A stretch of 64,000 nucleotides of DNA from a virus. Its lineage: Duplodnaviria > Caudoviricetes. The notes beneath the pieces were generated by a model. The model worked only from the letters and a program-made list of their open reading frames with translations. It made no database searches and was not told the origin of the DNA. The translations under genes and the position numbers were made by a program. The stretch covers positions 1 to 64,000 of the IMG/VR virus record IMGVR_UViG_3300031992_000046; one strand, written 5' to 3'. Every line of letters begins with the position of its first letter. Positions within the stretch are counted from its first letter, which is position 1. Shown one piece after another: positions 1-64,000 of this stretch.

Positions 1-27
1 GGCGGCGGCAGTTTGCTGTCGCGCCCT

Positions 28-69
28 GCGCCCTGCGGCGTGCGCCCTGCGGCGTGCGCCCTGCGGCGT
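28..69. repeat. Tandem repeat, 3 x 14 bp GCGCCCTGCGGCGT (partial copy at 21-27)
   Basis: Exact copies at 28-41, 42-55 and 56-69. Confidence 0.9.
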
Positions 70-102
70 GCCGCTGTCGCGCATTTTAAGGCGGCAAATA
101 GG

Positions 103-139
103 CAAAAAGAGGGCGCGCCGCTGTATGGCGGCGCGCCCT
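103..139 (-). terminator. Intrinsic terminator of the Ala-rich gene
   Basis: 12-bp stem AGGGCGCGCCGC/GCGGCGCGCCCT (110-121/128-139), followed on the minus strand by CTTTTT, about 30 nt after the stop at 172. Confidence 0.8.
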
Positions 140-171
140 GCTAAAATGCGCGTATTTTGCGTTATATGCGC

Positions 172-2175
172 TCACAGAAGCGTCAGCAATTCAATAAAGG
201 TTTTATCGGCAATGTCTGCCGCTTCAAGTTTTGGATACTGCGCCGCGACAGCATCACGCGCGGCGGCTGTTGCTTTTTTCAATGCGCGATTTACTGCGTC
301 TTTACTGATATTTAGCGCGGCGGCGGCTTCCCTATATGATGCGCCCTGATAGACTAAACGCGCGGCGTTTTGTACGGATGGCGTCAAATCTTTTAACAGC
401 GCGTCAGCGGCGGCAGTAAACTCGCCTTTTAATGCTTCTGCGCGGCGCGTTTTGCACTTGCGCGCGGCGGCGGCTTTCACGGCGGCGGCTGTTGCTTCTG
501 CTTCTGTCCATTGCACGGCGGCGGCGGCGGCTGTTGCTTCAATGCTATGCGGCGCGGCGGCTGTCAGCGCGGCGGCAAAATGCACGGCAAGGCGTGCGCG
601 ATGCTGTTGTACGGTCTGATACTTTACGCCCATTTTAACGGCGGCAGGGCGTACAGCACCGCAGGTTTTCCACAGGGCTGTCAAGGCGCGCTTCTGCGCG
701 GCTGTTATGCTGTCAGCAAACAGCGGCAAGGCGGCGGCAATATTCGCGGCGCGGCGGCTGTCATATTCGCGCGCGCTGTCGGTATTGTCGGCGATATCCT
801 GCGGCAGTTCTTCAAGCGACAGCGGCGGCGCGGCGGCTTCTGCGCGTACTGCTTTTATCTGCCCCATATACGCAGATACAGCGGCGGCGTGCGTTGAAGC
901 GGCGGCGGCGGCGGCTTCTGCATCATAACGCGCGCCCTGCAAAACGGCGGCGTGCGTATTTGCGGCGGCTTCTGCGGCGGCGGCTGTCAAATCTGCTAAA
1001 TCTGCATCGTCTGCCCATTTTGCGGCGCGCGCGGCGGCGTACAAACGACATTGTAACGGCGTACCCTGCCGCATCATTTGCGCGCGTATTGTTGCAAGCG
1101 CGGCGCGGCGTGCTTCCGTCTGCATCATTCGCGCATCAGCGGCGGCGGCTTCTGCGGCGGCGCGGCGTGCTTTTTTTGCTTCTGCGTACTGCGGCGCATC
1201 TTCTCTTACACCTTTATATACGGCGGCGGCTTCTGCCGCTTCTGCGGCGGCTTCTGCGGCGGCGGCAATATTGTACACGGCGTTTATGCGCTGTACAGAA
1301 TTGTCTGTATCTGCGTACAGCATCGCAACAACAGCGGCGGCGTGACGGCGTGCGGCGGCAAGCGCGGCGGCAGGGCGTGCCGGAATAGGTTTTATACCTA
1401 ATGAATAACAGAAGCAGGGCGCGGCTTCTTCTTTCGCTTCTTCTGCCGCTGTCAGCGCGGCGGCGCGTGCAAGCGCGGCGCGTGCTGTTGCTGTTGCTTC
1501 TGCTTCTGTACCTGCGGCGGCTTCTGCGGCGGCGGCGGCGCGTGCCGCTTCTGCGGCAAGGCGGCGCGCGCGGCGTGATTTGTCGGTATGAAGATACACT
1601 AAAACAATAACTTCAGTATCAGACAGCAGGGCGCGGCGTTTTGTTTGGGCGAGCAGTACGCGCGCTCCTGCCGCTTCTGCCTTTTCGCGCAGTTTACGCG
1701 CGGCGGCGCGTTCTGCTTTACAGATATTAAAGGCGGCGCGTGCGGCTTCCTTTTTTTCTTCTTCTGCCGCTGTCAGTTTGTCAAGCGCGGCGGCGGCTTT
1801 TTTCGCGGCGGCTGTATCTGTCGCGGCAAGCGCGGCGGCGGCTTCTGTCAGCGCGTGCGCTTCCTTCTGCGCGGCGCGTGCTGTTTCAAGTGCAAGCGCG
1901 GCGCGTGCGGCGGCGGCTTCTGCATCCTGCGCGCGTGCTTCTGTTTGCGCGGCTTCTTCTTCAAGTGCAAGAAGCGCGCGGCGTGCTTCTTCTTGTACTT
2001 TTACGGCGGCGGCGCGGCGTGCTTCTTCAAGCGCGGCGGCTGTAGGCAGGGCGCGGCGTGCATCGCGTGCGGCAAGCGCGGCAATTATGCGCGCGGCAGT
2101 TTGCAGGGCAAGGCGTGCGGCAGGGCGTGCGGCTTCTGCTGTTTGCAGGGCGTGCAGGGTAATGCTGTTTTTCAT
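172..2175 (-). CDS. Ala-rich protein (667 aa) with sigma-70/ECF-like C-terminal HTH domains
   Basis: Long ORF; ATG at 2175 after AAAGAGG; consensus promoter upstream and terminator downstream; two region-4-like HTHs (ITAAQKRALTALW..AAVKMGVKYQTVQQH and LTPSVQNAARLVYQGASYREAAAALNISKDAVNRAL). Confidence 0.7.
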   Translation of the reverse strand: MKNSITLHALQTAEAARPAARLALQTAARIIAALAARDARRALPTAAALEEARRAAAVKVQEEARRALLALEEEAAQTEARAQDAEAAAARAALALETARAAQKEAHALTEAAAALAATDTAAAKKAAAALDKLTAAEEEKKEAARAAFNICKAERAAARKLREKAEAAGARVLLAQTKRRALLSDTEVIVLVYLHTDKSRRARRLAAEAARAAAAAEAAAGTEAEATATARAALARAAALTAAEEAKEEAAPCFCYSLGIKPIPARPAAALAAARRHAAAVVAMLYADTDNSVQRINAVYNIAAAAEAAAEAAEAAAVYKGVREDAPQYAEAKKARRAAAEAAAADARMMQTEARRAALATIRAQMMRQGTPLQCRLYAAARAAKWADDADLADLTAAAAEAAANTHAAVLQGARYDAEAAAAAASTHAAAVSAYMGQIKAVRAEAAAPPLSLEELPQDIADNTDSAREYDSRRAANIAAALPLFADSITAAQKRALTALWKTCGAVRPAAVKMGVKYQTVQQHRARLAVHFAAALTAAAPHSIEATAAAAAVQWTEAEATAAAVKAAAARKCKTRRAEALKGEFTAAADALLKDLTPSVQNAARLVYQGASYREAAAALNISKDAVNRALKKATAAARDAVAAQYPKLEAADIADKTFIELLTLL

Positions 2176-2249
2176 TTTTCTTCCTCTTTCCGTCTGCGCG
2201 TGCGGCGCAGACAATAAAATTTTGTGCGGCGTTTGTGCCGCCGTATGAT

Positions 2250-2278
2250 ATTATAGCAAATCTTTTTCGATTTGTCAA
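2250..2278 (-). promoter_or_regulatory. Consensus sigmaA/sigma70 promoter with extended -10
   Basis: Minus strand TTGACA (2278-2273), 17-nt spacer, TATAAT (2255-2250) preceded by TGn. Confidence 0.9.
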
Positions 2279-2621
2279 AACTTTTTTTCGGCGGCGGCGA
2301 AAGTGCTTTTTTTTCGCTTCAGCACATACGGCGGTAGTTATGGTATTTTCGACGATCTGAAGCAGGGAAAGACCCACAGGCGTCTCTCCTCCCACCTAAC
2401 CCCTCCCCAAAATCCACGCCCTCCCAACGCCCGTAACTCCTTGCGCTGCAAGGCCGCCGGTGAGCCAGCAGAGTAAAAATGAACGATCAGCTGCTGCCTT
2501 CGAAATCGTCGGCTTTTAGAGGTAACAACGCCATCAACATCATTTCGTCTTTTTGTCCGGACAGGCGGTCCGGTGCCCGGTTCTCCAGTGAAAAAAGTTA
2601 GAAGAAATTTGCCCGAAACGC

Positions 2622-2650
2622 TTGACAATTATAGCACATTGGATTATACT
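2622..2650 (+). promoter_or_regulatory. sigmaA-type promoter
   Basis: TTGACA (2622-2627), 17 nt, TATACT (2645-2650); predicted start about 2657. Confidence 0.8.
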
Positions 2651-2656
2651 ATTAGT

Positions 2657-2895
2657 AGGGCGGAAGCCCACATCCCGGCTGTCGGCCCGACGAGACTGTT
2701 GGTACGCACGACACCTCGTCACAGTACCGCGCCTGCGGCGGCTAACGCAGGCAGCTGACAGCCGGGGCACCCGGGTAGGTTTTAAACCATTTTTAACCTC
2801 TGGAAGACACACCCGGGCACCCGGGTCGCAGGAGCGACGAAGTCGGGTTTCTGACAGCCCCGCAACTGTGCTTTCTTATGTACAACCAGAGATTG
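2657..2895 (+). ncRNA. Candidate structured non-coding RNA or long leader, family not recognised
   Basis: Begins at the predicted TSS; stems 2658-61/2666-69 (GGAA loop), 2674-86/2754-66 (13 bp), 2689-94/2715-20, 2731-37/2746-52, 2770-76/2811-17, 2825-29/2834-38; possible pseudoknot 2701-05/2724-28. Confidence 0.55.
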
Positions 2896-3052
2896 TTTTT
2901 CTCTTTAAGGCCGTGGCCGCTATCCCTTGTGCCACAAGGATTCTTTTTTCATTTTACAACCCTCATGGTTGTAAAACGTTGTAAACCCCTGTTTTGGACA
3001 CCCGCTATTTTTACTTCGAATTTCACTCTCACTGCTTTTGGAGGTGTGTATC

Positions 3053-3880
3053 ATGGCAGTCATTCTTGAACACGATAACTCCCGCTTTGGAACCGGTGGC
3101 AGCATCAACCTCGCCGCCTTGAAAGGGAACAACGCTCGCCGGAACGCTACCGGACTCATCGCCCCCGCCGCTCAGGAGACAAAGAGCACCGTCCTCGAGG
3201 AGCACTCCGCTGAGCCTATTAAGAACATGGAGGATATCATCCGCATCTCTCAGTTCCTAATCGAGAACGAACGGTATCGCGATAATATGCTCTTCATCGT
3301 CGGGATCAACTTTGGGCTGCGTGCGTCCGACTTGCTCGAGCTTCGGTTTTTTAACCTTATCACAGACTCGTTCGCTTTCCGCGACTGCTTCCCGGTGTTT
3401 GAGAAGAAGACTCGCCACACGCGTAAGCGTAAGCGCAACCGCTACGTCACTATCAATAACGCAGTCGTCGACGCCGTCACGCTTTATCTGGAACATACCC
3501 CCGGCGTTACGCTCTCCGATTATATGTTTACCTCGGAGAGTAACCACGGGGCGAATAAGGGGGAACCGCTCACCGCCTGGTCGGTCAACCGTATCCTGAA
3601 GGGTATCGCCCGGGATCTCGGTATCACCACCCGCGTCAGCACCCATACGCTTCGTAAGACCTTCGGTTATCATCAGATGGTCATGGGCGGAAACAGTCAG
3701 CGCACCCTGCTTCTGCTTCAGAAGATCTACGGCCACTCGACTCCCGCCCAGACTCTGGAGTATATCGGTATCACCGACGAGGAAATCTCCGAAGCTTATA
3801 ACCGCCTGAACCTCGGCTCGTCCACCGCGAACTACCTCGTTGACTCGCGTATGGTAGAACGCGATGCCGAGGTCGGATGA
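3053..3880 (+). CDS. Tyrosine recombinase
   Basis: GLRASD, HTLRKT, GHS and catalytic Y (TLEYIG); GGAGG before ATG 3053. Confidence 0.92.
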   Translation: MAVILEHDNSRFGTGGSINLAALKGNNARRNATGLIAPAAQETKSTVLEEHSAEPIKNMEDIIRISQFLIENERYRDNMLFIVGINFGLRASDLLELRFFNLITDSFAFRDCFPVFEKKTRHTRKRKRNRYVTINNAVVDAVTLYLEHTPGVTLSDYMFTSESNHGANKGEPLTAWSVNRILKGIARDLGITTRVSTHTLRKTFGYHQMVMGGNSQRTLLLLQKIYGHSTPAQTLEYIGITDEEISEAYNRLNLGSSTANYLVDSRMVERDAEVG

Positions 3881-3898
3881 AGATTGGGGGGTGATTGA

Positions 3899-4237
3899 AT
3901 GTATATAGAGTGGAGTCACGACTTAGAGTGGGGTCACGACATAAATTACGACTTAGAGTGGGGTCACGACATAAATTATGCCCACAATACTGCCACTACT
4001 GTCACTACTCCCACTACTGCCACTGCCACCGGTAGTGGATTGTCGGGATGGTTGGATTCGGCTTCGACAATTCTGTATCCGACAAACGATTGGCGGCACG
4101 CCGCCGAATTGTTTCGGCAGTCCGGTGCGGGGCTGTGGTTATTTAACGAGGACAGTGGAAAGGTGACGACGATAAATTGGGTTGACGACTCGTTCGCCCC
4201 CGCGTCGCCCGAAGAGGTCGCTGAACTGTACGCGTGA
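3899..4237 (+). CDS. Hypothetical protein with DLEWGHDINY repeat and Thr-rich linker
   Basis: ORF with GGGGGTGA SD; C-terminal motif shared with the next gene. Confidence 0.65.
   Translation: MYIEWSHDLEWGHDINYDLEWGHDINYAHNTATTVTTPTTATATGSGLSGWLDSASTILYPTNDWRHAAELFRQSGAGLWLFNEDSGKVTTINWVDDSFAPASPEEVAELYA
3918..3977 (+). repeat. 2 x 30 bp tandem repeat ACGACTTAGAGTGGGGTCACGACATAAATT
   Basis: Exact copies at 3918-3947 and 3948-3977; degenerate partial copy at 3906-3917. Confidence 0.9.
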
Positions 4238-4250
4238 GAGGAGGGGCCGG

Positions 4251-4436
4251 ATGCCAGTTTCAAATGAGACCCTTAACCTGTTTTTGCATGTAGTAGAGGA
4301 CTATAATATTTCTGCTGAAGATTTCGGGTCGTTGGTGACGCAATGGGTTAACATCGCTTCGGCCGTTGACGCAGAGCCAGTTGTCGACGATTTTAAACCA
4401 GCCTCCATGCGGAAACTGAAGAGGCTGTATGAATAG
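4251..4436 (+). CDS. Small hypothetical protein (61 aa)
   Basis: GGAGGGG SD before ATG 4251; operon spacing. Confidence 0.7.
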   Translation: MPVSNETLNLFLHVVEDYNISAEDFGSLVTQWVNIASAVDAEPVVDDFKPASMRKLKRLYE

Positions 4437-4449
4437 GGGGTAGGGTTCA

Positions 4450-4704
4450 ATGACTTCAGATGAATTGGATAAGATGAGTGTGTGTCAGCTCGCCGAACAC
4501 ATAGAGTATCTCATCTGGAAGCTGCGCTATAAGATGCACGAGGAGGTATTTTATAACGATGTGCTACAGGATGATGGCAAGTATGCCAGATGGCTGGCTG
4601 AATACTTCGACGACATTGACAGGGCGGAAATGCTAATCGCTGCATTTTCCGAATGGGATAACATCAAAACATCGTACGAAGTGAACCGTACGGGTGAATT
4701 ATGA
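4450..4704 (+). CDS. Hypothetical protein
   Basis: ORF in a tight operon with a G-rich SD. Confidence 0.7.
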   Translation: MTSDELDKMSVCQLAEHIEYLIWKLRYKMHEEVFYNDVLQDDGKYARWLAEYFDDIDRAEMLIAAFSEWDNIKTSYEVNRTGEL

Positions 4705-4717
4705 GAGGAGGCGTATA

Positions 4718-5170
4718 ATGGCCGAAAACAGAGATATGAGGTGTGTTGCGCCTGGGGGCGCCGGTAGTCAGGGTAACATCAGTATGGTGATGTCTCATTA
4801 CCAGTGGGAGGGCGACACGCTCCTCGAAGATATGAGCTTAGAGATACGCGACGAGCGCGACCGCGTGATATCGGAGCTGGTGTGTAACCACTTCCAAATC
4901 GATTTGAGCGACCTCGGAGAGTGGGCAAAGCAGAAGAAAATGGGTCGGCAACAAGTGTACGACGGTATCGTGCTCGGTACGCCGGACGGACGCGAGTTTT
5001 ACGTCAGAGATATTCCGGCATTCGAAGAGGTGCGGGCAGAGATTTACGACAAAGAAACGATTGTAAGGGACGCCACGGTTACGATATGGGAGAACACTAA
5101 GACCGGGGCAGTATCGTTCGGCTGGAGCGGCGGGGAAGTCGCGGAGGACGAAAGTGGTACATGTATGTGA
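4718..5170 (+). CDS. Hypothetical protein
   Basis: AGGAGG SD before ATG 4718. Confidence 0.7.
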   Translation: MAENRDMRCVAPGGAGSQGNISMVMSHYQWEGDTLLEDMSLEIRDERDRVISELVCNHFQIDLSDLGEWAKQKKMGRQQVYDGIVLGTPDGREFYVRDIPAFEEVRAEIYDKETIVRDATVTIWENTKTGAVSFGWSGGEVAEDESGTCM

Positions 5171-6404
5171 CGCAGTGATGGGCTCCGGCAAGACCGAGAG
5201 CACTATCACATATATCAACGAGCACCGCGATTTTAAGTACGTTTATATCACCCCTTATCTCACTGAAGCGACGCGTATCAAAAAAGGGTGTCCCGACTTA
5301 CACTTCGTAGAGCCGAGCAATAAGCTGAAAGAGTTCAACTTCAAGAAGACACTCCACACCGCAGCCCTCATTCGTGAAGGGCATAACATAGCGACTACCC
5401 ACCAGGCGTTCAAGAACTACACTCACGAGACGCTCGAAGAGATACGCCGGCAGGGATACGTTCTCATAATAGACGAAAATGTCGACGTGCTTGAATCATT
5501 TGAGTTTCACCCCGACGATTTGCAGCTGGCTCTCGACGCGGGGTACGTTGCGGAGAATGATTCGATATACAGGATCTCCGAGCGGGGAGATATATATAAA
5601 GGAAGCGCGTTGCGCGATATGTTTAGCCTGCTCCGTTCACGCGAGCTTATGAAAGTGGTTGACGGCAAAGACAACAGCCTCTTCTTTTGGGCTCTTCCGC
5701 CCGACTTGCTCACTTCGTTCCGCGAGGTGTTCATCCTGACGTATCTGTTCAGTGGGCAGAGTCTGCATCACTTTATGAAGATATACGACATCCCATACGA
5801 GTATATCGGTATTGAGAAAACGGACAGCGGGTTCAGGTTCGGGCCATACCCGGGATATACACCGGATTACATATCCCATCTTGGCGAGAAGTTACATATT
5901 CTCGACAACGATAAGTTGAACGGGGTTGGGGACGACCCTTACGCCCTCTCGATGAGCTGGTATGAGAGAGGGGGCGACGGTGTGGCTCAGCTCCGCAGGA
6001 ACGTTGCGAATTGCTACAATAATATATGGCGCGACGTGCCCGCGGATAAACGGCTCTGGGGTGCTTACAACGGGGCATATAAGAAGATAAAGGGCAAGGG
6101 GTATGCGCGGTCGTTTCTGACGTTCAATGCGAAGGCGACCAACGCATATCGTGATAAAGACTGTCTGGTTTACATCGTAAACCTTTTCATGAACGTGAAC
6201 GAGAAAAAGTTCTATACGCTGCACGGCCTCGAAGTGGACGAAGACAGGTTCGCTCTTTCCACGATGATACAGTGGATATGGCGGTCGGCGATCAGGGAGG
6301 GAGGCGAGGTTAGCCTTTACATCCCCAGCAAGCGAATGCGCAGTCTGCTTGAAGGGTGGATTGAGCGTGTCGCAAAGGAAGGAAACACGGTCTATGAACG
6401 TTAA
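5154..6404 (+). CDS. SF2-like helicase / P-loop NTPase
   Basis: Walker A DAVMGSGKT, Walker B IIDE, C-terminal QWIWRSAIR (motif VI-like). Confidence 0.75.
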   Translation: MVHVCDAVMGSGKTESTITYINEHRDFKYVYITPYLTEATRIKKGCPDLHFVEPSNKLKEFNFKKTLHTAALIREGHNIATTHQAFKNYTHETLEEIRRQGYVLIIDENVDVLESFEFHPDDLQLALDAGYVAENDSIYRISERGDIYKGSALRDMFSLLRSRELMKVVDGKDNSLFFWALPPDLLTSFREVFILTYLFSGQSLHHFMKIYDIPYEYIGIEKTDSGFRFGPYPGYTPDYISHLGEKLHILDNDKLNGVGDDPYALSMSWYERGGDGVAQLRRNVANCYNNIWRDVPADKRLWGAYNGAYKKIKGKGYARSFLTFNAKATNAYRDKDCLVYIVNLFMNVNEKKFYTLHGLEVDEDRFALSTMIQWIWRSAIREGGEVSLYIPSKRMRSLLEGWIERVAKEGNTVYER

Positions 6405-6588
6405 CGTTTGCGAGCGGTGTCTGTATGTGGACGGGTGCGAAGGCAGTGAAGACGGATGCGAATGGTTTCTTGACATCTATGCCGACGTCGTCGACGAATC
6501 TGATTACATACCGAGCAGGGAAGAGTTCTCAAGGCGTTTTATGAGAATTCCGCCCGACGGCGATGACCCCGCCGACATCAGAAGATGA
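6394..6588 (+). CDS. Small Cys-rich acidic protein
   Basis: ATG 6394 after AGGAAGG; CERC..C..C cluster. Confidence 0.6.
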   Translation: MNVNVCERCLYVDGCEGSEDGCEWFLDIYADVVDESDYIPSREEFSRRFMRIPPDGDDPADIRR

Positions 6589-6639
6589 CCCGAAAATTTC
6601 TTTTTTTAGTCAGCCAAAAACAATTATAGCACGATTGGG

Positions 6640-9378
6640 GTGATTTGTATCAGCAAACAACTCGCGTGTCAGAAATTCATCTTGAAGCTGAACAGCTCAC
6701 GGCTGCGCAACTCACGGTGGAAGCTGACTCTGCCGCTTCAGGAAGCGCGAAGGAACGACGAGGTGATTTCAATCGCCGACAGTCAAATCCTTCGCTGGAT
6801 AGACGAACTTAACGGGGTGACTGACGCGGACGCGCAGGCGCGCACGATAAAGAGCGCGATAAGAAGACTGCGCAACGAGGAGAACAGTGTAAAGAACAAG
6901 CGCGAGATACGCCAGCTTTACGAAGATCTCGACCGCCTTCAGTTTCAGCCCGACTATATGTGCCTGATTATCGACAGGGAAAAGGATTACTACAGAGCCT
7001 GTCGTGGGTTCACAATAAACAACGTAAGATACCGAAGACTACTCGGTACTAATGGCGGCATCAAGAACTCTACAATCGTCTTTGTCAGTGAAAGACTCGT
7101 GGACGAATTACGACGCCGCATAGAAAATGACAGAGACCCCGGCAAAGAGCTCGTGCCTGCAAAGCTCGAGGCGTACAAAGCGCTCACATGCAGCGCCTCG
7201 GTTCCGGTGTCTATGCCGAACGGGGTTATCGTCGTAGACGATGTAAACACAACATTCCGGTCGGATATCATCTATCTCACCGACGAGATAGCCGGCGAAC
7301 CGCTTATGGAAACAAAGCGTGGCGAAGAGGTAACGATAGATGCGTCCGACGGCTGCGGGATAATGCTTCCGTCGCTTGCGGAAAGGTGGAGCCGGGAGCT
7401 GGGGCTCGGATATACTGTGTCGGGACTCAACACGAGATGGTCATTCGAGAAGGGTATGGTATTCACATTCGACTTCTTGGACTTTGCCGATAAGGTCGCA
7501 GGCAAGTATACCGTTACAGATGCCTGGGGTGTTGAGAGAGACGTCAGGGATGCAGAGCTGATACTCACTACTTCAATGCTGAAGTTGTGGGACAGCTACT
7601 CAAGCATAGAGGACTACGTGGAGAAATCTACGCGTAACGGGTATACGATAGGTATAGCAAAGACGTGCCCTGAAGAACTTGAGAATGAGCGGAGTCTGAA
7701 CTATCAGTTCATCCAGCCCTTTGACTTATCGGAAGATGACGTTGACCGGCTCATAGAGCCGACGATGAGCGAAATATACGACGTGTTGACCGGAGACTGG
7801 CGTAGCGCGATAGTATTCTTAAAAGGAAGCGTTCTCAACGAGAACAACGTCGCGCGAGCGCCCAACGATTTTGTAAAAGGGATAATGATAGACCCCGCCC
7901 TCCACGACGACCCGTTTGTCTTGAACTCCATTTATCAAATGATAAAGAACAGGATTAACGAGGCGAAGGTGGGGGTCTGCAAGATTCACGGCAACTACTC
8001 GATAGTTTCGGGAGATCCGTATCTCCTGTGCGAGTCCTTCTTCGGGCTTGAACCAAGAGGGCTGCTCAGGCCGGGAGAGATTTACAACCGCTATTGGGCG
8101 GACAGAGAAAGCGACGAGCTGATTTGCTTCCGCGCCCCGATGAGCTGCGCGGAGAACATAAGGAGGGTAGTCCCAACAAGGTCAGAGGCTGTGCGTTACT
8201 GGTATCAGTATATGAACTCCTGTACGGTATTCAACGGGTGGGATACGGCGTGCATTGCACTCAATGGGTGTGATTATGATGGCGACCTTGTAATGTTGAC
8301 CGACAATCCGGTCTTACTTGAGAGGTTCCGCGAACTGCCGGCTTTGATGTGCGTACAGCGCAAGGCAACCAAGACGGTGCCCACAGAAGAGGATTTTATC
8401 CGTTCCAACATCGAGAGTTTTGGAAATGAGATAGGCCAGACGACCAACTGGATAACGAGTATGTACGAGGTGCGCTCGGGATACAAGCGCGGCTCGAAGG
8501 AATATGAAACGCTGTCATACAGAATAAGATGTGGGCAGCTCTACCAGCAGAATGCAATAGACAAGGCAAAGGGCATCGTGTGCAAGCCGATGCCGAAGAC
8601 GTGGTATAACCGCCACGAGATCAACACAATAGAGGACGAGCAAGAACGTTCGTTCAACAAAAGCATTGCCGCGGACCGGAAGCCGTACTTTATGAGGTAC
8701 ATCTACCCGGCGCTGATGAAGCAGTATCGCAACTATGTTAAGAACTGCGAGTGCAACGCATACCGAGAGTTCGGGATTGGGTTGGACGAGCTAACATCGT
8801 TGCCCGCGGAAGAAATGACAGACCGCCAGAGAGAATTCGTATACTACTACTATAAGGGGATGCCGGTCGGCATAAACGACTGCGTAATGAACCTTATATG
8901 TAAGAAGTTCGAAGATAAGTTCGACAGGTTCGGCGCAAAGCGTAACGGCGGTGTGGAGTTTGACTACAGGCGACTGAAGTGCCCCGGAGTAGAATACAGT
9001 GTGCGGCAGTATCAGTCGATAGAAAAAATATACAAAGATTATAATCGAAGAGTGAAAAGCTTCGCGGTGTTTCAGAAATACGAGGGCGTAGACGAATACG
9101 ACTCGCTCAGCGCGAAGATAACGATGGACGAAGAGTTCCGAAAAGAGTGCGATATGATTTGCCCCGACCGGCACGCGCTCTGTAATATAATTTTGGATAT
9201 GTGCTACCGCAAGGCGTCGACCAAATCCTTCGCGTGGTCGATGTGCGGGAGAGAAATGATAGAGAACCTGCTGGCGAATAACGGCGGAGTCGCGAGTTAC
9301 CCCGAGTTGGACGAGGACGGAGACTTCGAGTTTGGCGGCAGCAGATTTACAATTAAAACGGTGGAGGTGTCTGCATGA
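6640..9378 (+). CDS. YonO-like single-subunit two-barrel DNA-dependent RNA polymerase (true start probably ATC at 6649)
   Basis: Catalytic GCDYDGD; SDGCG, KGM and FRAP motifs of the RdRP-like two-barrel family; about 910 aa; upstream of the late genes like SPbeta yonO. Confidence 0.9.
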   Translation: MICISKQLACQKFILKLNSSRLRNSRWKLTLPLQEARRNDEVISIADSQILRWIDELNGVTDADAQARTIKSAIRRLRNEENSVKNKREIRQLYEDLDRLQFQPDYMCLIIDREKDYYRACRGFTINNVRYRRLLGTNGGIKNSTIVFVSERLVDELRRRIENDRDPGKELVPAKLEAYKALTCSASVPVSMPNGVIVVDDVNTTFRSDIIYLTDEIAGEPLMETKRGEEVTIDASDGCGIMLPSLAERWSRELGLGYTVSGLNTRWSFEKGMVFTFDFLDFADKVAGKYTVTDAWGVERDVRDAELILTTSMLKLWDSYSSIEDYVEKSTRNGYTIGIAKTCPEELENERSLNYQFIQPFDLSEDDVDRLIEPTMSEIYDVLTGDWRSAIVFLKGSVLNENNVARAPNDFVKGIMIDPALHDDPFVLNSIYQMIKNRINEAKVGVCKIHGNYSIVSGDPYLLCESFFGLEPRGLLRPGEIYNRYWADRESDELICFRAPMSCAENIRRVVPTRSEAVRYWYQYMNSCTVFNGWDTACIALNGCDYDGDLVMLTDNPVLLERFRELPALMCVQRKATKTVPTEEDFIRSNIESFGNEIGQTTNWITSMYEVRSGYKRGSKEYETLSYRIRCGQLYQQNAIDKAKGIVCKPMPKTWYNRHEINTIEDEQERSFNKSIAADRKPYFMRYIYPALMKQYRNYVKNCECNAYREFGIGLDELTSLPAEEMTDRQREFVYYYYKGMPVGINDCVMNLICKKFEDKFDRFGAKRNGGVEFDYRRLKCPGVEYSVRQYQSIEKIYKDYNRRVKSFAVFQKYEGVDEYDSLSAKITMDEEFRKECDMICPDRHALCNIILDMCYRKASTKSFAWSMCGREMIENLLANNGGVASYPELDEDGDFEFGGSRFTIKTVEVSA

Positions 9379-10136
9379 CAATCGTGCTTGACGAAAACGC
9401 TTGGGCGCAGGAGATGATAGCCAACAGGACGCTCGGGAAGAAAGCGTTTGAAACGTTATCCCGAGTGGCGAGGTACTATCTTGATGAGGGGATGTCGCGT
9501 CGGGACGCACGTATGCGTCTTGACACGTTTCTCACCCAGTGTGACCCGACGGCGTCGCTCTCTAAATGGAGCGACACTCTTGACTTCGCGGTAAAGCGCG
9601 CGCTGAAAAGCACGGCGCTGAAGATTGACTGTATCATTGTGACCGTTCCTGAAATGGAAAAGATAGACAGCTTGGAGAGCCGGCAGATAAGGCGGCTCGC
9701 ATTCACGCTACTGTGCCTATCGAAATATTGGGACGCGGTCAACTCCCGTGGCGACCATTGGGTTAACAGCGAGCAAAGAGAGATAATGAAGATGGCTAAC
9801 ATCAACACTTCGTTAAAAAGACAGAGCCTGATGTACGGAGCGCTGCGCAAACTCGGTATGGTCGAGTTCTCGCGCAAGGTGGACAATACGAATGTGCGCG
9901 TCACTTTTGCTGAGGCCGGAGAGCCAGCGTTGAAAATAACAGACTTTCGCAATCTTGGGTTTCAGTATCTTCGTTATCACGGCGAACCGTACTTCGAATG
10001 TCAAAATTGCGGAATAGTGACAAAACGCGTGGGCGGCGCAAATTCGAGAGGGCGCCCTCAAAAATACTGCAAGGATTGCGCGAATGAGGTGGCGGTCAAA
10101 CAGAGAGTAGACTGGGTAATGAGGATGCGCGGATAG
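9375..10136 (+). CDS. Hypothetical protein with putative winged helix and C-terminal Zn ribbon
   Basis: ATGA overlap with the RNAP stop; CQNC...KYCKDC. Confidence 0.8.
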   Translation: MTIVLDENAWAQEMIANRTLGKKAFETLSRVARYYLDEGMSRRDARMRLDTFLTQCDPTASLSKWSDTLDFAVKRALKSTALKIDCIIVTVPEMEKIDSLESRQIRRLAFTLLCLSKYWDAVNSRGDHWVNSEQREIMKMANINTSLKRQSLMYGALRKLGMVEFSRKVDNTNVRVTFAEAGEPALKITDFRNLGFQYLRYHGEPYFECQNCGIVTKRVGGANSRGRPQKYCKDCANEVAVKQRVDWVMRMRG

Positions 10137-10141
10137 AATAT

Positions 10142-10175
10142 AGGGCGGGGCGGGAAAAACGCCCCGCCTTTATTT
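10142..10175 (+). terminator. Intrinsic terminator
   Basis: GGCGGGGCG/CGCCCCGCC stem followed by TTTATTT. Confidence 0.8.
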
Positions 10176-10320
10176 GTGCGGGTTTTTGTATTTGTTGAAA
10201 AAAAATAACGCCCAGAATCCCTATATATAAAGGGCTGAGAGACTTTTGATGGAGTGTTATTATGAAGGGGATAAGCACATTTCGCCTCTTTAATTTTTTT
10301 GAACGAAAGGAAAAGTTTGT

Positions 10321-10536
10321 TTGATACCTATCAACAAAGAGGAGAGCGCGGCTCTCAGAGAAAGGTTCCCCAATCTTTACGTCGTCAGAACGATGAAACA
10401 GTGTTCTGACAGACACCGCTATTATATGGAGGAGCAGCCGAGCGCGGTTCGCTTTCTGCGTATAATGCGCGGCGAGCCCGTTAAGAACAATAAGAAGGGA
10501 GGGGAACGTCATTCTGATCGAAAGAAGACCCGGTGA
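10321..10536 (+). CDS. Small basic hypothetical protein
   Basis: AAAGGA SD, TTG start; first gene after an AT-rich intergenic region. Confidence 0.65.
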   Translation: MIPINKEESAALRERFPNLYVVRTMKQCSDRHRYYMEEQPSAVRFLRIMRGEPVKNNKKGGERHSDRKKTR

Positions 10537-11728
10537 GAGTGAGCTTGAATATCATCGCAGGCTCGTCTATGGAAAGCTCGTGGACAAGACTCTCGGAGAC
10601 GTTGATTACGCCGAAATAGCCGAAGCAGTATATGGCAAGCCTTATGCAAGCGACGTTGCCAGACGGATGCTGTATGGCAGCCGAAATACGCTCGAACTGC
10701 TCGATAAAGAAAGCGTCAACGCTCTTACCGACAATGAGGTCATCGATGAAATCGAATCGAAGACCAGAGAACTTCGGGCCGAGCGGCAGAAGTTTTTTGA
10801 CCAGAGACGCGAACTTAATAAAAATCTGACGGATATCAGCCGTCGGGAACACCTTTACGAAGCACTGGTTGACGCCGCCAACAAACTGCCGTACTCTCTC
10901 GAGGAGCTGTTTGGAACGGTTGAGCCGGTAACACCCGGTGGGGGGGACGGCATAGAGGCTGTGCTTGTTTTCAGCGACTGGCATTATGGCCTTGTCGCGG
11001 ACAACGTATTCAATAAATATGACACACGCGTCTGCGTCGACAGGCTGCGCAACGTCATAGAAACAGCGGTAAGAAAGATTGCGCTTCATAAGGTGGAGCA
11101 CTTGCATGTCATTGTACTTGGCGACCTGTTTCACGGAGCAATCCATACGAGCGCGAGGGTCGCTTCAGAAGAGCTTGTGTGCGACCAGCTGATGCAGGTG
11201 TCTGAGATACTTGCGGCAGCTTTGATTACTCTTTCGTCAGCGGTACCTGCAATGACAGTGTACACTACGTATGGCAATCACGGTCGGACTGTTCAAAATA
11301 AATCTGACAATATCCACCGTGATAATATGGAGCGTCTCGTTCCATGGTGGCTGCGCGAAAGACTGTCAAAGTATGAAACGATAGACATTGCACCCGAGTC
11401 AGACTGCGAGTTCCTGGTGCTCAATGTGGCAGGTCACGACATCTGTGCAAGCCATGGCGACCTCGACCACGTTGGCTCATCCTCAAGAATGCTTCCCACT
11501 TTGCTTGACAGGAAGTATGATACGCAGATAGAATACATTATTCTCGGCGACAAACATCATCGTGAAAGTTTTGAAGAGATGGGTGTGACCTCATCCATAT
11601 GTGGTTCACTGTGCGGTGTCGACGACTTTGCCAACTCAAAGCGTCTGTTCTCTACGCCTTCTCAGCTGATGCTGATTGTAGATCCACAGCGCGGCGTTGA
11701 TGCAGAGTACCGTATTAAATGTAAATGA
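10511..11728 (+). CDS. Calcineurin-like metallophosphoesterase with N-terminal coiled coil (ATT/CTG start inferred)
   Basis: SDWH, GDLFHG, GNHGR, HGD, GDKHH; the frame stays open to GGAGGGG-N6-ATT at 10511. Confidence 0.85.
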   Translation: MLIERRPGESELEYHRRLVYGKLVDKTLGDVDYAEIAEAVYGKPYASDVARRMLYGSRNTLELLDKESVNALTDNEVIDEIESKTRELRAERQKFFDQRRELNKNLTDISRREHLYEALVDAANKLPYSLEELFGTVEPVTPGGGDGIEAVLVFSDWHYGLVADNVFNKYDTRVCVDRLRNVIETAVRKIALHKVEHLHVIVLGDLFHGAIHTSARVASEELVCDQLMQVSEILAAALITLSSAVPAMTVYTTYGNHGRTVQNKSDNIHRDNMERLVPWWLRERLSKYETIDIAPESDCEFLVLNVAGHDICASHGDLDHVGSSSRMLPTLLDRKYDTQIEYIILGDKHHRESFEEMGVTSSICGSLCGVDDFANSKRLFSTPSQLMLIVDPQRGVDAEYRIKCK

Positions 11729-11746
11729 AAAGAACGTGCGTCATTT

Positions 11747-11790
11747 TTGAGCAATTATGCGGCAAAACTGTACATAATTGCTCAAGTTTT
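11747..11790 (+). terminator. Inverted repeat, possible terminator or operator
   Basis: 13-bp arms TTGAGCAATTATG/CATAATTGCTCAA followed by GTTTT. Confidence 0.5.
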
Positions 11791-11815
11791 AAGAATTATA
11801 TAAAGGAGTTTTACT

Positions 11816-12838
11816 GTGGCAAGAAAGACGCAAATGAATAAGATAACGACGCCTGAGCTCCTGTCGCGTATTAACTCCGAAAACAAGTCGCTGCTTAACG
11901 ACTTCCTCGAATATCTGAGGTCAACTGGAAGGAGCGACGGAACGATAGCGTCGTACCAGAACGACATTGAAATCGCATTCGTGTGGAATCTTGAGCACAA
12001 CGGCGACAAGTCGTTTGTCGAGTGGACGAAGCGTAATGTTATCGCATATCAAAACTGGCTGCTTAACACTAATAAGAACAGCCCCGCGCGAATCCGAAGG
12101 CTAAAGGCGGCACTGTCTTCAATGAGCAATTACATTGAGAACTTGCTCGACGACGAGTATCCGAACTTCAGGAATATCATCAACAAGATAGAGAGCCCTG
12201 CGAACGCACCCGTTCGCGAAAAAACGGTGCTGACGGATGAGCAGGTTAAGTCGATGCTCGACGCTTTAATAAAAAGGAACAGAATAAAGGCGGCCTGTTA
12301 TATTGCGCTTGCCGCATACGGGGGAAGACGTAAGTCTGAAATATGCAGGTTTAGGGTCGACGATTTCGCCGACGACAAACTTGTGTGCGAGGGTTGCCTC
12401 TGGAAGAGCGCGCCGATTAAGACTAAGGGGCGTTCGCGTGGAAAGTTCATCCCCTGTTATACACTTGTTAAAAAGTTCAAGCCCTACCTCGATTTATGGC
12501 TGGCAGAAAGGAAACGTCTGGGTGTTGAAAGCGTGTGGCTTTTTCCAGCCGACGACAACCCCAACGAGATGCTGAAGATATCCACTGTCAATAGCTGGAT
12601 GAAAACAGCCTCGAGGCTTTCGGGGCTCGATATATATACGCACAGCTTTCGCCATTTCTATACGACAATGTTATCTAACGAAGGGATACCCGACGGGGTA
12701 ATCAAAGAGATACTGGGATGGGAAGATGTGTCGATGGTCGCAGTTTATAATGATAGGTCGACCGAAGATACGCTGGATATGTATTTCGGCGCGGATGGAG
12801 TAAAACGGAATGTCGCGAAGGGTCTGACCGATCTTTAA
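11816..12838 (+). CDS. Tyrosine recombinase (XerC/D-like)
   Basis: SAM-like N-terminus; GRRKSE, KTKG, HSFRH, LGW, VAVY. Confidence 0.9.
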   Translation: MARKTQMNKITTPELLSRINSENKSLLNDFLEYLRSTGRSDGTIASYQNDIEIAFVWNLEHNGDKSFVEWTKRNVIAYQNWLLNTNKNSPARIRRLKAALSSMSNYIENLLDDEYPNFRNIINKIESPANAPVREKTVLTDEQVKSMLDALIKRNRIKAACYIALAAYGGRRKSEICRFRVDDFADDKLVCEGCLWKSAPIKTKGRSRGKFIPCYTLVKKFKPYLDLWLAERKRLGVESVWLFPADDNPNEMLKISTVNSWMKTASRLSGLDIYTHSFRHFYTTMLSNEGIPDGVIKEILGWEDVSMVAVYNDRSTEDTLDMYFGADGVKRNVAKGLTDL

Positions 12839-12847
12839 CGGCGATGA

Positions 12848-13348
12848 ATGAAAGGAAGGTTTTGTTTGAAAAAAGATGAATTCGCGATGCGGGTAGCTTC
12901 CGTGTTGCGTGACAAGAAGGCGAGGAAGCCGGTCAAGGCACAGAAGAGTGTCTTCCATATATCCGACGATGGGGGCAACTCCAAGGCGTTTGCCGTCACT
13001 GCGCCTGCCTCACAGGTGGCGTACACGATAGAAGACGTCAGAGTGATTCTCGACACCGCAATACAGGTCATAGAAGAACTTATCTGTCGCGGCGACGAGC
13101 TGAGTGTCCGCGGGTTCGGAACGCTCGGAGTGAAGTATCGCGAGGCGCGGAAGACGAAGGTGCCCGGCACCGAGGACTGGGTCGATATACAGGGGCATTA
13201 CACCCCCAAGTTCATTGCGGGCAACACACTGAAGATGTGCGCAAAGATATACGAGCTGTCTATGGGAGACAGAGACCCGGGAATGCCGCTCCCTCCGCCG
13301 TCATTTGACGAGGAGGTAGACACCTATGAGTTCGGAGATGAATCTTAA
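12848..13348 (+). CDS. HU/IHF-family DNA-binding protein
   Basis: GDELSVRGFGTL..REARKTKVPGT..PKFIAG..LK signature; start may be TTG 12866. Confidence 0.85.
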   Translation: MKGRFCLKKDEFAMRVASVLRDKKARKPVKAQKSVFHISDDGGNSKAFAVTAPASQVAYTIEDVRVILDTAIQVIEELICRGDELSVRGFGTLGVKYREARKTKVPGTEDWVDIQGHYTPKFIAGNTLKMCAKIYELSMGDRDPGMPLPPPSFDEEVDTYEFGDES

Positions 13349-14369
13349 ACTCGCGGGAGATTCCTCGATTTGTACCCGATGCGGTACGCGATATGACCAG
13401 CGCGGCGGTTATTTTTATCAGAGTCTTGCGAATACGCATAAGGGTATTGGCTGGATCCCGATATGCCGCGACTGCATAAACACTTTGTATAACACCTACC
13501 TCGCCCAGTGCGGAGACAAGAAGTGGGTCGTGCGGCAGCTTTGCCGCAAGCTCGATATCTACTGGAGCGAGAAGATATACGAGGCGGTCGAAAAACAGAA
13601 TACGCCTCGCACGATGCTCTCCGCATATTTTCAGCGAGTACGTCAGGGAAGTTTCGCCGGCAAGTCGTACGACGATACTTTGTCAGAGGAGGGAACTCTG
13701 TGGAGTTTCATTCCTAATACTATCAAGCCCGCCCAGACTGATGGGGGAGAGGCGACGCCCGCAGTCTCCGAGGAAACAAAGAGGTTTTGGGGGCCGGGGT
13801 ATTCCGACGATGATTATAGCGCGCTCGCTGATATATACGCCGAATTTGTTTCCAAACTGCCCGAAGGGGTCGATATGAACGATATGGGCACCGTTACCCT
13901 TGTAAAGCAGATTTGCGGATTGGAATTTGACATCGCACGCGACCGCGCAAGCGGGAAGTCTGTGGACAGGGCGGTCAGCACCCTAAACAGTTTACTTGGG
14001 TCAGCCAATCTCAAGCCGGCACAGAAGAAGCAAGAGGATGACGATAGCAACTACGTTAACACTCCGCTCGGGGTATGGCTGTATCGCTATGAAAACAAAC
14101 GTCCTCTGCCAGAGGTAGAGGAAGACGCTAAGTCAAGGGATAAAATTTTAAAGTATGTATTTACCTGGCTCGGGCACGTTTGCAAGATGCTCGGCAAGAA
14201 AAACGGCTTCACCAAGTTATATGAGGATGAAGTCGAGCGGCTGCGTATCGAGCGGCCCGATATAGATGAAGACGACGATGAGGATTTCCTGATGGATATT
14301 TTCGAGGAGACCGACGTCGAGGATATGCCGGAGGACATCGACGATGACGAGAGCGCAGAAGATAGCTGA
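13326..14369 (+). CDS. Putative terminase small subunit / Zn-finger protein
   Basis: CTRC..CRDC and an acidic tail; overlaps the terL start. Function from position only. Confidence 0.6.
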   Translation: MSSEMNLKLAGDSSICTRCGTRYDQRGGYFYQSLANTHKGIGWIPICRDCINTLYNTYLAQCGDKKWVVRQLCRKLDIYWSEKIYEAVEKQNTPRTMLSAYFQRVRQGSFAGKSYDDTLSEEGTLWSFIPNTIKPAQTDGGEATPAVSEETKRFWGPGYSDDDYSALADIYAEFVSKLPEGVDMNDMGTVTLVKQICGLEFDIARDRASGKSVDRAVSTLNSLLGSANLKPAQKKQEDDDSNYVNTPLGVWLYRYENKRPLPEVEEDAKSRDKILKYVFTWLGHVCKMLGKKNGFTKLYEDEVERLRIERPDIDEDDDEDFLMDIFEETDVEDMPEDIDDDESAEDS

Positions 14370-17161
14370 GGGGGCTGCCCGCTGGGGCGCGTACTACAGG
14401 CTTCACCCGGTACAGTTTGTTAAAGACTACTTACACATTAACTTACACCTGTTTCAAAAAATCATTATAACGATGATGTTCTGGAGCAGGGTTTTTATAG
14501 TTATAGGATATCGTGGTCTCGGAAAGACTTTTATCAGTGCGATTTATTGCGTTATTAGGTGCATCTTATATCCTGGCACTCGTGTATGCGTGGCGTCAGG
14601 TACTCGAGGACAGGCTTAGTAAAATAGGCCGCCTTCATAGTAATATGAAGGGTAATATCTATTGAATTGCTGGGACACCCTTAGAGCTGGACACCCTACA
14701 GCATACGTTTGAAAAATAGCGCTGTGCGATGGTTAAAAAGTGTACAGATTGGGCAATCAGCAGCCAAGCTCCGAACAGGAGAAGGTTCAACGACCATCCC
14801 ATAGGGAGTAGTAGGACAAGCGACTGGTTCTGCGAAGCGGTAGACGTCCGGGAACGGATGAAGATATGGTCTGGTCTTTGCTGAAAGGCAAAGCATTCGG
14901 GTGGCGCCGAATAAAATTATTACTTAGGAGAGTTTGAAAAATGGCAACACCGATTGATTTGACCGGTAAAAGATTTGGACGCTTTGTTGTACTTTCCAGA
15001 GCGAAGAACAATAAGGAAGGCCGTACGATGTGGCGGTGTCTTTGCGACTGTGGCAACGAGAGGATTGTTCTCGGTAAAAGTCTCCGTAATGGGCACACCG
15101 CTTCTTGCGGATGTTTAAACAAGGAGCGTACAAGTGAAAGTTCGTTTAAAGATCGAACCGGAGAACGTTTTGGGATGTTAACAGTGATGGAACGAGCTGA
15201 CGATTATGTCGCTCCGAACGGGAAACACCACGTTCGCTGGTTATGCAAATGCGACTGTGGAAACAGCACGGTTGTAGATGTCTGTCAGCTTGTTAAGGGC
15301 GGAACGAAGTCGTGCGGCTGCTGGAAATCCGAGGCATCTCGTCAAAGAATGACTACCCACGGCGGACGGAATGACCGACTTTATCACACATTCGCAAATA
15401 TGAAAAATAGATGCTACAACCCCAACTCTAATGACTACAAGTATTACGGTGAACGTGGTATCAAAATATGTCAAGAATGGCTTGATAGTTATCAGTGTTT
15501 TAAAGAGTGGGCATATGCAAACGGATATAACGAAGACGCGCCTTGGGGTGAATGCACTATTGACAGAATAGATGTAAACGGCGACTATTCTCCTAACAAT
15601 TGTCGGTGGGTTAGCATGAAAGAGCAAAGCTTAAACCGACGAAATGTAATAAATAAACACAACGATTTTAGTCCTCGAAAAGATACTTCAGGAGCTGAAA
15701 CCACGCTCACCTGAACTTGCGGCCGAGCTTGACGACAGGGAGACCAAGGTTAACAACACGGTCGGCCAGGTCGTGTTCAAGAACACTTCGGTCATCAAGG
15801 TAGTCACGGCTTCGGACACCGCCAGAGGTAACCGTTGCAACGTGCTGCTTCTGGACGAGTTCCGCCTTCTGCCCAAAATTGTAATCGACACCGTTCTGAA
15901 TAAGTTCCTCAACTACAGACGTATGCCACAATACGAGGAGCTCACGGAAGAAGAGCGCAAGGCGGAATACAACAAGGAAAAGAATTTAACGATGTATTTG
16001 AGTTCCGCTTATTTCAAAGATTCGTGGGCGTTCACCAAGTGCGAAGATGTTTTTGACGCAATGGTAAGCGGTAAGCGCCGTCAGTTTATCTGCGGCTTCC
16101 CATATCAGCTCGGACTTGAGGAAGGTATCCTCGATCCCGAACAGGTTCTTGACGAGATGAGCGAATCGAACTTCAACGAAATTTCGTGGATGATGGAAAT
16201 GGGCGCGCTTTGGTATGGGTCTGAAGACGGCGCATTTTTTGATTATCCTTCAATATCAAAGAATAGGAAGATACTATTCCCGATGTTGCCGGATAGGCTG
16301 GCGTCACATCTACCCGGTGCCCCAGAGGTACGTATCGTGCCCAAGGAGAACGGGGTTAAGCGAATCCTCTCCGCCGACATAGCGCTGATGTCAAGTAGGA
16401 AGAACAATAACGACGCCACGTCGATTATCATAAATCAGCTTGTTCCCACCAAGGCGGGGCGGCTAACCAGCAACATCCTCTACGCGGAAACGCACGAAGG
16501 GTTGCGGACGGACGACCAGGCACTCATCATACGAAAACTCTACGACGAGTTTGACTGCGATTATATCGCGCTGGACGCCATGGGTGTCGGTATGGGAATA
16601 TACGATGCTCTGTCCAAGGATATGCTCGACCCGGAGACGGGTGAAGTTTATCCTGCGCTGTCGTGTATCAATAACACGGAAATGGCAGCGAGATGCGTCA
16701 ACCCGAATGCGGAAAAGGTTATATGGTCAATAAAGGCTGATCCTAACTTCAACTCGCGCTGCGCTATGGCTCTGCGCGAAGGTTTCCGCAATGGGCGTAT
16801 CAGGCTGCTTCAGTCTGAGCTTGACGCTATGGGTTCGCTTAGCGAACTCAAAGGTTTCAACTCGTTGAGCGAAAGCGAACGGGTAATGATACTTAATCCA
16901 TACATCCAAACAACGCTTCTGATTGATGAGCTGACCAAGCTTCAGCACGAGGAGGCGAACAATAAAATTAAAATTTACGAGAAGGCGGGAATGCGAAAAG
17001 ACCGCTACTCCTCTCTGCTTTACAACTATTATGTCGCAATGCAGGTCGAGCAGCGTATGAATCGCAGGTCGTATATCGACGAACACGTATCGGAGATGTT
17101 CGTTATTAAACCGCCGTCTAAAAGAGAAAGGAGGACAGTAGAGGGACGTGGAAGATATTAA
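14344..17161 (+). CDS. terL: Terminase large subunit, spliced join(14344..14616,15665..17161), 589 aa
   Basis: Exon 1 Walker A RGLGKT; exon 2 LLLDE, nuclease SADIA, IALDA, RKDRYSS; in-frame junction TRGQA|ILVLEKI. Confidence 0.92.
14617..15664 (+). ncRNA. Group I intron in terL
   Basis: P 14665-75, Q 14755-65, R 14785-96, S 14860-72; P1 GGCU|/GGCC with U.G pair; P10 UAAAAU/AUUUUA; P9.0 GU/AC; terminal G 15664. Confidence 0.93.
14941..15714 (+). CDS. Intron-encoded HNH-type homing endonuclease
   Basis: Two D(L/R)TGxRFG..CxCDCG..SCGC repeats and TIDRIDVNGDYSPNNCRW; AGGAG SD; located in P9. Confidence 0.8.
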   Translation: MATPIDLTGKRFGRFVVLSRAKNNKEGRTMWRCLCDCGNERIVLGKSLRNGHTASCGCLNKERTSESSFKDRTGERFGMLTVMERADDYVAPNGKHHVRWLCKCDCGNSTVVDVCQLVKGGTKSCGCWKSEASRQRMTTHGGRNDRLYHTFANMKNRCYNPNSNDYKYYGERGIKICQEWLDSYQCFKEWAYANGYNEDAPWGECTIDRIDVNGDYSPNNCRWVSMKEQSLNRRNVINKHNDFSPRKDTSGAETTLT

Positions 17162-18674
17162 GGACAAAAGGAACCCTTTGCCCGCGCAATCCGAGACGGC
17201 CGTTATAACCGGAACGCTTGGGGGCAATATGAATGAAGAGAAATTCGTTCAGCTTTTCACGAATATGAACCATATACGGTTCAATGATCCCAACCGGTGG
17301 ATGCGATGGTCGTTTCTTACCAAATATACAAAGGCTGACATCGTGCGTTATTTGCGCGACCCGCAGCCTAACGCGAGCAATCTGAGAAAAGCGATACGTT
17401 ATATCTATGGCGCAAGCCCGCACTTCCGCAGAGTCATCCAGTATTTTGCGGGGTTGACTGATTTTGCTTATATCATAGAGCCGTACCGTATCGATCCTCG
17501 TAAGGCCAACATTAAGACGGTCAACTCCAACTATCGCAAAACGCTCAATATGCTGTCGTCCATGGGCATCCCGACGCAGTTCCCGAAGATACTGACGGTC
17601 TGCTTGAGGGAGGACGTGTTCTACGGAACAATCTGGGCAACCGAGGATAATATCACCATTCAGCAACTGCCCAGCGACTACTGTACCATATCGACAATTG
17701 AGGGCAACGTCTTCAACGTCGAGTTTGACTTTTCGTATTTCGACACACACGGTGATTTGCTTGATTATTACCCCGTTGAGTTCCGCGACAAGTACGAAGA
17801 TTATAAACGCGAGCGGCTGAACAGGTGGCGCGAACTTGAGGCTCCCACTTCGTTTGCAATCAAGTGCAACGCCGACATCCCCGAATATCCTCTTCCGCCC
17901 TTCGCCGGAATACTGCGCGAAGTGTTTGAGCTTGAGGATTATAAGCAGCTTAAAATGGAAAAGGTGGAGCAAGAGAACTACGCCCTGCTTTCGATGAAGC
18001 TTCCGATGGATGACGACGGCAAGTGGCTGCTTGACTACGATAAGGCAAAGGACTTCTGGTATAACCTCGACAGCGTGCTGCCGGATATGATAGGCTCGGT
18101 GCTTACACCGATGGATATCGACAAGATAAGCTTTGAGAAAACAAACAACGGGGATAGCGACACAATAACCGACGCGGAACAGAGCTTGTTCACGGCGGCT
18201 GGCGTTTCATCGCTGCTGTTCAATAACCCGAAAGCTTCGGCGAACGCGCTTCTGCTGTCCATCAAAGCCGACCAGTGTATGACTTACGGCATCGTAAAGT
18301 CTATCGGCGATATGGTCAACAGGTACATTCAGTCCAAACCTTTTGGTAAGAACTTCAAGGTCACGTTCCTCGACACCTCTCCGTTCAACCGGAAGGAAGT
18401 CGGCGACGCATATCTCAAGGCGGCGACCTACGGCATCCCGACGATAAGCGCATACGCTGCGTCACAGGGTATCGGTCAGGCCGAGCTTGATACGATGAGC
18501 TTCCTTGAAAGCGACGTGCTGGGGCTGCAGGATATGTTCAGGCCAATCCAGTCTTCGTCGCAGATGAGCTCCGAAGACCTCGAAGGCGGCGGTGCAACCG
18601 ACGAGGGTGGCGCTCCTCCGAAAGATATGGAGGATCTCACCGAGTCCGGCGAGCAGAACCGGGAGGACGCGTAA
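17148..18674 (+). CDS. Portal protein
   Basis: About 500 aa directly after terL; acidic C-terminal GGAP tail. Call is by position and size. Confidence 0.8.
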   Translation: MEDIKDKRNPLPAQSETAVITGTLGGNMNEEKFVQLFTNMNHIRFNDPNRWMRWSFLTKYTKADIVRYLRDPQPNASNLRKAIRYIYGASPHFRRVIQYFAGLTDFAYIIEPYRIDPRKANIKTVNSNYRKTLNMLSSMGIPTQFPKILTVCLREDVFYGTIWATEDNITIQQLPSDYCTISTIEGNVFNVEFDFSYFDTHGDLLDYYPVEFRDKYEDYKRERLNRWRELEAPTSFAIKCNADIPEYPLPPFAGILREVFELEDYKQLKMEKVEQENYALLSMKLPMDDDGKWLLDYDKAKDFWYNLDSVLPDMIGSVLTPMDIDKISFEKTNNGDSDTITDAEQSLFTAAGVSSLLFNNPKASANALLLSIKADQCMTYGIVKSIGDMVNRYIQSKPFGKNFKVTFLDTSPFNRKEVGDAYLKAATYGIPTISAYAASQGIGQAELDTMSFLESDVLGLQDMFRPIQSSSQMSSEDLEGGGATDEGGAPPKDMEDLTESGEQNREDA

Positions 18675-18850
18675 TGGGAAAATTTGTTTGCGTCTTTACT
18701 GAAAAAGACAGAGGGGCGGTGCTGAAGGCCGGTTTTCGTCCGGTTACCGGCGATTCGCGCCAAATCTGCTTTATATTTATTAACGACCCGTCGATTGAAT
18801 TTGACTGGTCGAAAACAGACCACGTCTTTACCGACGTGCTTTGTTTTTGA
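18674..18850 (+). CDS. Small hypothetical protein (58 aa, absent from the ORF track)
   Basis: GGAGG SD; TAATG overlap with the portal stop; MGKFVCVF...DVLCF. Confidence 0.7.
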   Translation: MGKFVCVFTEKDRGAVLKAGFRPVTGDSRQICFIFINDPSIEFDWSKTDHVFTDVLCF

Positions 18851-18865
18851 TGGGAGGCGATACCA

Positions 18866-20446
18866 ATGAACAATTCACTTGTTGTTACATTTGATTCGTC
18901 CCTCACCGAACTGTGTGAGAAGAACAGCTCCTTCGACTCCGCTGTGATGCGCATCGCGTATCCGGGTTTGAACCGGAACGGAAGCGATATTTCAAAAGCG
19001 GCATTTGAGAAGGCGCTGCCTTCAATATACAATACGCCCGTCGTCGCTCACTACATAAGAGAAGACGACGCGCTTGGCGGACACGATATCGAAATCGTGA
19101 AGAACGGCGACGGAGACTTTGAGATAGTTAATCTCACTACGCCGGTCGGGGTTATCCCTGAATCCGCAAACGTTTGGTGGGAAACTGTTGAAGAGGACGA
19201 CGGAACTGAAAGGGAATATCTGCACGCAGAGGTGCTTCTGTGGAAGCGCCAGGAGGCGTACAGAAAAATAAAAGAGGACGGAATAACGTCGCAGTCGATG
19301 GAAATTAACGTCAAGGACGGCGCAGTCACGGACGGCGTTTATTACATTACCGATTTTGAATTCACGGCGTTCGCGCTTATTGGCGTGGAGCCCTGCTTTG
19401 AGAGCGCTTCGCTTGAATTTTCGGCGAAGGAGTTCAAGGCGCAGCTCGCAGAAATGATGAAAGATTTGCGCGAGTCTTATACTCTGGTCACTTCCTCGCA
19501 AGAGGATGCTGATATACACCCACACTCAACGCTGACGGAAGGAGGAAATGCTAAGTTGGACAACGAAGTTGAAAACGTCGTTGAAACCGAGGAGCCGACC
19601 GAGCTCGCGACGGAGCCTGTAATTGAGCCCGAAGCAGAGCCCGAGACCGGAGCCGGAGACCCTGAGTCAGCGGAGCCGGAAACGGCAGAGACGGAAGCTG
19701 CTGAACCCGAAGCGTCGGAAGATGCTGAAGGCGAAGAGGCCGACGACGAAAAAGGTGAGAACTTTGAACTCACCAGCAACATCAACGAGGCGATTGACGA
19801 AGCGCTTTACGCGGTGAAATACACCGATGCGTGGGGCGACGAATGGCCTCGCTACTGCTACGTCGACAGCGACGTTGAGAAGATGGAAGTCTACGCTTTT
19901 GACCATCTCGATTGGCACATCTACGGCTTCCCGTTCACCATGGACGGAGACCGCGCGGTAATCGATTTCGAGAATGGCGTGCGCAAGAAATGGGCGCTCG
20001 TAGACTTTGACGAAGGCGAGTCGGTCGACGATGATATCACGAACGGTATGTTCGCAAGAATTTCGTCGAATCTCGAGAAAGCGACGAATGCTTTTAAAGA
20101 GATGGCCGATAAGACGGTCGAGCTCGAGGCTTCGCTCAACGAGCTTGCCGAGTTCAAGAAGAACGTTGAAGACGAACAGAATCGCGCTGCGCGCGAAGGC
20201 GTCTTCGAGCAGTTCCCGGATCTTTCCGGAAACGAGGAGTTTGAAGCGCTCAGAGACAATTGCGACGGAATCGACGTAGAGGCTCTTACTGAGAAGTGCT
20301 ACGCGATTCGCGGCCGGGCACACACCCCCGCTAAGTTTGCATTTGAACCCAAGGCGGTCAAACTTAAAGTGGACAAATCGTCCAAAGAAGACAGTGTACA
20401 AGACGAGCCGTACGGCGGCATAGTCGAAAAGTACATCAATAAATAA
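18866..20446 (+). CDS. Prohead protease/scaffold protein
   Basis: NRNGS, PVVAHY, QSMEI, ALIGVEPCFESA N-terminal domain, then acidic linker and coiled coil; between portal and capsid genes. Confidence 0.75.
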   Translation: MNNSLVVTFDSSLTELCEKNSSFDSAVMRIAYPGLNRNGSDISKAAFEKALPSIYNTPVVAHYIREDDALGGHDIEIVKNGDGDFEIVNLTTPVGVIPESANVWWETVEEDDGTEREYLHAEVLLWKRQEAYRKIKEDGITSQSMEINVKDGAVTDGVYYITDFEFTAFALIGVEPCFESASLEFSAKEFKAQLAEMMKDLRESYTLVTSSQEDADIHPHSTLTEGGNAKLDNEVENVVETEEPTELATEPVIEPEAEPETGAGDPESAEPETAETEAAEPEASEDAEGEEADDEKGENFELTSNINEAIDEALYAVKYTDAWGDEWPRYCYVDSDVEKMEVYAFDHLDWHIYGFPFTMDGDRAVIDFENGVRKKWALVDFDEGESVDDDITNGMFARISSNLEKATNAFKEMADKTVELEASLNELAEFKKNVEDEQNRAAREGVFEQFPDLSGNEEFEALRDNCDGIDVEALTEKCYAIRGRAHTPAKFAFEPKAVKLKVDKSSKEDSVQDEPYGGIVEKYINK

Positions 20447-20467
20447 TTTTATCAGGAGGAAACTACT

Positions 20468-20974
20468 ATGGCTTACGCAGTTGTTCGTACGGACAATATG
20501 CAGGGTACGGACGTTCGCGAAGGTCTCGTTTCTATCGAGTATCTTGGCAGCAACGGTTCCACCCCCACTGCAATCGAGAACGGTAACGTTCTTAAAATCG
20601 GCGGCCTGAAGGAAGGCGAGAGAGAAGTTCGCGTTGGCGCAGCTGTCGCTGCTAACGACGCTCTGAACGCAATCTGCCTCGTTGCTTCTCCTGAGGTCAC
20701 CTATGACCCCAGACAGAAGGCACTTGACCAGTTCAGAAACGAAGCGGGCGAAATCGCTCGTGGATACAGAATCCACTCCGGAGACATCTTCTCCGTGACC
20801 AAAGAGGCTCTCGCTGGTGCTGAGAACCCCGCAGTCGGCAACGTTGTTGAACTCGCTGCCGGCACCAAACTCAATGTAGCTGCTTCGGCTACCTCCGGTT
20901 CCACCGTTGTCGGAACTATTATCGCTATCGACCAGACCGCGAAGTACAAATACTTCGTGATTCAGGTTGCCTAA
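20468..20974 (+). CDS. Head decoration/capsid stabilising protein
   Basis: Small beta-rich protein just before the MCP; strongly biased codon usage. Confidence 0.65.
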   Translation: MAYAVVRTDNMQGTDVREGLVSIEYLGSNGSTPTAIENGNVLKIGGLKEGEREVRVGAAVAANDALNAICLVASPEVTYDPRQKALDQFRNEAGEIARGYRIHSGDIFSVTKEALAGAENPAVGNVVELAAGTKLNVAASATSGSTVVGTIIAIDQTAKYKYFVIQVA

Positions 20975-20994
20975 TCGGAAGGGGGAAGAAAATA

Positions 20995-22014
20995 ATGACT
21001 GACATGACGAACATTGTTAAGCTTGCGATAGACAATCGCAGGGGTTCCGTCGAGAAGTATTCCCTCGCGGATTCCAATAAGGCGCTCAGAGAAGCGCTCA
21101 TCGAGGTCAACAACGGTAAGACCTCCCTTGATATCAAGGCTATTCGTGACGGCAAGTGCCCTGAGCTCTTTGGCTTCATCGAAACCGTTATCTCCAGCTC
21201 CATCTATGATGAACTCCAGAACGATGACTACTTCATGAGCCTCGTTGATATGAGAAATATCGCGATGGGCGACGAGAACATCTTCCTCGTTGAAGACGCT
21301 GACCTTTACGTCGTTGACGACGCTGCTCGCGGCACGCTCGGCATCAGACGTCAGAGACTCGGCGGCCCGACCGAGGTTCCCGTTCCCACGAAGATGAAGC
21401 TCGTGAGAATCTACGAGGAACTCGACCGCGTTCTCGCGGGCCGTGTTGACTGGAACGTCTTCATCGACAAGGCGATCAAGTCCTTCCGTCTCCAGCTCCT
21501 CAACGACGTTTACTCGCTGTGGGCTGACGCTACCAACTCCGACATCGGCGGCACGACCTTCTATCCGACGGCCGGCGCTTACAACGAAGGCACGCTCCTC
21601 ACCCTCATCGAGCACGTTGAGGCAGCTGCTGGCGGCAAGACCGCTACCATCATCGGTACGAAGGCTGCTCTCCGCAACCTCGCACCCGCTCTCATCTCCG
21701 ATCAGGGCAAGGAAGACATCTACAACATGGGTTACGTTGGCAAGTTCTACGGTTCTCCTGTTGTTGCTGTTCCTCAGCGCCACAAAGTCGGCACGACCAA
21801 CTTCGTGTTCGACGACAAGAAGATGACCATCGTTGCTGGCGACAGCAAGCCGATTAAAGTCGTTATCGAAGGCGACCCGATTATGGTCACCAGAGATCCG
21901 TTCTCCAATGCTGACATGACGCACGAGTTCTACTACGGCGAGAGAGTCGGTATGGGTCTGGTTCTGTCCGGCGGAAACGGCGGCTACGGCATCTACGATA
22001 TGCACACTGACTGA
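20995..22014 (+). CDS. Major capsid protein
   Basis: 339 aa; position; strongest codon bias in the window; followed by a stable hairpin. Confidence 0.85.
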   Translation: MTDMTNIVKLAIDNRRGSVEKYSLADSNKALREALIEVNNGKTSLDIKAIRDGKCPELFGFIETVISSSIYDELQNDDYFMSLVDMRNIAMGDENIFLVEDADLYVVDDAARGTLGIRRQRLGGPTEVPVPTKMKLVRIYEELDRVLAGRVDWNVFIDKAIKSFRLQLLNDVYSLWADATNSDIGGTTFYPTAGAYNEGTLLTLIEHVEAAAGGKTATIIGTKAALRNLAPALISDQGKEDIYNMGYVGKFYGSPVVAVPQRHKVGTTNFVFDDKKMTIVAGDSKPIKVVIEGDPIMVTRDPFSNADMTHEFYYGERVGMGLVLSGGNGGYGIYDMHTD

Positions 22015-22039
22015 TAATCGTAATACGTTCAAATTCAAT

Positions 22040-22065
22040 AGGGGCGTCGGTCCGCCGGCGCCCCT
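22040..22065 (+). terminator. Stable hairpin after the MCP gene, no U tract
   Basis: AGGGGCGTCGG/CCGGCGCCCCT stem. Confidence 0.5.
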
Positions 22066-22085
22066 CCGAATGAAAGGGGAATTTT

Positions 22086-22685
22086 ATGGCAGCAACCAAA
22101 TCTAATACTTCGACGAGCGCAAAGAAAACGACGGCAAAGAAGCCTGCGGCCAAGACGGCTGCAAAGCCCAAGGCCTCTCCGGCAGTAAATCCGGTAGAGA
22201 AGGCTCCCGTCGCTGAAGCTCCGGTCGCACGTCCGACCGCAAAAGAAATCGACGTCAACCAGTACGTTACGGTTCGTAACGGGTTCCACGGGCATCTGGT
22301 CTACAAGAGCTCGCACACCGGAGAGCTGTTCGAGTGGGACGAGTTTGGGGAGGAGCAGGAAATGCAGCTTCTCGAACTGCGCAACGCTAAGAACAGCGCG
22401 AAAGGTTTCTTCCGCAACAACTGGTTTATGTTTGACGAACCGTGGATAATCGACTACCTCGGTGTCGGTAAATTTTATCAGCACGCTCTTAATCTCGACG
22501 AGTTCAAGAGCCTGTTTGATAAGACGCCCGAAGAGGTCGCGATGATTATCTCCGATATGTCCGACGGACAGAAGAGGACTGTTGTTTATCTCGCTGCGGA
22601 GAAAATCCGCAACGGCGAGATTGACTCGCGCAAGATGATTGCGACGCTGGAAAATGCGCTGAATGTGAAGCTTGTCGAAAGTTAA
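22086..22685 (+). CDS. Hypothetical virion-module protein with Lys/Ala/Pro-rich N-terminus
   Basis: SD AAAGGGG; position after the MCP. Confidence 0.8.
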   Translation: MAATKSNTSTSAKKTTAKKPAAKTAAKPKASPAVNPVEKAPVAEAPVARPTAKEIDVNQYVTVRNGFHGHLVYKSSHTGELFEWDEFGEEQEMQLLELRNAKNSAKGFFRNNWFMFDEPWIIDYLGVGKFYQHALNLDEFKSLFDKTPEEVAMIISDMSDGQKRTVVYLAAEKIRNGEIDSRKMIATLENALNVKLVES

Positions 22686-22696
22686 GGAGGTCGACC

Positions 22697-23146
22697 ATGG
22701 CCGTCTCTTACGACATTTTCGTCGGCGCCTTTTTAGGCAAAATCGCCGAATTCGACTTTGCCGAAATGGGAGATACGGCGCGTGAAGCAGTGACCGATGG
22801 GTTTCTGCGTCGCGCCGTAATCGAATTCGGAAAGGTCTGTAAATACGACCTTACGGGTGCGGCCAACGATGAGACGAGAGAGTTCGAGATAGATATCGCC
22901 GAGGGTGATTTGGACGAGCTCGTAAACATCGTCTCGGAAGGTATGGTCGTACAATGGCTGAAGCCGTTCGTGTACCGGCAGGAATCGTTGGAGAACGTAC
23001 TTAATACGCGTGATTTTACGCTGTATTCTCCTGCCGAACTTCTTATGCGTGTCGGGAACGCATACGCGAAGTCCCAGTCGGACTTCACGCAGATGGTACG
23101 CGAATACTCATATAACCACGGAGACTTGACGTCGCTTCATATATGA
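22697..23146 (+). CDS. Putative head-tail adaptor
   Basis: Helical 149 aa; AAGGAGG SD; position. Confidence 0.6.
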   Translation: MAVSYDIFVGAFLGKIAEFDFAEMGDTAREAVTDGFLRRAVIEFGKVCKYDLTGAANDETREFEIDIAEGDLDELVNIVSEGMVVQWLKPFVYRQESLENVLNTRDFTLYSPAELLMRVGNAYAKSQSDFTQMVREYSYNHGDLTSLHI

Positions 23147-23496
23147 CGTTCGAAACTTCTGTGGGCGCGGAAATGGAGGATGGCCTCCTGTGCGCATATT
23201 TCCGTCGTCTCGTAGATCTGATATTCAAGATTCTCCCGATGCGCGAGGACGGGGACGAAACGTTGCCGGTTTACGTACGCAGCCTGCAAATCGACCTTGC
23301 CGGCCTGTACGCGTTCGTCCCTCAGCTCCAAGAGGAGCCTACGTACTTATCTCTCCTGTCAATAATGCAGTATTTTTGCGACAACCCAGATGCGCCTGTG
23401 TCTGAGATACGGCGCGAAGTGTTTAAGGCAATAAACATCTGCAAGCGGCTCTGTGCCGAGTTCCGCTCGGACGAGCGGAGAAAGGAGGAGCGTTAA
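23143..23496 (+). CDS. Hypothetical protein
   Basis: ATGA overlap within the head-tail operon. Confidence 0.75.
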   Translation: MTFETSVGAEMEDGLLCAYFRRLVDLIFKILPMREDGDETLPVYVRSLQIDLAGLYAFVPQLQEEPTYLSLLSIMQYFCDNPDAPVSEIRREVFKAINICKRLCAEFRSDERRKEER

Positions 23497-23497
23497 G

Positions 23498-25355
23498 TTG
23501 GGAATCTGGGACGTATACGACGAAAGGATGGCGATACGCGGCGAGACGCGCCGCGAGACCGCGCTGAAGCGCGAGAAGCGAACGCTTAATAGCAAAGTAC
23601 CCAACAGTCTCTCCTATCAGTGCGTGACACTGTTTGACCGGGAACACGGGTATAACATCTCCAGCGATGAGATGCTGAGCGGAGCTATTCAGCAAAACGT
23701 CGCCATCATCAACTCCGACAACTTAAATGAAAAGATGATATTCTCGCTGCCCGATGAGGATTTCGAGCAAGGCAGCCTTGTATCGTGGATGGACAACTAC
23801 TGGATAATTACAGAGTTGGACGCCAACAAAACCGTTTATACGCGAGCGAAAATGATTCAATGTAACTATCTGCTGAAGTGGGTGTCGGCAGAGGGTAACA
23901 TCATTGAGCAGTGGAGCATCGTGGAAGACGGAACGAAATTAAAGCATACGCCGGTATGCAATAGTTTGGTGCACGGGAAACTGTGCGCATAAAGAACTCC
24001 TTTAATTGCTGGAAACTCCTTAGAGCTGAACGACCACAGCGTAGAAATGAAATAGGTTCAAACGCGATGGTATAAGAAATGTTCAGATTGGACAATCAGC
24101 AGCCAAGCCGCGAACAGCGGAAGGTTCAACGACTATCCCGGACGTGGGAGTAGGAGCAAGCGCTCCGAAATGGGGAGCCCTAAACTTCGGCTTTGCCGAG
24201 GCATGGTGAAGATATAGTCTACACTGCACAGAAATGTGTAGAGACCAGATGGTCGGACGAGTTTAGCAAACTCGAATTATGCAAACTACAAAAACAAATA
24301 AGAGGTGATGGATGTGAAGGCAAACTGGTGTGTTTATGCCCATATCAATAAAATAAATGGCAAAATCTATGTTGGCATAACTTCTAAGACAAAGCCCGAG
24401 CATCGCTGGAATTCGGGGCGTGGATACAAAGAGAATCCGCACTTTTACCAGGCTATCCAGAAATATGGGTGGGATGGGTTTGAGCATATTGTTCTTTTCC
24501 GTTATCTCGACGAAGCGTCAGCCAAACAGATTGAGTGTAAGTTCATTAAAGAATGGCAGACACAGGATCGAAGGTTTGGGTACAATATGACTTCCGGCGG
24601 AGACGGGACGCCCAATTATCATCCTTCTGCCGAAACCCGTTCTAAGTTGTCAGCAGCAAGAAGGCGCGAGAATCTCTCGGAGGAAACTTTGAAGAGACGC
24701 TCTGAGGGACTGCGAGGCAGAAACTTTACCGAGGAGCATAAAAGAAAGATAGGGGAAGGTAACAGCAAACCACTTCTTATGTTTGATAAATCTGGAAATT
24801 TTTTGAGGCGGCTTAAATCAGCACGCGAAGCTGAGGAGACGTTTGGTATTTCACACGCTCACATTTCTCAGTGTTGTAATGGCTGGCGCCAAAGTGCCGG
24901 CGGTTATAAATGGCAGTTTGCATAATAATTCTTAATAAATGGATCTCACCGGCGAATATGAGGATAGAAACTTTATCGTGACCCGCGGCGACTCGCGTAT
25001 TGCGGTTACCGTGGCAAGAAACGCCGAGACTGCGAAGCTCGGCAGAACAAACAGATTCATTATTGACGACCCCGCGTCACAGGTGCAGCTTTCGTACCTG
25101 CTGACCAAGCCGCTTAAACTCGGCTGGTCGTTCAACGATTACGGCGCTTACAAGTTTGTCATGCAGGAGGTCAACTCGACCAAGGATGACAACTTCGAGC
25201 TTCAGATTGCTGATTACTATAAATATTTCCCGCAGAGCGGGTCGGGTTCTTCCGGCGGAACGGACGGCTCTTCGAGTGCCGGAGGCGATGCCGGGACCGG
25301 CAACAGTGGCTCGACGCCGACAGGCAGCGGGAACGGAAGAGAGGGGTGGCTGTAA
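23498..25355 (+). CDS. Putative head-closure/neck protein, spliced join(23498..23939,24943..25355), 284 aa
   Basis: TTG after AAAGGAGG; intron removal gives in-frame EDGTK-Y(T|AT)-LTGEYEDR. Function from position. Confidence 0.8.
23940..24942 (+). ncRNA. Group I intron in the head-tail gene
   Basis: P 24004-15, Q 24094-104, R 24124-35, S 24208-20; P1 AAAU|/GUUU; P9 with GAAA loop; P9.0 CA/UG; terminal G 24942. Confidence 0.92.
24305..24925 (+). CDS. Intron-encoded GIY-YIG homing endonuclease with NUMOD3/NUMOD1-like tail
   Basis: CVY..NKINGKIYVGIT, GYNMTSGG, HPSAETRSKLS, ISQCCNG..SAGGYKW. Confidence 0.9.
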   Translation: MMDVKANWCVYAHINKINGKIYVGITSKTKPEHRWNSGRGYKENPHFYQAIQKYGWDGFEHIVLFRYLDEASAKQIECKFIKEWQTQDRRFGYNMTSGGDGTPNYHPSAETRSKLSAARRRENLSEETLKRRSEGLRGRNFTEEHKRKIGEGNSKPLLMFDKSGNFLRRLKSAREAEETFGISHAHISQCCNGWRQSAGGYKWQFA

Positions 25356-25856
25356 TTGAATCTGTCTGAACTGTACAACTACAAAGCTCAGCTTATGAAA
25401 GATTTGCTGAGCGACGAACAAATTGTCAACCTAATCGACCACGAACACGAATTCGAGGATCCGAGGGAGCTTGCCTACAAACGCGTCTTCCCGTACGAAT
25501 ATGTCCCCGATACGGCGGAGCACGGCGTTACATACGTCTGCTTTGACGTTGACGTGCTCGAGTCGTTTAATAAAACGTTCCTTTTACCCACTCTGCCTAT
25601 TTGGGTCTTTTCTCATCGCAGCCTGCTGCGCCTTCCGGAAGGCGGTGTGCGGACAGACGAACTCTGTTCTCTTATCGATCAGAAGATTAACGGCAGCAGA
25701 TTCTACGGGCTCGGTGAACTTAACCTGTATTCGGTCAAGCGCTTTGCGCCGATGACGGACTATCAGGGGAAGTATATGATTTACAGGGCAAAAGAGTGGA
25801 ACAGAACGTATGACCCGAACAGGGCGACCCCTGCCAACAGACGGGAGGGAGTTTGA
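25356..25856 (+). CDS. Putative tail completion/terminator protein
   Basis: Size and position before the tail tube genes. Confidence 0.6.
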   Translation: MNLSELYNYKAQLMKDLLSDEQIVNLIDHEHEFEDPRELAYKRVFPYEYVPDTAEHGVTYVCFDVDVLESFNKTFLLPTLPIWVFSHRSLLRLPEGGVRTDELCSLIDQKINGSRFYGLGELNLYSVKRFAPMTDYQGKYMIYRAKEWNRTYDPNRATPANRREGV

Positions 25857-26573
25857 TTGGGCAGCGTTAATTTGCTTTACCAACGCTCCGTCCCCGTTAA
25901 CGATAAGATAAGTATCATCATACCGACGCTTGGCGAGGTACTCGAAGACGAGGATAAGTATTATTCTCTGGTTTCGTTATTCACCGCTATGCCAATCGAC
26001 TTTATGGTGGAGCTTGACGACGCAGGGGTTGATTTCACAACAATTAACGAATGGGAACTTTTTCTGCTTTTATTTCCCGGTATACGCGAAGAGGATACTT
26101 CAAAAATCCTCGGCGGCGTTGACCTGACCAAGTTTGAGAGGGCTGTCAATACCGAAAACGATGAGCTGGTCGTTATCGACAGGGAGAATGATATCGTAAT
26201 AGACAGGGCTATCATGCAACAGATAGCATCGTGGCTCCGCAAGGTACACCATCTTTCTCAAGACCAGCGCAAGCCCGGAAACGAAGAGGGTAAAAAGTAT
26301 CTCATTGAACGCGCCCGCAAAAAACGAGCGCGTGACAAAAAAAAGAAACGGGCATCACAGCTCGAAACGCTCATAGTCGCGCTGGTAAACACAGAGCAAT
26401 TCAAATACAACTACGAGACGGTTCTCGACCTGAGCATGTATCAGTTTAACGAGAGCGTCGCGCAGATAATGCATAAAGTCGACTATGATAACAGAATGCG
26501 GGGTGTCTATGCGGGCACCATCGACACAAAACATTTAAGCCAGGATGATCTCCAATGGCTTTATCACAAATAA
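25857..26573 (+). CDS. Hypothetical tail-module protein
   Basis: GGAGGG SD, TTG start, abutting neighbours. Confidence 0.75.
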   Translation: MGSVNLLYQRSVPVNDKISIIIPTLGEVLEDEDKYYSLVSLFTAMPIDFMVELDDAGVDFTTINEWELFLLLFPGIREEDTSKILGGVDLTKFERAVNTENDELVVIDRENDIVIDRAIMQQIASWLRKVHHLSQDQRKPGNEEGKKYLIERARKKRARDKKKKRASQLETLIVALVNTEQFKYNYETVLDLSMYQFNESVAQIMHKVDYDNRMRGVYAGTIDTKHLSQDDLQWLYHK

Positions 26574-26590
26574 ATATGGAGGAAACTACT

Positions 26591-27388
26591 ATGATTCCTG
26601 ATCTGGTACTCACCAGCATTGAGACTATCAGTGCTTTTGAACTTTCCGGAGCTGGCGGGGCATATAAATGGACTCTTGACGAGCTTCAGAACGCTACCAT
26701 CGCCCAGTCTCAGGAAACGCAGGACGTTACCGGCAGACAGGGCAGGCTTCTCAACACGCTGAAGCGCAATAAGTCAGTGACGATTTCTGCCACGAACGGT
26801 CTTGTTTCCGGCGGTCTGCTTGAGACTCAGACGGGCGGAACGTTCTCCACGAAGACCACGCAGGTTCTGTGGACGGACTATCTCACTGTCGGGGCTGCTC
26901 ACGACGCTACGACTTCGTATAAAGCGGTTGGAACTGCCGGCTCGGAAATCGAGGCGCTTTATATCCGTAACGCGGATGGATCTCTCGGGGCTAAGCTTGA
27001 GCAGGTTGCTTCTACCGTTGCGACGGGCAAGTTCACATATACCCCTAACACCAAGAAGCTTCAGTTCCACACCGATGTCGCTGAGGGAACCGAGATTGTT
27101 TGCTTCTACAAACGAAACATCTCTGCCGACGTCCTTGAAAACAGAAGCGAGAACTATTCCGGCAAGTGCGCTCTCTACATCGACGCGCTTGCAGAGGATA
27201 ACTGCTCGAACATTTACCACGTTCAGATTTACGTCCCGAAGGCCGACTTCTCCGGCGAATTCTCGCTTGAATTCGGCGACAGCCAGGCGGTTCATTCGTT
27301 TGAGGCGGTCGCTCAGGCCGGCGCTTGCGGCAATGCGGACTATCTGTGGACGTACACTGTATTCGGCGAAAACACTGCTGACGCCTGA
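26591..27388 (+). CDS. Major tail protein, copy 1
   Basis: GGAGG SD; Thr/Ser/Gly-rich beta protein; biased codons; position. Confidence 0.75.
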   Translation: MIPDLVLTSIETISAFELSGAGGAYKWTLDELQNATIAQSQETQDVTGRQGRLLNTLKRNKSVTISATNGLVSGGLLETQTGGTFSTKTTQVLWTDYLTVGAAHDATTSYKAVGTAGSEIEALYIRNADGSLGAKLEQVASTVATGKFTYTPNTKKLQFHTDVAEGTEIVCFYKRNISADVLENRSENYSGKCALYIDALAEDNCSNIYHVQIYVPKADFSGEFSLEFGDSQAVHSFEAVAQAGACGNADYLWTYTVFGENTADA

Positions 27389-27702
27389 TTACCCTAAGGA
27401 GGTATTTCTATGATCCCTGATCTTGTTTTGACAAGCATTGAAACTATCAGTGCTTTCGAACTTGCAGGAGCTGGCGGAGCATATAAATGGAATCTTGACG
27501 AACTGCAGAATGCCACGCTTGCTCAGTCTCAGGAAACGCAGGACGTTACCGGCAGACAGGGCAGGCTTCTCAACACGCTGAAGCGCAATAAGTCAGTGAC
27601 GATTTCTGCCACGAACGGTCTTGTTTCCGGCGGTCTGCTTGAGACTCAGACGGGCGGAACGTTCTCCACGAAGACCACGCAGGTTCTGTGGACGGACTAT
27701 CT
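26705..27702 (+). repeat. 179-bp identical direct repeat (26705-26883 = 27524-27702)
   Basis: Base-for-base comparison by eye. Confidence 0.85.
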
Positions 27703-28228
27703 TACCATTCTGACTACAGGCACGGGTGCGCCCTACGCTGACACGACGTATGTGGCGGTCGGTTCTACGGGCGCTGAAATTGAGGCGCTTTACACACGAA
27801 ATCCCGACGGATCTCTGGGAACTAAGTGGACACAGGTCGCCCAAGACCCGACGAGTAACCAGTTCGCTTACGCACCCAGCACACGACGTCTGACATTCGG
27901 TAACGGGATGAGTGCCGGCAGCGAGGTCGTCTGCTTCTACAAGAGACAGATTTCCGCCGACGTTCTCGAAAACAGAAGCGAGAATTACTCGGGTAAGGCC
28001 GCTTTGTACATTGACGCCCTTGCAGAAGATAACTGCTCGAATGTTTACCACGTTCAAATATATGTTCCGAAAGCCGACTTTTCGGGTGAGTTTTCGCTTG
28101 AGTTTGGCGATAGCCAGGCGGTTCACTCATTCGAAGCGGTCGCCCAGGCGGGCGCCTGTGGAAACGCAGACTTTCTGTGGACGTACACCGTTTTCGGCGA
28201 AGGCACTGAAGACGTCTCTAACGGATGA
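27410..28228 (+). CDS. Major tail protein, copy 2 (paralogue)
   Basis: N- and C-terminal parts nearly identical to copy 1; divergent middle. Confidence 0.75.
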   Translation: MIPDLVLTSIETISAFELAGAGGAYKWNLDELQNATLAQSQETQDVTGRQGRLLNTLKRNKSVTISATNGLVSGGLLETQTGGTFSTKTTQVLWTDYLTILTTGTGAPYADTTYVAVGSTGAEIEALYTRNPDGSLGTKWTQVAQDPTSNQFAYAPSTRRLTFGNGMSAGSEVVCFYKRQISADVLENRSENYSGKAALYIDALAEDNCSNVYHVQIYVPKADFSGEFSLEFGDSQAVHSFEAVAQAGACGNADFLWTYTVFGEGTEDVSNG

Positions 28229-28242
28229 CGAGGTAACCGTGT

Positions 28243-28518
28243 ATGAAAGGAACAAGAATTTGCAAGATTTGCGGTAAGGAGTATCCCTACTGCAAGACCC
28301 CTAATCCCAACAACGTTTTTCGGTATCAGGACGTGGCCTGCTGTCCCGAGCATGGCACCCAATATCTTCGAGAAGTGCTGATTGCGCGCGGGGAGCTCGT
28401 TGAGGGCGAACCGAAAAAGGCTTCGCCCAAAAAAGGCAAGAAGGCAAACCCTGAACCGGAACCCAAAGTTGTCGAAAGTCTCGAAGAAGAAGGCAAGGAA
28501 GATAAGGAGGGCGAATAA
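28243..28518 (+). CDS. Small Zn-finger protein
   Basis: CKICGKEYPYC...CCPEH; GAGG SD. Confidence 0.8.
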   Translation: MKGTRICKICGKEYPYCKTPNPNNVFRYQDVACCPEHGTQYLREVLIARGELVEGEPKKASPKKGKKANPEPEPKVVESLEEEGKEDKEGE

Positions 28519-28573
28519 TACCGCCCTCCCTTTGATAGCTCAATAGGCTGCATCGTAAGATGCAGCCTTCTTC
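28505..28573 (+). terminator. Two adjacent hairpins, probable terminator
   Basis: GGAGGGCG/CGCCCTCC plus TTT, then AGGCTGCATC/GATGCAGCCT. Confidence 0.55.
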
Positions 28574-28592
28574 TATCTCGCCCGGAGGACTT

Positions 28593-29039
28593 ATGAAATC
28601 AAAAACGATAACAATAATAATTGACCAGGATGTGGTCGATAAGTACACCAAATATTACTTTGAGAATCACCCAAAGGCGCACGTTCCTCCGATTAAGCAA
28701 CCGTATCACGAGAGTATCAACCAGTGGATGATTATGAAGCGAGCCGCGATGAACGGCTTGAAGCAGAAGTGGAAAAACTTCATCAAGTGGCTCGTCGCCG
28801 ACCAAGGTTATTCTGACCTGCGCATCGAAAGATGCGAGATAGAGCAGCGCATCTACTATCCTACTGCGCGGCGGCACGACATCGATAACAGCGTGCCGAA
28901 GTTCATTCTCGACGGGCTTGTCGAGAGCGGGATGATAGTGGATGACGACTGTCGACACATCTACCGACTGACACTGGAGTGTTATACGGAAGCCGAAACG
29001 CCGAGAACGGAGTTGCGGGTAAAAATAAATAAAGAATGA
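28593..29039 (+). CDS. RusA-like Holliday junction resolvase
   Basis: RRHDIDN..K..LDGL...G.IVDDD signature. Confidence 0.8.
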   Translation: MKSKTITIIIDQDVVDKYTKYYFENHPKAHVPPIKQPYHESINQWMIMKRAAMNGLKQKWKNFIKWLVADQGYSDLRIERCEIEQRIYYPTARRHDIDNSVPKFILDGLVESGMIVDDDCRHIYRLTLECYTEAETPRTELRVKINKE

Positions 29040-29053
29040 AAGGAAACATTAAA

Positions 29054-29677
29054 ATGGCAAAGAAAAGTACATCAAAGAGGATTTCTGTGAACGCGTTTGA
29101 GAAGGCGTGCGACACCATAGGCGATTACAAAGAAGAGCGAATTGTTAAATGGTGTGATTTGGAAATTAAAGTTTGTCCGACGCTGTCTATTGATTTGGTT
29201 GTTCAATATGTTACAGAAGTTGTCGCCGGCTGCTTCTTTGGAGAGAATGAAGAGTACCACCCCGAAGTGCGGGACTTTTTAAACTCGGCGGCCTTGTTAA
29301 CTTATTACGCGAATATCACGCTCCCTTCGAACATGATTAAGGCATATGAGTTGGTAACAGCCGCCGAGGATTTGGTCAAGTTGGTGGAAAGTGAAATTAA
29401 CCCGACTCAGTATGAGAGTATACAGAAAGCGATAGACAACCGCCTGAACAGTTATAACTCTATTGCAACTGCAATCGCCATTCGCCAACTCGAGACGGTT
29501 AGCGGCGCTGTGGAGGGACTTGAAGCTAAGTTTGCCGATATGTTTGGCGAAATTAGCGGCGGAGACCTATCTGCGGCAATTAAAGCCATTAGCGAAAATG
29601 GATTGAACGAAGAAGCGATTGTGAAGGCTGTTTTAGGGAACAGGCATGAAAGCAAGTATACGGATGACCTGAAATAG
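29054..29677 (+). CDS. Hypothetical protein, possible tail assembly chaperone
   Basis: AAAGGA SD; position upstream of the tape measure gene. Confidence 0.7.
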   Translation: MAKKSTSKRISVNAFEKACDTIGDYKEERIVKWCDLEIKVCPTLSIDLVVQYVTEVVAGCFFGENEEYHPEVRDFLNSAALLTYYANITLPSNMIKAYELVTAAEDLVKLVESEINPTQYESIQKAIDNRLNSYNSIATAIAIRQLETVSGAVEGLEAKFADMFGEISGGDLSAAIKAISENGLNEEAIVKAVLGNRHESKYTDDLK

Positions 29678-29754
29678 TGCACTCTCCACCTTGTGCTTTA
29701 AGATTTAAGCGGAGGGCATCAAAAAAAGTTGGCCTGTAAAGGATTGATAACACA

Positions 29755-30354
29755 ATGGCATTTAACGCGGACGATTATATAAATAAAATGAAGGAAAGGG
29801 CGCAGGAAATTGCCGATCAAGTTTTGGAATGTATGAACGAAGCCACGCAGCGTGCGAGTGATCGGTACATCGAATTAGTTGACGAAAGAATACAGGAGTG
29901 TTTTAGAGACGCCGTAGCCGCATTTTACGACAATTATCAACCCAAATATTACGACAGAAATGAAAGCCTTTACGACATTCTGGACACAGAACTAACCGGG
30001 GAGTCATACTGGATTAGTTTCCATCCGGAAAATATGACTCCTTACCGTACTGGTTACACGGGAGAAGATGGGCTTTACCAGACAGTATTCAAAGAGGGTT
30101 GGCACGGCGGCGCAGCTTATGGAGAAGATCACCCGAGCCCCGGTGTACCACACTGGCGCACCCCAGAAGGTATATATAGGTATTGGGGACGTAGGGCAGC
30201 AAAGGCTGCTGATTCTCCGTTTGATGATTTTAAATATAGATTGCAAGATTATGCCGATGGTCTGGCACATGAAGACTTTCAGCGAATCTGGAGTGAGGAG
30301 AAGAGGTTGCTCGAAAGAGAGATACAACAAAAATTTGGTGCACGTATCACATAG
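29755..30354 (+). CDS. Hypothetical tail-module protein
   Basis: AAAGGA SD; position. Confidence 0.7.
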   Translation: MAFNADDYINKMKERAQEIADQVLECMNEATQRASDRYIELVDERIQECFRDAVAAFYDNYQPKYYDRNESLYDILDTELTGESYWISFHPENMTPYRTGYTGEDGLYQTVFKEGWHGGAAYGEDHPSPGVPHWRTPEGIYRYWGRRAAKAADSPFDDFKYRLQDYADGLAHEDFQRIWSEEKRLLEREIQQKFGARIT

Positions 30355-30376
30355 ATAATAACGGAAAGGGGGTACT

Positions 30377-33300
30377 GTGTTTATGGGCAAGGGTGTTGAC
30401 GGTTTCGGCTTTGGTATACACAATGAAACCACCAACGAGGTTCACTTCAAAGTCGACGGCGAAGAAGAAATACGTCGACTAAATAGCGAATTAGACGCTG
30501 CCAATGAGCGTATTGCGAGATTAAATGACCAAATAGATGAGCTAAACGACGAGCTCGCCGAAACCAATTATGAGTTGGATAGAACCAAATCGCTTTCTGG
30601 GCTTGACGAAATGGAAACCAAATTGAACAAGTTTGAACAGACTGCAAGACAGACGGCAAGCGAGTTCAAAGCTTTCTTAACCATGGCCAATTTGAGTAAT
30701 GAAGATGGGCGGTTTAATGGGATTTTTGCCCAAATTGCAGATGGCAGTTTAACTGCGTCTCAAGCTATAACTAAAGTAAAAACGGAATGGAGTCACTTGA
30801 TAGACCTTAGTGGCGGCTCCAATGGCGGCGCACTTGACTCGGGGATGATTGCCTCATTTTCTGCAACCCTCGAGACGCTTTCTGCCACCGTATCCGAACT
30901 GTCAAGTCGTATGTCGGAGTTAGGGGCTGGCGGAGGCGGCGGGAGCGGCGGAGGCGGTAATCTGTCTGAAACTCTAACGCGGATTGCTATATCCGCGGAG
31001 AGTGCAGATGAAGAGACGCGTGGCGCTTACGAATCTATCGCCAAACTCGTAACCTCGTTAAATGATTTTGCGGGCATTGACGCGGGTGCCCTATCTGGGA
31101 TTTCGCAGGCGTTTAAAAATATTGCCGCAATAGGTCAGGGTAGTTTTGGCACAAAGTCTGTCAATAATATTGTCTACCTGATACAGCAACTGCAAGCGCT
31201 GAGCTCTAAAGGAGTAAGCACTATCCACTTTGATTTAAGTGGGTTTGAAAACTTAAATGTACGGAAGACGTCGCTTAACAATCTTGCGACGTATTTGCCG
31301 CAATTAGCGAAGATAAACGTAGGCGCTCTCGATAAGCTATCAAAGGTCGACTTAACTAACTTTAATAATATTAAGGTTAGTAAGGGGTCTATAGAAGCGA
31401 TAGCGAATCTGGCTGAATCATTACGTGAACTTAAGAACGTTCAGGGCGCTTCTGCTTCGAGTGATTCCGGTGGGATTACAGTTGGCGTTGCGAACGGTAT
31501 TAACGAAGTCGCAGATGCCACGATGCGCCTGAACAGCGAAACAAAGCGAACCGGAGAAACGTTCGAAGAAACGACAAAGAAGTATTCGACTGCAGACAAA
31601 GTTTATTCCCAAACAATTAAAACTCGGACTGACGCTCAAGATAAAGCCAGCAAAGAAATAATTAACACAACCAACTACGAACAAGAGCGAATAAACAAGG
31701 AAAAAGAGGCCGCAGCGGAGCAGAAACATATAAGCGAAGAAAGCGCTGCGTGGGCTTGGAAAGAGGCTCAAGAGAGGAAGGCTGCCTCCAAGGTCACAGC
31801 GTCGGGATATCGTGAGTTAGCAAACGAAAGAAAAGAGGCTACGCGAGAAGAAAGAGAAAATCTCAAGGCCGTCGCTGATATGGAGAGGGCGGAGGAGCAG
31901 GAGCAGAAACGCCTTGCCCAAGATCGAGCGAAGGGCGAGGCGGCGACACGTAAAGGCGCCGAAGCGTACCGTAATATTGCTCAGTCTCTTAATGAGTTCA
32001 CGCGGGCTCAGAACAGCAATAAGCCGGGCAGCCAAGAGGCGTATGCCACGCTCCAAAAGAATCAGGCTGCGCTTGATAAACTTGCTTCTCTGTATCAGCG
32101 CGGCAAGATAACCGGGGAGGGCTACGCACGCGCTGTTACCAACCTTAACGAACGCAACAAGGAATCAAATTTTATCCTTGAGCAAAACGGTGAGAATGTA
32201 AAGACATTCGGCGATAGGCTGTCCGAAACTGTTAAAAAGTTCTCTGCGTGGTTCAGTACGACGCGCATCATAATGGCGGCGTATCGCGCGGTCAAGCAAA
32301 TGATTCAGGCTTCAATCGAGCTTGATTCTGCGTTTACCCAGCTGCAAATCGTCACTAAGGCGTCTGACGAAACAATGGCGCATTTTGCGGATACTATTGG
32401 GGATTCCGCAAAGCGCATCGGTTCAAGCATTACCGATTTGACGAATAGTGCAACGGTTTTCGCACGTCTGGGCTATTCGTTGAATGAGTCGGCGAAACTC
32501 GCCGAGTATTCAACGATGTTGCAGAACGTCGCAAACATCGACTCGAGTGCGGCGTCGGATGCGATTACTGCTATCCTCAAGGCGTATAGTTCTGAGATCG
32601 ATATAGATAATATTGAATCCGTTATGGATAAACTGGTAGAAGTGGGTAACAACTACCCTATCAGCACGGCGCAGATTGCCGAAGGTATGAACAACGCTTC
32701 GTCAGCTCTTGCTGCTGCAAATAATTCGTTCGAAGAGTCGGTGGCGCTTTTAACAGCAGCCAATACGACAATCCAGAACGCCGCAAAAGCCTCAACAGGA
32801 ATCCGTACGATAACCGCCAGACTTCGTAACACTAAGGCAGACCTGGAAGAACTTGGCGAGGATATGACCACATCCAAGTACGAGGATTTAGTTAAGGCAC
32901 TTACTGACGCCAATGTCGCCCTACGCGATACAAACGGCGAATACAGAAGCACATACGATATCATGGTAGATATCGCCAAGCAGTGGGACAATATGACCGA
33001 CATGGAGCAATCAGCGTTGGTTACCGAGGTCGCCGGCGTGAGAATGCAGTCCGTGTTCTTGTCGATAGTTCAAAACATTCAAGAAGCAACCGGTGCGATG
33101 GATTCGATGTCAAACAGCGCCGGCGCACTAACCACCGCATACGATATCTATCTCGACTCAGCACAGGGTAAAATTAACCAGTTTAAAGCGACGTTCCAGG
33201 ATTTGGCACAGAATGTTGTGAAGAGCGACTGGATTGAAGATGTGGTCGAAGGGGCCCGTTGGTTAATCGAAGCACTTAACGGAATCCTTGGAGTCCTCAC

Positions 33301-36300
33301 TAAAATTATTGACGCTTTGGGCGGGCTTAAAGTTGTAATCCCTGTTATAACAGGCCTTATTGCTCGGGCCACAATTTTAAAATCTATTCGGACGGTTAGT
33401 TCTTCATTGTCGGGATTGCAGAAGATAATTTTACTCGGTACTATGGGTGTTAAAGACGCTTCTGCTGCCCTAACGGCTATGGGTGGGGACCTCACTATGG
33501 TAACCGCCGAAATGGATGCCGCCCAGTTGAAAACCATGGGGTTTAGCACGGCCATGGGCAACCTCGGGAAAGGTATCGCCGCTTGGTTTAAGTCGGGCGG
33601 CTGGGTTGCCTTGGTAATTGCGGCAATCGCCCTCATCTCTAAGTTTATAGACAGCATACAAGAAAAAGCAAAACGCGCTGCCGAAGAGGCTAAGGAAAAA
33701 TTTGTTACGGCAAAGTCCGAGCTTTCTGAGGCAACTGCTGAGTTTGAAGAGCTTACTAAAAAGGTTGCCGAGTATAAAGAGCGTATTAGCGAATTGGAAG
33801 AACTCGACAACCCGACATTCGTCGACGAGGAAGAGCTCGAGAAGTTGCGCGAAAGCGTCAGCCTGCTTGAAAGAGAAAAAGATCTTCAGGGAAAACGCAA
33901 GAATAGTGCAGAAGAAAACGTCCGATCGTCGTTCGTAAACAGTGCAGAGTCTTGGCTTAACACTAAAAGCGGCGATTTATTCGAGGCGCTCGGGATAGAA
34001 GCAGCGTGGGCTGGCGATATACCTAAAGCAATCGAACAGGATGGCAGTCGTTGGCGGAAATACAAGAGCAAAATTTCGGGGTTTGACTCTGCCGGCGAGT
34101 TCTGGAAAAGATTCTTCCTAAGAGCGGCAACATGGGGTATTTCTGACCAATTTATGACGGACACTACGTACGAGATATCCCCCCAACAAATAATCGACGA
34201 CGCGAAGGACGCTTTGGGCGATTTGCAAACAGCATACTCAGACGCCCTGAAGTCTGGTAACGCCGATGCCGCTAAAGCGGCGAAAGCGCAGCTCGAAGCC
34301 TACGAGAATTATCTTGGCGGGATGCTGGATGATATCGCAGAATTGACTAACGGCATAGAGTGGATACCCAATCCCACAACGGAAAATCAAAAAAATGCGA
34401 ACGAATACCTGCGCTTCTTGCGCAATGTCGAAGACTATTTCAATATTTTGCTTGACAAGACGGGGGGCGCCAAACTCGACGCTTTTAGCCGAATTATTGG
34501 TCAATATGGCGTAACCAATGAAGAGGATTTCTGGAGCGAATTTGAGTCGGGCTCGGATATCGCGCTCGCGATAACTGAGGATATGGAGGCTGTCGGATTA
34601 TCCGTCGATGATGTCCGCGCCCTATTCGATTTCCTGGCTCAAAGGGGAAAAGATGACTTAGAGACCGTAGATGGCGCGGTTAAATCGCTTAAAGGGTCTC
34701 TTGAAAAGCTCAGCGGCGCCACAAGCGGACTTAACACCCTCGATAAAATCTTCACCGATATTGCGAACGGCAATGGATTTGACTTTTCTTCTCTGGTGGA
34801 CTCCGGGTTCATTGAAACTTTCGGTCAATTCACCGATGAATTCAATCAATTTATCTGGACAGTATCGAACTCTCCCGACGACATAGACGCCTGTCGCAGT
34901 GCGTTTACCAACCTTACCAAAGCGTATTTAAGACAACTTGGCGTTACCGACGAGCTTAACGAAGACACACAGAAAACCATTGTCGGATTTTTAAATTCGA
35001 TGGGTGTTCAAGCAACGCTTATTGAGTCGCTCGAACGTGTCGCTATCGCGAAACACGATGTAATCTCCAAGAAAATAATCACTGATTCTGACGTTCAGAA
35101 TCTCATTAACGAAGCAAACGCTGCTGGGGCAACCGCTGCGTCTCTTGAAAGACTGCAAAAGGTTAAGACGCTTCTCGCCGACCCCAAGTATCAGGCGGTT
35201 GGTTCTCAGCAGTGGATGGCTGTGCAGAATTATGCAAAAACAATTCTTAACGAGCCGCTTGCATATGAAAAGCTAAAAATTGACGATTTCATTGGTGAAT
35301 ATACCGGCGGCAGCTCATACCAGTCATACCTTGATAGCGAGGCAAAAGCAGCCGAGAAGGCGGAAAGCGCTGCCGAGAAGTCTGCAGAGAAAGCCAAAAC
35401 ATGGTTTGATATTCAACTTGCCGAGCATAAGCATCGCGTTCAAATGGAACAAGAGACCGAGGCACAGTACCTCGCTTGGCTCGACAAAGCCTACAAGCGG
35501 GCGTACGCAGAGGGCATACACGATCTCGACGAATACCGCAAGTACGAAGAAGAGGTCTATGACGGCAGACAGAAACTTGCCGAAAACGCGCAAAGTGCTC
35601 TTGACAAGCTTGTAGACTATCGCAAGAAGATGCTCGAGCAAGAAGTCAGCGATCAGAAAGACGCGCTGAAGGAGCAGCTCGACGCTCTCAAAGATTTCTA
35701 CGATAAGCAAAAAGAGATGCTTCAGGATTCGTTCGACGAAGAGGACTACCTGAGGGATCAGGAGGAGAAGCGTAAGAGCGTCACTGATATTGAGTTGAAA
35801 CTCGCGCAGATTCGCGGCGATGATTCTGCCGCGGCTGCCAAGCGACGCGCCGAACTGAATCAACAGCTCAAAGAGGCCAAAGAGGAGCTGACCGATTTCG
35901 AGCGCGACCACGCGAGAGATGCGGCAACAAAACTGCTCGACGACGAGTATGCAAAGCAGGAAGAGGCGATTAACGCCAAAATCGACTCGCTCGATGAGAA
36001 GTATAAGAGCGCGAAAGAACTTTATGAAGAAGCGCTGCGCGATATCAAGAGCGGTTCCGTAAGTCTTTATCAAGAGATGATAGCCTGGAACGCCGAATAC
36101 GGAGACGGCATCGACGATACTATCACAAGCGCCTGGGAGAACGCGTATAAGGCACTGCAGGATTACAAGACGCTTTACGGCAGTATGTTCGGAGGGGCAA
36201 ACCTTGCGAACGCCACCGGGTATCGTTATCCCTCCGGCGGCGGCTATGCGAGCGGCACTTCGTGGGCTATTCCCGGACTGCGCGGCATAGACGAGGCGGG

Positions 36301-36619
36301 TTCGGAGACGATATTCGAATCTTCGAACGGGCGTAAGTACAAGATGTTCTCCGGCGGAGAAAAGGTACTAAACGCTCGAGCGAGCGACTTCCTTTACAGA
36401 TTTGCAAACGGCGGTTCGCAATTGCTGGAGAAATTTGTACAGAAAGTCACCGGTAAAGTGCCCGAGGGTATCGGCTCGAGGGTGCAGACAAACGCCATCG
36501 AGATGGGCGATATTATTATTCAGGGTAATGCAGACCGCGAGACTATTTCGCAGATCAGACGCGAACAGCGTAAGGCGGTCGACTTTATGCTCAAAGAAAT
36601 CAACAGTCTCAGTTATTGA
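30377..36619 (+). CDS. Tail tape measure protein (TP901-like core)
   Basis: 2080 aa helical; ELDSAFTQLQIVT..FARLGYS..DKLVEVGNNY core; C-terminal GYASGT. Confidence 0.93.
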   Translation: MFMGKGVDGFGFGIHNETTNEVHFKVDGEEEIRRLNSELDAANERIARLNDQIDELNDELAETNYELDRTKSLSGLDEMETKLNKFEQTARQTASEFKAFLTMANLSNEDGRFNGIFAQIADGSLTASQAITKVKTEWSHLIDLSGGSNGGALDSGMIASFSATLETLSATVSELSSRMSELGAGGGGGSGGGGNLSETLTRIAISAESADEETRGAYESIAKLVTSLNDFAGIDAGALSGISQAFKNIAAIGQGSFGTKSVNNIVYLIQQLQALSSKGVSTIHFDLSGFENLNVRKTSLNNLATYLPQLAKINVGALDKLSKVDLTNFNNIKVSKGSIEAIANLAESLRELKNVQGASASSDSGGITVGVANGINEVADATMRLNSETKRTGETFEETTKKYSTADKVYSQTIKTRTDAQDKASKEIINTTNYEQERINKEKEAAAEQKHISEESAAWAWKEAQERKAASKVTASGYRELANERKEATREERENLKAVADMERAEEQEQKRLAQDRAKGEAATRKGAEAYRNIAQSLNEFTRAQNSNKPGSQEAYATLQKNQAALDKLASLYQRGKITGEGYARAVTNLNERNKESNFILEQNGENVKTFGDRLSETVKKFSAWFSTTRIIMAAYRAVKQMIQASIELDSAFTQLQIVTKASDETMAHFADTIGDSAKRIGSSITDLTNSATVFARLGYSLNESAKLAEYSTMLQNVANIDSSAASDAITAILKAYSSEIDIDNIESVMDKLVEVGNNYPISTAQIAEGMNNASSALAAANNSFEESVALLTAANTTIQNAAKASTGIRTITARLRNTKADLEELGEDMTTSKYEDLVKALTDANVALRDTNGEYRSTYDIMVDIAKQWDNMTDMEQSALVTEVAGVRMQSVFLSIVQNIQEATGAMDSMSNSAGALTTAYDIYLDSAQGKINQFKATFQDLAQNVVKSDWIEDVVEGARWLIEALNGILGVLTKIIDALGGLKVVIPVITGLIARATILKSIRTVSSSLSGLQKIILLGTMGVKDASAALTAMGGDLTMVTAEMDAAQLKTMGFSTAMGNLGKGIAAWFKSGGWVALVIAAIALISKFIDSIQEKAKRAAEEAKEKFVTAKSELSEATAEFEELTKKVAEYKERISELEELDNPTFVDEEELEKLRESVSLLEREKDLQGKRKNSAEENVRSSFVNSAESWLNTKSGDLFEALGIEAAWAGDIPKAIEQDGSRWRKYKSKISGFDSAGEFWKRFFLRAATWGISDQFMTDTTYEISPQQIIDDAKDALGDLQTAYSDALKSGNADAAKAAKAQLEAYENYLGGMLDDIAELTNGIEWIPNPTTENQKNANEYLRFLRNVEDYFNILLDKTGGAKLDAFSRIIGQYGVTNEEDFWSEFESGSDIALAITEDMEAVGLSVDDVRALFDFLAQRGKDDLETVDGAVKSLKGSLEKLSGATSGLNTLDKIFTDIANGNGFDFSSLVDSGFIETFGQFTDEFNQFIWTVSNSPDDIDACRSAFTNLTKAYLRQLGVTDELNEDTQKTIVGFLNSMGVQATLIESLERVAIAKHDVISKKIITDSDVQNLINEANAAGATAASLERLQKVKTLLADPKYQAVGSQQWMAVQNYAKTILNEPLAYEKLKIDDFIGEYTGGSSYQSYLDSEAKAAEKAESAAEKSAEKAKTWFDIQLAEHKHRVQMEQETEAQYLAWLDKAYKRAYAEGIHDLDEYRKYEEEVYDGRQKLAENAQSALDKLVDYRKKMLEQEVSDQKDALKEQLDALKDFYDKQKEMLQDSFDEEDYLRDQEEKRKSVTDIELKLAQIRGDDSAAAAKRRAELNQQLKEAKEELTDFERDHARDAATKLLDDEYAKQEEAINAKIDSLDEKYKSAKELYEEALRDIKSGSVSLYQEMIAWNAEYGDGIDDTITSAWENAYKALQDYKTLYGSMFGGANLANATGYRYPSGGGYASGTSWAIPGLRGIDEAGSETIFESSNGRKYKMFSGGEKVLNARASDFLYRFANGGSQLLEKFVQKVTGKVPEGIGSRVQTNAIEMGDIIIQGNADRETISQIRREQRKAVDFMLKEINSLSY

Positions 36620-36675
36620 GTTATGGGCGGCGTGAGTAACGCCGCCCGCTCAAATATAAAGAAAGGAGGGGCGTA

Positions 36676-37524
36676 TTGGCAGAATTTTACGGGTCGCACT
36701 TTGAATATGGCGGCCAGAGCTCACGAAAGTACGGGCTGATTATCGCGATTGTCGACGCGGAGGAAAACCGGTCGATTGCGTCCGAGATGTCCGGCAAACT
36801 TATCTACAATAAAAAGAACACCCGTCACTACATTGTCAGCAACGATTACTCAAGCCCGACGTCCTTCGACGTAAACATAGTTACCGACGACGAGTGTATA
36901 CTCCCGCCGGAACGCAGAAGAGAGATAGAACGCTGGCTCTTTAACAGAGCAAACTATCGGAAGTTCTACCTCGATATGATGGATGACAAGTACGACGAGA
37001 CCGGAGAAATAATCGACGGAGAACTCAAGCGTTTATATCTCAACTGCCGTTTTCTTAACGCCGAGAGATTATATTTTAACGGCGGCGTTGTGGGTTATAA
37101 AGCAACATTAGAAGCAGATAGCCCGATGTGGTGGCAGGATGAGGTTACCAAAACATATACATTCAGCACAAACACCCCTGTCACCTTGACTATCAACGTT
37201 GATACAGACATCGATGATTATACATATCCCGTTGTGCAGTTTACCACGGTTGCCAACGGCGGCGGTTTTTTATGGACTAACTATACGGACGATATGAGTA
37301 GACTTACACGTTTTCCACCACCGTCTGTGGCGAATCCGGAACAAGGGCTCCCCGGAGGTGCAGTTATAACGTTAGACAGCGCAAATAATTATGTCAACGG
37401 TCAATACTATCTGAAAATGTCCGCCCGTAATTTCCCGAGGCTGCTGAACGGGGAAAACGAGGTCGTAGTTACGGCCGATATAACCTCTTTGTCGGTGACG
37501 TTTGCCAATAGGAGGTTCTGGTAA
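36676..37524 (+). CDS. Distal tail protein (Dit)
   Basis: FEYGGQSSRKYGL start and FPRLLNGENE end; follows the TMP. Confidence 0.8.
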   Translation: MAEFYGSHFEYGGQSSRKYGLIIAIVDAEENRSIASEMSGKLIYNKKNTRHYIVSNDYSSPTSFDVNIVTDDECILPPERRREIERWLFNRANYRKFYLDMMDDKYDETGEIIDGELKRLYLNCRFLNAERLYFNGGVVGYKATLEADSPMWWQDEVTKTYTFSTNTPVTLTINVDTDIDDYTYPVVQFTTVANGGGFLWTNYTDDMSRLTRFPPPSVANPEQGLPGGAVITLDSANNYVNGQYYLKMSARNFPRLLNGENEVVVTADITSLSVTFANRRFW

Positions 37525-40500
37525 TGCTTGTTAAATACAACTCGCTGAATAGGGTTGACAAACCTCTGATGACTCTATGTAATCCTGGGAGCCAACACCT
37601 TGGAATTTCCAAGCCCGACAACAGAGTGATCGGCCCGATAGTTGACACCGAAGCCGAAGAAATCATCTATAATTTCAACGCCCCCTCCGAGCTGAACTTC
37701 AGGATGAATCGCGTTATTAGGGGTGACAAAAGCATCGACGGGCGCAACAACACCGTTTTTAACGGGCTTTTAGCCCGCAGGCTGATATACGTTGACGGCA
37801 TAGGGTACTTCTCGATAACAAGCGTAAAGACGGGATACTCAGAAGGCGCGTATTACAAAGACGTTTCAGCACAGTCCGCAGAGATCGAGATACAGCAGCA
37901 AAGCATTCCCTATATTGAGGACGGGACATATTATCTGTTCACTCAAAACAACCATAAAGGAATACTCGATATAGTGATGGAGGTGCTGCAGTCTTCGTTC
38001 GGTATCAATAAGGCATATTATGACATTCTGACGGAAGAGGATACGATTCAAAAAGAAATCGAACGGTGTCAGACGCTTATTCGTTTGTATGAAGAATTTA
38101 TGGCATTCATCGATGATCCCGGAGATATTTTGCCGGGGACTTTGGCGTATGAGAAAGCAATTAAAGACTTCAACGACGCAATAGAGCAGAACGGCGGCGA
38201 AACCATAGAACAGGATACAACCGAAAACATGGAGGCCGCAATCAACTCGCAACTTTCACTGGCGGTCGACGCGCTTGAACAGGCCAAATATGATATGGGT
38301 CTTGCAAAGGAGCAAGAAAGAGAGATACGCGAACAGATAGCTTCTGACGGCGCATATGCAACGTCTGCATATCCTGCCTGGACTATCAGATATATCGCGC
38401 CGAGTCTCGCCGGGAAAATGCGAACATTTGAAGACGTCGACCCGACGCTGGATTGCCTGACATTCCTGACCGAGAATCTTCAGGAAGCATATGAATGTAT
38501 CTTTATATTCGACCCCTCACTGCGTATGATCGACGTATACGATCAGAACGAGTTTTCCCGGGAAACGAACATTCAGCTCTCGGTGTACGATTTTATCGAC
38601 ACGATGGAAATTACCGAGAACTCGGACGAGGTGTTTTCGGCGCTTAACGTAAGGGCAAGTGACGACACAGGGATAGGATCCGTCAATCCTCTCGGCACAA
38701 ATATAATCTATAATTTTGATTATTACAAGCCCTGGATGAGCTCTGCACTCAGGACGGCGATTGCCAACTGGGAGGCGGGACTGGCAGACGAAAACCCCAG
38801 TCATCACGGCATCGGGCATTATCTCAGCGTAAATAAAAAATATTATCACGTTTTAACTGAACAGTCTAATACACAATCGGAGATTGAAAGACTCGAACTG
38901 CTGAAACAACTATACCAAAGATTACGCGACAACATAGTCGCCGAGAGTGGGGCGTCACAATTAAATAAATATAATCAAGCGATTGTTGCAAACGGCGGGG
39001 CGTCAATACCTGCCGGGGCGATTGATCGGATGCTGGGAGCTGTAGATTCTCAGATATCTTCAGTCAACAGCGGTCTTGCAACTCAACGGGCGACGTTGCG
39101 CACGCTTGTGACACAGGCGGCAAGTTATAGCTCCGAAATCGCCTATGATAACTTATGGAACGGGTTCACGAGCCAGTCCCATTATTTTAACACACCCGAG
39201 CTGGTAGACGAACTCAGGAATTTTATCTTTGAGGGCAGCTATACAGACGAGTTCTTGACCATCACCGAGGATATGACATACGATGAACAGTTTGAGCAGA
39301 TGGAAGCTCTGTATCGTCGGGGCGTAGAGCAGCTGAACAGGGTCAGCCAGCCTAACCCGGAATTCACGGTGGATTCCGAGAGCGGCCTGTTTGTCCGAGA
39401 GTTTGCCCGTTGGAGCGACGAGCTCGAGACAGGATGCATTATTGACGTTCTTTATCGCCGAACCGACACCCAGGACGAAGTGGCTTCGCTGTTTCTTTCG
39501 TCTATTACGGTAAATTATGATGAGCAGACAATGTCCCTCAAATTTGCCGGGAAGTTGAATCGAAGTGATCCGAAGGCGCTTTATAAGAAGGTACTCGGAC
39601 AAATCAGCAAGTCTGCCAACTCCGTAAACTTTATCAACAACGCGATTGCGCCAGTTAAAGAGGGGCAGTTTGACGAGATGAAGGCTGAAATCCAGGGATC
39701 TCGTGACATCACAGTGCAGGCGGCGTTCGCATCTGCAAATGAGGAAATAGTAATTGACGGCTCAGGGCTGACCGGAAAGGCGTATGATGCAAGTACCGGA
39801 ACGTACGACCCGAGGCAGATTAAGATCACTTCTCAAAACATTATATTCACCGACGACGGATGGTCGAGTGCCAAAACCGCTATCGGACGGATGCTGTGGC
39901 GGGATACTGAGGTGTATGGAATAAACGGCCAAGCGATAATCGGCGATATTATTATCGGCGAAAATGTCTTCTTAAAAAACGAAGACAACACGGTTACGTT
40001 TGATAACACAGGTCTAACCATCCAAAACACCCGTAACGCGATCAGGATATTTCCCGGAGACAATGGCGACAACCTTATGGAAGTCACCGATAATACCGAT
40101 CCGCTGAGCCCGAAAATGCTGCTCGGTCTCACGAGCAGCGGGTCGTTATATTTAAACCCAGAGGCGGTTCAAATAGCGTGGAACAACAACGGCGAGACGA
40201 TCCGTATCGAAGATGTGGGTGGAATGGCGCAGCTGAATATATATCAAAGCTACGTTAATCCGTATAACTATCAGAAGCTCATTTCTTTTGACCAAACCGG
40301 GAGCAATTTTTATAACCCCGACAACAATGCTCACATCGGAAAAATCGGTACAAGCTACTATTCCGGGTCGGCTGAGCAGTATAAGGGGTTGGCATTTGAC
40401 CTCGATTACGACGGCTATTTTATGGCGTGGACAAGCCAAGATACCGAGAACGGGACTTACGAGCCCGTACTCTCTTATATGTCCAAGGATCTCGACCCCA

Positions 40501-40943
40501 CGCTGTATACCTTCAAAAAGGGTCTTCATCTCGATGCTGATATATGGATCCATCCGAGCAACGTGATGCAAATTTACTCCGACATAAGGATTCTGGACGG
40601 TTCGCAAAGTATTGACATTTATCACGACATCGATATGCATGGTTATACTATACAGCACGCCATTGTGACGGCGCCCTCGGACATCCGCCTGAAGAAGAAT
40701 ATAGAGGAATATACTGACAGTGCGCTTACGCTCATCGATTCCATCAAGCTGAATTCGTTCGACTGGGTCGAAACTGATAAGCACGAAGACATCGGGTTCA
40801 TCGCGCAACAGTTGAGAGAGGTTATTCCCGACGCGGTGCAGGAAGACGATAAAAGCGGGCGGCTTTACGTTAAGCCGATGCATCTCATACCATATCTGGT
40901 CGGAGCAGTTCAGGACTTATACAAACTCATTAAAAAAGAATGA
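37524..40943 (+). CDS. Tal/tail spike with C-terminal intramolecular chaperone (S74-like)
   Basis: Follows Dit; SDIRLKKNI..GFIAQQL..IPDAV..LVGAVQDL. Confidence 0.85.
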   Translation: MLVKYNSLNRVDKPLMTLCNPGSQHLGISKPDNRVIGPIVDTEAEEIIYNFNAPSELNFRMNRVIRGDKSIDGRNNTVFNGLLARRLIYVDGIGYFSITSVKTGYSEGAYYKDVSAQSAEIEIQQQSIPYIEDGTYYLFTQNNHKGILDIVMEVLQSSFGINKAYYDILTEEDTIQKEIERCQTLIRLYEEFMAFIDDPGDILPGTLAYEKAIKDFNDAIEQNGGETIEQDTTENMEAAINSQLSLAVDALEQAKYDMGLAKEQEREIREQIASDGAYATSAYPAWTIRYIAPSLAGKMRTFEDVDPTLDCLTFLTENLQEAYECIFIFDPSLRMIDVYDQNEFSRETNIQLSVYDFIDTMEITENSDEVFSALNVRASDDTGIGSVNPLGTNIIYNFDYYKPWMSSALRTAIANWEAGLADENPSHHGIGHYLSVNKKYYHVLTEQSNTQSEIERLELLKQLYQRLRDNIVAESGASQLNKYNQAIVANGGASIPAGAIDRMLGAVDSQISSVNSGLATQRATLRTLVTQAASYSSEIAYDNLWNGFTSQSHYFNTPELVDELRNFIFEGSYTDEFLTITEDMTYDEQFEQMEALYRRGVEQLNRVSQPNPEFTVDSESGLFVREFARWSDELETGCIIDVLYRRTDTQDEVASLFLSSITVNYDEQTMSLKFAGKLNRSDPKALYKKVLGQISKSANSVNFINNAIAPVKEGQFDEMKAEIQGSRDITVQAAFASANEEIVIDGSGLTGKAYDASTGTYDPRQIKITSQNIIFTDDGWSSAKTAIGRMLWRDTEVYGINGQAIIGDIIIGENVFLKNEDNTVTFDNTGLTIQNTRNAIRIFPGDNGDNLMEVTDNTDPLSPKMLLGLTSSGSLYLNPEAVQIAWNNNGETIRIEDVGGMAQLNIYQSYVNPYNYQKLISFDQTGSNFYNPDNNAHIGKIGTSYYSGSAEQYKGLAFDLDYDGYFMAWTSQDTENGTYEPVLSYMSKDLDPTLYTFKKGLHLDADIWIHPSNVMQIYSDIRILDGSQSIDIYHDIDMHGYTIQHAIVTAPSDIRLKKNIEEYTDSALTLIDSIKLNSFDWVETDKHEDIGFIAQQLREVIPDAVQEDDKSGRLYVKPMHLIPYLVGAVQDLYKLIKKE

Positions 40944-40955
40944 AAGGGCTATTTT

Positions 40956-41153
40956 ATGAAACCGCTAACGGTTGCAAAAGAAGAATTTGTGAGCGCTCTC
41001 GTGGAGCTGTGCAACAATGCGCAACTCCCGTTTTTTGTTATTGAGAGCGCTCTGAAGGATATCCTCCAAGAAGTCCACGCCGCGAGTCTGAAACAGTATA
41101 AGGCGGATAAAGCCGAATACGAAAAAGAGATGGCGGCTCAGGAGGAAAAATAA
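40956..41153 (+). CDS. Small hypothetical protein
   Basis: SD and operon position. Confidence 0.75.
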   Translation: MKPLTVAKEEFVSALVELCNNAQLPFFVIESALKDILQEVHAASLKQYKADKAEYEKEMAAQEEK

Positions 41154-41168
41154 AACGGGAGGAAGAAA

Positions 41169-41729
41169 ATGAAAGATTTCATACTCACTGTCACGGGAGT
41201 CGTGGGAGGCTTTATTTCGTGGCTCGTCGGGGGGTGGAACGCCGCATTGACTACACTGGTTATTTTTATGGCTATTGACTTCATTTCGGGACTGATCGTT
41301 GCCGGAGTCTTCAAAGAATCGAAGAAGACCGAAAGCGGCGCGCTCTCGAGTAAAGTCGGGTTTAAGGGAATTTGCAAGAAATGTATGACCCTCTTGTTTG
41401 TTCTTATAGGGGCGCAGCTTGATATCGTGCTGAAAGTAAATATGGTACGTGACGGCGTTTGCATCGCGTTCATCCTGAACGAGCTTATCAGCATCGTAGA
41501 GAATGCCGGCCTTATGGGTATTCCGATTCCCGGCGTTATTCAGAAGGCGTTGGATATGCTTCAGAAGAAAAACACCCCACCCGCAGACGGTAAAGCGTCC
41601 ACGGAAGAAACTATATCTGAAGACGACGAACACATAGAGCACGAAGAAGAATACGACGAAGAAGACGCTGGCGAGGACGATGATGAGGATGATGATGAAA
41701 ATGATGAGGAGATAGAAGATGGCGATTAA
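41169..41729 (+). CDS. Holin (toxin secretion/phage lysis type) with acidic tail
   Basis: TM segments; IDFISG, SSKVGFKGICKK, NELISIVENAGLMGIPIP; adjacent to the amidase. Confidence 0.92.
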   Translation: MKDFILTVTGVVGGFISWLVGGWNAALTTLVIFMAIDFISGLIVAGVFKESKKTESGALSSKVGFKGICKKCMTLLFVLIGAQLDIVLKVNMVRDGVCIAFILNELISIVENAGLMGIPIPGVIQKALDMLQKKNTPPADGKASTEETISEDDEHIEHEEEYDEEDAGEDDDEDDDENDEEIEDGD

Positions 41730-42558
41730 GATAAACAAACTTCTTACTCCCTATAACTACTGGAGCGGAAGAGCCGGCTACTCGGTCGAGTGGATTACTC
41801 TCCACTATACGGCTAACACGTATCAGCCCGACCTCGCAAAAAATGAGTGCGCGGCTTTTGCGAGTAAATATGTCGGTGCGTCGGCCCACTTCTTCGTTGA
41901 CACCAATTCGATATGGCAATCCGTCGAAGTTACCGATACCGCGTGGCATTGCGGGGATAACCCGCCGTCAAGGAATGGTTGTATCAACCGGAATTCGATT
42001 GGGATCGAGATGTGCAACGTTTATAAAGACGGCGTATATTACATCGACGACGCGACCGTGAATATGACAGTAAAGCTTGTGTGCTATCTGCTGGAAATGT
42101 TCCCGAACGCCAAGCTTTGCCGCCATTATGACGTGACCGGCAAAGTATGTCCTCAGCCGTGGGTTAACAGCCCGGAGCTGTGGCGACAATTTCAAAAACG
42201 TGTAGAAGAGGAGAGACCTATGACACCCGCAGAAAGAACCGAATTTAATCAACTCAAGACACAGGTGAGCGATCTTCAAAAGATGGTCAAGGCACTTGGA
42301 ACCCAGCTCACTTCATTTCAGACGACGTTTGAGTCGTTCAGTCAGAGCGTAATCAGGAATCTTAATGCCCTGAACGACCGCACGAAAGCACAATATAACA
42401 CGGTAGAAGAGTGCCCGGATTGGGCTCGCCCGACAGTTCAGAAACTTGTTGACAAGAAATATCTCCGCGGTGTGAACGCAAAAGGAGATCTTGCCCTCAC
42501 CACAGACCTTACTCGTACGCTTGTCGTGATTGATAGGTCGGGTGGATTCGACAACTAA
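41719..42558 (+). CDS. Endolysin, N-acetylmuramoyl-L-alanine amidase (Amidase_2)
   Basis: LHYTAN, ASAHFFVD, AWHCG, NSIGIEMC, RHYDVTGKVCP. Confidence 0.92.
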   Translation: MAIKINKLLTPYNYWSGRAGYSVEWITLHYTANTYQPDLAKNECAAFASKYVGASAHFFVDTNSIWQSVEVTDTAWHCGDNPPSRNGCINRNSIGIEMCNVYKDGVYYIDDATVNMTVKLVCYLLEMFPNAKLCRHYDVTGKVCPQPWVNSPELWRQFQKRVEEERPMTPAERTEFNQLKTQVSDLQKMVKALGTQLTSFQTTFESFSQSVIRNLNALNDRTKAQYNTVEECPDWARPTVQKLVDKKYLRGVNAKGDLALTTDLTRTLVVIDRSGGFDN

Positions 42559-42582
42559 TAAACACCGATACAGAAAGGAGGG

Positions 42583-44583
42583 ATGGTTTTGAGCGAAATC
42601 ACCCTTATGGATTCGCAGGGGCACCTGCTTGATAAACTCTATCAATGGGATAGCCATGTGGTAATTTATATCAGCGGCTTCCCAGTCGATCCACTGCCTA
42701 CCCTGCATTTTGCGCATCAGTGCTCCGATACAGCACTGGTGGTTATACCTACGGTAGACAACAGTAGACTCGTTGCCACCATCCCAGACGTTCTACTGCA
42801 AGATGACAGCCCAATCGTTGTATATATCTACGTCCCGTTCGCTGAGGGTGGAGAAACGGGGTATCGAACAGTCGAAGAAATAGTATTGACCGTAATAGCC
42901 CGTCCTAAACCTGGAGAATATTCGACTACGGATGTTACGGCAATCTCTCTTGAGGTTACCGAGCGTGGGGTATACACGCCCCCTGACAGGACACTGTACA
43001 GTCAGGTAGACACTATGGGGATACCGTATAACGTCAACCAGGGCGATGTGGATAAGGTGGTTGACAGCAGCGGGAACTTAGTTACACAGACGTCGACCGG
43101 TATATATACTAACGGTACTTACGACACAACGACCGTTAAACAGGTTACAGTAGACGTTCCAAACTCATATGAGGCGTCCGACGTCGGGAAGGTCTTAAAC
43201 GCAAACTATGAATTTCAGGCTCAGGATGATATGGAAATAAATTCGAATGGCGTTTATGACACCCCTACCAAAAAACGGGTTACAGTTAATGTTTGGCAGG
43301 GCGATGTTTCGGCCGCCGATAACGGTAAAGTGGTAGTCGACGGCGCCCTTGTTAATCAGGATGCATTGACGGTTACGGAGAACGGCACGTACGATACGAC
43401 CTCAAAGAACATAATAAATGTGAGCGTACCCAGGAGCTCTCTTCCCTGCAGCGTGACCTTTGAGGCTAACGGGGCTACATTACAGACAGTCTCTGTTGAT
43501 TATAACGGTACGGCTATCTATACGGGTCCCACACCGACGTATGCTCCCGATCCCAATAATTACGAGTTTGCAGGGTGGGCGCCTAAGGCGTCGTTTGACT
43601 CTAACGGGTATCCCAGTAATATTACCGGCGATCTCATTTTCGAGGCACAGTTTAGATACATTTCAGCGTACGGCGATTTGATTACAGACTCGTGGGACGT
43701 GATATCCGAGCGTTCTCTGGCCGGGACTGCGTCGCAGTTTTATGGGATCGGCGACTACAAACCCGTATCTATATCCGGTATTATCGGAAACGCAGCGGTT
43801 AGTATGGTACTGAATGCCGTCATTATTGATTTTGATCATAACAATAATAATTCAACCTCCAGCCGCAACGAAGGCGCCGGAATCTCCTTTGGGTTATTTG
43901 GATTGGGATATGGGGACGCCCTTCAAAATGTCTGTATAACGGACTCAGACTACGGCGGCACTGGATCCTCGTTTTCAAAAATGTTCAACATCATTCACGC
44001 GGGTGTGCGCGGGTTTGGAGGATGGAAGGGCAGCGATGTCAGATACGACATTCTGGGAAGCACCGACGTGTCGCCGTCCGGTTATGGTTCGGCACCAGAT
44101 ATTACTCGTGTAGGATATGACGCAACCGTCGCTTGCGCAACAACTCCTGTTCAGAATACTTTAATGTCGTGCCTCCCGGCGTCGCTTCGGGCGAAGATGA
44201 AGCCGATTAAGAAGTTCTCAAACAACAAAGGGGTTAATAACGGCAAGGTAGAAAACCTCGTCACTGCGTCCATAGACTATCTCCCTCTGCTGAGCGCCGT
44301 CGAGATAGCCGGTACGGGAGGGGGGTATGTGTACGATCAAGAAGCAACACGCCAGTCCCAGTATGCATTTTTCGCAAATAATTCATATGCAATGAAAAAT
44401 ATCAGAGATACCACACAGTACGCCGGATACTGGACAAGATCCCCGGTACTTGAAGAAAGCCCCTATAGTGAACTTGCGCAAACCGGGTGGGTTGCCATAT
44501 CCGGTGACCAGCAAACTTTGGGAAGTTTGACTAATATACCCGCAATTACTTCTTTGGGGATTTTGCCCGTATTTTTGATTTGA
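42583..44583 (+). CDS. Baseplate/receptor-binding-like protein (BppU-like N-terminus, repeats, DUF6273-like C-terminus)
   Basis: LYQWD N-terminus; NGTYDTT repeats; B-repeat-like YEFAGW; YWTRSP...GILPVFLI end. Confidence 0.7.
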   Translation: MVLSEITLMDSQGHLLDKLYQWDSHVVIYISGFPVDPLPTLHFAHQCSDTALVVIPTVDNSRLVATIPDVLLQDDSPIVVYIYVPFAEGGETGYRTVEEIVLTVIARPKPGEYSTTDVTAISLEVTERGVYTPPDRTLYSQVDTMGIPYNVNQGDVDKVVDSSGNLVTQTSTGIYTNGTYDTTTVKQVTVDVPNSYEASDVGKVLNANYEFQAQDDMEINSNGVYDTPTKKRVTVNVWQGDVSAADNGKVVVDGALVNQDALTVTENGTYDTTSKNIINVSVPRSSLPCSVTFEANGATLQTVSVDYNGTAIYTGPTPTYAPDPNNYEFAGWAPKASFDSNGYPSNITGDLIFEAQFRYISAYGDLITDSWDVISERSLAGTASQFYGIGDYKPVSISGIIGNAAVSMVLNAVIIDFDHNNNNSTSSRNEGAGISFGLFGLGYGDALQNVCITDSDYGGTGSSFSKMFNIIHAGVRGFGGWKGSDVRYDILGSTDVSPSGYGSAPDITRVGYDATVACATTPVQNTLMSCLPASLRAKMKPIKKFSNNKGVNNGKVENLVTASIDYLPLLSAVEIAGTGGGYVYDQEATRQSQYAFFANNSYAMKNIRDTTQYAGYWTRSPVLEESPYSELAQTGWVAISGDQQTLGSLTNIPAITSLGILPVFLI

Positions 44584-44597
44584 AAGGAGGGGAACCA

Positions 44598-44807
44598 ATG
44601 ATTCAATTAGCTTTTATTGGTAATCACCCGAACGTTAATAATAAGCACTATATTGTAGACACTATTTCGGAGTTGTCCGAAATAGAGGAGCTGTCGTTTG
44701 GATATACCGCGTACTGTTTGGAGGACAAAAATACTTATATTGTGGATGGTACGGGTGAGTTCGTTCAGTCTGGTTCTGACTGTCCGCCCTTTGTAAAAGG
44801 GAGTTGA
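44598..44807 (+). CDS. Small protein made only of the shared N-terminal module
   Basis: AAAGGAGG SD; YIVDT..EL...FG..AYC...K.TYI..G.G matches the N-termini of 46035 and 49217. Confidence 0.75.
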   Translation: MIQLAFIGNHPNVNNKHYIVDTISELSEIEELSFGYTAYCLEDKNTYIVDGTGEFVQSGSDCPPFVKGS

Positions 44808-44811
44808 TCGA

Positions 44812-45912
44812 ATGAGCGTAGTTATACTCGACAGCAATGGGCAGCAAATAAAAAAATTCTATCAATGGGACTATAATATTTCAATTCAAATCCGAGGCGT
44901 TGAGTTTGATATCGACATATCCCCAATCGATCTTACCGGCATTACAATGACTAATGGGGGGTATATCAATCCCGACGGGGTGGTTCGTTCTGCAAGCGGT
45001 TCGGCTTATACGGGTTATATTCCGGTCACCCCGGGGCAAAAGATCCAGTTGGGCGGCGTGTATTTAGACAGTGTGCGAAGTATATGTGCGTATGACTCGA
45101 GTAAGCACAAGATAGGCGATGCTCTCAACGGGATAAACAGCGATACGGTGGTTTTCGTTGTTCCGCCTGAGGGCGCCTACATCAGAGTAACAGCTCAAAC
45201 AACAAACAGCCTTACTGCCGGAGAAATCACGCGTGCCCCTGACATCAATTTTGCAAACGGAAGCTGCGGGACTGCTATTTCAGTAACTCCTGCTATTACC
45301 ACACCGGGCGGGGTAACTACTTTAACCACGGTTGTGCCAAACAGTATGCTTACGACGCCGGAGGCAATGAGGATTTTTTTCTATACCAATATTGCCGCAA
45401 GCGAATACCGCACTACGTATGAAACGACCATTCCGGTAATGCCCCGGCAAATCCCGGCTGACTATCCCGGCGGCGGAGCCGTCTCAATCGTTGAAATTGA
45501 GCCTTTGACCGTGGATGCCAACGGGGTATTCACAGCACGCGCCGGCACAGCATGGTCTCCGGTAACTGTGAATGTGCCCTCAGAAGATACTGGAACTGTA
45601 CAGATCTCCACGAACGGCATTCACGACGTAACAGGCTATGCCTCAGCAAATGTAGACGTACCTGCATCGGAGGTCGACAGCGGCACAAAGCAAATCGCCT
45701 CAAACGGGACTCACGATATAGTAGGATACGCTACCGCACAGGTTGAAGTGCCAAATTCCTATTCGGCCAGCGACGAGGGAAAAGTTGTGTCAAGCGGCAC
45801 GCTGATATCGCAGACCCCTCACGCAATGGTAACTTCAAATGGGACGTTTAACACCACATACAACAACAGCGTCGAGGTAAGTATCCCCTCCGCTGAATCG
45901 ATTTTGTTCTAA
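44812..45912 (+). CDS. Baseplate-like repeat protein
   Basis: FYQWD N-terminus; NGTHD/DEGKVV repeats; SIPSAES end. Confidence 0.75.
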   Translation: MSVVILDSNGQQIKKFYQWDYNISIQIRGVEFDIDISPIDLTGITMTNGGYINPDGVVRSASGSAYTGYIPVTPGQKIQLGGVYLDSVRSICAYDSSKHKIGDALNGINSDTVVFVVPPEGAYIRVTAQTTNSLTAGEITRAPDINFANGSCGTAISVTPAITTPGGVTTLTTVVPNSMLTTPEAMRIFFYTNIAASEYRTTYETTIPVMPRQIPADYPGGGAVSIVEIEPLTVDANGVFTARAGTAWSPVTVNVPSEDTGTVQISTNGIHDVTGYASANVDVPASEVDSGTKQIASNGTHDIVGYATAQVEVPNSYSASDEGKVVSSGTLISQTPHAMVTSNGTFNTTYNNSVEVSIPSAESILF

Positions 45913-45924
45913 GAGGCGATAAAA

Positions 45925-45969
45925 ATGGCTGAATATACTGTTCAAGATACATTTATACGTACTCTGTAG
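45925..45969 (+). pseudogene. 14-codon remnant MAEYTVQDTFIRTL
   Basis: Same upstream junction (TTCTAAG.GGCGATAAAAATGGCTGAATATA) and first codons as gene 46459. Confidence 0.6.
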
Positions 45970-46034
45970 GTGTTTAACCATATAGTGATAGGCTATCCGA
46001 ATAAACGACAACACTACTTTGAAAGGAGGCCCCT

Positions 46035-46445
46035 ATGATTGAGCTTATCAGGGATGGCGTCATCTCGAATACAAAAAACAAAAAATATATTATTGACACG
46101 GCCGATGAACTCGGTCAACTCGACATCGATTTTGGTAATGAGGCGTATTGTATCACCGAGAAGACCACCTATATATGTAACGGCTCGGGTAGATATATAG
46201 AGAAGAAGTCGAGTGGTGGGGGGAGCGGCATCGAAATTGAATCACTGTCGGTAACGGCCAATGGCATTTATACAGCCGACGAGGGAAAAGCGTATTCACC
46301 TGTGAATGTGCACGTCCCCGCATCCGAGGTGGATAGTGGTATAAAGTATATCACGACAAACGGCGTACACAGTGTTGTTGGATATGCGGATGTCGACGTA
46401 AATGTCGAAATAAGCATTCCATCAGCCGAGTCAAATACATTCTAA
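46035..46445 (+). CDS. Small modular repeat protein
   Basis: Shared N-terminal module joined to a C-terminus like that of 44812. Confidence 0.8.
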   Translation: MIELIRDGVISNTKNKKYIIDTADELGQLDIDFGNEAYCITEKTTYICNGSGRYIEKKSSGGGSGIEIESLSVTANGIYTADEGKAYSPVNVHVPASEVDSGIKYITTNGVHSVVGYADVDVNVEISIPSAESNTF

Positions 46446-46458
46446 GGGGGCGATAAAA

Positions 46459-49164
46459 ATGGCTGAATATATTATTCAGGACACATCTCTTAAAAATATA
46501 GCCGATGCGATACGAGCTAAAACGGGGGATACCGACCAAATGACCCCGGCTCAAATGGCGACGGAGATCGGTAATATTGAAACCGGCATTACACCTGCCG
46601 GCACAAAACAGGTGTCAGTTTCTCAAAACGGAACAGTTTTGGAAGACGTTTACGATTATGCAAATGTAAACATTAGTGTTGCGGTTCCTCAGCCGTCTGG
46701 GACGAAAAACATTTCAATTTCGCAGAACGGCACTACGACGGAAAATGTAAACGACTATTCAAGTGCGGAAATAACCGTTAACGTACCCAACACCTATGTT
46801 GCGGGAGACGAAGGAAAGGTGGTTCACAACGGAGGACTCGTCTCACAGACCGCTCACGCAAAAGTTGTACAGAATGGGACAATCGATACGACCCGGAATA
46901 ATAGCGTTCAAGTTGCAGTTCCGGCTTCTGCCGTTGATACCGGTACGAAAGCGATCTCGGCCAACGGAACGCATGACGTGGTTGGTTACGCGTCCGCAAG
47001 TGTTAATGTTCCTAACAGTTATTCCGCATCAGATGAAGGTAAGGTCGTAAGTGGCGGAGCATTAGTTAATCAAACCGCTCACTCGACGGTGACTTCGAAC
47101 GGGACTATAGACACTACTTTGAATAATAGTGTGACGGTTAATGTTCCTGAAAAGGTCTCCGAGTCTTGGCATCAGGACTCCGAAGCGGTGAGGAACTATA
47201 TCGCGGAAGTTGATTATACCAATGTGGCGTATACGGAGTCTGATATCGGGGACTACGCTCCGACTCCCGCAGTCCCGGCAACAAACACGAAACCCATCGG
47301 GAAGACCGTCGACGGTGTGACTTTTTATAACGAGGAGCCGGGCAAGAAGACTCCGTTCGCCACGACCAACAAAGCGGGCACTGTCGAGCCGCTTGATCAG
47401 GTCAGATGGATCAAATCTACAACGAGCAATATGCGCGACCTCGGCGGGTGGTCTTGCGACGGCGGGACGGTTCGGTACGGTCTTCTGTACAGATCGGGTG
47501 AGTTGAGCGCACAGGACGAAAGTCTGTTTATCGACGAACTCGGTATCAACACCGAATGCGATCTTACCGCGGACGGCGTTCCCGCGTTTCCCGGAAGGAT
47601 GAGGTTCATCGGGCATACGAGTTACGCGATGTATTCGCTTTCCAACACAGGCGCGTGGCTGACCAATCTGCGCGGGATAATCGGCGCGGTGGTCTACAGA
47701 GACCCCGTCGTGTTCCATTGCTCGATGGGCGCTGACAGAACGGGAACTCTCGCCTGCGTTCTCGAAGGTCTGCTCGGAGTCTCACAGAGCGATTGCGATA
47801 AGGACTATGAACTGACTTCGTTCTATTCGGAACGCGCGAGAAATAAAAACTATCAGGGTGGTACAACGGACTGGGCGCATCTTATCGGACAGATCAATGC
47901 TTTGAGCGGGAGTACGTTCCGTGACAAGTGTGTCACATTTGCCCTGTCTGTCGGCATTACGATAGACGAGATCAACGCATACAGAACTGCAATGATTGAT
48001 GGAACCCCTGAAGTTCTTCACGCGCCGACAGTCAATATTACGAACTCATTGACGAATTGTTCGACGAATAACTTAGCGACCACTATCGAAGAGTCAAAAT
48101 CATATTCCGCGACCATAACGGCTGATAGCGGTTACACGCTTGAGGGAGCGACGGTATCCGTCACGATGGGCGGTGTCGATATCACGGCTACGGCTTACGA
48201 CGAAGGCGTTATTTCGATTCCGTACGTCAGTGGCGCGATTGTCATCACGATAAGCGCGGAAGCGGAACAACATCTGAAGGAACTGTTTGACTTATCCACA
48301 ACAACGATAAATCAGCGGTTTAGCAGTTCGGGTGCTTTTTCGGCGCAGAACGGTAACTTCTGTACCGATTTTATCCCTGTCAGCGGTATAAACACATCTG
48401 AACCGTGGAGAATTCATATTCGTGAGATAGGAAATGATACGAGATTCCGCGCTACTGGCGCACAAGAAAGCATACTGTTCTGCAAGGCTGATAAGACCGT
48501 AATGAATCTGAACTATGGCAGATTCACCGTCAACAAAAATACAGGTACGAATAACACAATATGTAAATACGAAGATAGCAACGGTGGAGTATATATGGAT
48601 ATCAATAAAACAAGTGACGGAAATTATATACCCACAAGTTACTTCGATATTACACAGGTCGCTTATATCCGAATCTGTGTGACCTACACGGGCAACATTA
48701 CAATTACTGACGTGAACGCCCTTGCCAATGTCAGCATTACCGCGGACAAGATTACAGATGAAGGCGGCAGTGACGAACCGACCAACCTGTTTGACGAGAA
48801 TGACGCAGATGTGACTTTAGGAGCGCGAATCAATTCTTCGGGAGGTGCGGTTGCTTACGCTGACGGACAGCTTGTGACTGGATTTATTCCTGCTGTGGCT
48901 GGCGATGTATTCAGGATTGAAACGGACAAAGCACTCGACACAAATAGCTATACTGGAATGCTTGCAACATACACATCCGCGAAGGGTTATATTTGGTCAT
49001 CCGGCCATGCTAACAATCAAGCGTGGACATTTGATGCTGGCGGATTGACAGGTACAGCTACTGTGCTGTCTGACGTTGGTGGTCACGACCAAACTGGAAC
49101 AGCTTATGTGCGGTTCTGTGTGGCGTATACTGATATCAACAACATAAAGATTTATAAGCAGTAG
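46459..49164 (+). CDS. Multidomain fibre-like protein with a cysteine (tyrosine/lipid) phosphatase domain
   Basis: Repeats, then NMRDLGG, LYRSGEL, VVFHCSMGADRTG, DYELT; C-terminal beta-sandwich-like domains ending YIRIC/YVRFC. Confidence 0.85.
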   Translation: MAEYIIQDTSLKNIADAIRAKTGDTDQMTPAQMATEIGNIETGITPAGTKQVSVSQNGTVLEDVYDYANVNISVAVPQPSGTKNISISQNGTTTENVNDYSSAEITVNVPNTYVAGDEGKVVHNGGLVSQTAHAKVVQNGTIDTTRNNSVQVAVPASAVDTGTKAISANGTHDVVGYASASVNVPNSYSASDEGKVVSGGALVNQTAHSTVTSNGTIDTTLNNSVTVNVPEKVSESWHQDSEAVRNYIAEVDYTNVAYTESDIGDYAPTPAVPATNTKPIGKTVDGVTFYNEEPGKKTPFATTNKAGTVEPLDQVRWIKSTTSNMRDLGGWSCDGGTVRYGLLYRSGELSAQDESLFIDELGINTECDLTADGVPAFPGRMRFIGHTSYAMYSLSNTGAWLTNLRGIIGAVVYRDPVVFHCSMGADRTGTLACVLEGLLGVSQSDCDKDYELTSFYSERARNKNYQGGTTDWAHLIGQINALSGSTFRDKCVTFALSVGITIDEINAYRTAMIDGTPEVLHAPTVNITNSLTNCSTNNLATTIEESKSYSATITADSGYTLEGATVSVTMGGVDITATAYDEGVISIPYVSGAIVITISAEAEQHLKELFDLSTTTINQRFSSSGAFSAQNGNFCTDFIPVSGINTSEPWRIHIREIGNDTRFRATGAQESILFCKADKTVMNLNYGRFTVNKNTGTNNTICKYEDSNGGVYMDINKTSDGNYIPTSYFDITQVAYIRICVTYTGNITITDVNALANVSITADKITDEGGSDEPTNLFDENDADVTLGARINSSGGAVAYADGQLVTGFIPAVAGDVFRIETDKALDTNSYTGMLATYTSAKGYIWSSGHANNQAWTFDAGGLTGTATVLSDVGGHDQTGTAYVRFCVAYTDINNIKIYKQ

Positions 49165-49216
49165 GAAAACGCGATCAAAAAGTGCGTACTTCCGAACCCA
49201 CAAGGAGAACACGCAT

Positions 49217-51448
49217 ATGATAGAACTTGTACGGGAGGGTGTGATCCCAAACACACACAATAAGAGATACATCATAGATTCGCCCGAAGAAAGAAGCAAC
49301 CTCGAGGTCGATTTCGGTAATGAAGCGTATTGCATCTCTAACAAGACTACGTATATTTGTAACGGTTCGGGCGTATACGTAGAAAAAGAATCGAGCGGAG
49401 GAGGCGGCGGAGCCTCCGCCGCTCCGCTCATAGTCACTCTTACTTTCACGGGCACTGGTATGACATCGCTCACCGCGAATGTTACGAATGGAGAAATTGC
49501 AAACGCAATAGCTGCTGGTCGACAGGTTTGGGTCGGTGTTGTAGAAGAAAGTATGAGCGGCAATCATTTTTATGCACCCATTACACAAACGCACGACGTG
49601 GATTCTTCATTTAGCGGATGCTCCGCCGATGTGACAATATATGATTATGTTTATACCGTGTACAATTATAGTGACGACCCGAGTAACACTTCATGGGAAT
49701 CAACGATTAACGATGTGTTCAAAACTTCGGTGTGGTTTGATACAACAACGGGTGAGTTTGTTGGTGCTGACTCTTTAGGCGAAATTGCTGACGCGTATTT
49801 TCGAGGAATACCTGTGTTAGTTACTTTCGAAGGTATTAGAGAAAATACGAATTTTACATTGCCCATATCATACACTTCATGGGTAAGCACATCTAATGTA
49901 CTTTCTATGCGAATTGAAGCGTACGACCAGGATTCACATTATCTCTTTATAGCGTCAATAACTGGTGATGAGTCTCAAAAACAGTGGGTTATTGATCCTG
50001 TACCAATCGCTAATATGAGAAACGTAACCTATAATGAATTACGCGCAATGGTTTCGACCGGTAAATTGGCTCCTGGAATGCAGTACAGAATAATCGACTA
50101 TTCAACCATTATTAACGGAACCTATGATCTCTCCGACATGGGCGCCCAGGGATATGTCCACTATGCACGTTCGGCACGAAATGATTTCTTTGATATTATT
50201 GTTACTGCCGACGATGCCTCACACCTCAATGAAAACGCTCGTGCTTGCAGAAGAGAGGGGTCAACCTACGCTCCCGACGCGAAACCTGAGGCGTGGGAAA
50301 TACACTACACGATAGACAACGATCCGACGAAGTACGCGTGGGCAGACTCAACTAATGGCAAGGGCGTTATCTACTATATGAAAGATGAGCATAATAATTC
50401 TGCTTGGTATGATTTTAAGAATATTCAATTCTTACGATATGCATTGAAAATTGCTGATGATATACCCAGTGACATTGCAGAAATGATAACTCCTTCAAAT
50501 GATCTTTCGTTATATTATGACAGTAATAATTATCCTTGGAGAAGATATGGAGACATTCTCCACTTATCTACCGCATTATCATATTATATGAATACAGGAT
50601 CGTATACGAACCCATTTTTTACAACGTGGAATGGAGACACTAATGCGCATATCTATGATTTCTACGTTGGTGATAATATCTTAGGCACAGTTGAATTTCC
50701 AGAAGTCGATGAAACATATCTTTCAACTTTTAATGCAGACTGGTATTATACATTTGGAATATATGATAATGGGACTCTTTTGGATGCATCAGTATATCGT
50801 TTTGGATGCGTAAACAATCACATAGAGATGGGTACTGATCTATATGGGCAATTTACAAATAATCCAGTAACCGGATTAAATGGTTCGGTTATAATCTATG
50901 ATGACCTTGTATACGACGTTCATATCGGAGTGAATTGTTTACAAAATACCGTATCATCAGATAAGGTGATTATTGACGACAATAGTGAGGGTAATATAGT
51001 TGTATACTGGAAAGAGGTCAATCTTTCAAGAGGATGTTACGCTAATATTATCGATGGCGAATCATCAGATATTACATTAACTCAGTGCGATCATTTTTGG
51101 TTTTGGTGGTCATCAGACATAAATATTGATGGCGGAACTGGTTCATCATTTGTTGAAAGTAGTGATATATCGTTACCAAGAACTGTCCAGTCTTGTTCTT
51201 TTAATTATTGTCAACATATATCTTCAAATGCCACTTCAATTAGCCACGTCCATGCTGACACTCTTCGTCATGCTTTACTCGTAGGCGTTATATCAAGTGT
51301 AACTTTCCCAAAAACACTGGCAAGCCCTCACACACACGAAGTCATAGGTATGCTTAATCAGTCGCAGAAGGCTTGGCATATAAGCAAAACTGGTTATAAT
51401 CAAGAGACCGTACTCAGTACTACCGATGGCGGACAGACATGGTCATAA
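49217..51448 (+). CDS. Putative tail fibre/receptor-binding protein
   Basis: Shared N-terminal module; GKGVIYYMKDEHNN..YDFKNIQF; AT-rich, beta-helix-like C-terminus. Confidence 0.7.
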   Translation: MIELVREGVIPNTHNKRYIIDSPEERSNLEVDFGNEAYCISNKTTYICNGSGVYVEKESSGGGGGASAAPLIVTLTFTGTGMTSLTANVTNGEIANAIAAGRQVWVGVVEESMSGNHFYAPITQTHDVDSSFSGCSADVTIYDYVYTVYNYSDDPSNTSWESTINDVFKTSVWFDTTTGEFVGADSLGEIADAYFRGIPVLVTFEGIRENTNFTLPISYTSWVSTSNVLSMRIEAYDQDSHYLFIASITGDESQKQWVIDPVPIANMRNVTYNELRAMVSTGKLAPGMQYRIIDYSTIINGTYDLSDMGAQGYVHYARSARNDFFDIIVTADDASHLNENARACRREGSTYAPDAKPEAWEIHYTIDNDPTKYAWADSTNGKGVIYYMKDEHNNSAWYDFKNIQFLRYALKIADDIPSDIAEMITPSNDLSLYYDSNNYPWRRYGDILHLSTALSYYMNTGSYTNPFFTTWNGDTNAHIYDFYVGDNILGTVEFPEVDETYLSTFNADWYYTFGIYDNGTLLDASVYRFGCVNNHIEMGTDLYGQFTNNPVTGLNGSVIIYDDLVYDVHIGVNCLQNTVSSDKVIIDDNSEGNIVVYWKEVNLSRGCYANIIDGESSDITLTQCDHFWFWWSSDINIDGGTGSSFVESSDISLPRTVQSCSFNYCQHISSNATSISHVHADTLRHALLVGVISSVTFPKTLASPHTHEVIGMLNQSQKAWHISKTGYNQETVLSTTDGGQTWS

Positions 51449-51473
51449 CAGCCGTAATATATTAAGGCGGCTT

Positions 51474-51507
51474 ATAGCGAACTATCATTGTAATGATAGT
51501 TCGCTAT
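51474..51507. repeat. Perfect 16-bp inverted repeat around GT (candidate attP and/or terminator)
   Basis: ATAGCGAACTATCATT-GT-AATGATAGTTCGCTAT between convergent genes, next to the integrase stop. Confidence 0.8.
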
Positions 51508-51541
51508 TTCTTTACTTGGAGTAGAGGATAAAATGAAAGTT

Positions 51542-53272
51542 TTAGATTCGAACTCCAACAGAGAAGCGGTATGTTTCTGTGTGAGAGTCTACCCGGCGAT
51601 TAACTCGTGTGAAAGAAATATTTCGTATGGGTAAGATGTTCTTAATCGTGTGTCCCGTACGAAGTCCTTTTGCCAAGGTTTTTGACAACGTTTCGCCTGT
51701 AAAGATTTTCACTTCAAGCGCAGCGGTTGTTTCGTTAATCGGGGTGACGAAAATTTTGTCGATATAGGTGTCGACAAACCCTTTGTCGACCATACTTTTA
51801 TTTGCTGATTTTGCGGCGTCCGACAGAGTCTTGCGGATTATTTTAATCTGTTCGCTAATGGACTCTTGGGACGCCGCTGCTTCTCTCAGTTCTCCCAGCT
51901 CACTCTCTGCGTCAGATATCTCCTTGGTGCATTGTTCGTTTAACCGCAGAAAATCCTTATCGCTTAGCTTACCTGATACATTGTACTCCAAGAGTTTAGA
52001 CTGCTTTTTGAGGGCTACGTCGCGCTTCGCCTCAGTCTTCTTGATTTGGGACTCTATGTTCCGGTCTCCGAAGGCCTCGCGGTACATTGCAACGTATTCC
52101 TCGATAAGCAGTTCGACGTTGATTTCGGTTTCGGTAAATACCTCGAGAAGTATCGGTTTGATTTCATTTTCGTAGATTGAAAAAGAGGGGCAGTGGTCGG
52201 CACCGTTATTGATTTTGCCCGAGCAAATCCACAGACTGTTAACGTTTCCTTTCTTATCTTTTACCGCGCGTCGGTAATATGGCTTCCCACAGTGCGTGCA
52301 AATCAGTTTTCCGGTCAGCAGATTGGGGTGGTTACATATCCCTTTGCGGGATTTAACGTCGTCACTGCGCTTTGTGAGCACGCGATTTGCGGCGTCCCAC
52401 AATTCTTCGGTTACAATTGCAGGGACGATATCGCCTGTTTCGTCTTTGAACATTACCCACTCCTCAGGGGGCAGGAATTTTTGCTTCTTGGAGAACATAT
52501 CGACGATTTTTACTTTATTCCCGACGTAGTACCCTTTGTATTTCGGGTTGGCTATGATGCCCGAAAGGGTATTGTGCATGATTTTATTGCCGTTGTGGTT
52601 ACGATAACCTCTCTCATAGAAGATTTCTTCGATTTGTTTCATACTGTATTCGCCTGTGGCGTACAGTTCGAACAGTTCTTTGACCATTTCGGCTTGTTCG
52701 GGATCGATTTGGAGCCTCCCGCCGTCTTTAATGTATCCGAAAATGCGGCTGTTGCCGAGAACAACCGACGATTTTATCGCTTGCTGATGCCCGAAACGCA
52801 CTCTCGAGGACAGTTTGCGCAATTCGTCTTGTGCTATCGATGACATAATCGACAGGCGAAGCTCGGAATCTTCGTCGAAGGTGTTTATGTTGTCGTTCTG
52901 GAAGTAAACACCGACACCTGCGGCGAGAAGTTGCCTTGTGTAACGTATCGAGTCAAGGGTATTACGTGCAAAACGCGAGATTTCTTTCGTAATTATCAGG
53001 TCAAAGTCGCCGTTTTCGGCGTCGGCGATCATACGGTTGAAGTTCTCGCGCTTTTTTGTCGACATACCCGATATTCCCTCATCAATATATCCCGGGCAGT
53101 ATGTCCAGTTGGGATTTTTTGAGATGAAATCCTTATAATACGAGACCTGATTGTCCAAAGAGTTGATTTGTTCGTCGCTCTCTGACGAAACTCGGGCGTA
53201 AAATGTTACGCGGAGCGGAATATCGTAAACAGATTTAGTTTTTAGCGAGGTTCGGATGTCGTGGATGTCCAT
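51542..53272 (-). CDS. Large serine recombinase (integrase)
   Basis: YARVSS, DEGISG, KEISRFARN; recombinase domain; Zn ribbon CTHCG; coiled coil. Confidence 0.95.
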   Translation of the reverse strand: MDIHDIRTSLKTKSVYDIPLRVTFYARVSSESDEQINSLDNQVSYYKDFISKNPNWTYCPGYIDEGISGMSTKKRENFNRMIADAENGDFDLIITKEISRFARNTLDSIRYTRQLLAAGVGVYFQNDNINTFDEDSELRLSIMSSIAQDELRKLSSRVRFGHQQAIKSSVVLGNSRIFGYIKDGGRLQIDPEQAEMVKELFELYATGEYSMKQIEEIFYERGYRNHNGNKIMHNTLSGIIANPKYKGYYVGNKVKIVDMFSKKQKFLPPEEWVMFKDETGDIVPAIVTEELWDAANRVLTKRSDDVKSRKGICNHPNLLTGKLICTHCGKPYYRRAVKDKKGNVNSLWICSGKINNGADHCPSFSIYENEIKPILLEVFTETEINVELLIEEYVAMYREAFGDRNIESQIKKTEAKRDVALKKQSKLLEYNVSGKLSDKDFLRLNEQCTKEISDAESELGELREAAASQESISEQIKIIRKTLSDAAKSANKSMVDKGFVDTYIDKIFVTPINETTAALEVKIFTGETLSKTLAKGLRTGHTIKNILPIRNISFTRVNRRVDSHTETYRFSVGVRI

Positions 53273-53304
53273 ATTTGCCTCTTCGTAAAATCATCATTTT
53301 ATAT

Positions 53305-53333
53305 ATCATATCACATCACTCCGAAACTGTCAA
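53305..53333 (-). promoter_or_regulatory. sigmaA promoter of the integrase
   Basis: TTGACA-17-TATGAT with TGn extension. Confidence 0.75.
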
Positions 53334-53383
53334 GTTTTTTGTAAAAAATCCCGCAAGCCCTTATTTTAGGCGGATTTTTGGCG

Positions 53384-53421
53384 AAAAAAGAAAGCCGGCG
53401 CGTAAGCGCCGGCTTATTTTT
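53384..53421 (-). terminator. Intrinsic terminator, possibly bidirectional
   Basis: AAGCCGGCGC/GCGCCGGCTT stem with A and T tracts on both sides. Confidence 0.8.
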
Positions 53422-53422
53422 C

Positions 53423-54058
53423 TCAAGTGCAAATGTCTACTATATGTTCGCACAGTTCAATCGGTATCTTAGCTCTCTCACGTGCATTTTGCAGACCCTG
53501 AGTACCGGTCTGTGAGCCGCGAGGAGCCGCAACGTGGCATCTGTCACCCTGTTTGCAGGGCGGTTTGAATTGCGGGTCGGGGTGGTTAGTCCATATATCA
53601 GTCGGCTTCATCCTTTTCTCGCCGTACTGACAGTAAGTCACCGTATATCGCGGCAAATCTTTGACAAAATCCATTTTCCGCATTCCACCGCAAGGATTTT
53701 CAATAAAATAATACTTTGGGTTGAGTTCTTTTATCAGTTCAACAACGTGTGAGTTGATAGTATCGCACTGCGCTGCGTATTCCGATATCGGGTCTAAGTT
53801 ACCCGTCTCCGGATTTTTTCTTCTGTGGCGGCTGATTGCCGCTACGCTGTACGAAGTGCAGTCAGGAGACGCCCAGATGACGTCGGGGCAACCTCCACAG
53901 AGTTTAATTATATCATCGGCGGTCAAAGCACCTATGTCGGCGCACAGAGTCGGCTCGAATTCGGGGTTCCAGTCAACAGAATAGACTTCGTGCCCTCCTC
54001 GCCGCTCGAACGCGTTGGCAATAGACTTCGTGCCGCAGAACAGGTCTAAAATTTTAAT
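53423..54058 (-). CDS. Short C5 cytosine DNA methyltransferase (ATT start inferred)
   Basis: Frame extends upstream of the ORF call to KILDLFCG (motif I); SPDC (IV); IENP (VI); GGAGGG-N6-ATT. Confidence 0.8.
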   Translation of the reverse strand: MKILDLFCGTKSIANAFERRGGHEVYSVDWNPEFEPTLCADIGALTADDIIKLCGGCPDVIWASPDCTSYSVAAISRHRRKNPETGNLDPISEYAAQCDTINSHVVELIKELNPKYYFIENPCGGMRKMDFVKDLPRYTVTYCQYGEKRMKPTDIWTNHPDPQFKPPCKQGDRCHVAAPRGSQTGTQGLQNARERAKIPIELCEHIVDICT

Positions 54059-54079
54059 GGCAATCCCTCCTGAGGCAAT

Positions 54080-54109
54080 AAAAAAAGACCGGCGCCGAAG
54101 CGCCGGTCT
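54080..54109 (-). terminator. Intrinsic terminator
   Basis: AGACCGGCGC-TTCG-GCGCCGGTCT plus a T tract on the minus strand. Confidence 0.85.
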
Positions 54110-54123
54110 ACTAACTGTCGTTA

Positions 54124-54282
54124 CTAAGTTCTGGCGTGCGTCTTTTCGCCGCTTATGATGCGCGCTGCCATTTTGTTATACTCTTCGCGGCTTATTAAAC
54201 CCGCTGAGTACAGGCTCTTGTTGAAATACTCGAGCCACAGGCGACGCGCGACGGCGTTTTTGTCCCTTTCATTCCTTGACAT
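54124..54282 (-). CDS. Small hypothetical protein (52 aa)
   Basis: GGGAG SD; ATG 54282 directly after the dUTPase stop. Confidence 0.65.
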   Translation of the reverse strand: MSRNERDKNAVARRLWLEYFNKSLYSAGLISREEYNKMAARIISGEKTHART

Positions 54283-54283
54283 A

Positions 54284-54715
54284 TCAGACTCCCGTGCTTC
54301 CGAAACCGCCCGTTCCGCGTCCTGTTTCACTCAGCTCGTCGGCCTCGATAAAATCAGCCACGGCGTGCGCCTGAAACACGATTTGGGCTATCCGGTCTCC
54401 TTTGTTTATGGTCTGGGCTTCGTGGCTGTCGTTATACAGCGCTACGAAAACCTCTCCACGATAGTCTGTGTCGATTACACCTACGCAATTCGCCGGCCTG
54501 AGCCCGCGCTTGAGCGCAAGCCCGCTGCGGGCGTATATATTTCCCGTATACCCGTAGGGTATCTCGAGCGCAATGCCCGTTCCTATAAGCTTGGATTCCC
54601 CCGGGTATATCACTACGCTGTCACTTGCCGAATAGAGGTCATATCCTCCGGCGTACAGGCTTTCCCGCGTCGGTACGTGCGCATCTTCGCGCAACATTTT
54701 CAACTTAACTTTCAT
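54284..54715 (-). CDS. dut: Trimeric dUTPase (start could be 54736)
   Basis: AGGYDL, ARSGLA, GVIDTDYRGE, GDRIAQ, RGTGGFGSTG. Confidence 0.95.
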   Translation of the reverse strand: MKVKLKMLREDAHVPTRESLYAGGYDLYSASDSVVIYPGESKLIGTGIALEIPYGYTGNIYARSGLALKRGLRPANCVGVIDTDYRGEVFVALYNDSHEAQTINKGDRIAQIVFQAHAVADFIEADELSETGRGTGGFGSTGV

Positions 54716-55082
54716 AGAAGTCATCTTCCTCATCATTATTTTCCTCACCGTTATCGCAGTCGAATTTTGACAGTCGTATCTCATTGAGGCGGTAGAACTC
54801 GCTCCGCCCCCAGTCTGCGCCATCTTCGTCGCAAATCCTCATTTCAATCAGATAGTCACCGTTACCAAGCGGCGTCATATCTTTTACCCTGCCGAACGCG
54901 TAATGACTTCCGGTAAATTCGGTTTCATCCATAAACTTGTGTTCTTCTTCGTATGGAGTGAACATTCTGCGGTAAACAGTGAAGCGATATATTCTGTCGT
55001 AGCTCGCGCAGAGCATATCTATTGGCGTTCTGAGGCTCCAAAACTCGCCCAGAATATTCTGTGCGTTATTTTCTGCACTCAT
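54705..55082 (-). CDS. Hypothetical protein
   Basis: GGAGGG SD; operon spacing. Confidence 0.7.
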   Translation of the reverse strand: MSAENNAQNILGEFWSLRTPIDMLCASYDRIYRFTVYRRMFTPYEEEHKFMDETEFTGSHYAFGRVKDMTPLGNGDYLIEMRICDEDGADWGRSEFYRLNEIRLSKFDCDNGEENNDEEDDFYES

Positions 55083-55084
55083 CT

Positions 55085-55504
55085 TCAGTTCCCTCCGGGC
55101 GGTTCAAGTGATATGAATTCAAATTGATCGAAGACGTTCGGTACAAATGCGCCAATCCAAGCGTCATACTGAAGTTTTCTGTATCGGGCAAGATCCTCGT
55201 TCCACCTGCGTATCTGGTCAACGAGCTGTTGCTTGCCGACGTCGTTATCGTTGTCGTAAAAATTGTTTTCCCATTGATACGTCAGCATTTCATATCGCAT
55301 CTGGTTTTCTGATACTTGGGCGTCGAGCCCTATGTACATATAAGCCAGGACGATAACTGCCAAGACAGTCAAAATACCGAACAGTATGGACAAAGCGCTC
55401 CCTACTGTTTCCTCGGCGTCGTAGGCGCAGCGGCTGAAGTTATAGTGGATTAGTAAACCTATCCCTGTCAGCAGCCCGACTATAAAGATTATCAGCAGAA
55501 TCAT
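55085..55504 (-). CDS. Hypothetical membrane protein (2 TM)
   Basis: Two hydrophobic segments; AAGGAG SD. Confidence 0.75.
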   Translation of the reverse strand: MILLIIFIVGLLTGIGLLIHYNFSRCAYDAEETVGSALSILFGILTVLAVIVLAYMYIGLDAQVSENQMRYEMLTYQWENNFYDNDNDVGKQQLVDQIRRWNEDLARYRKLQYDAWIGAFVPNVFDQFEFISLEPPGGN

Positions 55505-55515
55505 TGTTTTTCTCC

Positions 55516-55704
55516 TTAATCTACAAAAGAACGTTTACAGTATTGGCAGCCTGTAATCAGCTGGGACGAGGCGACCTCATCGGAGATCGCCCTGTCGCCT
55601 GCAAATATGTTTGCACCGCAAAAGCAACGCCCGTCGCTCGGAGCGAAGAAGGGGAACTTATTCTTCTTACAGTATTCAAACTGGAGTTCCGCCTGTTTTA
55701 TCAC
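55516..55704 (-). CDS. Small Cys-rich (Zn-binding) protein
   Basis: FAPSDGRCFCG...ITGCQYC; GTGA overlap with the upstream stop. Confidence 0.7.
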   Translation of the reverse strand: MIKQAELQFEYCKKNKFPFFAPSDGRCFCGANIFAGDRAISDEVASSQLITGCQYCKRSFVD

Positions 55705-56348
55705 AGTATCGCCTCGATTCCGCCCGGCATAACTATCTCGTCAACGAGCCCTTTTTCCTTTGCTTCGTCAGCAAACATATACCATTCGAACCGTGCTTTC
55801 GCCTCGTACTCTTCCCAGGTTATGTTGCTCATGGTGAGGATATAATCTTGAACCCTTTTTTCTACCTCTGCGTTGAACTTCATCTGATCCTGCGCTTTGT
55901 AGCCGCTGTTGTAAACGAAGTTCGTGCCGTCGTGTATTAAGTATTTGGCGTTTTTGGTGGCGATTCTTTTGTGCCCGGCCATTCCGATAAGAGCGCCCAT
56001 ACTGTAGAGGTAACCAAGATTGATAGTCCAAACGGGCGTGACGCTTGCTCTTATGCAATCTATGAGTTCAAACCCTGCGTCAACGTCACCGCCGTTCGAC
56101 GTGATATACAGTCGAATCGGTTTGCGGTTTTCAGGCTCAATACCGGCGTCGTCAGCGTTATAACGCAGAATACTTTGAACGATATCGGGGACGTTGTACT
56201 GGTCGATGTCGCCGCTGTAAAACAGTTGTCTGTTCTGCAGGTCTTTGAGCCAGAAAAGCTCGCTCAGACTGAGATGGTCAACTATTTTCTCTAAATCGTA
56301 ATCGAACTCGTAAAACCCGATTACTTCCTTCTTCTTTTTCTTTTGCAT
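55701..56348 (-). CDS. ClpP-like protease subunit
   Basis: PIRLYITSNGG, YSMG, LIHDG, ADEAKEKGLVDEI. Confidence 0.88.
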   Translation of the reverse strand: MQKKKKKEVIGFYEFDYDLEKIVDHLSLSELFWLKDLQNRQLFYSGDIDQYNVPDIVQSILRYNADDAGIEPENRKPIRLYITSNGGDVDAGFELIDCIRASVTPVWTINLGYLYSMGALIGMAGHKRIATKNAKYLIHDGTNFVYNSGYKAQDQMKFNAEVEKRVQDYILTMSNITWEEYEAKARFEWYMFADEAKEKGLVDEIVMPGGIEAIL

Positions 56349-56887
56349 AACAGAAATTCCTCCGTCCATCGTTCAACGTTTTCTTTAAGTGTGTCCAGTG
56401 TACCGTGATTGTAAACCCAGTAATCGGGCGGGGTGGCGTCGAGAGCGCTTTCGGACGGATGTAGTCGCTGCTTGCTTGAGAGCAGGTTGTCGAAATTCGG
56501 GCGCAGTACCCTGAGGTGAAAAGTCTTGAACCGTCTTTTGGAAAACGCCTCTATTTCGTTTGGGAATCGGGCATCGGGTATGATAACAAAATCCCAGTGT
56601 CCGTCGAAGCACGCGATAAGCCGCGCCGCGAAATCAGCCCAGAAGTTCTGGTCTCTCGCCCTGATGACGTCGGTGCCGACGTATTGCAGCAGAGAACGTC
56701 CTTTTTCATCTTTCTCGCCATCCCAGTTAAAATATTTTGAGCAGACGAATTTCAGCGGGTCGGCAAAGTGATATACGAACGTGGGCTTGCCCGCCTCGGT
56801 CAGTTTATCCTTCATAAAGTTTGCCACGGTGTCTTTGCCGTGGCGCGCTTTTCCCGATATCAGGATTACCTTAGTCTTTCGCGCCAT
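56321..56887 (-). CDS. Deoxynucleoside monophosphate kinase
   Basis: SGKARHGKDT, FADPLK, RSLLQYVGTD, DARFPNE, HPSE. Confidence 0.85.
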   Translation of the reverse strand: MARKTKVILISGKARHGKDTVANFMKDKLTEAGKPTFVYHFADPLKFVCSKYFNWDGEKDEKGRSLLQYVGTDVIRARDQNFWADFAARLIACFDGHWDFVIIPDARFPNEIEAFSKRRFKTFHLRVLRPNFDNLLSSKQRLHPSESALDATPPDYWVYNHGTLDTLKENVERWTEEFLLCKRKRRRK

Positions 56888-56904
56888 TCTTTCCTGTTAC
56901 CTCC

Positions 56905-57609
56905 TCAGATTCTTACTGGATTTGTACTCGTAAGTTCTTTTACTTGTCTCTCCAGGAATTTCTCTCGTCTTTCAAGTTCTTCGTCAACCGGAATAATCAG
57001 CTCGCTGTAGGGCAGATTGTGCATCCACTTACAAAATTCCCGCCACTCGGGAAGCCTGTGGTCTTTTCTCTGACGGTAAATCGTTTTGAGCTGCCTGTAG
57101 TTGGTCGTTAACCCTGCGGTCAGTTTAAAGCCCGCCGGATTGCTGTACAGGATTTCGAGATATTTCTTTTTGACGAGGTCGCCCGGGTAGTCCTGTTCGC
57201 TGCACATCCAGTTGTATTCGTCCACAAGAGAGTGCATAATCTTGATTATCTCGGGGTTGACGTATTCGTTATATGCCGAGTCAAGGTCGAATCGCGTAAT
57301 GCGGTGCATCGTGCTCTGGCTGCTGACGAAGTCGATAAAGTGGTAGCGTTCCATTTCAACCCACGCCTTGTTGGAAAACGTGAGGTCGAACTGGACGATG
57401 ATTCCGGTGAGCCATTGGTCGTGTCCTGAGCCCGGGGCGCTGAGGGCGAGATTTCTTATTCCGTCCGTCAGGTTTGCACTTATGTCCGACAGGTCTGTAC
57501 ACATGGGGAACTTGGCGCGTCGGACGCTGTCGTCGAGCCCGTAGACACGGATATTATCCACCAAGCCTTTCAAGGGCTTGACGTTATAGTAGATTGGTTT
57601 GTCAGACAT
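56905..57609 (-). CDS. Divergent ThyX-like protein
   Basis: SGHDQWL, ERYHF..SSQSTMHR, TNYRQL..IY.QR..H..PEW; nucleotide-metabolism context. Confidence 0.55.
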   Translation of the reverse strand: MSDKPIYYNVKPLKGLVDNIRVYGLDDSVRRAKFPMCTDLSDISANLTDGIRNLALSAPGSGHDQWLTGIIVQFDLTFSNKAWVEMERYHFIDFVSSQSTMHRITRFDLDSAYNEYVNPEIIKIMHSLVDEYNWMCSEQDYPGDLVKKKYLEILYSNPAGFKLTAGLTTNYRQLKTIYRQRKDHRLPEWREFCKWMHNLPYSELIIPVDEELERREKFLERQVKELTSTNPVRI

Positions 57610-57618
57610 TGTGTCTCC

Positions 57619-60600
57619 TTAATAAATATGGTCGTAGTTTGTCATGGTGTAATAACCGTTCTGCAGTTCAAAACCCTTGCAGTAGATTATGTCGTCTTTC
57701 TTGATCGGGTCGTGGTCGTACAACGTGTTGAACACCGTGAAGCGGGCTTCCTTGCCGCTGCCGAGCGATTTGGTCGTGATCACCCAGCCGAATTGTTTGC
57801 CGTCGCGTTTCCGCTTGGCAGGGAACAGGGAAGTGACGTAAAGTTTCCGCCTGTCTTCCTCTTTGCCCGTGACGTAACCTTGATAACCCATTATGTCTGC
57901 GAAGTTTCTGACTTTCAGCAGGTCGGACAGGTCGTCAAGGTGAAGAGCGCGTATGGCGTCTTCGGTTTCATCGATTATGGAGTCGACGTCGAGCAGGGTA
58001 TAGCACTTTGCGATTCCGCCCGACTTGGTAATTCCCACGGCGTATTTCTGAATTATCGGCTCGAGAGGCGTGCCGTCGACTTTTTCCTTGGATATCTTCT
58101 TGCAATCGCCTCTTTTAAATGTGTCATAAAACATCTCTTTTATGCGCAATAATTCGCGTTGATTTCCAAATTCTTCGAAGAAATCCAGCTTGATGAGTAT
58201 GTCGAGTTGCCTTAAATCAAGCGAAGTTCGGGTGTTTATACCCCTCAGAACGTCGACAAAACGCTTGAATTCCCGTGAGCTGTGCGACAGTTCGTAAAGT
58301 TCCACCGCCGCTTTTGCCCCCATATACTTGAGTGAGGCAAGCCCTTTTGCGATTATGTTCTTTTCGGGGTCAAAGAAATACTCCCCTCTCGAAATACCCC
58401 AGCGCGGGGCGGTCACTTTTATGCCGACCTTATTAGCGTACTTTGCAATTTCCGCCGTCTTGTCGAGGTTGTCTCCGAACACGTTCAGCGCCGCCGTGAG
58501 AAATTCCAGCGGATGATAGTAGCGCAGATAGCCACAGATGTAACCGAGTGCAGAGTATGAGTCGGAGTGGTTCCACGAGAACGCGTAAGCCGACGCGTCG
58601 AGTATGACCTTGATAAACGGTTCGATTACTTCGGCACATCTGTCTTTCGCAAGCCCGTAGTGTTCGGACGTGTATTTGATAAACCGCTTTCGGATTTCCG
58701 GAAGCAGCTTTTCCGTTCCTTTTTTCTTCGCAATTCCCCGTCGGACGGTGTCCGACTCCGCAGCGGAATACCCGCAGAATTTTACGAGGAACTGCATTAT
58801 CGTTTCCTGCATGGCGATTCGTCCCGCCTCGGGTGCGAGGAACTCGTTAAGCTCATCAAACCCGTTGTCGTAGAATTCGCCGTTTGCGACGGAATCTCTG
58901 AAACTCGCACACGCCGGTCTGATAAGGCCGTTCCCGAACGAGAGCCATTTAAGCATTGAGAAGTTCGGGATACGTTCGCGGGCTCTTTTAATCGTTGCAT
59001 CGGACATAAACTTTTTCAGGTACGTCTGTGCGCTCCGAGATTCCCATTGGAATATCAGCGTGGTGTCGTCGCGTATGCTTTTCCACACCGCCTCATCCTC
59101 GAGGTCAGTGTTGTCCGGCGTAAGGCGTTCGATGCCGAGCATCTTGCAGGTTTCATTTATTACCGCCACATTGTCGAGCCCAAGTATGTCGAGCTTCACG
59201 AAAAACTGATCGTCCAGCTCCTTCATATTAAGCATTGACACGGGGTAGTCTGATGAAGAAATGCTGCAAAGCCCTATCCTCTCGTCAATTGGTAGGTCGC
59301 TGAGCAATACACCCGATGGGTGTGTCCCCACAGATACAATCGTTCCGTTGATTATATCGACGTAATCGAATATCTGAGGATACTTTGCCCGTATCTCAGC
59401 CTCGTGGTCGTCAAGCTCTCTGCTGATTTCATCTGAAAGTTTCATGTAGTTGACGAGTTCTGAGTCTTTGTACAGAGCCCTGCATACGTCACGGACTGCG
59501 CCCTTCAGGGCGATTGTGTTGAACGTGATGATTTCCGCGCTGCGAATTGTCGGAATGTTCATATGGTCGCGAAGCAGAAATTCTTTAACCGTATCGCGGT
59601 CTTTCCCGCCATAGTCTGAGTCCACATCAGCGTTGGTCACGCGAGAAGGGTTCATAAAGCGGAAGAAGTTAAGTCCGAACCTCAGACTGTCCATTTGCGT
59701 AATACCAAGCAGATACGCTATCATACTGCCTGATACCGAGCCTCTGCCGTATCCGCACTGTATACCGTGGTCTCTTTCCCACTCACGCAAATACGTTTGA
59801 AGGAGCATAAAGTCAATCGACTTTGTCGCCTTGTAAACCTCGAGCTCTTCCGCTACCGTCTTTTCCAGTTCTTCGCGGGTGTGATTTTTCAATGCATACG
59901 GGTGCGAGTCTATCGCCTCCCGTATTTTTTTCTCAAAAGTCTCTTCCGGGTGGTCGTAGATATGCGGATACTTGGTTCCGCAGTCTATCTTAAACTCCTC
60001 GACCATATCGGCGAGGACGTTTGTATTCTTGATTGCAGTGATATAATCGGCAGTTTCCAGCGTTTGCTGCCGTTCGTACGATTCTACAAGTTCGTCGTAC
60101 GTTTTAAACTTGAGATCCCAGCCTTCCTCTCCGTCAAAGCGGATGTTCTTTGCTTGCTGGAGAATCGTGCGGCCTTTCTCGTGAGTCGCGTCGAGAACGT
60201 GAGTGTCGGTGCCCGCTATGAGCGGGACACCGGTCTCACGATGCAGGCTGAGCATGCGTCGGTTGTACAGTTTCTGTTTGTCGTCGGGGTGATGCCCGAT
60301 TTCCAGGAAGCAGCGGTCTTTATTCTTTTCCATAAAGCGCAAGAACGTTTCCTGTAGTTCGGGTGAACCCTTGCCGAAAACCCCGCCGACGCAAGCCGAT
60401 GTTATTATCAGGTTGTCAGACGCCCCAAACAGTTCGTCAAATGTTATTCTCGGTGTGTAGTAAAAATGCCCGTCTTTCCTGTTAAAACTCTTTGTGACAA
60501 GCGAATTGAGTTCAAGGAAGCCGTCGTAATTACGGGCGATGATAACGCAGTGGTAGTTATCGCGCACTTTTTCTTCAAGCGACTCGGTGAGATAGGCTTC

Positions 60601-60822
60601 GACGCCGTGCAGATATTTCATACCGGCACCCTCGATTGCACATTTTTTATGCCACCACTCAAAAACCGAGCCGTGTTCGGAAAAACCGAGCGCTTTCATT
60701 CCACACTCACTCGCCCGCTCAACGTATTGCCCGAACTTTGTAACCGAGTCAACGTTTGTAACGCCGTTTGACAGGTCGCTGTGCAGGTGATAAATCACAT
60801 AGTTGTCGGGCGGAGACGTCAT
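57619..60822 (-). CDS. dnaE: DNA polymerase III alpha subunit
   Basis: PHP HLHSDLS/SEHG, GRGSVSGS, DVDSD, HPSG, KLDILGL, YAFSWNHS. Confidence 0.95.
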   Translation of the reverse strand: MTSPPDNYVIYHLHSDLSNGVTNVDSVTKFGQYVERASECGMKALGFSEHGSVFEWWHKKCAIEGAGMKYLHGVEAYLTESLEEKVRDNYHCVIIARNYDGFLELNSLVTKSFNRKDGHFYYTPRITFDELFGASDNLIITSACVGGVFGKGSPELQETFLRFMEKNKDRCFLEIGHHPDDKQKLYNRRMLSLHRETGVPLIAGTDTHVLDATHEKGRTILQQAKNIRFDGEEGWDLKFKTYDELVESYERQQTLETADYITAIKNTNVLADMVEEFKIDCGTKYPHIYDHPEETFEKKIREAIDSHPYALKNHTREELEKTVAEELEVYKATKSIDFMLLQTYLREWERDHGIQCGYGRGSVSGSMIAYLLGITQMDSLRFGLNFFRFMNPSRVTNADVDSDYGGKDRDTVKEFLLRDHMNIPTIRSAEIITFNTIALKGAVRDVCRALYKDSELVNYMKLSDEISRELDDHEAEIRAKYPQIFDYVDIINGTIVSVGTHPSGVLLSDLPIDERIGLCSISSSDYPVSMLNMKELDDQFFVKLDILGLDNVAVINETCKMLGIERLTPDNTDLEDEAVWKSIRDDTTLIFQWESRSAQTYLKKFMSDATIKRARERIPNFSMLKWLSFGNGLIRPACASFRDSVANGEFYDNGFDELNEFLAPEAGRIAMQETIMQFLVKFCGYSAAESDTVRRGIAKKKGTEKLLPEIRKRFIKYTSEHYGLAKDRCAEVIEPFIKVILDASAYAFSWNHSDSYSALGYICGYLRYYHPLEFLTAALNVFGDNLDKTAEIAKYANKVGIKVTAPRWGISRGEYFFDPEKNIIAKGLASLKYMGAKAAVELYELSHSSREFKRFVDVLRGINTRTSLDLRQLDILIKLDFFEEFGNQRELLRIKEMFYDTFKRGDCKKISKEKVDGTPLEPIIQKYAVGITKSGGIAKCYTLLDVDSIIDETEDAIRALHLDDLSDLLKVRNFADIMGYQGYVTGKEEDRRKLYVTSLFPAKRKRDGKQFGWVITTKSLGSGKEARFTVFNTLYDHDPIKKDDIIYCKGFELQNGYYTMTNYDHIY

Positions 60823-61109
60823 ATCCAGATGTCCGCTTCGGGGTATTGCTTCAACTGTTCGGCAATCTCTCTGCCTAATTCTGTCAGTTGAAAAGTCGCG
60901 TCGGGATCGATGTAATTTTCATCCGCGTCGTTGAATGCTTCGCGGACTTCGCTCGGCGTCATTTTCTTTTCGACCGTGACGAGTTTGCTTTCGAGCAAAA
61001 CCCTTGCGGTCACCGTGACTTCAACCGTGTCTTCGGGAATCGCGATAACTATGTTCTTTTCGTTCAGTAAAACTTCTTTCTCGTCGTCCAAAACGGAGGC
61101 TCCTTTCAT
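60819..61109 (-). CDS. Hypothetical protein
   Basis: ORF overlapping the dnaE start; true start may be a few codons in. Confidence 0.65.
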   Translation of the reverse strand: MKGASVLDDEKEVLLNEKNIVIAIPEDTVEVTVTARVLLESKLVTVEKKMTPSEVREAFNDADENYIDPDATFQLTELGREIAEQLKQYPEADIWI

Positions 61110-61116
61110 TCAGATT

Positions 61117-61833
61117 TTACGGGGTCGTGATATAGACATCGCCGTATTGCAGGCCGAACTGTACACACTCGTCATGAGTGTCGAAGTAGATATCGACCCA
61201 GTTGCCGATAACGCCTGCGTCTTCGGCGATGTAATCATGACCAGCTACCGTTACGATACTCCCGAGCGGAATAACCCTCGGGTCGACCGCGACCGTTCTC
61301 CCTTCTGTTACTGTAGTTCCCGTATATGTGGTGAAGTTGTCGCAGCACATAGGGCAAGAGCAGTACGCCGTGAGCGTGCATCCTCTTATTACCCACGCGC
61401 CGTTTGGCACTTCGGAAACGCTTTCAGGTTCCAAAATGGCACTGTCATCGGGCACAATGGCACTTTCCTGCGTTTCCCAGACCGTGGCAGGCTCCGGCTC
61501 TTTATCAACCGGTGCGGCAACAGTCTCTTCGGACTCCACTTCTGCTTCGGTTTTGGTACCGTGATCCGAGTTGCTGAGTCGATCAGTACCAACCGGAGTG
61601 ACGAAATCCGGCTCGTTTGTCTTGGGGGATTTGTGTAAAGAAATGATTTCAGCGCGGCTGACGCCGTCGGTGTTGAGTGTCTCCTCAATGCGAGGAAGAC
61701 TTTCCGCGTGTACTGCTTCGGCCCGGCTAAAGCCCGGAGCGGAGCAGATGAGAATTATCGGGGCTGCCGCGTACAGCATTATGACTGCGAATGCGGCAAG
61801 CATCCTTTTAACGATAGCGAATTTTGCTTTCAT
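61117..61833 (-). CDS. Exported 3D-domain cell-wall protein
   Basis: Signal/TM N-terminus; TAY..TVAVDPRVIPLGS..AEDAG..VDIYF. Confidence 0.88.
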   Translation of the reverse strand: MKAKFAIVKRMLAAFAVIMLYAAAPIILICSAPGFSRAEAVHAESLPRIEETLNTDGVSRAEIISLHKSPKTNEPDFVTPVGTDRLSNSDHGTKTEAEVESEETVAAPVDKEPEPATVWETQESAIVPDDSAILEPESVSEVPNGAWVIRGCTLTAYCSCPMCCDNFTTYTGTTVTEGRTVAVDPRVIPLGSIVTVAGHDYIAEDAGVIGNWVDIYFDTHDECVQFGLQYGDVYITTP

Positions 61834-62791
61834 AGAGTTTTATAAAAACCTCCTGTCCTTTATCGACGGGCGCGTCTTTGTCATCAAGCAACCCGTCGAC
61901 ATCGCGGAGAAGGAATACATTATTGTATTGCCTCAATCGTGCGATGTTTCTGTCCTTTCGTTCGTCGACTTCTTTGTCGAGAGCAAATGTGACATGCACG
62001 CCGAGTTTGGCGAGCAGTTTCATTTGGTTAGCTGACAGATGCGACGTTAAAATCGCACCTGTGTTGCGAATTCCCCAAGTGTCTGCGAGCAGGACTGATT
62101 TACAGCCCTCAAACAAGATGATTTCGTTTTTCTTTTTTATGTATTCGAGGTTGTCAGACAAACCATATATCGTGTTTATCGTCCCCCACGAATAAAAGTA
62201 TGTGTACTTGCGGAGTCCTTTTGCTTTGTAGTCGGGGTCGAGGGTCCGACCTCCGACGTTAACTATCTCACCGGCCTCATTCTTGATAGGGTAAACGAGG
62301 CGGTCTGAGAAAGCATCGTACTTCACACCGAATCGCTTGAGCGAGGCGTCGGAAATACCCTCACGACGCCACGCTTCGAGCTTTGCGGGATTGTCTTCGT
62401 ACTTTTCCATGATTTGTGGCGATAAAACCTTGCTTTTATTCTCTTTTTTATGTGTCCGTGGAGGCGAAAACCGCCTGCAGCGTGTCGTTGCATCAAGTTT
62501 TTTCCTCACTTTGAGGTCTTTATCATCCACTCCGGCGTACTCTGAAAGCTTTTTTACTGCCTCAGAGCCGGAACACTTGTCGTACGCCTTGATAAACGTT
62601 ATCAAGTTGCCGCCGAGACCTGACGAGAAGTCGTAGAACTTCCCGGTCTCTCGGCGAACGGAGAACGACGGGGTCTTTTCGTTGGTGAACGGCGAGAGCG
62701 CCCAATATTCTCCGTTTTTTTCTTCCAGTTCAAGGAACTGGGATAGGTAGTCGACTATGTCGACGGAATCTAAAAGATCGGAAACCTCCAT
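61808..62791 (-). CDS. DNA primase (DnaG-like)
   Basis: SPF..EKTPSFSV, GGRTL, KY, TOPRIM FEG..ALDKEVD. Confidence 0.9.
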   Translation of the reverse strand: MEVSDLLDSVDIVDYLSQFLELEEKNGEYWALSPFTNEKTPSFSVRRETGKFYDFSSGLGGNLITFIKAYDKCSGSEAVKKLSEYAGVDDKDLKVRKKLDATTRCRRFSPPRTHKKENKSKVLSPQIMEKYEDNPAKLEAWRREGISDASLKRFGVKYDAFSDRLVYPIKNEAGEIVNVGGRTLDPDYKAKGLRKYTYFYSWGTINTIYGLSDNLEYIKKKNEIILFEGCKSVLLADTWGIRNTGAILTSHLSANQMKLLAKLGVHVTFALDKEVDERKDRNIARLRQYNNVFLLRDVDGLLDDKDAPVDKGQEVFIKLYESKIRYR

Positions 62792-62842
62792 ATTGAACTC
62801 TCCGATGATTGTTTACTGAATTTGGATTTACTGAAACTAATT

Positions 62843-64000
62843 TCAGTAGGGAATATGCGGTATGTGCTGCTTGGCCTCTTCATAAAGAATTAGATTCCCG
62901 TTGAAGTTGAGGTCGATATATTCCCCTGCGGCCATTTGCATCCCGTTACGGTTGAGAATTACCCTCAACTTTTTGTTCCCGCACTCAGCGCCGTCAGCTT
63001 CGATTTCTTCGGGGGTTTTATCCTGAATAATCGCGATTGTACTCGCGTTCCTGCCTATTTTTGCGGAGTCTGCTACCTTACCGGTCGCGGTTGCCTGGGC
63101 TGCGCCTATTCCGCAAATACCCATATCCCCGCATATCCTGTTCTTAACGAGGTCGACGAACCGACCAAGCTCCTGATATGAATCAAAAGCGTCGCCGTCG
63201 CCCGACCCCTTGAAGTAATCCACTATCAGCACGTCAAGTCCTTGTGTATGCTGGACTTTTTTGACCGCTGTGTAGATTGTCTGCTGGTCAAACATAGGCA
63301 AATAGAGATGGACGAACTTTCTTGTCTTCATCCAGTCCCTCGCCTCGTCGATTTTCTTTGCCTCGTCTCCGGAGTAATTCCCGGCAGTAAGCCGTTTGAA
63401 CTCAACTCCGGACAGATGCGATAAAACTCTCGCCGTGAACAGGCGTGTGTTGAGTTCGCTGTCCAGATATAGCACCGCGAGGTCTCTTTTCAGCAAATCG
63501 ATTGCACAGTTGAGAAGCATTATTGATTTACCTTGCTTAGCTTCTGCAGAAAAGATGAAAAGTTCCCCGGGTTCTATCGTGGCGTACTCGTTTAGTGTCT
63601 TGAACTTGAAGGGTATGCCGGAAAACCCGGAACCCTGACGTTCTTTTATCTGTTCCCAGCAGTCGTCGATTACATCTTTGTACTGCGGTATCTCGTTGGT
63701 TGTCGAGAAATCCGCCATAACGTCGTCAAGCGTTGTATATATCTTCTGCTCGATGTTTTCCGCTGACCTGTCGAGGCAAAGAGCCTCGCAATCCTTCAGT
63801 CGCTTGAACGTATCTCTGCGAAAAGCCGCGTCCATAACGTTCTTGACGCATAATAAGTATTCTTCTACCGTATTTCTCGCAAGAACGTCGCTGACGTCGA
63901 TAAGATCCTGAAGTTCCTCGACGGTTATCGTGCTGGACAATCGCCTTGTTGCTTCATTTGAGTTGAGATACTCGGTAATGTTGTAAGCGTCAACGTGATT
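62843..64000 (-). CDS. DnaB-like replicative helicase (5' end beyond the window)
   Basis: AEAKQGKS, LDSEL, LIVDY, GAAQ, LNRNG. Confidence 0.9.
   Translation of the reverse strand, partial: NHVDAYNITEYLNSNEATRRLSSTITVEELQDLIDVSDVLARNTVEEYLLCVKNVMDAAFRRDTFKRLKDCEALCLDRSAENIEQKIYTTLDDVMADFSTTNEIPQYKDVIDDCWEQIKERQGSGFSGIPFKFKTLNEYATIEPGELFIFSAEAKQGKSIMLLNCAIDLLKRDLAVLYLDSELNTRLFTARVLSHLSGVEFKRLTAGNYSGDEAKKIDEARDWMKTRKFVHLYLPMFDQQTIYTAVKKVQHTQGLDVLIVDYFKGSGDGDAFDSYQELGRFVDLVKNRICGDMGICGIGAAQATATGKVADSAKIGRNASTIAIIQDKTPEEIEADGAECGNKKLRVILNRNGMQMAAGEYIDLNFNGNLILYEEAKQHIPHIPY

Follow-up and report, generated by a model that had tools for sequence, protein, structure and literature searches.

The closest described parallels to the locus considered here are phages in which the position of a restriction site decides its effect. 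In T5 and BF23 only sites in the first-entering DNA give sensitivity, a repeat-rich non-coding border comes after that DNA, and host methylation is avoided (PMC10644984). Recognition sites in early-injected DNA likewise decide the sensitivity of Murciavirus (PMC12455610). For the SPbeta-like phages it is the start of packaging that has been placed, in the intergenic region from which genes diverge next to the yonV operon, with the pac site of SPbeta falling between yonP and yonR (10.1101/2021.11.22.469490).

The window analysed here is a stretch of 64,000 nucleotides from an uncultured phage, the first part of a 100,409-bp contig (IMG/VR record IMGVR_UViG_3300031992_000046). An initial annotation had described its positions 1-2335 as a block purged of common restriction words with a sharp boundary, had read it as a first-entering leading region and had put it forward as a candidate for an undescribed system. 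The last point is too strong, because site-free first-entering DNA is documented in T5/BF23 (PMC10644984) and Murciavirus (PMC12455610). The principle is already known from these phages, and the cassette at the start of the window would be a variant of it.

The purge itself has been corroborated, and the word counts proved exact on recount. Positions 1-2335 contain no GATC, GGCC, AGCT, CATG, ACGT, GCWGC, CCWGG, GGNCC or GANTC, one CCGG (1380) and one TCGA (2267), together with 85 GCGC, 80 CGCG, 13 GTAC and 16 TGCA, which are tolerated. Could the coding sequence alone produce this? When the synonymous codons of the purged ORF are permuted (2000 shuffles), 83.1 ± 7.3 listed sites are expected (minimum 62) and one is observed. 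Under a stricter null, an amino-acid-preserving shuffle in which every dinucleotide count is fixed too, the expectation is 45.3 ± 4.3 (minimum 27). The depletion therefore persists under the codon shuffle that the initial annotation had proposed as a check. What it reflects is genuine selection on words in the DNA and more than amino-acid composition, and it is limited to one sharply bounded unit. Listed words reappear past the block edge at 2349 and 2354, and of 50 ORFs this one alone stands out, with an observed/expected ratio of 0.01 versus 0.53-1 for the 49 others. No other site-free stretch of the contig comes near 0-1380 and 1380-2267 in length, the third longest being 303 bp.

The idea of a ban on restriction words is right for the palindromes, with all nine of those listed as absent at zero, but too narrow in scope, since non-palindromes are banned too. 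CCCG (0 observed/18.5 expected), CCAG/CTGG (0/12.6), GCCA/TGGC (1/17.4) and CGAAG (0/12.4) are purged equally hard. Among the listed words only GCWGC (0/29), GGCC (0/5.1) and AGCT (0/2.9) are individually significant under the strict null; GATC, GANTC, TCGA, CCWGG, GGNCC, CATG and ACGT each have an expectation of at most 1.5 once composition is fixed. Palindromes are enriched among the words with zero counts in the block (5 of 14, versus 5 of 119 non-palindromes), and a similar trend is seen in the relatives L004, L010 and L015. Where banned non-palindromes can be tested, the words of both strands are missing (CCAG/CTGG, GCCA/TGGC). A ban that covers a word and its reverse complement fits duplex DNA as the thing that is read.

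Judging from its predicted promoter, gene and terminator, the block is a single minus-strand transcription unit with a tandem array behind it (Table 1). The predicted promoter is of consensus host type, which fits what is expected of an immediate-early gene. The only TCGA of the block sits in its spacer, and the same layout is found in L010, L013 and L034. The 14-mer GCCCTGCGGCGTGC occurs 1-3 times in each array unit of ~55-83 bp. The repeat unitig has a depth of 211 versus 23 for the phage, which implies ~9 copies, and the joint from 77 back to 1 is observed. Listed sites are missing also from the untranscribed array and from the 60 nt that precede the promoter. The word CGGCGGCGGCG is a possible binding site of the cassette's own protein; L010, L013 and L034 have analogous ~18-nt words flanking their cassettes, clearer than this one. 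On the far side of the block, the inverted repeat of the border has been preserved in several relatives through changes on both arms. Beyond it lies a rightward operon with genes for an integrase, a YonV-like protein and a YonO-like RNA polymerase. An Rfam search of positions 1-5000 gave chance-level matches alone.

Table 1. Features of the cassette and its border, as read from the sequence (window coordinates unless stated)
Feature	Position	Strand	Details
Last visible tandem-array unit	1-77		Array goes on at contig 100,262-100,409, outside the window
Predicted intrinsic terminator, 3' of gene	103-138	-	11-bp GC stem, 5-nt loop, T-run
Purged ORF, 667-aa protein	172-2175	-	Two predicted sigma region 4 / LuxR-type HTH units in the C-terminal third
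Predicted ribosome-binding site GGAAAGAGGAA	2181-2191	-	5 nt upstream of ATG at 2175
Predicted consensus sigma-70 promoter	2250-2278	-	TTGACA 2278-2273, 17-nt spacer with TGn, TATAAT 2255-2250
Word CGGCGGCGGCG, upstream of promoter	2289-2300		Common to every array unit
Conserved border element	2303-2349		Inverted repeat GTGCT...AGCAC, then GGCGGTAGTTATGGTATTTT; purge stops here
Predicted divergent promoter of unpurged rightward operon	2622-2650	+	TTGACA-17-TATACT

The place of the block at position 1 carries no weight. The block wraps through the tandem array to contig 100,201-100,409, the map closes on itself, and position 1 is an assembly break inside the array. None of the related contigs ends at the border element. 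A chimeric or misassembled contig, the other danger that had been named, is ruled out by an independent Logan unitig from the source sample that covers 48-3947 with 0 mismatches, and by the same architecture being bridged in L010, L013, L034 and L057.

The encoded protein is about 36% Ala (238 of 667 residues), and its codons follow their neighbours. The observation that GCA and GCT are avoided before another Ala is borne out in full: GCN follows none of the 68 (60 GCA and 8 GCT), whereas it follows 109 of all 238 Ala codons. Which Ala codon closes a run depends on the codon that comes next, with no GCC before CGC and 24 GCA versus 2 GCC before GA. For the protein itself, Pfam yields HTH matches alone and PHROG no family at E <= 0.1, the T5 pre-early proteins A1, A2 and Dmp included. 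In the window protein Sigma70_r4_2 reaches 24.0 bits and so falls short of its cut-off (25.7); it is matched by 5 of 14 relatives (best 1.5e-6) and Sigma70_ECF by 3 of 14. LuxR/SdiA and SigH are matched equally in a PDB profile search, and sigma region 2 (core binding, -10 recognition) has no Pfam match in any of the 14 family members. An AlphaFold model of the C-terminal half is all-helical (pLDDT 76; 57 for a model of the short subfamily) and finds nothing in the PDB at E <= 0.001 with Foldseek; the highest-ranked of its weak matches are to sigma factors and to HTH domains of LuxR type. Nor do alignments with sigma factors that span the whole model reach significance in Foldseek. Composition varies widely in the family from phage to phage, from ~36% Ala here to Lys/Ile/Asn-rich in L013, a spread that agrees with the notion of avoidance reshaping the protein but falls short of proof.

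Related phages show purging in their homologous cassettes too. HMMER found 8 homologues among 1.8 billion representative proteins, all Ala-rich; peptide patterns retrieved no protein relatives from IMG/VR, and GenBank phages include no close DNA relative. Three of the homologues could be compared with their DNA. Two of these share the phage synteny, with 63-68% GC in the gene versus 49-50% in the flanks, and the third lies on a 2.4-kb contig with no context. Independent homologues in the same synteny (35-39% amino-acid identity) are purged too, and their banned lists differ. L032 keeps GGCC (35 observed/34 expected, against 0/20 here) and lacks GCWGC (0/9.8) and CCWGG (0/9.5), L033 lacks GGCC (0/24) and has TCGA, CATG and ACGT at expectation, and L007 retains CATG and ACGT with GGCC, CCGG and TCGA absent. 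Listed sites number 8 versus 58 expected in L034, 6 versus 25 in L004, 0 versus 12.6 in L010 and 0 versus 8.3 in L013; L008, L021, L019, L060 and L063 are barely purged. Over 18 distinct cassettes the median observed/expected ratio is 0.44; in the gene on the other side of the border it is 0.74 (Wilcoxon p = 0.0013).

What if the missing words are merely a by-product of simple sequence? In this hypothetical scenario a fast-evolving helical protein would have gained its Ala runs by triplet slippage or duplication, and the words would be missing by descent. The block does have a small vocabulary (873 distinct 6-mers versus ~1635 in equal-sized other blocks), short tandem repeats are present within the ORF, non-palindromes are purged as hard as palindromes, and the Ala-run words GGCC and GCWGC make up most of the expected sites. 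However, L032 and the present block differ completely in GGCC and both lack GCWGC, and slippage does not predict that the Ala codon closing a run should switch systematically with its successor. Homologues of AT-rich or mixed composition, without Ala runs, are purged too, and palindromes are over-represented among the zero-count words. Moreover, the words missing from the block are those most depleted elsewhere in the genome, where the lowest 4-mers are CTAG (0.00), CATG (0.41), GATC (0.42) and GGCC (0.43) and the lowest 5-mers GGWCC (0.24) and CCWGG (0.61), all six being at zero in the block. That each homologous cassette has its own banned list argues for selection on DNA targets and against simple-sequence drift. 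This scenario is improbable, if the least so of the alternatives.

Another proposal, somewhat less probable again, is that the cassette is kept free of words that host or phage methyltransferases would modify, so that its promoter and gene carry no methylated word or so that it is hidden from modification-dependent (Type IV) nucleases. There is some appeal in this. The phage has a C5-cytosine methyltransferase-like gene at ~53.4-54.06 kb, C is present in most banned words, and avoidance of host methylation has its precedent in BF23 and T5. The presence of a C5 methyltransferase does not co-vary with GCGC/CGCG use in the cassettes of five relatives, however: G003 uses these words with no such gene seen, and G001 is without both. 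The phage enzyme was therefore rejected as the cause of free GCGC/CGCG use. N6/N4 methylases and the Dam-type and TGT/DpdA families were not found in the genome. The genome-wide avoidance of GATC, CATG and CTAG fits classic restriction instead, and why just one unit should need to be unmodified is left unexplained.

A foreign origin would make the word content a donor's signature, recently acquired and owing nothing to selection at this locus. The block has 61% GC versus ~50% in its neighbours, and close relatives have different cassettes at the same border. Indeed cassettes are swapped there: phages ~95% identical at 2380-3900 differ in sequence to the left of ~2380, and the GC of the cassette minus that of its neighbour ranges from -15 to +11 points (n=18), reaching +19 in L033. 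Against a recent donor, all 8 homologues are Ala-rich, 2 of the 3 with DNA share the synteny and the gene/flank GC contrast, no donor lineage is seen, and the swapping takes place within the clade, which leaves this origin very improbable. Least probable is avoidance at the RNA level, in which the transcript made early would have to lack any word that endoribonucleases of the host or of a defence system cut; the purge matches one transcription unit almost exactly, but the bans are reverse-complement symmetric where testable and enriched in palindromes, and the site-free DNA extends to the untranscribed array and promoter upstream region. Two further candidates were dropped, a diversity-generating retroelement because there is no template repeat and PAM avoidance because GG is abundant.

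The best explanation, to which about an even chance is given, is that the block serves an SPbeta-like phage of rumen Clostridia as a self-contained immediate-early cassette, exposed early and rewritten under selection against host nucleases. Its anatomy, the selection on its words, the recurrence of that selection in relatives and the swapping of cassettes are observed; nucleases as the selecting agent, early exposure and binding of the protein to the array are inferred. Read from the sequence, the cassette has a predicted consensus promoter of host type, a single gene whose product is an HTH protein (sigma region 4 / LuxR-type) and a predicted terminator, and it is followed by an array that probably carries binding sites for that protein. 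Its DNA would have lost the duplex sites on which host nucleases, restriction enzymes above all, act, and two devices bring this about. One is low-complexity Ala/Arg/Glu coding of extreme composition (GCC, CGC, GAA), which strips most words of mixed composition. The other is a rigid choice of codon by context (GCC used only if GCN follows, GCA ahead of GAA/CGC, GCG ahead of C), which strips the GC-only words that the first would create. The cassette alone would be purged most likely because it is open to host nucleases while protection of the remaining genome has yet to be established. Perhaps it adjoins the packaging or opening site and enters first, or perhaps it has to be expressed first, by analogy with first-step transfer in T5.

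Several observations count against this reading. Many banned non-palindromes show no depletion in the remaining genome, and to our knowledge many of these words have no matching enzyme; CCCGC, CCAG, GCCA and CGAAG are among the unexplained ones. The rightward early operon has a strong host-type promoter and yet is unpurged. The barely purged relatives and the lack of any related contig ending at the border element weigh on the same side. First entry of the cassette into the cell is plausible on the T5 analogy, and a packaging site beside it is suggested by analogy with distant SPbeta relatives. Some SPbeta relatives package by a processive headful mechanism, and if this phage does so most particles would have no fixed first-entering end.

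If the cassette is exposed first, its banned list would reveal the nucleases that uncultured phages meet in rumen Clostridia, and its total purge, set against the partial purge of the genome, would measure the weight of early exposure. It is also a clean example from nature of a protein family whose codon context and amino-acid composition both seem to be governed by selection on the DNA. For annotation, low-complexity blocks of odd composition beside repeat arrays should not be discarded as misassemblies. A more ambitious proposal is that a clade of SPbeta-like phages of gut and rumen Clostridia shares a swappable 'stealth' pre-early module by the packaging or opening site, consisting of a regulator and its cognate repeat array, with a vocabulary of each lineage's own (GC/Ala-rich, AT/Lys-rich or Thr-rich) so that host nucleases meet no target. 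This is a doubtful idea. Were it true, restriction pressure could remodel amino-acid composition across a protein family, and the array would be an entry pause as in the two-step injection of T5. We know of no T5-like two-step injection described for Firmicutes phages.

How, then, does the locus compare with what is known? As in the genome-wide palindrome avoidance of phages, this genome as a whole is poor in CTAG, CATG, GATC, GGCC, GGWCC and CCWGG. The block differs by moving from partial depletion to total absence, and by adding words that are normal elsewhere (GCWGC, CCGG, AGCT, ACGT and TCGA).

With the SPbeta-like phages the present phage shares a YonO-type single-subunit RNA polymerase (6640-9378; PF05183, 47 bits versus a cut-off of 23.8), a homologue of SPbeta yonV (34-36% identity by tblastn, 97% of the query being covered at 34%; YonV_C is annotated on the genes of relatives) and a divergent non-coding region by the yonV operon. 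Neither the cassette nor the border motif was matched in SPbeta itself, whose intergenic region contains no copy of the motif.

In Murciavirus (Autographiviridae) sensitivity to Type I restriction depends on the place of a motif within the diversified early region that is injected first, and early regions differ among close relatives as the cassettes do here. That case is experimental and concerns one Type I motif in T7-like phages with known entry, whereas the present one is statistical and concerns many words in an uncultured phage.

There is likeness, too, to the pre-early DNA of T5/BF23 (Tequintavirus), which is also a bounded stretch with host-type promoters and without targets tolerated elsewhere. 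A repeat-rich border adjoins it; here the ~9-copy array lies on one side and the inverted repeat and motif on the other. T5 has two pre-early operons, whereas the cassette has one gene with no T5 pre-early homology and belongs to an SPbeta-like phage of Clostridia with integrases, known from assembled sequence. The purge is far broader than in T5, taking in about a dozen 4-5-mers and non-palindromes and accompanied by an extreme amino-acid composition. The logic that the two would share is that only sites in early-exposed DNA count.

A recount on the sequence confirmed exactly the word counts that the initial annotation had given for positions 1-2335. GATC, GGCC, AGCT, CATG, ACGT, GCWGC, CCWGG, GGNCC and GANTC do not occur there, CCGG (1380) and TCGA (2267) occur once each, and GCGC (85), CGCG (80), TGCA (16) and GTAC (13) are frequent. 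The purged words reappear at 2349 and 2354. The two longest site-free gaps of the entire 100,409-bp contig are 0-1380 and 1380-2267 (the third is 303 bp), and the purged stretch runs from contig position 100,201 through a tandem array to 2335.

Because the encoded protein is Ala-rich (238/667), with many Arg and Glu (59 and 51 in the longer TTG-started frame), shuffle controls were needed. The depletion persists under synonymous permutation, with 1 site observed in the ORF versus 83.1 +/- 7.3 expected (GCWGC 32, GGCC 20.6, GGNCC 6.8, CATG 4.7, CCWGG 4.7, AGCT 3.5). A shuffle that also fixes every dinucleotide count still predicts 45.3 +/- 4.3 sites (GCWGC 29, GGCC 5.1, AGCT 2.9, every other word <=1.5). 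This ORF has an observed/expected ratio of 0.01, against a median of 0.79 over 50 non-overlapping genome ORFs, none of the others falling below 0.53. The choice of Ala codon is almost fully set by its neighbour. Of 121 GCC codons, 102 stand before GCN, a position in which none of the 60 GCA and 8 GCT codons occurs. Ahead of CGC, Ala is written GCA or GCG and never GCC; ahead of GA it is written GCA 24 times and GCC twice. Being rich in Ala, the ORF is expected to hold fewer mixed-composition words than ordinary phage sequence (GATC, ACGT, TCGA, GANTC and AGCT together: ~10 expected in the ORF versus ~44 per 2335 bp across the remaining window), and codon context then strips the GC-only words that such a composition would create.

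The purge reaches beyond the words first listed. With GCGCGC and CGCGCG set aside, codon permutation predicts 24 +/- 4 hexamer palindromes in the ORF, and 7 are there; with none set aside, the remaining genome has ~31 per 2.5 kb. In an unbiased word scan non-palindromes were equally purged (observed/expected: CCCG 0/18.5, CCAG/CTGG 0/12.6, GCCA/TGGC 1/17.4, CCGA 4/18.9, CGAAG 0/12.4, CCCGC 0/14.1), and all of these are normally frequent in the remaining genome. Even so, the words with a count of zero include an excess of palindromes (5/14 versus 5/119 non-palindromes), in the same direction as in the related loci L004, L010 and L015. Banned words testable in both orientations are absent in both. 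Outside the block, Markov expectation puts four palindromes at the bottom of the 4-mer ranking, namely CTAG (0 occurrences in the 100-kb contig versus ~84 expected per strand), CATG (0.41), GATC (0.42) and GGCC (0.43), and the lowest 5-mers are GGWCC (0.24), GGCCC (0.46) and CCWGG (0.61). All seven are wholly missing from the block, as if a force that acts more weakly in the remaining genome were at its strongest there. The majority of relatives likewise lack CTAG, GATC and GGCC.

The block is a single minus-strand transcription unit with its own promoter, ribosome-binding site, ORF and hairpin terminator.

Features of the cassette, its border and the flanking genome
Feature	Position	Strand	Basis or remark
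Consensus sigma-70 promoter	TTGACA 2278-2273, 17-nt spacer with TGn, TATAAT 2255-2250	-	sequence
Ribosome-binding site GGAAAGAGGAA, then ATG	ATG at 2175	-	sequence
ORF, 667 codons	ATG 2175 to 172	-	sequence
GC-rich hairpin and T-run (terminator)	138-103	-	sequence
Tandem array, unit 55-83 bp, each with 1-3 copies of 14-mer GCCCTGCGGCGTGC	1-77 and contig 100,262-100,409		
Border element: inverted repeat, then GGCGGT(A/G)GTTATGGTATTTT (also written GGCGGTRGTTATGGTATTTT)	2303-2349		conserved in relatives
Rightward promoter	2622-2650	+	~270 bp beyond border element; heads unpurged operon
Tyrosine recombinase genes (Phage_integrase), two	3038-3880; 11816-12838		rightward arm
C5-cytosine methyltransferase-like ORF	53423-54058	-	profile positions 1-110 of 324 only

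The block had been placed at the leading end of the genome. However, the final ~150 bp of the contig are the same array as that beyond the terminator, so position 1 is an assembly break within the array and no demonstrated end. The array has ~9 copies, as judged from a repeat unitig depth of 211 versus 23 for the phage in the source sample. It breaks assembly here and in nearly every relative, being an N scaffold gap in L034 and the reported 'terminal repeat' of one complete relative contig (G001). A chimeric junction at 2335 is ruled out by a Logan unitig from the source sample that spans 48-3947 with 0 mismatches, and by relatives that bridge the same border. Seven copies of the 8-mer GCAGGGCG, which is the array core CGCCCTGC read on the opposite strand, lie within the ORF (644-2145) and code for Arg-Pro-Ala; they may be binding sites inside the gene, or may have arisen by chance in DNA of such low complexity.

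Judging from profile matches, the cassette protein is read as a helix-turn-helix (HTH) DNA-binding regulator, possibly sigma-like, and the cassette's own repeats are its probable targets. Its Pfam HTH matches are borderline (residues 597-635; Sigma70_r4_2, 24.0 bits versus a cut-off of 25.7). Among 14 family members, five match Sigma70_r4_2 and three Sigma70_ECF, and sigma region 2 was not detected by Pfam. A short-subfamily profile matches HTH domains of LuxR/SdiA type and SigH in the PDB. The C-terminal half is helical in an AlphaFold model (pLDDT 76), to which there was no significant structural match. Cassette genes are homologous across relatives, with a common Y..I...RAVR motif and a C-terminal HTH (alignment A1), despite very different compositions. 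The Ala share is about 27-35% in the window protein, the homologous proteins P0002-P0009 and their loci, where gene GC is 63-68% versus 49-50% in the flanks. The proteins of L004, L010 and L065 are Thr-rich, and that of L013 is Lys/Ile/Asn-rich, at 24% GC in a 39% genome. The L019 protein (171-1340, minus strand) terminates in an extended EKNEK simple repeat, which shows this gene family to be subject to slippage.

Relatives were retrieved with the neighbouring YonV-like gene (5154-6404), giving 24 IMG/VR loci. As in the window, most contigs stop in a tandem array 2.5-4.7 kb upstream of that gene. Every relative has a minus-strand gene here with a TTGACA-17-TATAxT promoter, followed by a terminator and array, and an ~18-nt word is often common to the promoter-upstream region and the 3' flank. 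The search for the same block in related phages, suggested by the initial annotation, revealed homologous cassettes purged independently, with differing lists. L032 lacks GCWGC (0/9.8) and CCWGG (0/9.5) with GGCC at 35/34. L033 lacks GGCC (0/24) and GATC (0/3.8), although its flanks are rich in GATC, and its TCGA, CATG and ACGT counts are as expected; L007 lacks GGCC, CCGG and TCGA and retains CATG and ACGT. Total sites versus expected are 0 versus 12.6 in L010, 0 versus 8.3 in L013, 8 versus 58 in L034, 6 versus 25 in L004 and 3 versus 17 in L015; L008, L019, L021 and L060 are hardly purged. The 18 distinct cassettes have a median ratio of 0.44, and the genes on the other side of the border one of 0.74 (p = 0.0013); six of the 18, but no controls, fall below 0.3. 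Phages from bovine samples are ~95% identical at 2380-3900 and completely divergent left of ~2380, and therefore cassettes are exchanged at the border.

The purge ends exactly at the border element, a candidate packaging or regulatory site present in 15 IMG/VR and 44 metagenome stretches (gut and rumen phage contigs). Its inverted-repeat arms co-vary in several variants (CTATGT/ACATAG, AACATTCA/TGAATGTT, GTGCT/AGCAC, GTCC/GGAC). The unpurged rightward operon comprises genes for an integrase, the YonV-like protein and a YonO-type RNA polymerase. Two tyrosine recombinase genes in the rightward arm make a temperate lifestyle likely, and the relative L057 sits at one end of a 265-kb contig from a Tyzzerella MAG. 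The long leader between its promoter and the integrase gene carries direct repeats (GGGCACCCGGGT / CACCCGGG, 2750-2830) that have no Rfam match. The map has two arms, diverging from the cassette border and converging near 51.5 kb; AT skew and gene orientation switch at ~51,500.

The lineage-specific lists, palindrome bias, reverse-complement symmetry and overlap with genome-wide avoided words suggest that targets of host nucleases in duplex DNA have been selected against. It is possible that modification rather than cleavage is avoided, since the phage carries the C5 methyltransferase-like gene (which may be truncated or divergent), yet a small co-variation test in five relatives gave this no support. 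Relative G004 has a similar partial match to the methyltransferase profile. Simple-sequence drift explains the low complexity of the gene, but neither the lineage-specific lists nor the codon switching at the ends of Ala runs. Avoidance at the RNA level is disfavoured, as the bans are symmetric under reverse complement and untranscribed flanks are purged too. A foreign origin of the cassette is unlikely, given that all eight homologues found among 1.8 billion representative proteins are Ala-rich and those fetched with flanks share synteny and the gene-versus-flank contrast.

Why would nuclease targets be removed from one unit only? In T5 and BF23, restriction systems act only where they have sites in the first-transferred DNA, after which comes a repeat-rich non-coding border (PMC10644984), and the same holds for the early-injected region of Murciavirus (PMC12455610). 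A similar logic could apply here. In SPbeta-like phages packaging starts in a divergent intergenic region adjoining the yonV operon, and SPbeta itself seems to begin anew at pac with every head, so that its end would be fairly fixed (10.1101/2021.11.22.469490). Synteny makes the border element a candidate packaging start; the cassette would then belong to the terminal "plus" segment. SPbeta is a distant relative (YonV identity 34-36%), making this placement an analogy, and no copy of the border motif was found in SPbeta. The block had been put forward as a candidate for an undescribed system. The principle of site-free early DNA is already known from T5/BF23 and Murciavirus; what the present case adds is the clade (SPbeta-like phages assigned to MAGs of Ruminococcus, Tyzzerella and other Clostridia), a swappable one-gene cassette with its array, private vocabularies with opposite GC extremes inside one protein family, and the completeness of the purge.

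Follow-up and report, generated by a model that had tools for sequence, protein, structure and literature searches.

A structured, lineage-restricted RNA element, very probably of a new family, upstream of a tyrosine recombinase gene in an SPbeta-like phage of the ruminant gut

This study reports that the region between a strong promoter and a tyrosine recombinase gene in an SPbeta-like phage very probably encodes a functional RNA of a new family, which, judging by the sequences compared, is restricted to one phage lineage. The lineage-specific body of the RNA covers positions 2657-2886, nearly the span marked in the preliminary description of this DNA, because positions 2887-2985 form a shared module. 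The element belongs to a known general kind, the regulatory RNAs of phage early regions, and is new as a family; with it, the control region of SPbeta-like phages of Firmicutes in the ruminant gut gains a well-folded RNA of about 230-290 nt that had not been catalogued before. To our knowledge, Bacillus models are the only source of what is known about regulation in this phage group. Should the element gate read-through into the early operon, including the gene of the YonO-type polymerase, an RNA switch would stand atop the phage programme, and the different structured leaders found in the same slot in different lineages suggest a modular, exchangeable RNA control element. The narrow distribution of the element and the lack of covariation limit the claims made on it.

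The window, that is, the whole stretch analysed here, covers the initial 64 kb of an IMG/VR virus record of 100,409 bp that is classed as linear and about 85% complete, and DNA of the phage was found in sheep, goat and bovine gut metagenomes of at least 16 studies. The phage is SPbeta-like as judged from its gene content, and its host is probably a Firmicute, given the consensus -35/-10 promoters and the strong GGAGG ribosome-binding sites. The large serine recombinase at ~52.8 kb is likely the SprA-like integrase of the phage, while the 344-aa gene with a tyrosine recombinase fold at 12.2 kb is possibly an MrpR/SroF-like repressor.

Promoter, fold and shared module of the element

A strong promoter had been described about 400 nt before the recombinase ATG, and this was confirmed as a TTGACA-17-TATACT promoter at 2622-2650, with an A/T-rich stretch upstream of it, and an ATG at 3053 (Table 1). 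Transcription would likely start at ~2657, so that ~396 nt separate the predicted start from the ATG. Both promoter hexamers are identical in the relatives L049, L050 and L052, with the sequence upstream of them 10-16% diverged. A promoter scan found no sigma-70-like promoter between the terminator (2925-2949) and the ATG; a promoter for the phage's own polymerase may lie downstream of the terminator.

The view of a highly structured RNA was borne out by z-scores of -4.3 to -5.8 on the plus strand against about -2.4 on the minus strand. Compared with shuffled sequence, 2650-2900 folds with z -4.34 on the plus and -2.40 on the minus strand, 2657-2950 with z -4.25 on the plus strand, and the 5′ domain (2657-2768) with z -5.80 and -2.51, respectively. 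For the 5′ domain, the minimum free energy structure makes up 34% of the ensemble as one dominant fold, the centroid is the same, RNAalifold on four relatives yields this fold as well, and three of its G-U pairs would turn into A-C mismatches if the opposite strand were transcribed. The middle part (2763-2850) folds without strand preference, with z -2.4 on the plus and -3.8 on the minus strand.

The GNRA hairpin, the 13-bp closing stem, the GGTAC/GTACC complementarity, the direct repeat and the CTCTGG/CCAGAG pair of the preliminary description were all recovered where it had placed them. A pseudoknot between the loop GUAC and 2724-27 (GGTAC 2701-05 with GTACC 2724-28) is possible in the modelled fold. 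The direct repeat GGGCACCCGGGT lies at 2765-76 and 2815-26, and has three matches with at most one mismatch in the 64 kb against 0.16 expected. Globally, the predicted fold is bistable, as GGCUGUCGG (2677-85) could pair with CUGACAGCC either at 2755-63, which closes the 5′ domain, or at 2851-59, which encloses nearly the whole body, at similar energies. The complementarity of CTCTGG (2798-2803) to CCAGAG (2886-91) reaches from the AU-rich loop into the shared module.

Table 1. Positions of the element, its parts and other features in the window
Feature	Position	Strand	Description or basis
Extremely Ala-rich protein, 680 aa	172-2214	-	C-terminal sigma-70 region 4/HTH
Promoter of the Ala-rich 680-aa gene	2278-2250	-	perfect TTGACA-17-TGnTATAAT
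Sigma-70/SigA-type promoter	2622-2650	+	-35 TTGACA 2622-27, 17-nt spacer, -10 TATACT 2645-50; 11/12 consensus matches
5′ domain	2657-2768	+	z-scores, RNAalifold, site placement
GNRA (GGAA) hairpin	2658-2669	+	GGGC-GGAA-GCCC
Closing stem of 5′ domain	2674-86/2754-66		13 bp, one G-U; 14 bp with U2673-G2767
Hairpin inside closing stem	2689-94/2715-20		inner stem 2697-2701/2709-13, loop GUACGCA
Hairpin inside closing stem	2731-37/2746-52
Middle domain	2763-2838	+	direct-repeat stem and hypervariable hairpin
Stem CCCGGGU/ACCCGGG	2770-76/2811-17		made from the two GGGCACCCGGGT direct repeats
AU-rich loop, 34 nt			closed by CCCGGGU/ACCCGGG stem; carries CCUCUGG (2797-2803)
Hypervariable hairpin	2825-38	+	GUCGC-AGGA-GCGAC
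3′ part of lineage-specific body	2839-2886	+	second CUGACAGCC copy 2851-59, hairpin 2867-71/2880-84
Shared 3′ module	2887-2950	+	hairpin AGAGA 2888-92/UCUCU 2900-04, motif UUUAAGG
Terminator	2925-2949	+	hairpin CCUUGU-GCC-ACAAGG 2925-39, U-tract 2941-49; promoter/terminator scan
Operator-like DNA site	2956-2985	.	ACAACC-N5-GGTTGT 2956-72 and third half-site GTTGTAAA 2978-85; outside RNA body
Tyrosine recombinase, 275 aa	3053-3880	+	catalytic domain only; PF00589 residues 64-242; PHROG 216 integrase
YonV_C protein	5154-6404
YonO-type single-subunit RNA polymerase, 912 aa	6640-9378		PF05183
Second, longer tyrosine recombinase-fold gene	12227-12760	+	344-aa open frame
Group I intron	14608-14893	+	Rfam 86 bits, above gathering score
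Group I intron	23930-24241	+	Rfam 71 bits, above gathering score
Large serine recombinase	52772-53203	-	582-aa open frame; ~50 kb from RNA element

The body is followed by the shared module, in which the predicted terminator hairpin is weak (about -6 kcal/mol; -6.2) and is overlapped by a competing helix, GUGGC 2913-17 with GCCAC 2931-35. Viewed as an attenuator, the region holds a hairpin with a U-tract and an alternative helix, and the hairpin is weak. The module 2887-2985, composed of a hairpin, (T)CTTTAAGG, a GC hairpin with a T-run, ACAACC-N5-GGTTGT and the third half-site, recurs with 81-84% identity at genome positions 85848-85950 on the minus strand, where it follows a retron-type reverse transcriptase gene and a structured stretch and precedes a 101-aa open reading frame (85.8 kb). 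In that second copy the competing helix reads GUGCC/GGCAC, with both sides changed between the two copies compared. The reverse transcriptase itself (470 aa; genome 86359-87771 on the minus strand, outside the window; L053:6360-7772) scores E 4.7e-43 against the NCBIfam retron St85 RT and E 7e-38 against PADLOC RT_II-A; ~290 nt of non-coding sequence closed by a 9-bp inverted repeat, CAUUGUAAU/AUUACAAUG, stand upstream of it like retron a2/a1, and the ~450 nt of structured non-coding sequence downstream fold with z -3.5.

Versions of the module also occur in L003, L022 and L044, and an AGAAC/GTTCTAAA variant of the operator stands upstream of other-clade recombinases in L004, L005, L007, L008 and L021. 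The site is invariant in close relatives. Its half-site shifts from GTTGTAAA to GTTCTAAA along with the recombinase clade, which suggests that the cognate DNA-binding protein is encoded in the vicinity. An SPBRE-type operator is an intergenic box of ~15-26 bp that is repeated in the phage genome and bound by the recombinase-fold repressor MrpR/SroF (PMC10516654; 10.1101/2025.11.27.690993). The ACAACC/GGTTGT-type site, with two copies in this genome and clade-specific variants in relatives, suggests by its sequence that 2956-2985 is an SPBRE-like operator (PMC10516654; 10.1101/2025.11.27.690993).

Distribution and conservation

No match to 2600-2960 came up by BLASTN among 50,697 phage records, a gapped pattern of the two direct repeats found none in IMG/VR, and the exact core 23-mer matched neither in IMG/VR nor in 185,579 prokaryotic genomes (GTDB). 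The covariance model R1 of the 5′ domain found no second copy of this domain in the phage's own genome. The body is present in five contigs of the same 90% protein cluster (L048-L052; 90-95% nucleotide identity) and in contigs from four further sequencing runs, and is missing from all 45 recombinase-anchored loci (16 viral and 29 metagenomic) at 55-69% recombinase identity, as searched by sensitive BLASTN and by R1. Therefore, the RNA is lineage-specific and not a hallmark of the recombinase family.

That family is large, with 2,595 proteins at E < 1e-30; the gene lies 1-2.5 kb from the contig end in most of its IMG/VR relatives, and peptide patterns found no relatives in GTDB genomes. The recombinase lacks a core-binding domain, begins with ~55 disordered residues, and has the catalytic Arg, Lys, His-x-x-Arg, His and Tyr all present in an alignment to XerA (4a8e). 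It differs from MrpR/SroF in keeping the catalytic Tyr and in lacking the core-binding domain (PMC10516654; 10.1101/2025.11.27.690993), and since the catalytic residues are kept and that domain is missing, it is not their orthologue. In many members of the family a promoter lies 23-62 nt (~40 nt) upstream of the start codon, and in five further relative lineages (L019/L003, L004/L005, L007/L021, L025 and L044) the strongest promoter stands 219-405 nt before it. Leaders in the nearest recombinase clade are unrelated and less structured (z +0.1 to -3.4 vs -7.5 here): in L003 (2700-2995), L004, L005, L007 and L025 a consensus promoter is separated from the operator ahead of the recombinase by unrelated leaders of 220-340 nt, with z -2 to -3.4, and a long hairpin, GACGCGAGUAGGAAC...GUUCCUACGAGUCGUC, occurs in those of L004, L005 and L007. 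The 69% relative L003 shares the -35 element with its flank (TTGACAATTATA) and the module, yet has a different body of ~190 nt.

Within the five close contigs, the body 2657-2886 and the third codon positions of the recombinase gene diverge, respectively, by 2.1% and 12.3% in L051 (Fisher P 4e-5), 2.2% and 15.9% in L048 (P 1e-6), 2.6% and 11.6% in L052 (P 1e-4), 3.5% and 14.5% in L049 (P 1e-5), and 6.1% and 23.6% in L050 (P 3e-8). Conservation of the body, 4- to 7-fold above that of synonymous-type sites a few hundred bases off in the same contigs, indicates strong purifying selection on the RNA, and as these relatives form one species-level cluster, a recent sweep or recombination could exaggerate it. 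In L050 the body stays conserved but the 5′ UTR between the operator and the ATG has diverged by 26%, which makes base pairing between the two an unlikely mode of action. Homology with L049, L050 and X14 starts at ~2570-2600, with other HTH-protein genes left of there, and the Ala-rich gene is swapped for unrelated HTH proteins in L049 and L050; the left arm of the divergent control region is therefore hypervariable, and the promoter, RNA and recombinase travel together, since the left flank alone is replaced in L049, L050 and X14.

Substitutions are placed in accordance with the predicted fold. None of the seven variable sites in the 5′ domain falls in a pair (P = 5e-4), nor does the insertion in X10, and the 99 nt of 2843-2941 hold a single substitution in six sequences, A2856G in L052, which is G-U compatible. 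C2727U (L048; in the proposed pseudoknot) and C2827U (L051) turn G-C into G-U, C2814A in L049 (C2813 in the fold of 2650-2900) breaks one pair of the CCCGGG stem, and the hairpin 2825-38 is a hot spot where most substitutions and indels of the relatives fall. No pair in the body shows a double-sided compensatory change across the six sequences, so folding energy and the placement of substitutions are what support the structure. The proposed check by covariation upstream of homologous recombinases hence came out in part, namely that substitutions avoid the stems in close relatives, whereas the body is missing at 55-69% identity and no covarying pair was found.

Comparison with known families and systems

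The element had been reported as unmatched to tRNA, tmRNA, SRP or ribozyme, and searches with Infernal and ARAGORN agree. The Rfam 15 covariance models, whose families include riboswitches, ribozymes, 6S, SRP, RNase P, ROOL, GOLLD, raiA, C4 and msr, gave no match to the element at the gathering threshold nor at E up to 10, and the best sub-threshold scores were 14-18 bits vs thresholds of 45-55 (E 0.11 to 7.9). The two group I introns, both away from the element, are the only above-threshold Rfam matches in the window, in which ARAGORN found neither tRNA nor tmRNA. No credible open reading frame crosses the element: the frames are Arg-rich and lack a Shine-Dalgarno sequence, the long ones start upstream of the transcription start or without a ribosome-binding site, and the sole frame that opens with an ATG (2878) is not preceded by a Shine-Dalgarno sequence and continues across the terminator. 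Indels shift every frame, namely an extra T behind 2672 in X10 and a net loss of one nucleotide at 2826-33 in X14 and L050, and a protein-coding gene was rejected on these frameshifts, on the lack of starts downstream of the transcription start and on the near-invariant 99-nt stretch. The proposal of a novel phage noncoding RNA or leader is upheld as far as such comparisons reach, by the lack of an Rfam, tRNA, tmRNA or coding assignment, by the purifying selection and by the stems that substitutions avoid.

Several specific classes were rejected as well. A retron msr-msd RNA, prompted by a 14-bit RT-5 match and the reverse transcriptase, would have this enzyme adjacent and a1/a2 terminal inverted repeats enclosing msr and msd hairpins able to template msDNA; the only reverse transcriptase lies ~84 kb off in the record (~15 kb if the two ends of the record adjoin) and is preceded by a region of its own that lies between inverted repeats, the closing stem of the element encloses just 67 nt, and the element has no sequence similarity to the region next to the enzyme. 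An IS110-type bridge or seek RNA was rejected because the neighbouring enzyme is a PF00589 tyrosine recombinase and not a DEDD plus Tnp enzyme, and because no stretch of 15 nt or more complementary to the element, as target- and donor-pairing loops would need, turned up elsewhere in the genome. For a type I toxin-antitoxin transcript (bsrG/SR4 or yonT/SR6 type), there is no small hydrophobic frame with a ribosome-binding site, and the promoter scan found no antisense promoter at the element. An attP or prophage junction is unlikely, as no att-like direct repeat of at least 15 bp ties the region to the far end or the rest of the record, and the GC-rich first 2.2 kb are the Ala-rich 680-aa frame, not demonstrably host DNA; an attP is not expected here either, since the likely integrase is the large serine recombinase ~50 kb away.

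Among known systems, the P1/P7 c4 and P4 CI RNAs are small structured immunity RNAs derived from the 5′ portion of a transcript that is early or confers immunity, with lineage-specific sequence and short repeated complementary boxes, and are processed to 70-80 nt. The element resembles them in having GGCUGUCGG with two CUGACAGCC partners on one transcript, but differs in the absence of a sequence or Rfam match, in box order, in its length of ~290 nt and in having no demonstrated target box near a ribosome-binding site. With HK022 putL/putR and the Bacillus EAR RNA it shares the position of a folded RNA behind an early promoter and before a terminator and a multi-gene operon, but the put RNAs are ~70 nt with two hairpins, no similarity was detected, and the sequence gives no sign of a modified polymerase. 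Likewise, it resembles the terminator/antiterminator attenuators of Firmicutes in the long leader, weak terminator, mutually exclusive helices and lack of a promoter between terminator and gene, but matches no known ligand- or protein-binding leader family. IS110/IS621 bridge RNAs are also structured RNAs just upstream of a recombinase gene, whereas the enzyme here is a tyrosine and not a DEDD recombinase, the RNA is not found across the enzyme family and guide-like complementarity is lacking. The AimX RNA of the SPbeta/phi3T arbitrium system is similarly a non-coding transcript in a lysis-lysogeny control region (PMC10516654, PMC8612738), from which the element is set apart by description, with no AimR/AimP genes beside it and a consensus, constitutive-looking promoter.

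Candidate functions in the early region

Based on these findings, we tentatively prefer the reading that the element is a structured leader, or a leader-derived small RNA, that regulates rightward early transcription, and a cis-acting leader with a persisting terminated product is ranked slightly above a purely trans-acting small RNA. The host RNA polymerase would transcribe ~290 nt from the promoter at 2622-2650 as the start of the rightward early unit; most transcripts would stop at the weak terminator and leave a stable folded RNA, and read-through transcripts would carry the recombinase gene and possibly continue to the YonV-like and YonO-like polymerase genes. The body would act in cis by setting the amount of read-through: CUCUGG (2798-2803) in the AU-rich loop could pair with CCAGAG (2886-91) and open the AGAGA/UCUCU hairpin, the freed UUAAGG (2906-11) could compete for the 5′ arm of the terminator, the helix GUGGC/GCCAC could add to its disruption, and the two alternative partners of GGCUGUCGG would make the body bistable. 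The production of the RNA, its end point and every step of this relay are what we infer. The leader reading draws on the lack of a sigma-70 promoter before the ATG, the weak terminator, the competing helix and the long promoter distances in relatives. Pairing of the body with the recombinase ribosome-binding site, at -17.7 kcal/mol for the loop, falls within the top ~10% of comparable sites and was not distinguishable from controls.

A possible, though less probable, explanation is that the element is a free-standing trans-acting small RNA gene, a moron-like cassette with its own promoter and terminator that targets host or phage mRNAs or proteins, for instance as a lineage-specific immunity or regulatory RNA, with the recombinase expressed from the downstream module. 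The strong promoter and the hairpin with U-tract do bound the folded part, the body is far more conserved than the UTR behind it, and L003 has the same promoter and module around a different ~190-nt body, as exchangeable specificity RNAs would show. The terminator, moreover, belongs to a repeated terminator-plus-operator module, which is also found ahead of another gene and elsewhere simply separates two genes; a free-standing small RNA fits this equally well. On the other hand, the terminator is weak, the recombinase has no separate sigma-70 promoter, and a search of the phage genome brought up no convincing target, the best duplexes of the AU-rich loop reaching ~-25 kcal/mol, within the chance tail of 40,000 windows. 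That the region acts instead at the DNA level, as a cluster of protein-binding sites for recombination, replication or packaging, is improbable; GGGCACCCGGGT occurs twice and GCYGACAGCC three times (one inverted) at spacings of 50 and 96 bp, either strand of the middle domain folds equally well, protein-bound DNA would also be highly conserved, and the recombinase gene adjoins, with many relatives' contigs ending 1-2.5 kb upstream of it. The 5′ domain, however, folds in a strand-specific way with G-U pairs, promoter and terminator directly flank the element, the likely integrase is the serine recombinase, no direct repeat of at least 15 bp links the region elsewhere, and the 23-mer is missing from the 185,579 genomes.

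It is quite improbable that the sequence is a non-functional GC-rich spacer whose fold and conservation reflect recent ancestry or hitch-hiking, since the 4- to 7-fold excess of conservation, the non-random substitutions and the z of -5.8 speak against it, even with its one narrow lineage and the lack of double-sided pair changes in its favour. The suggestion that the RNA is a partner of the recombinase family did not survive its absence from the 55-69% loci and the many promoters placed just 23-62 nt before a start codon. A cofactor or guide RNA that supplies DNA-site recognition, or a scaffold in place of the missing core-binding domain, would suit the gene order, the common direction of transcription, the catalytic-domain-only enzyme with an intact active site, and the other long structured leaders in this slot upstream of the closest recombinase clade, but an ordinary inverted-repeat DNA site beside the gene changes with the recombinase clade and the element has no complementarity of at least 15 nt elsewhere in the genome, so we regard it as the least probable reading of all. 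Very improbable, too, is a lineage-specific specificity determinant, either as an RNA partner of the recombinase replacing the core-binding domain or as an immunity factor made of RNA that divides SPbeta-like rumen phages into hetero-immunity groups, the latter of which would explain the same promoter and module around unrelated bodies in different lineages.

Apart from the element, a motif of ~18 nt, ACAATTATAGCAC(A/G)ATTGG, was observed at 2625-2643, in the spacer of the RNA promoter, and at 6620-6638, directly upstream of the start of the YonO-like polymerase gene, and may be the site of a common regulator.
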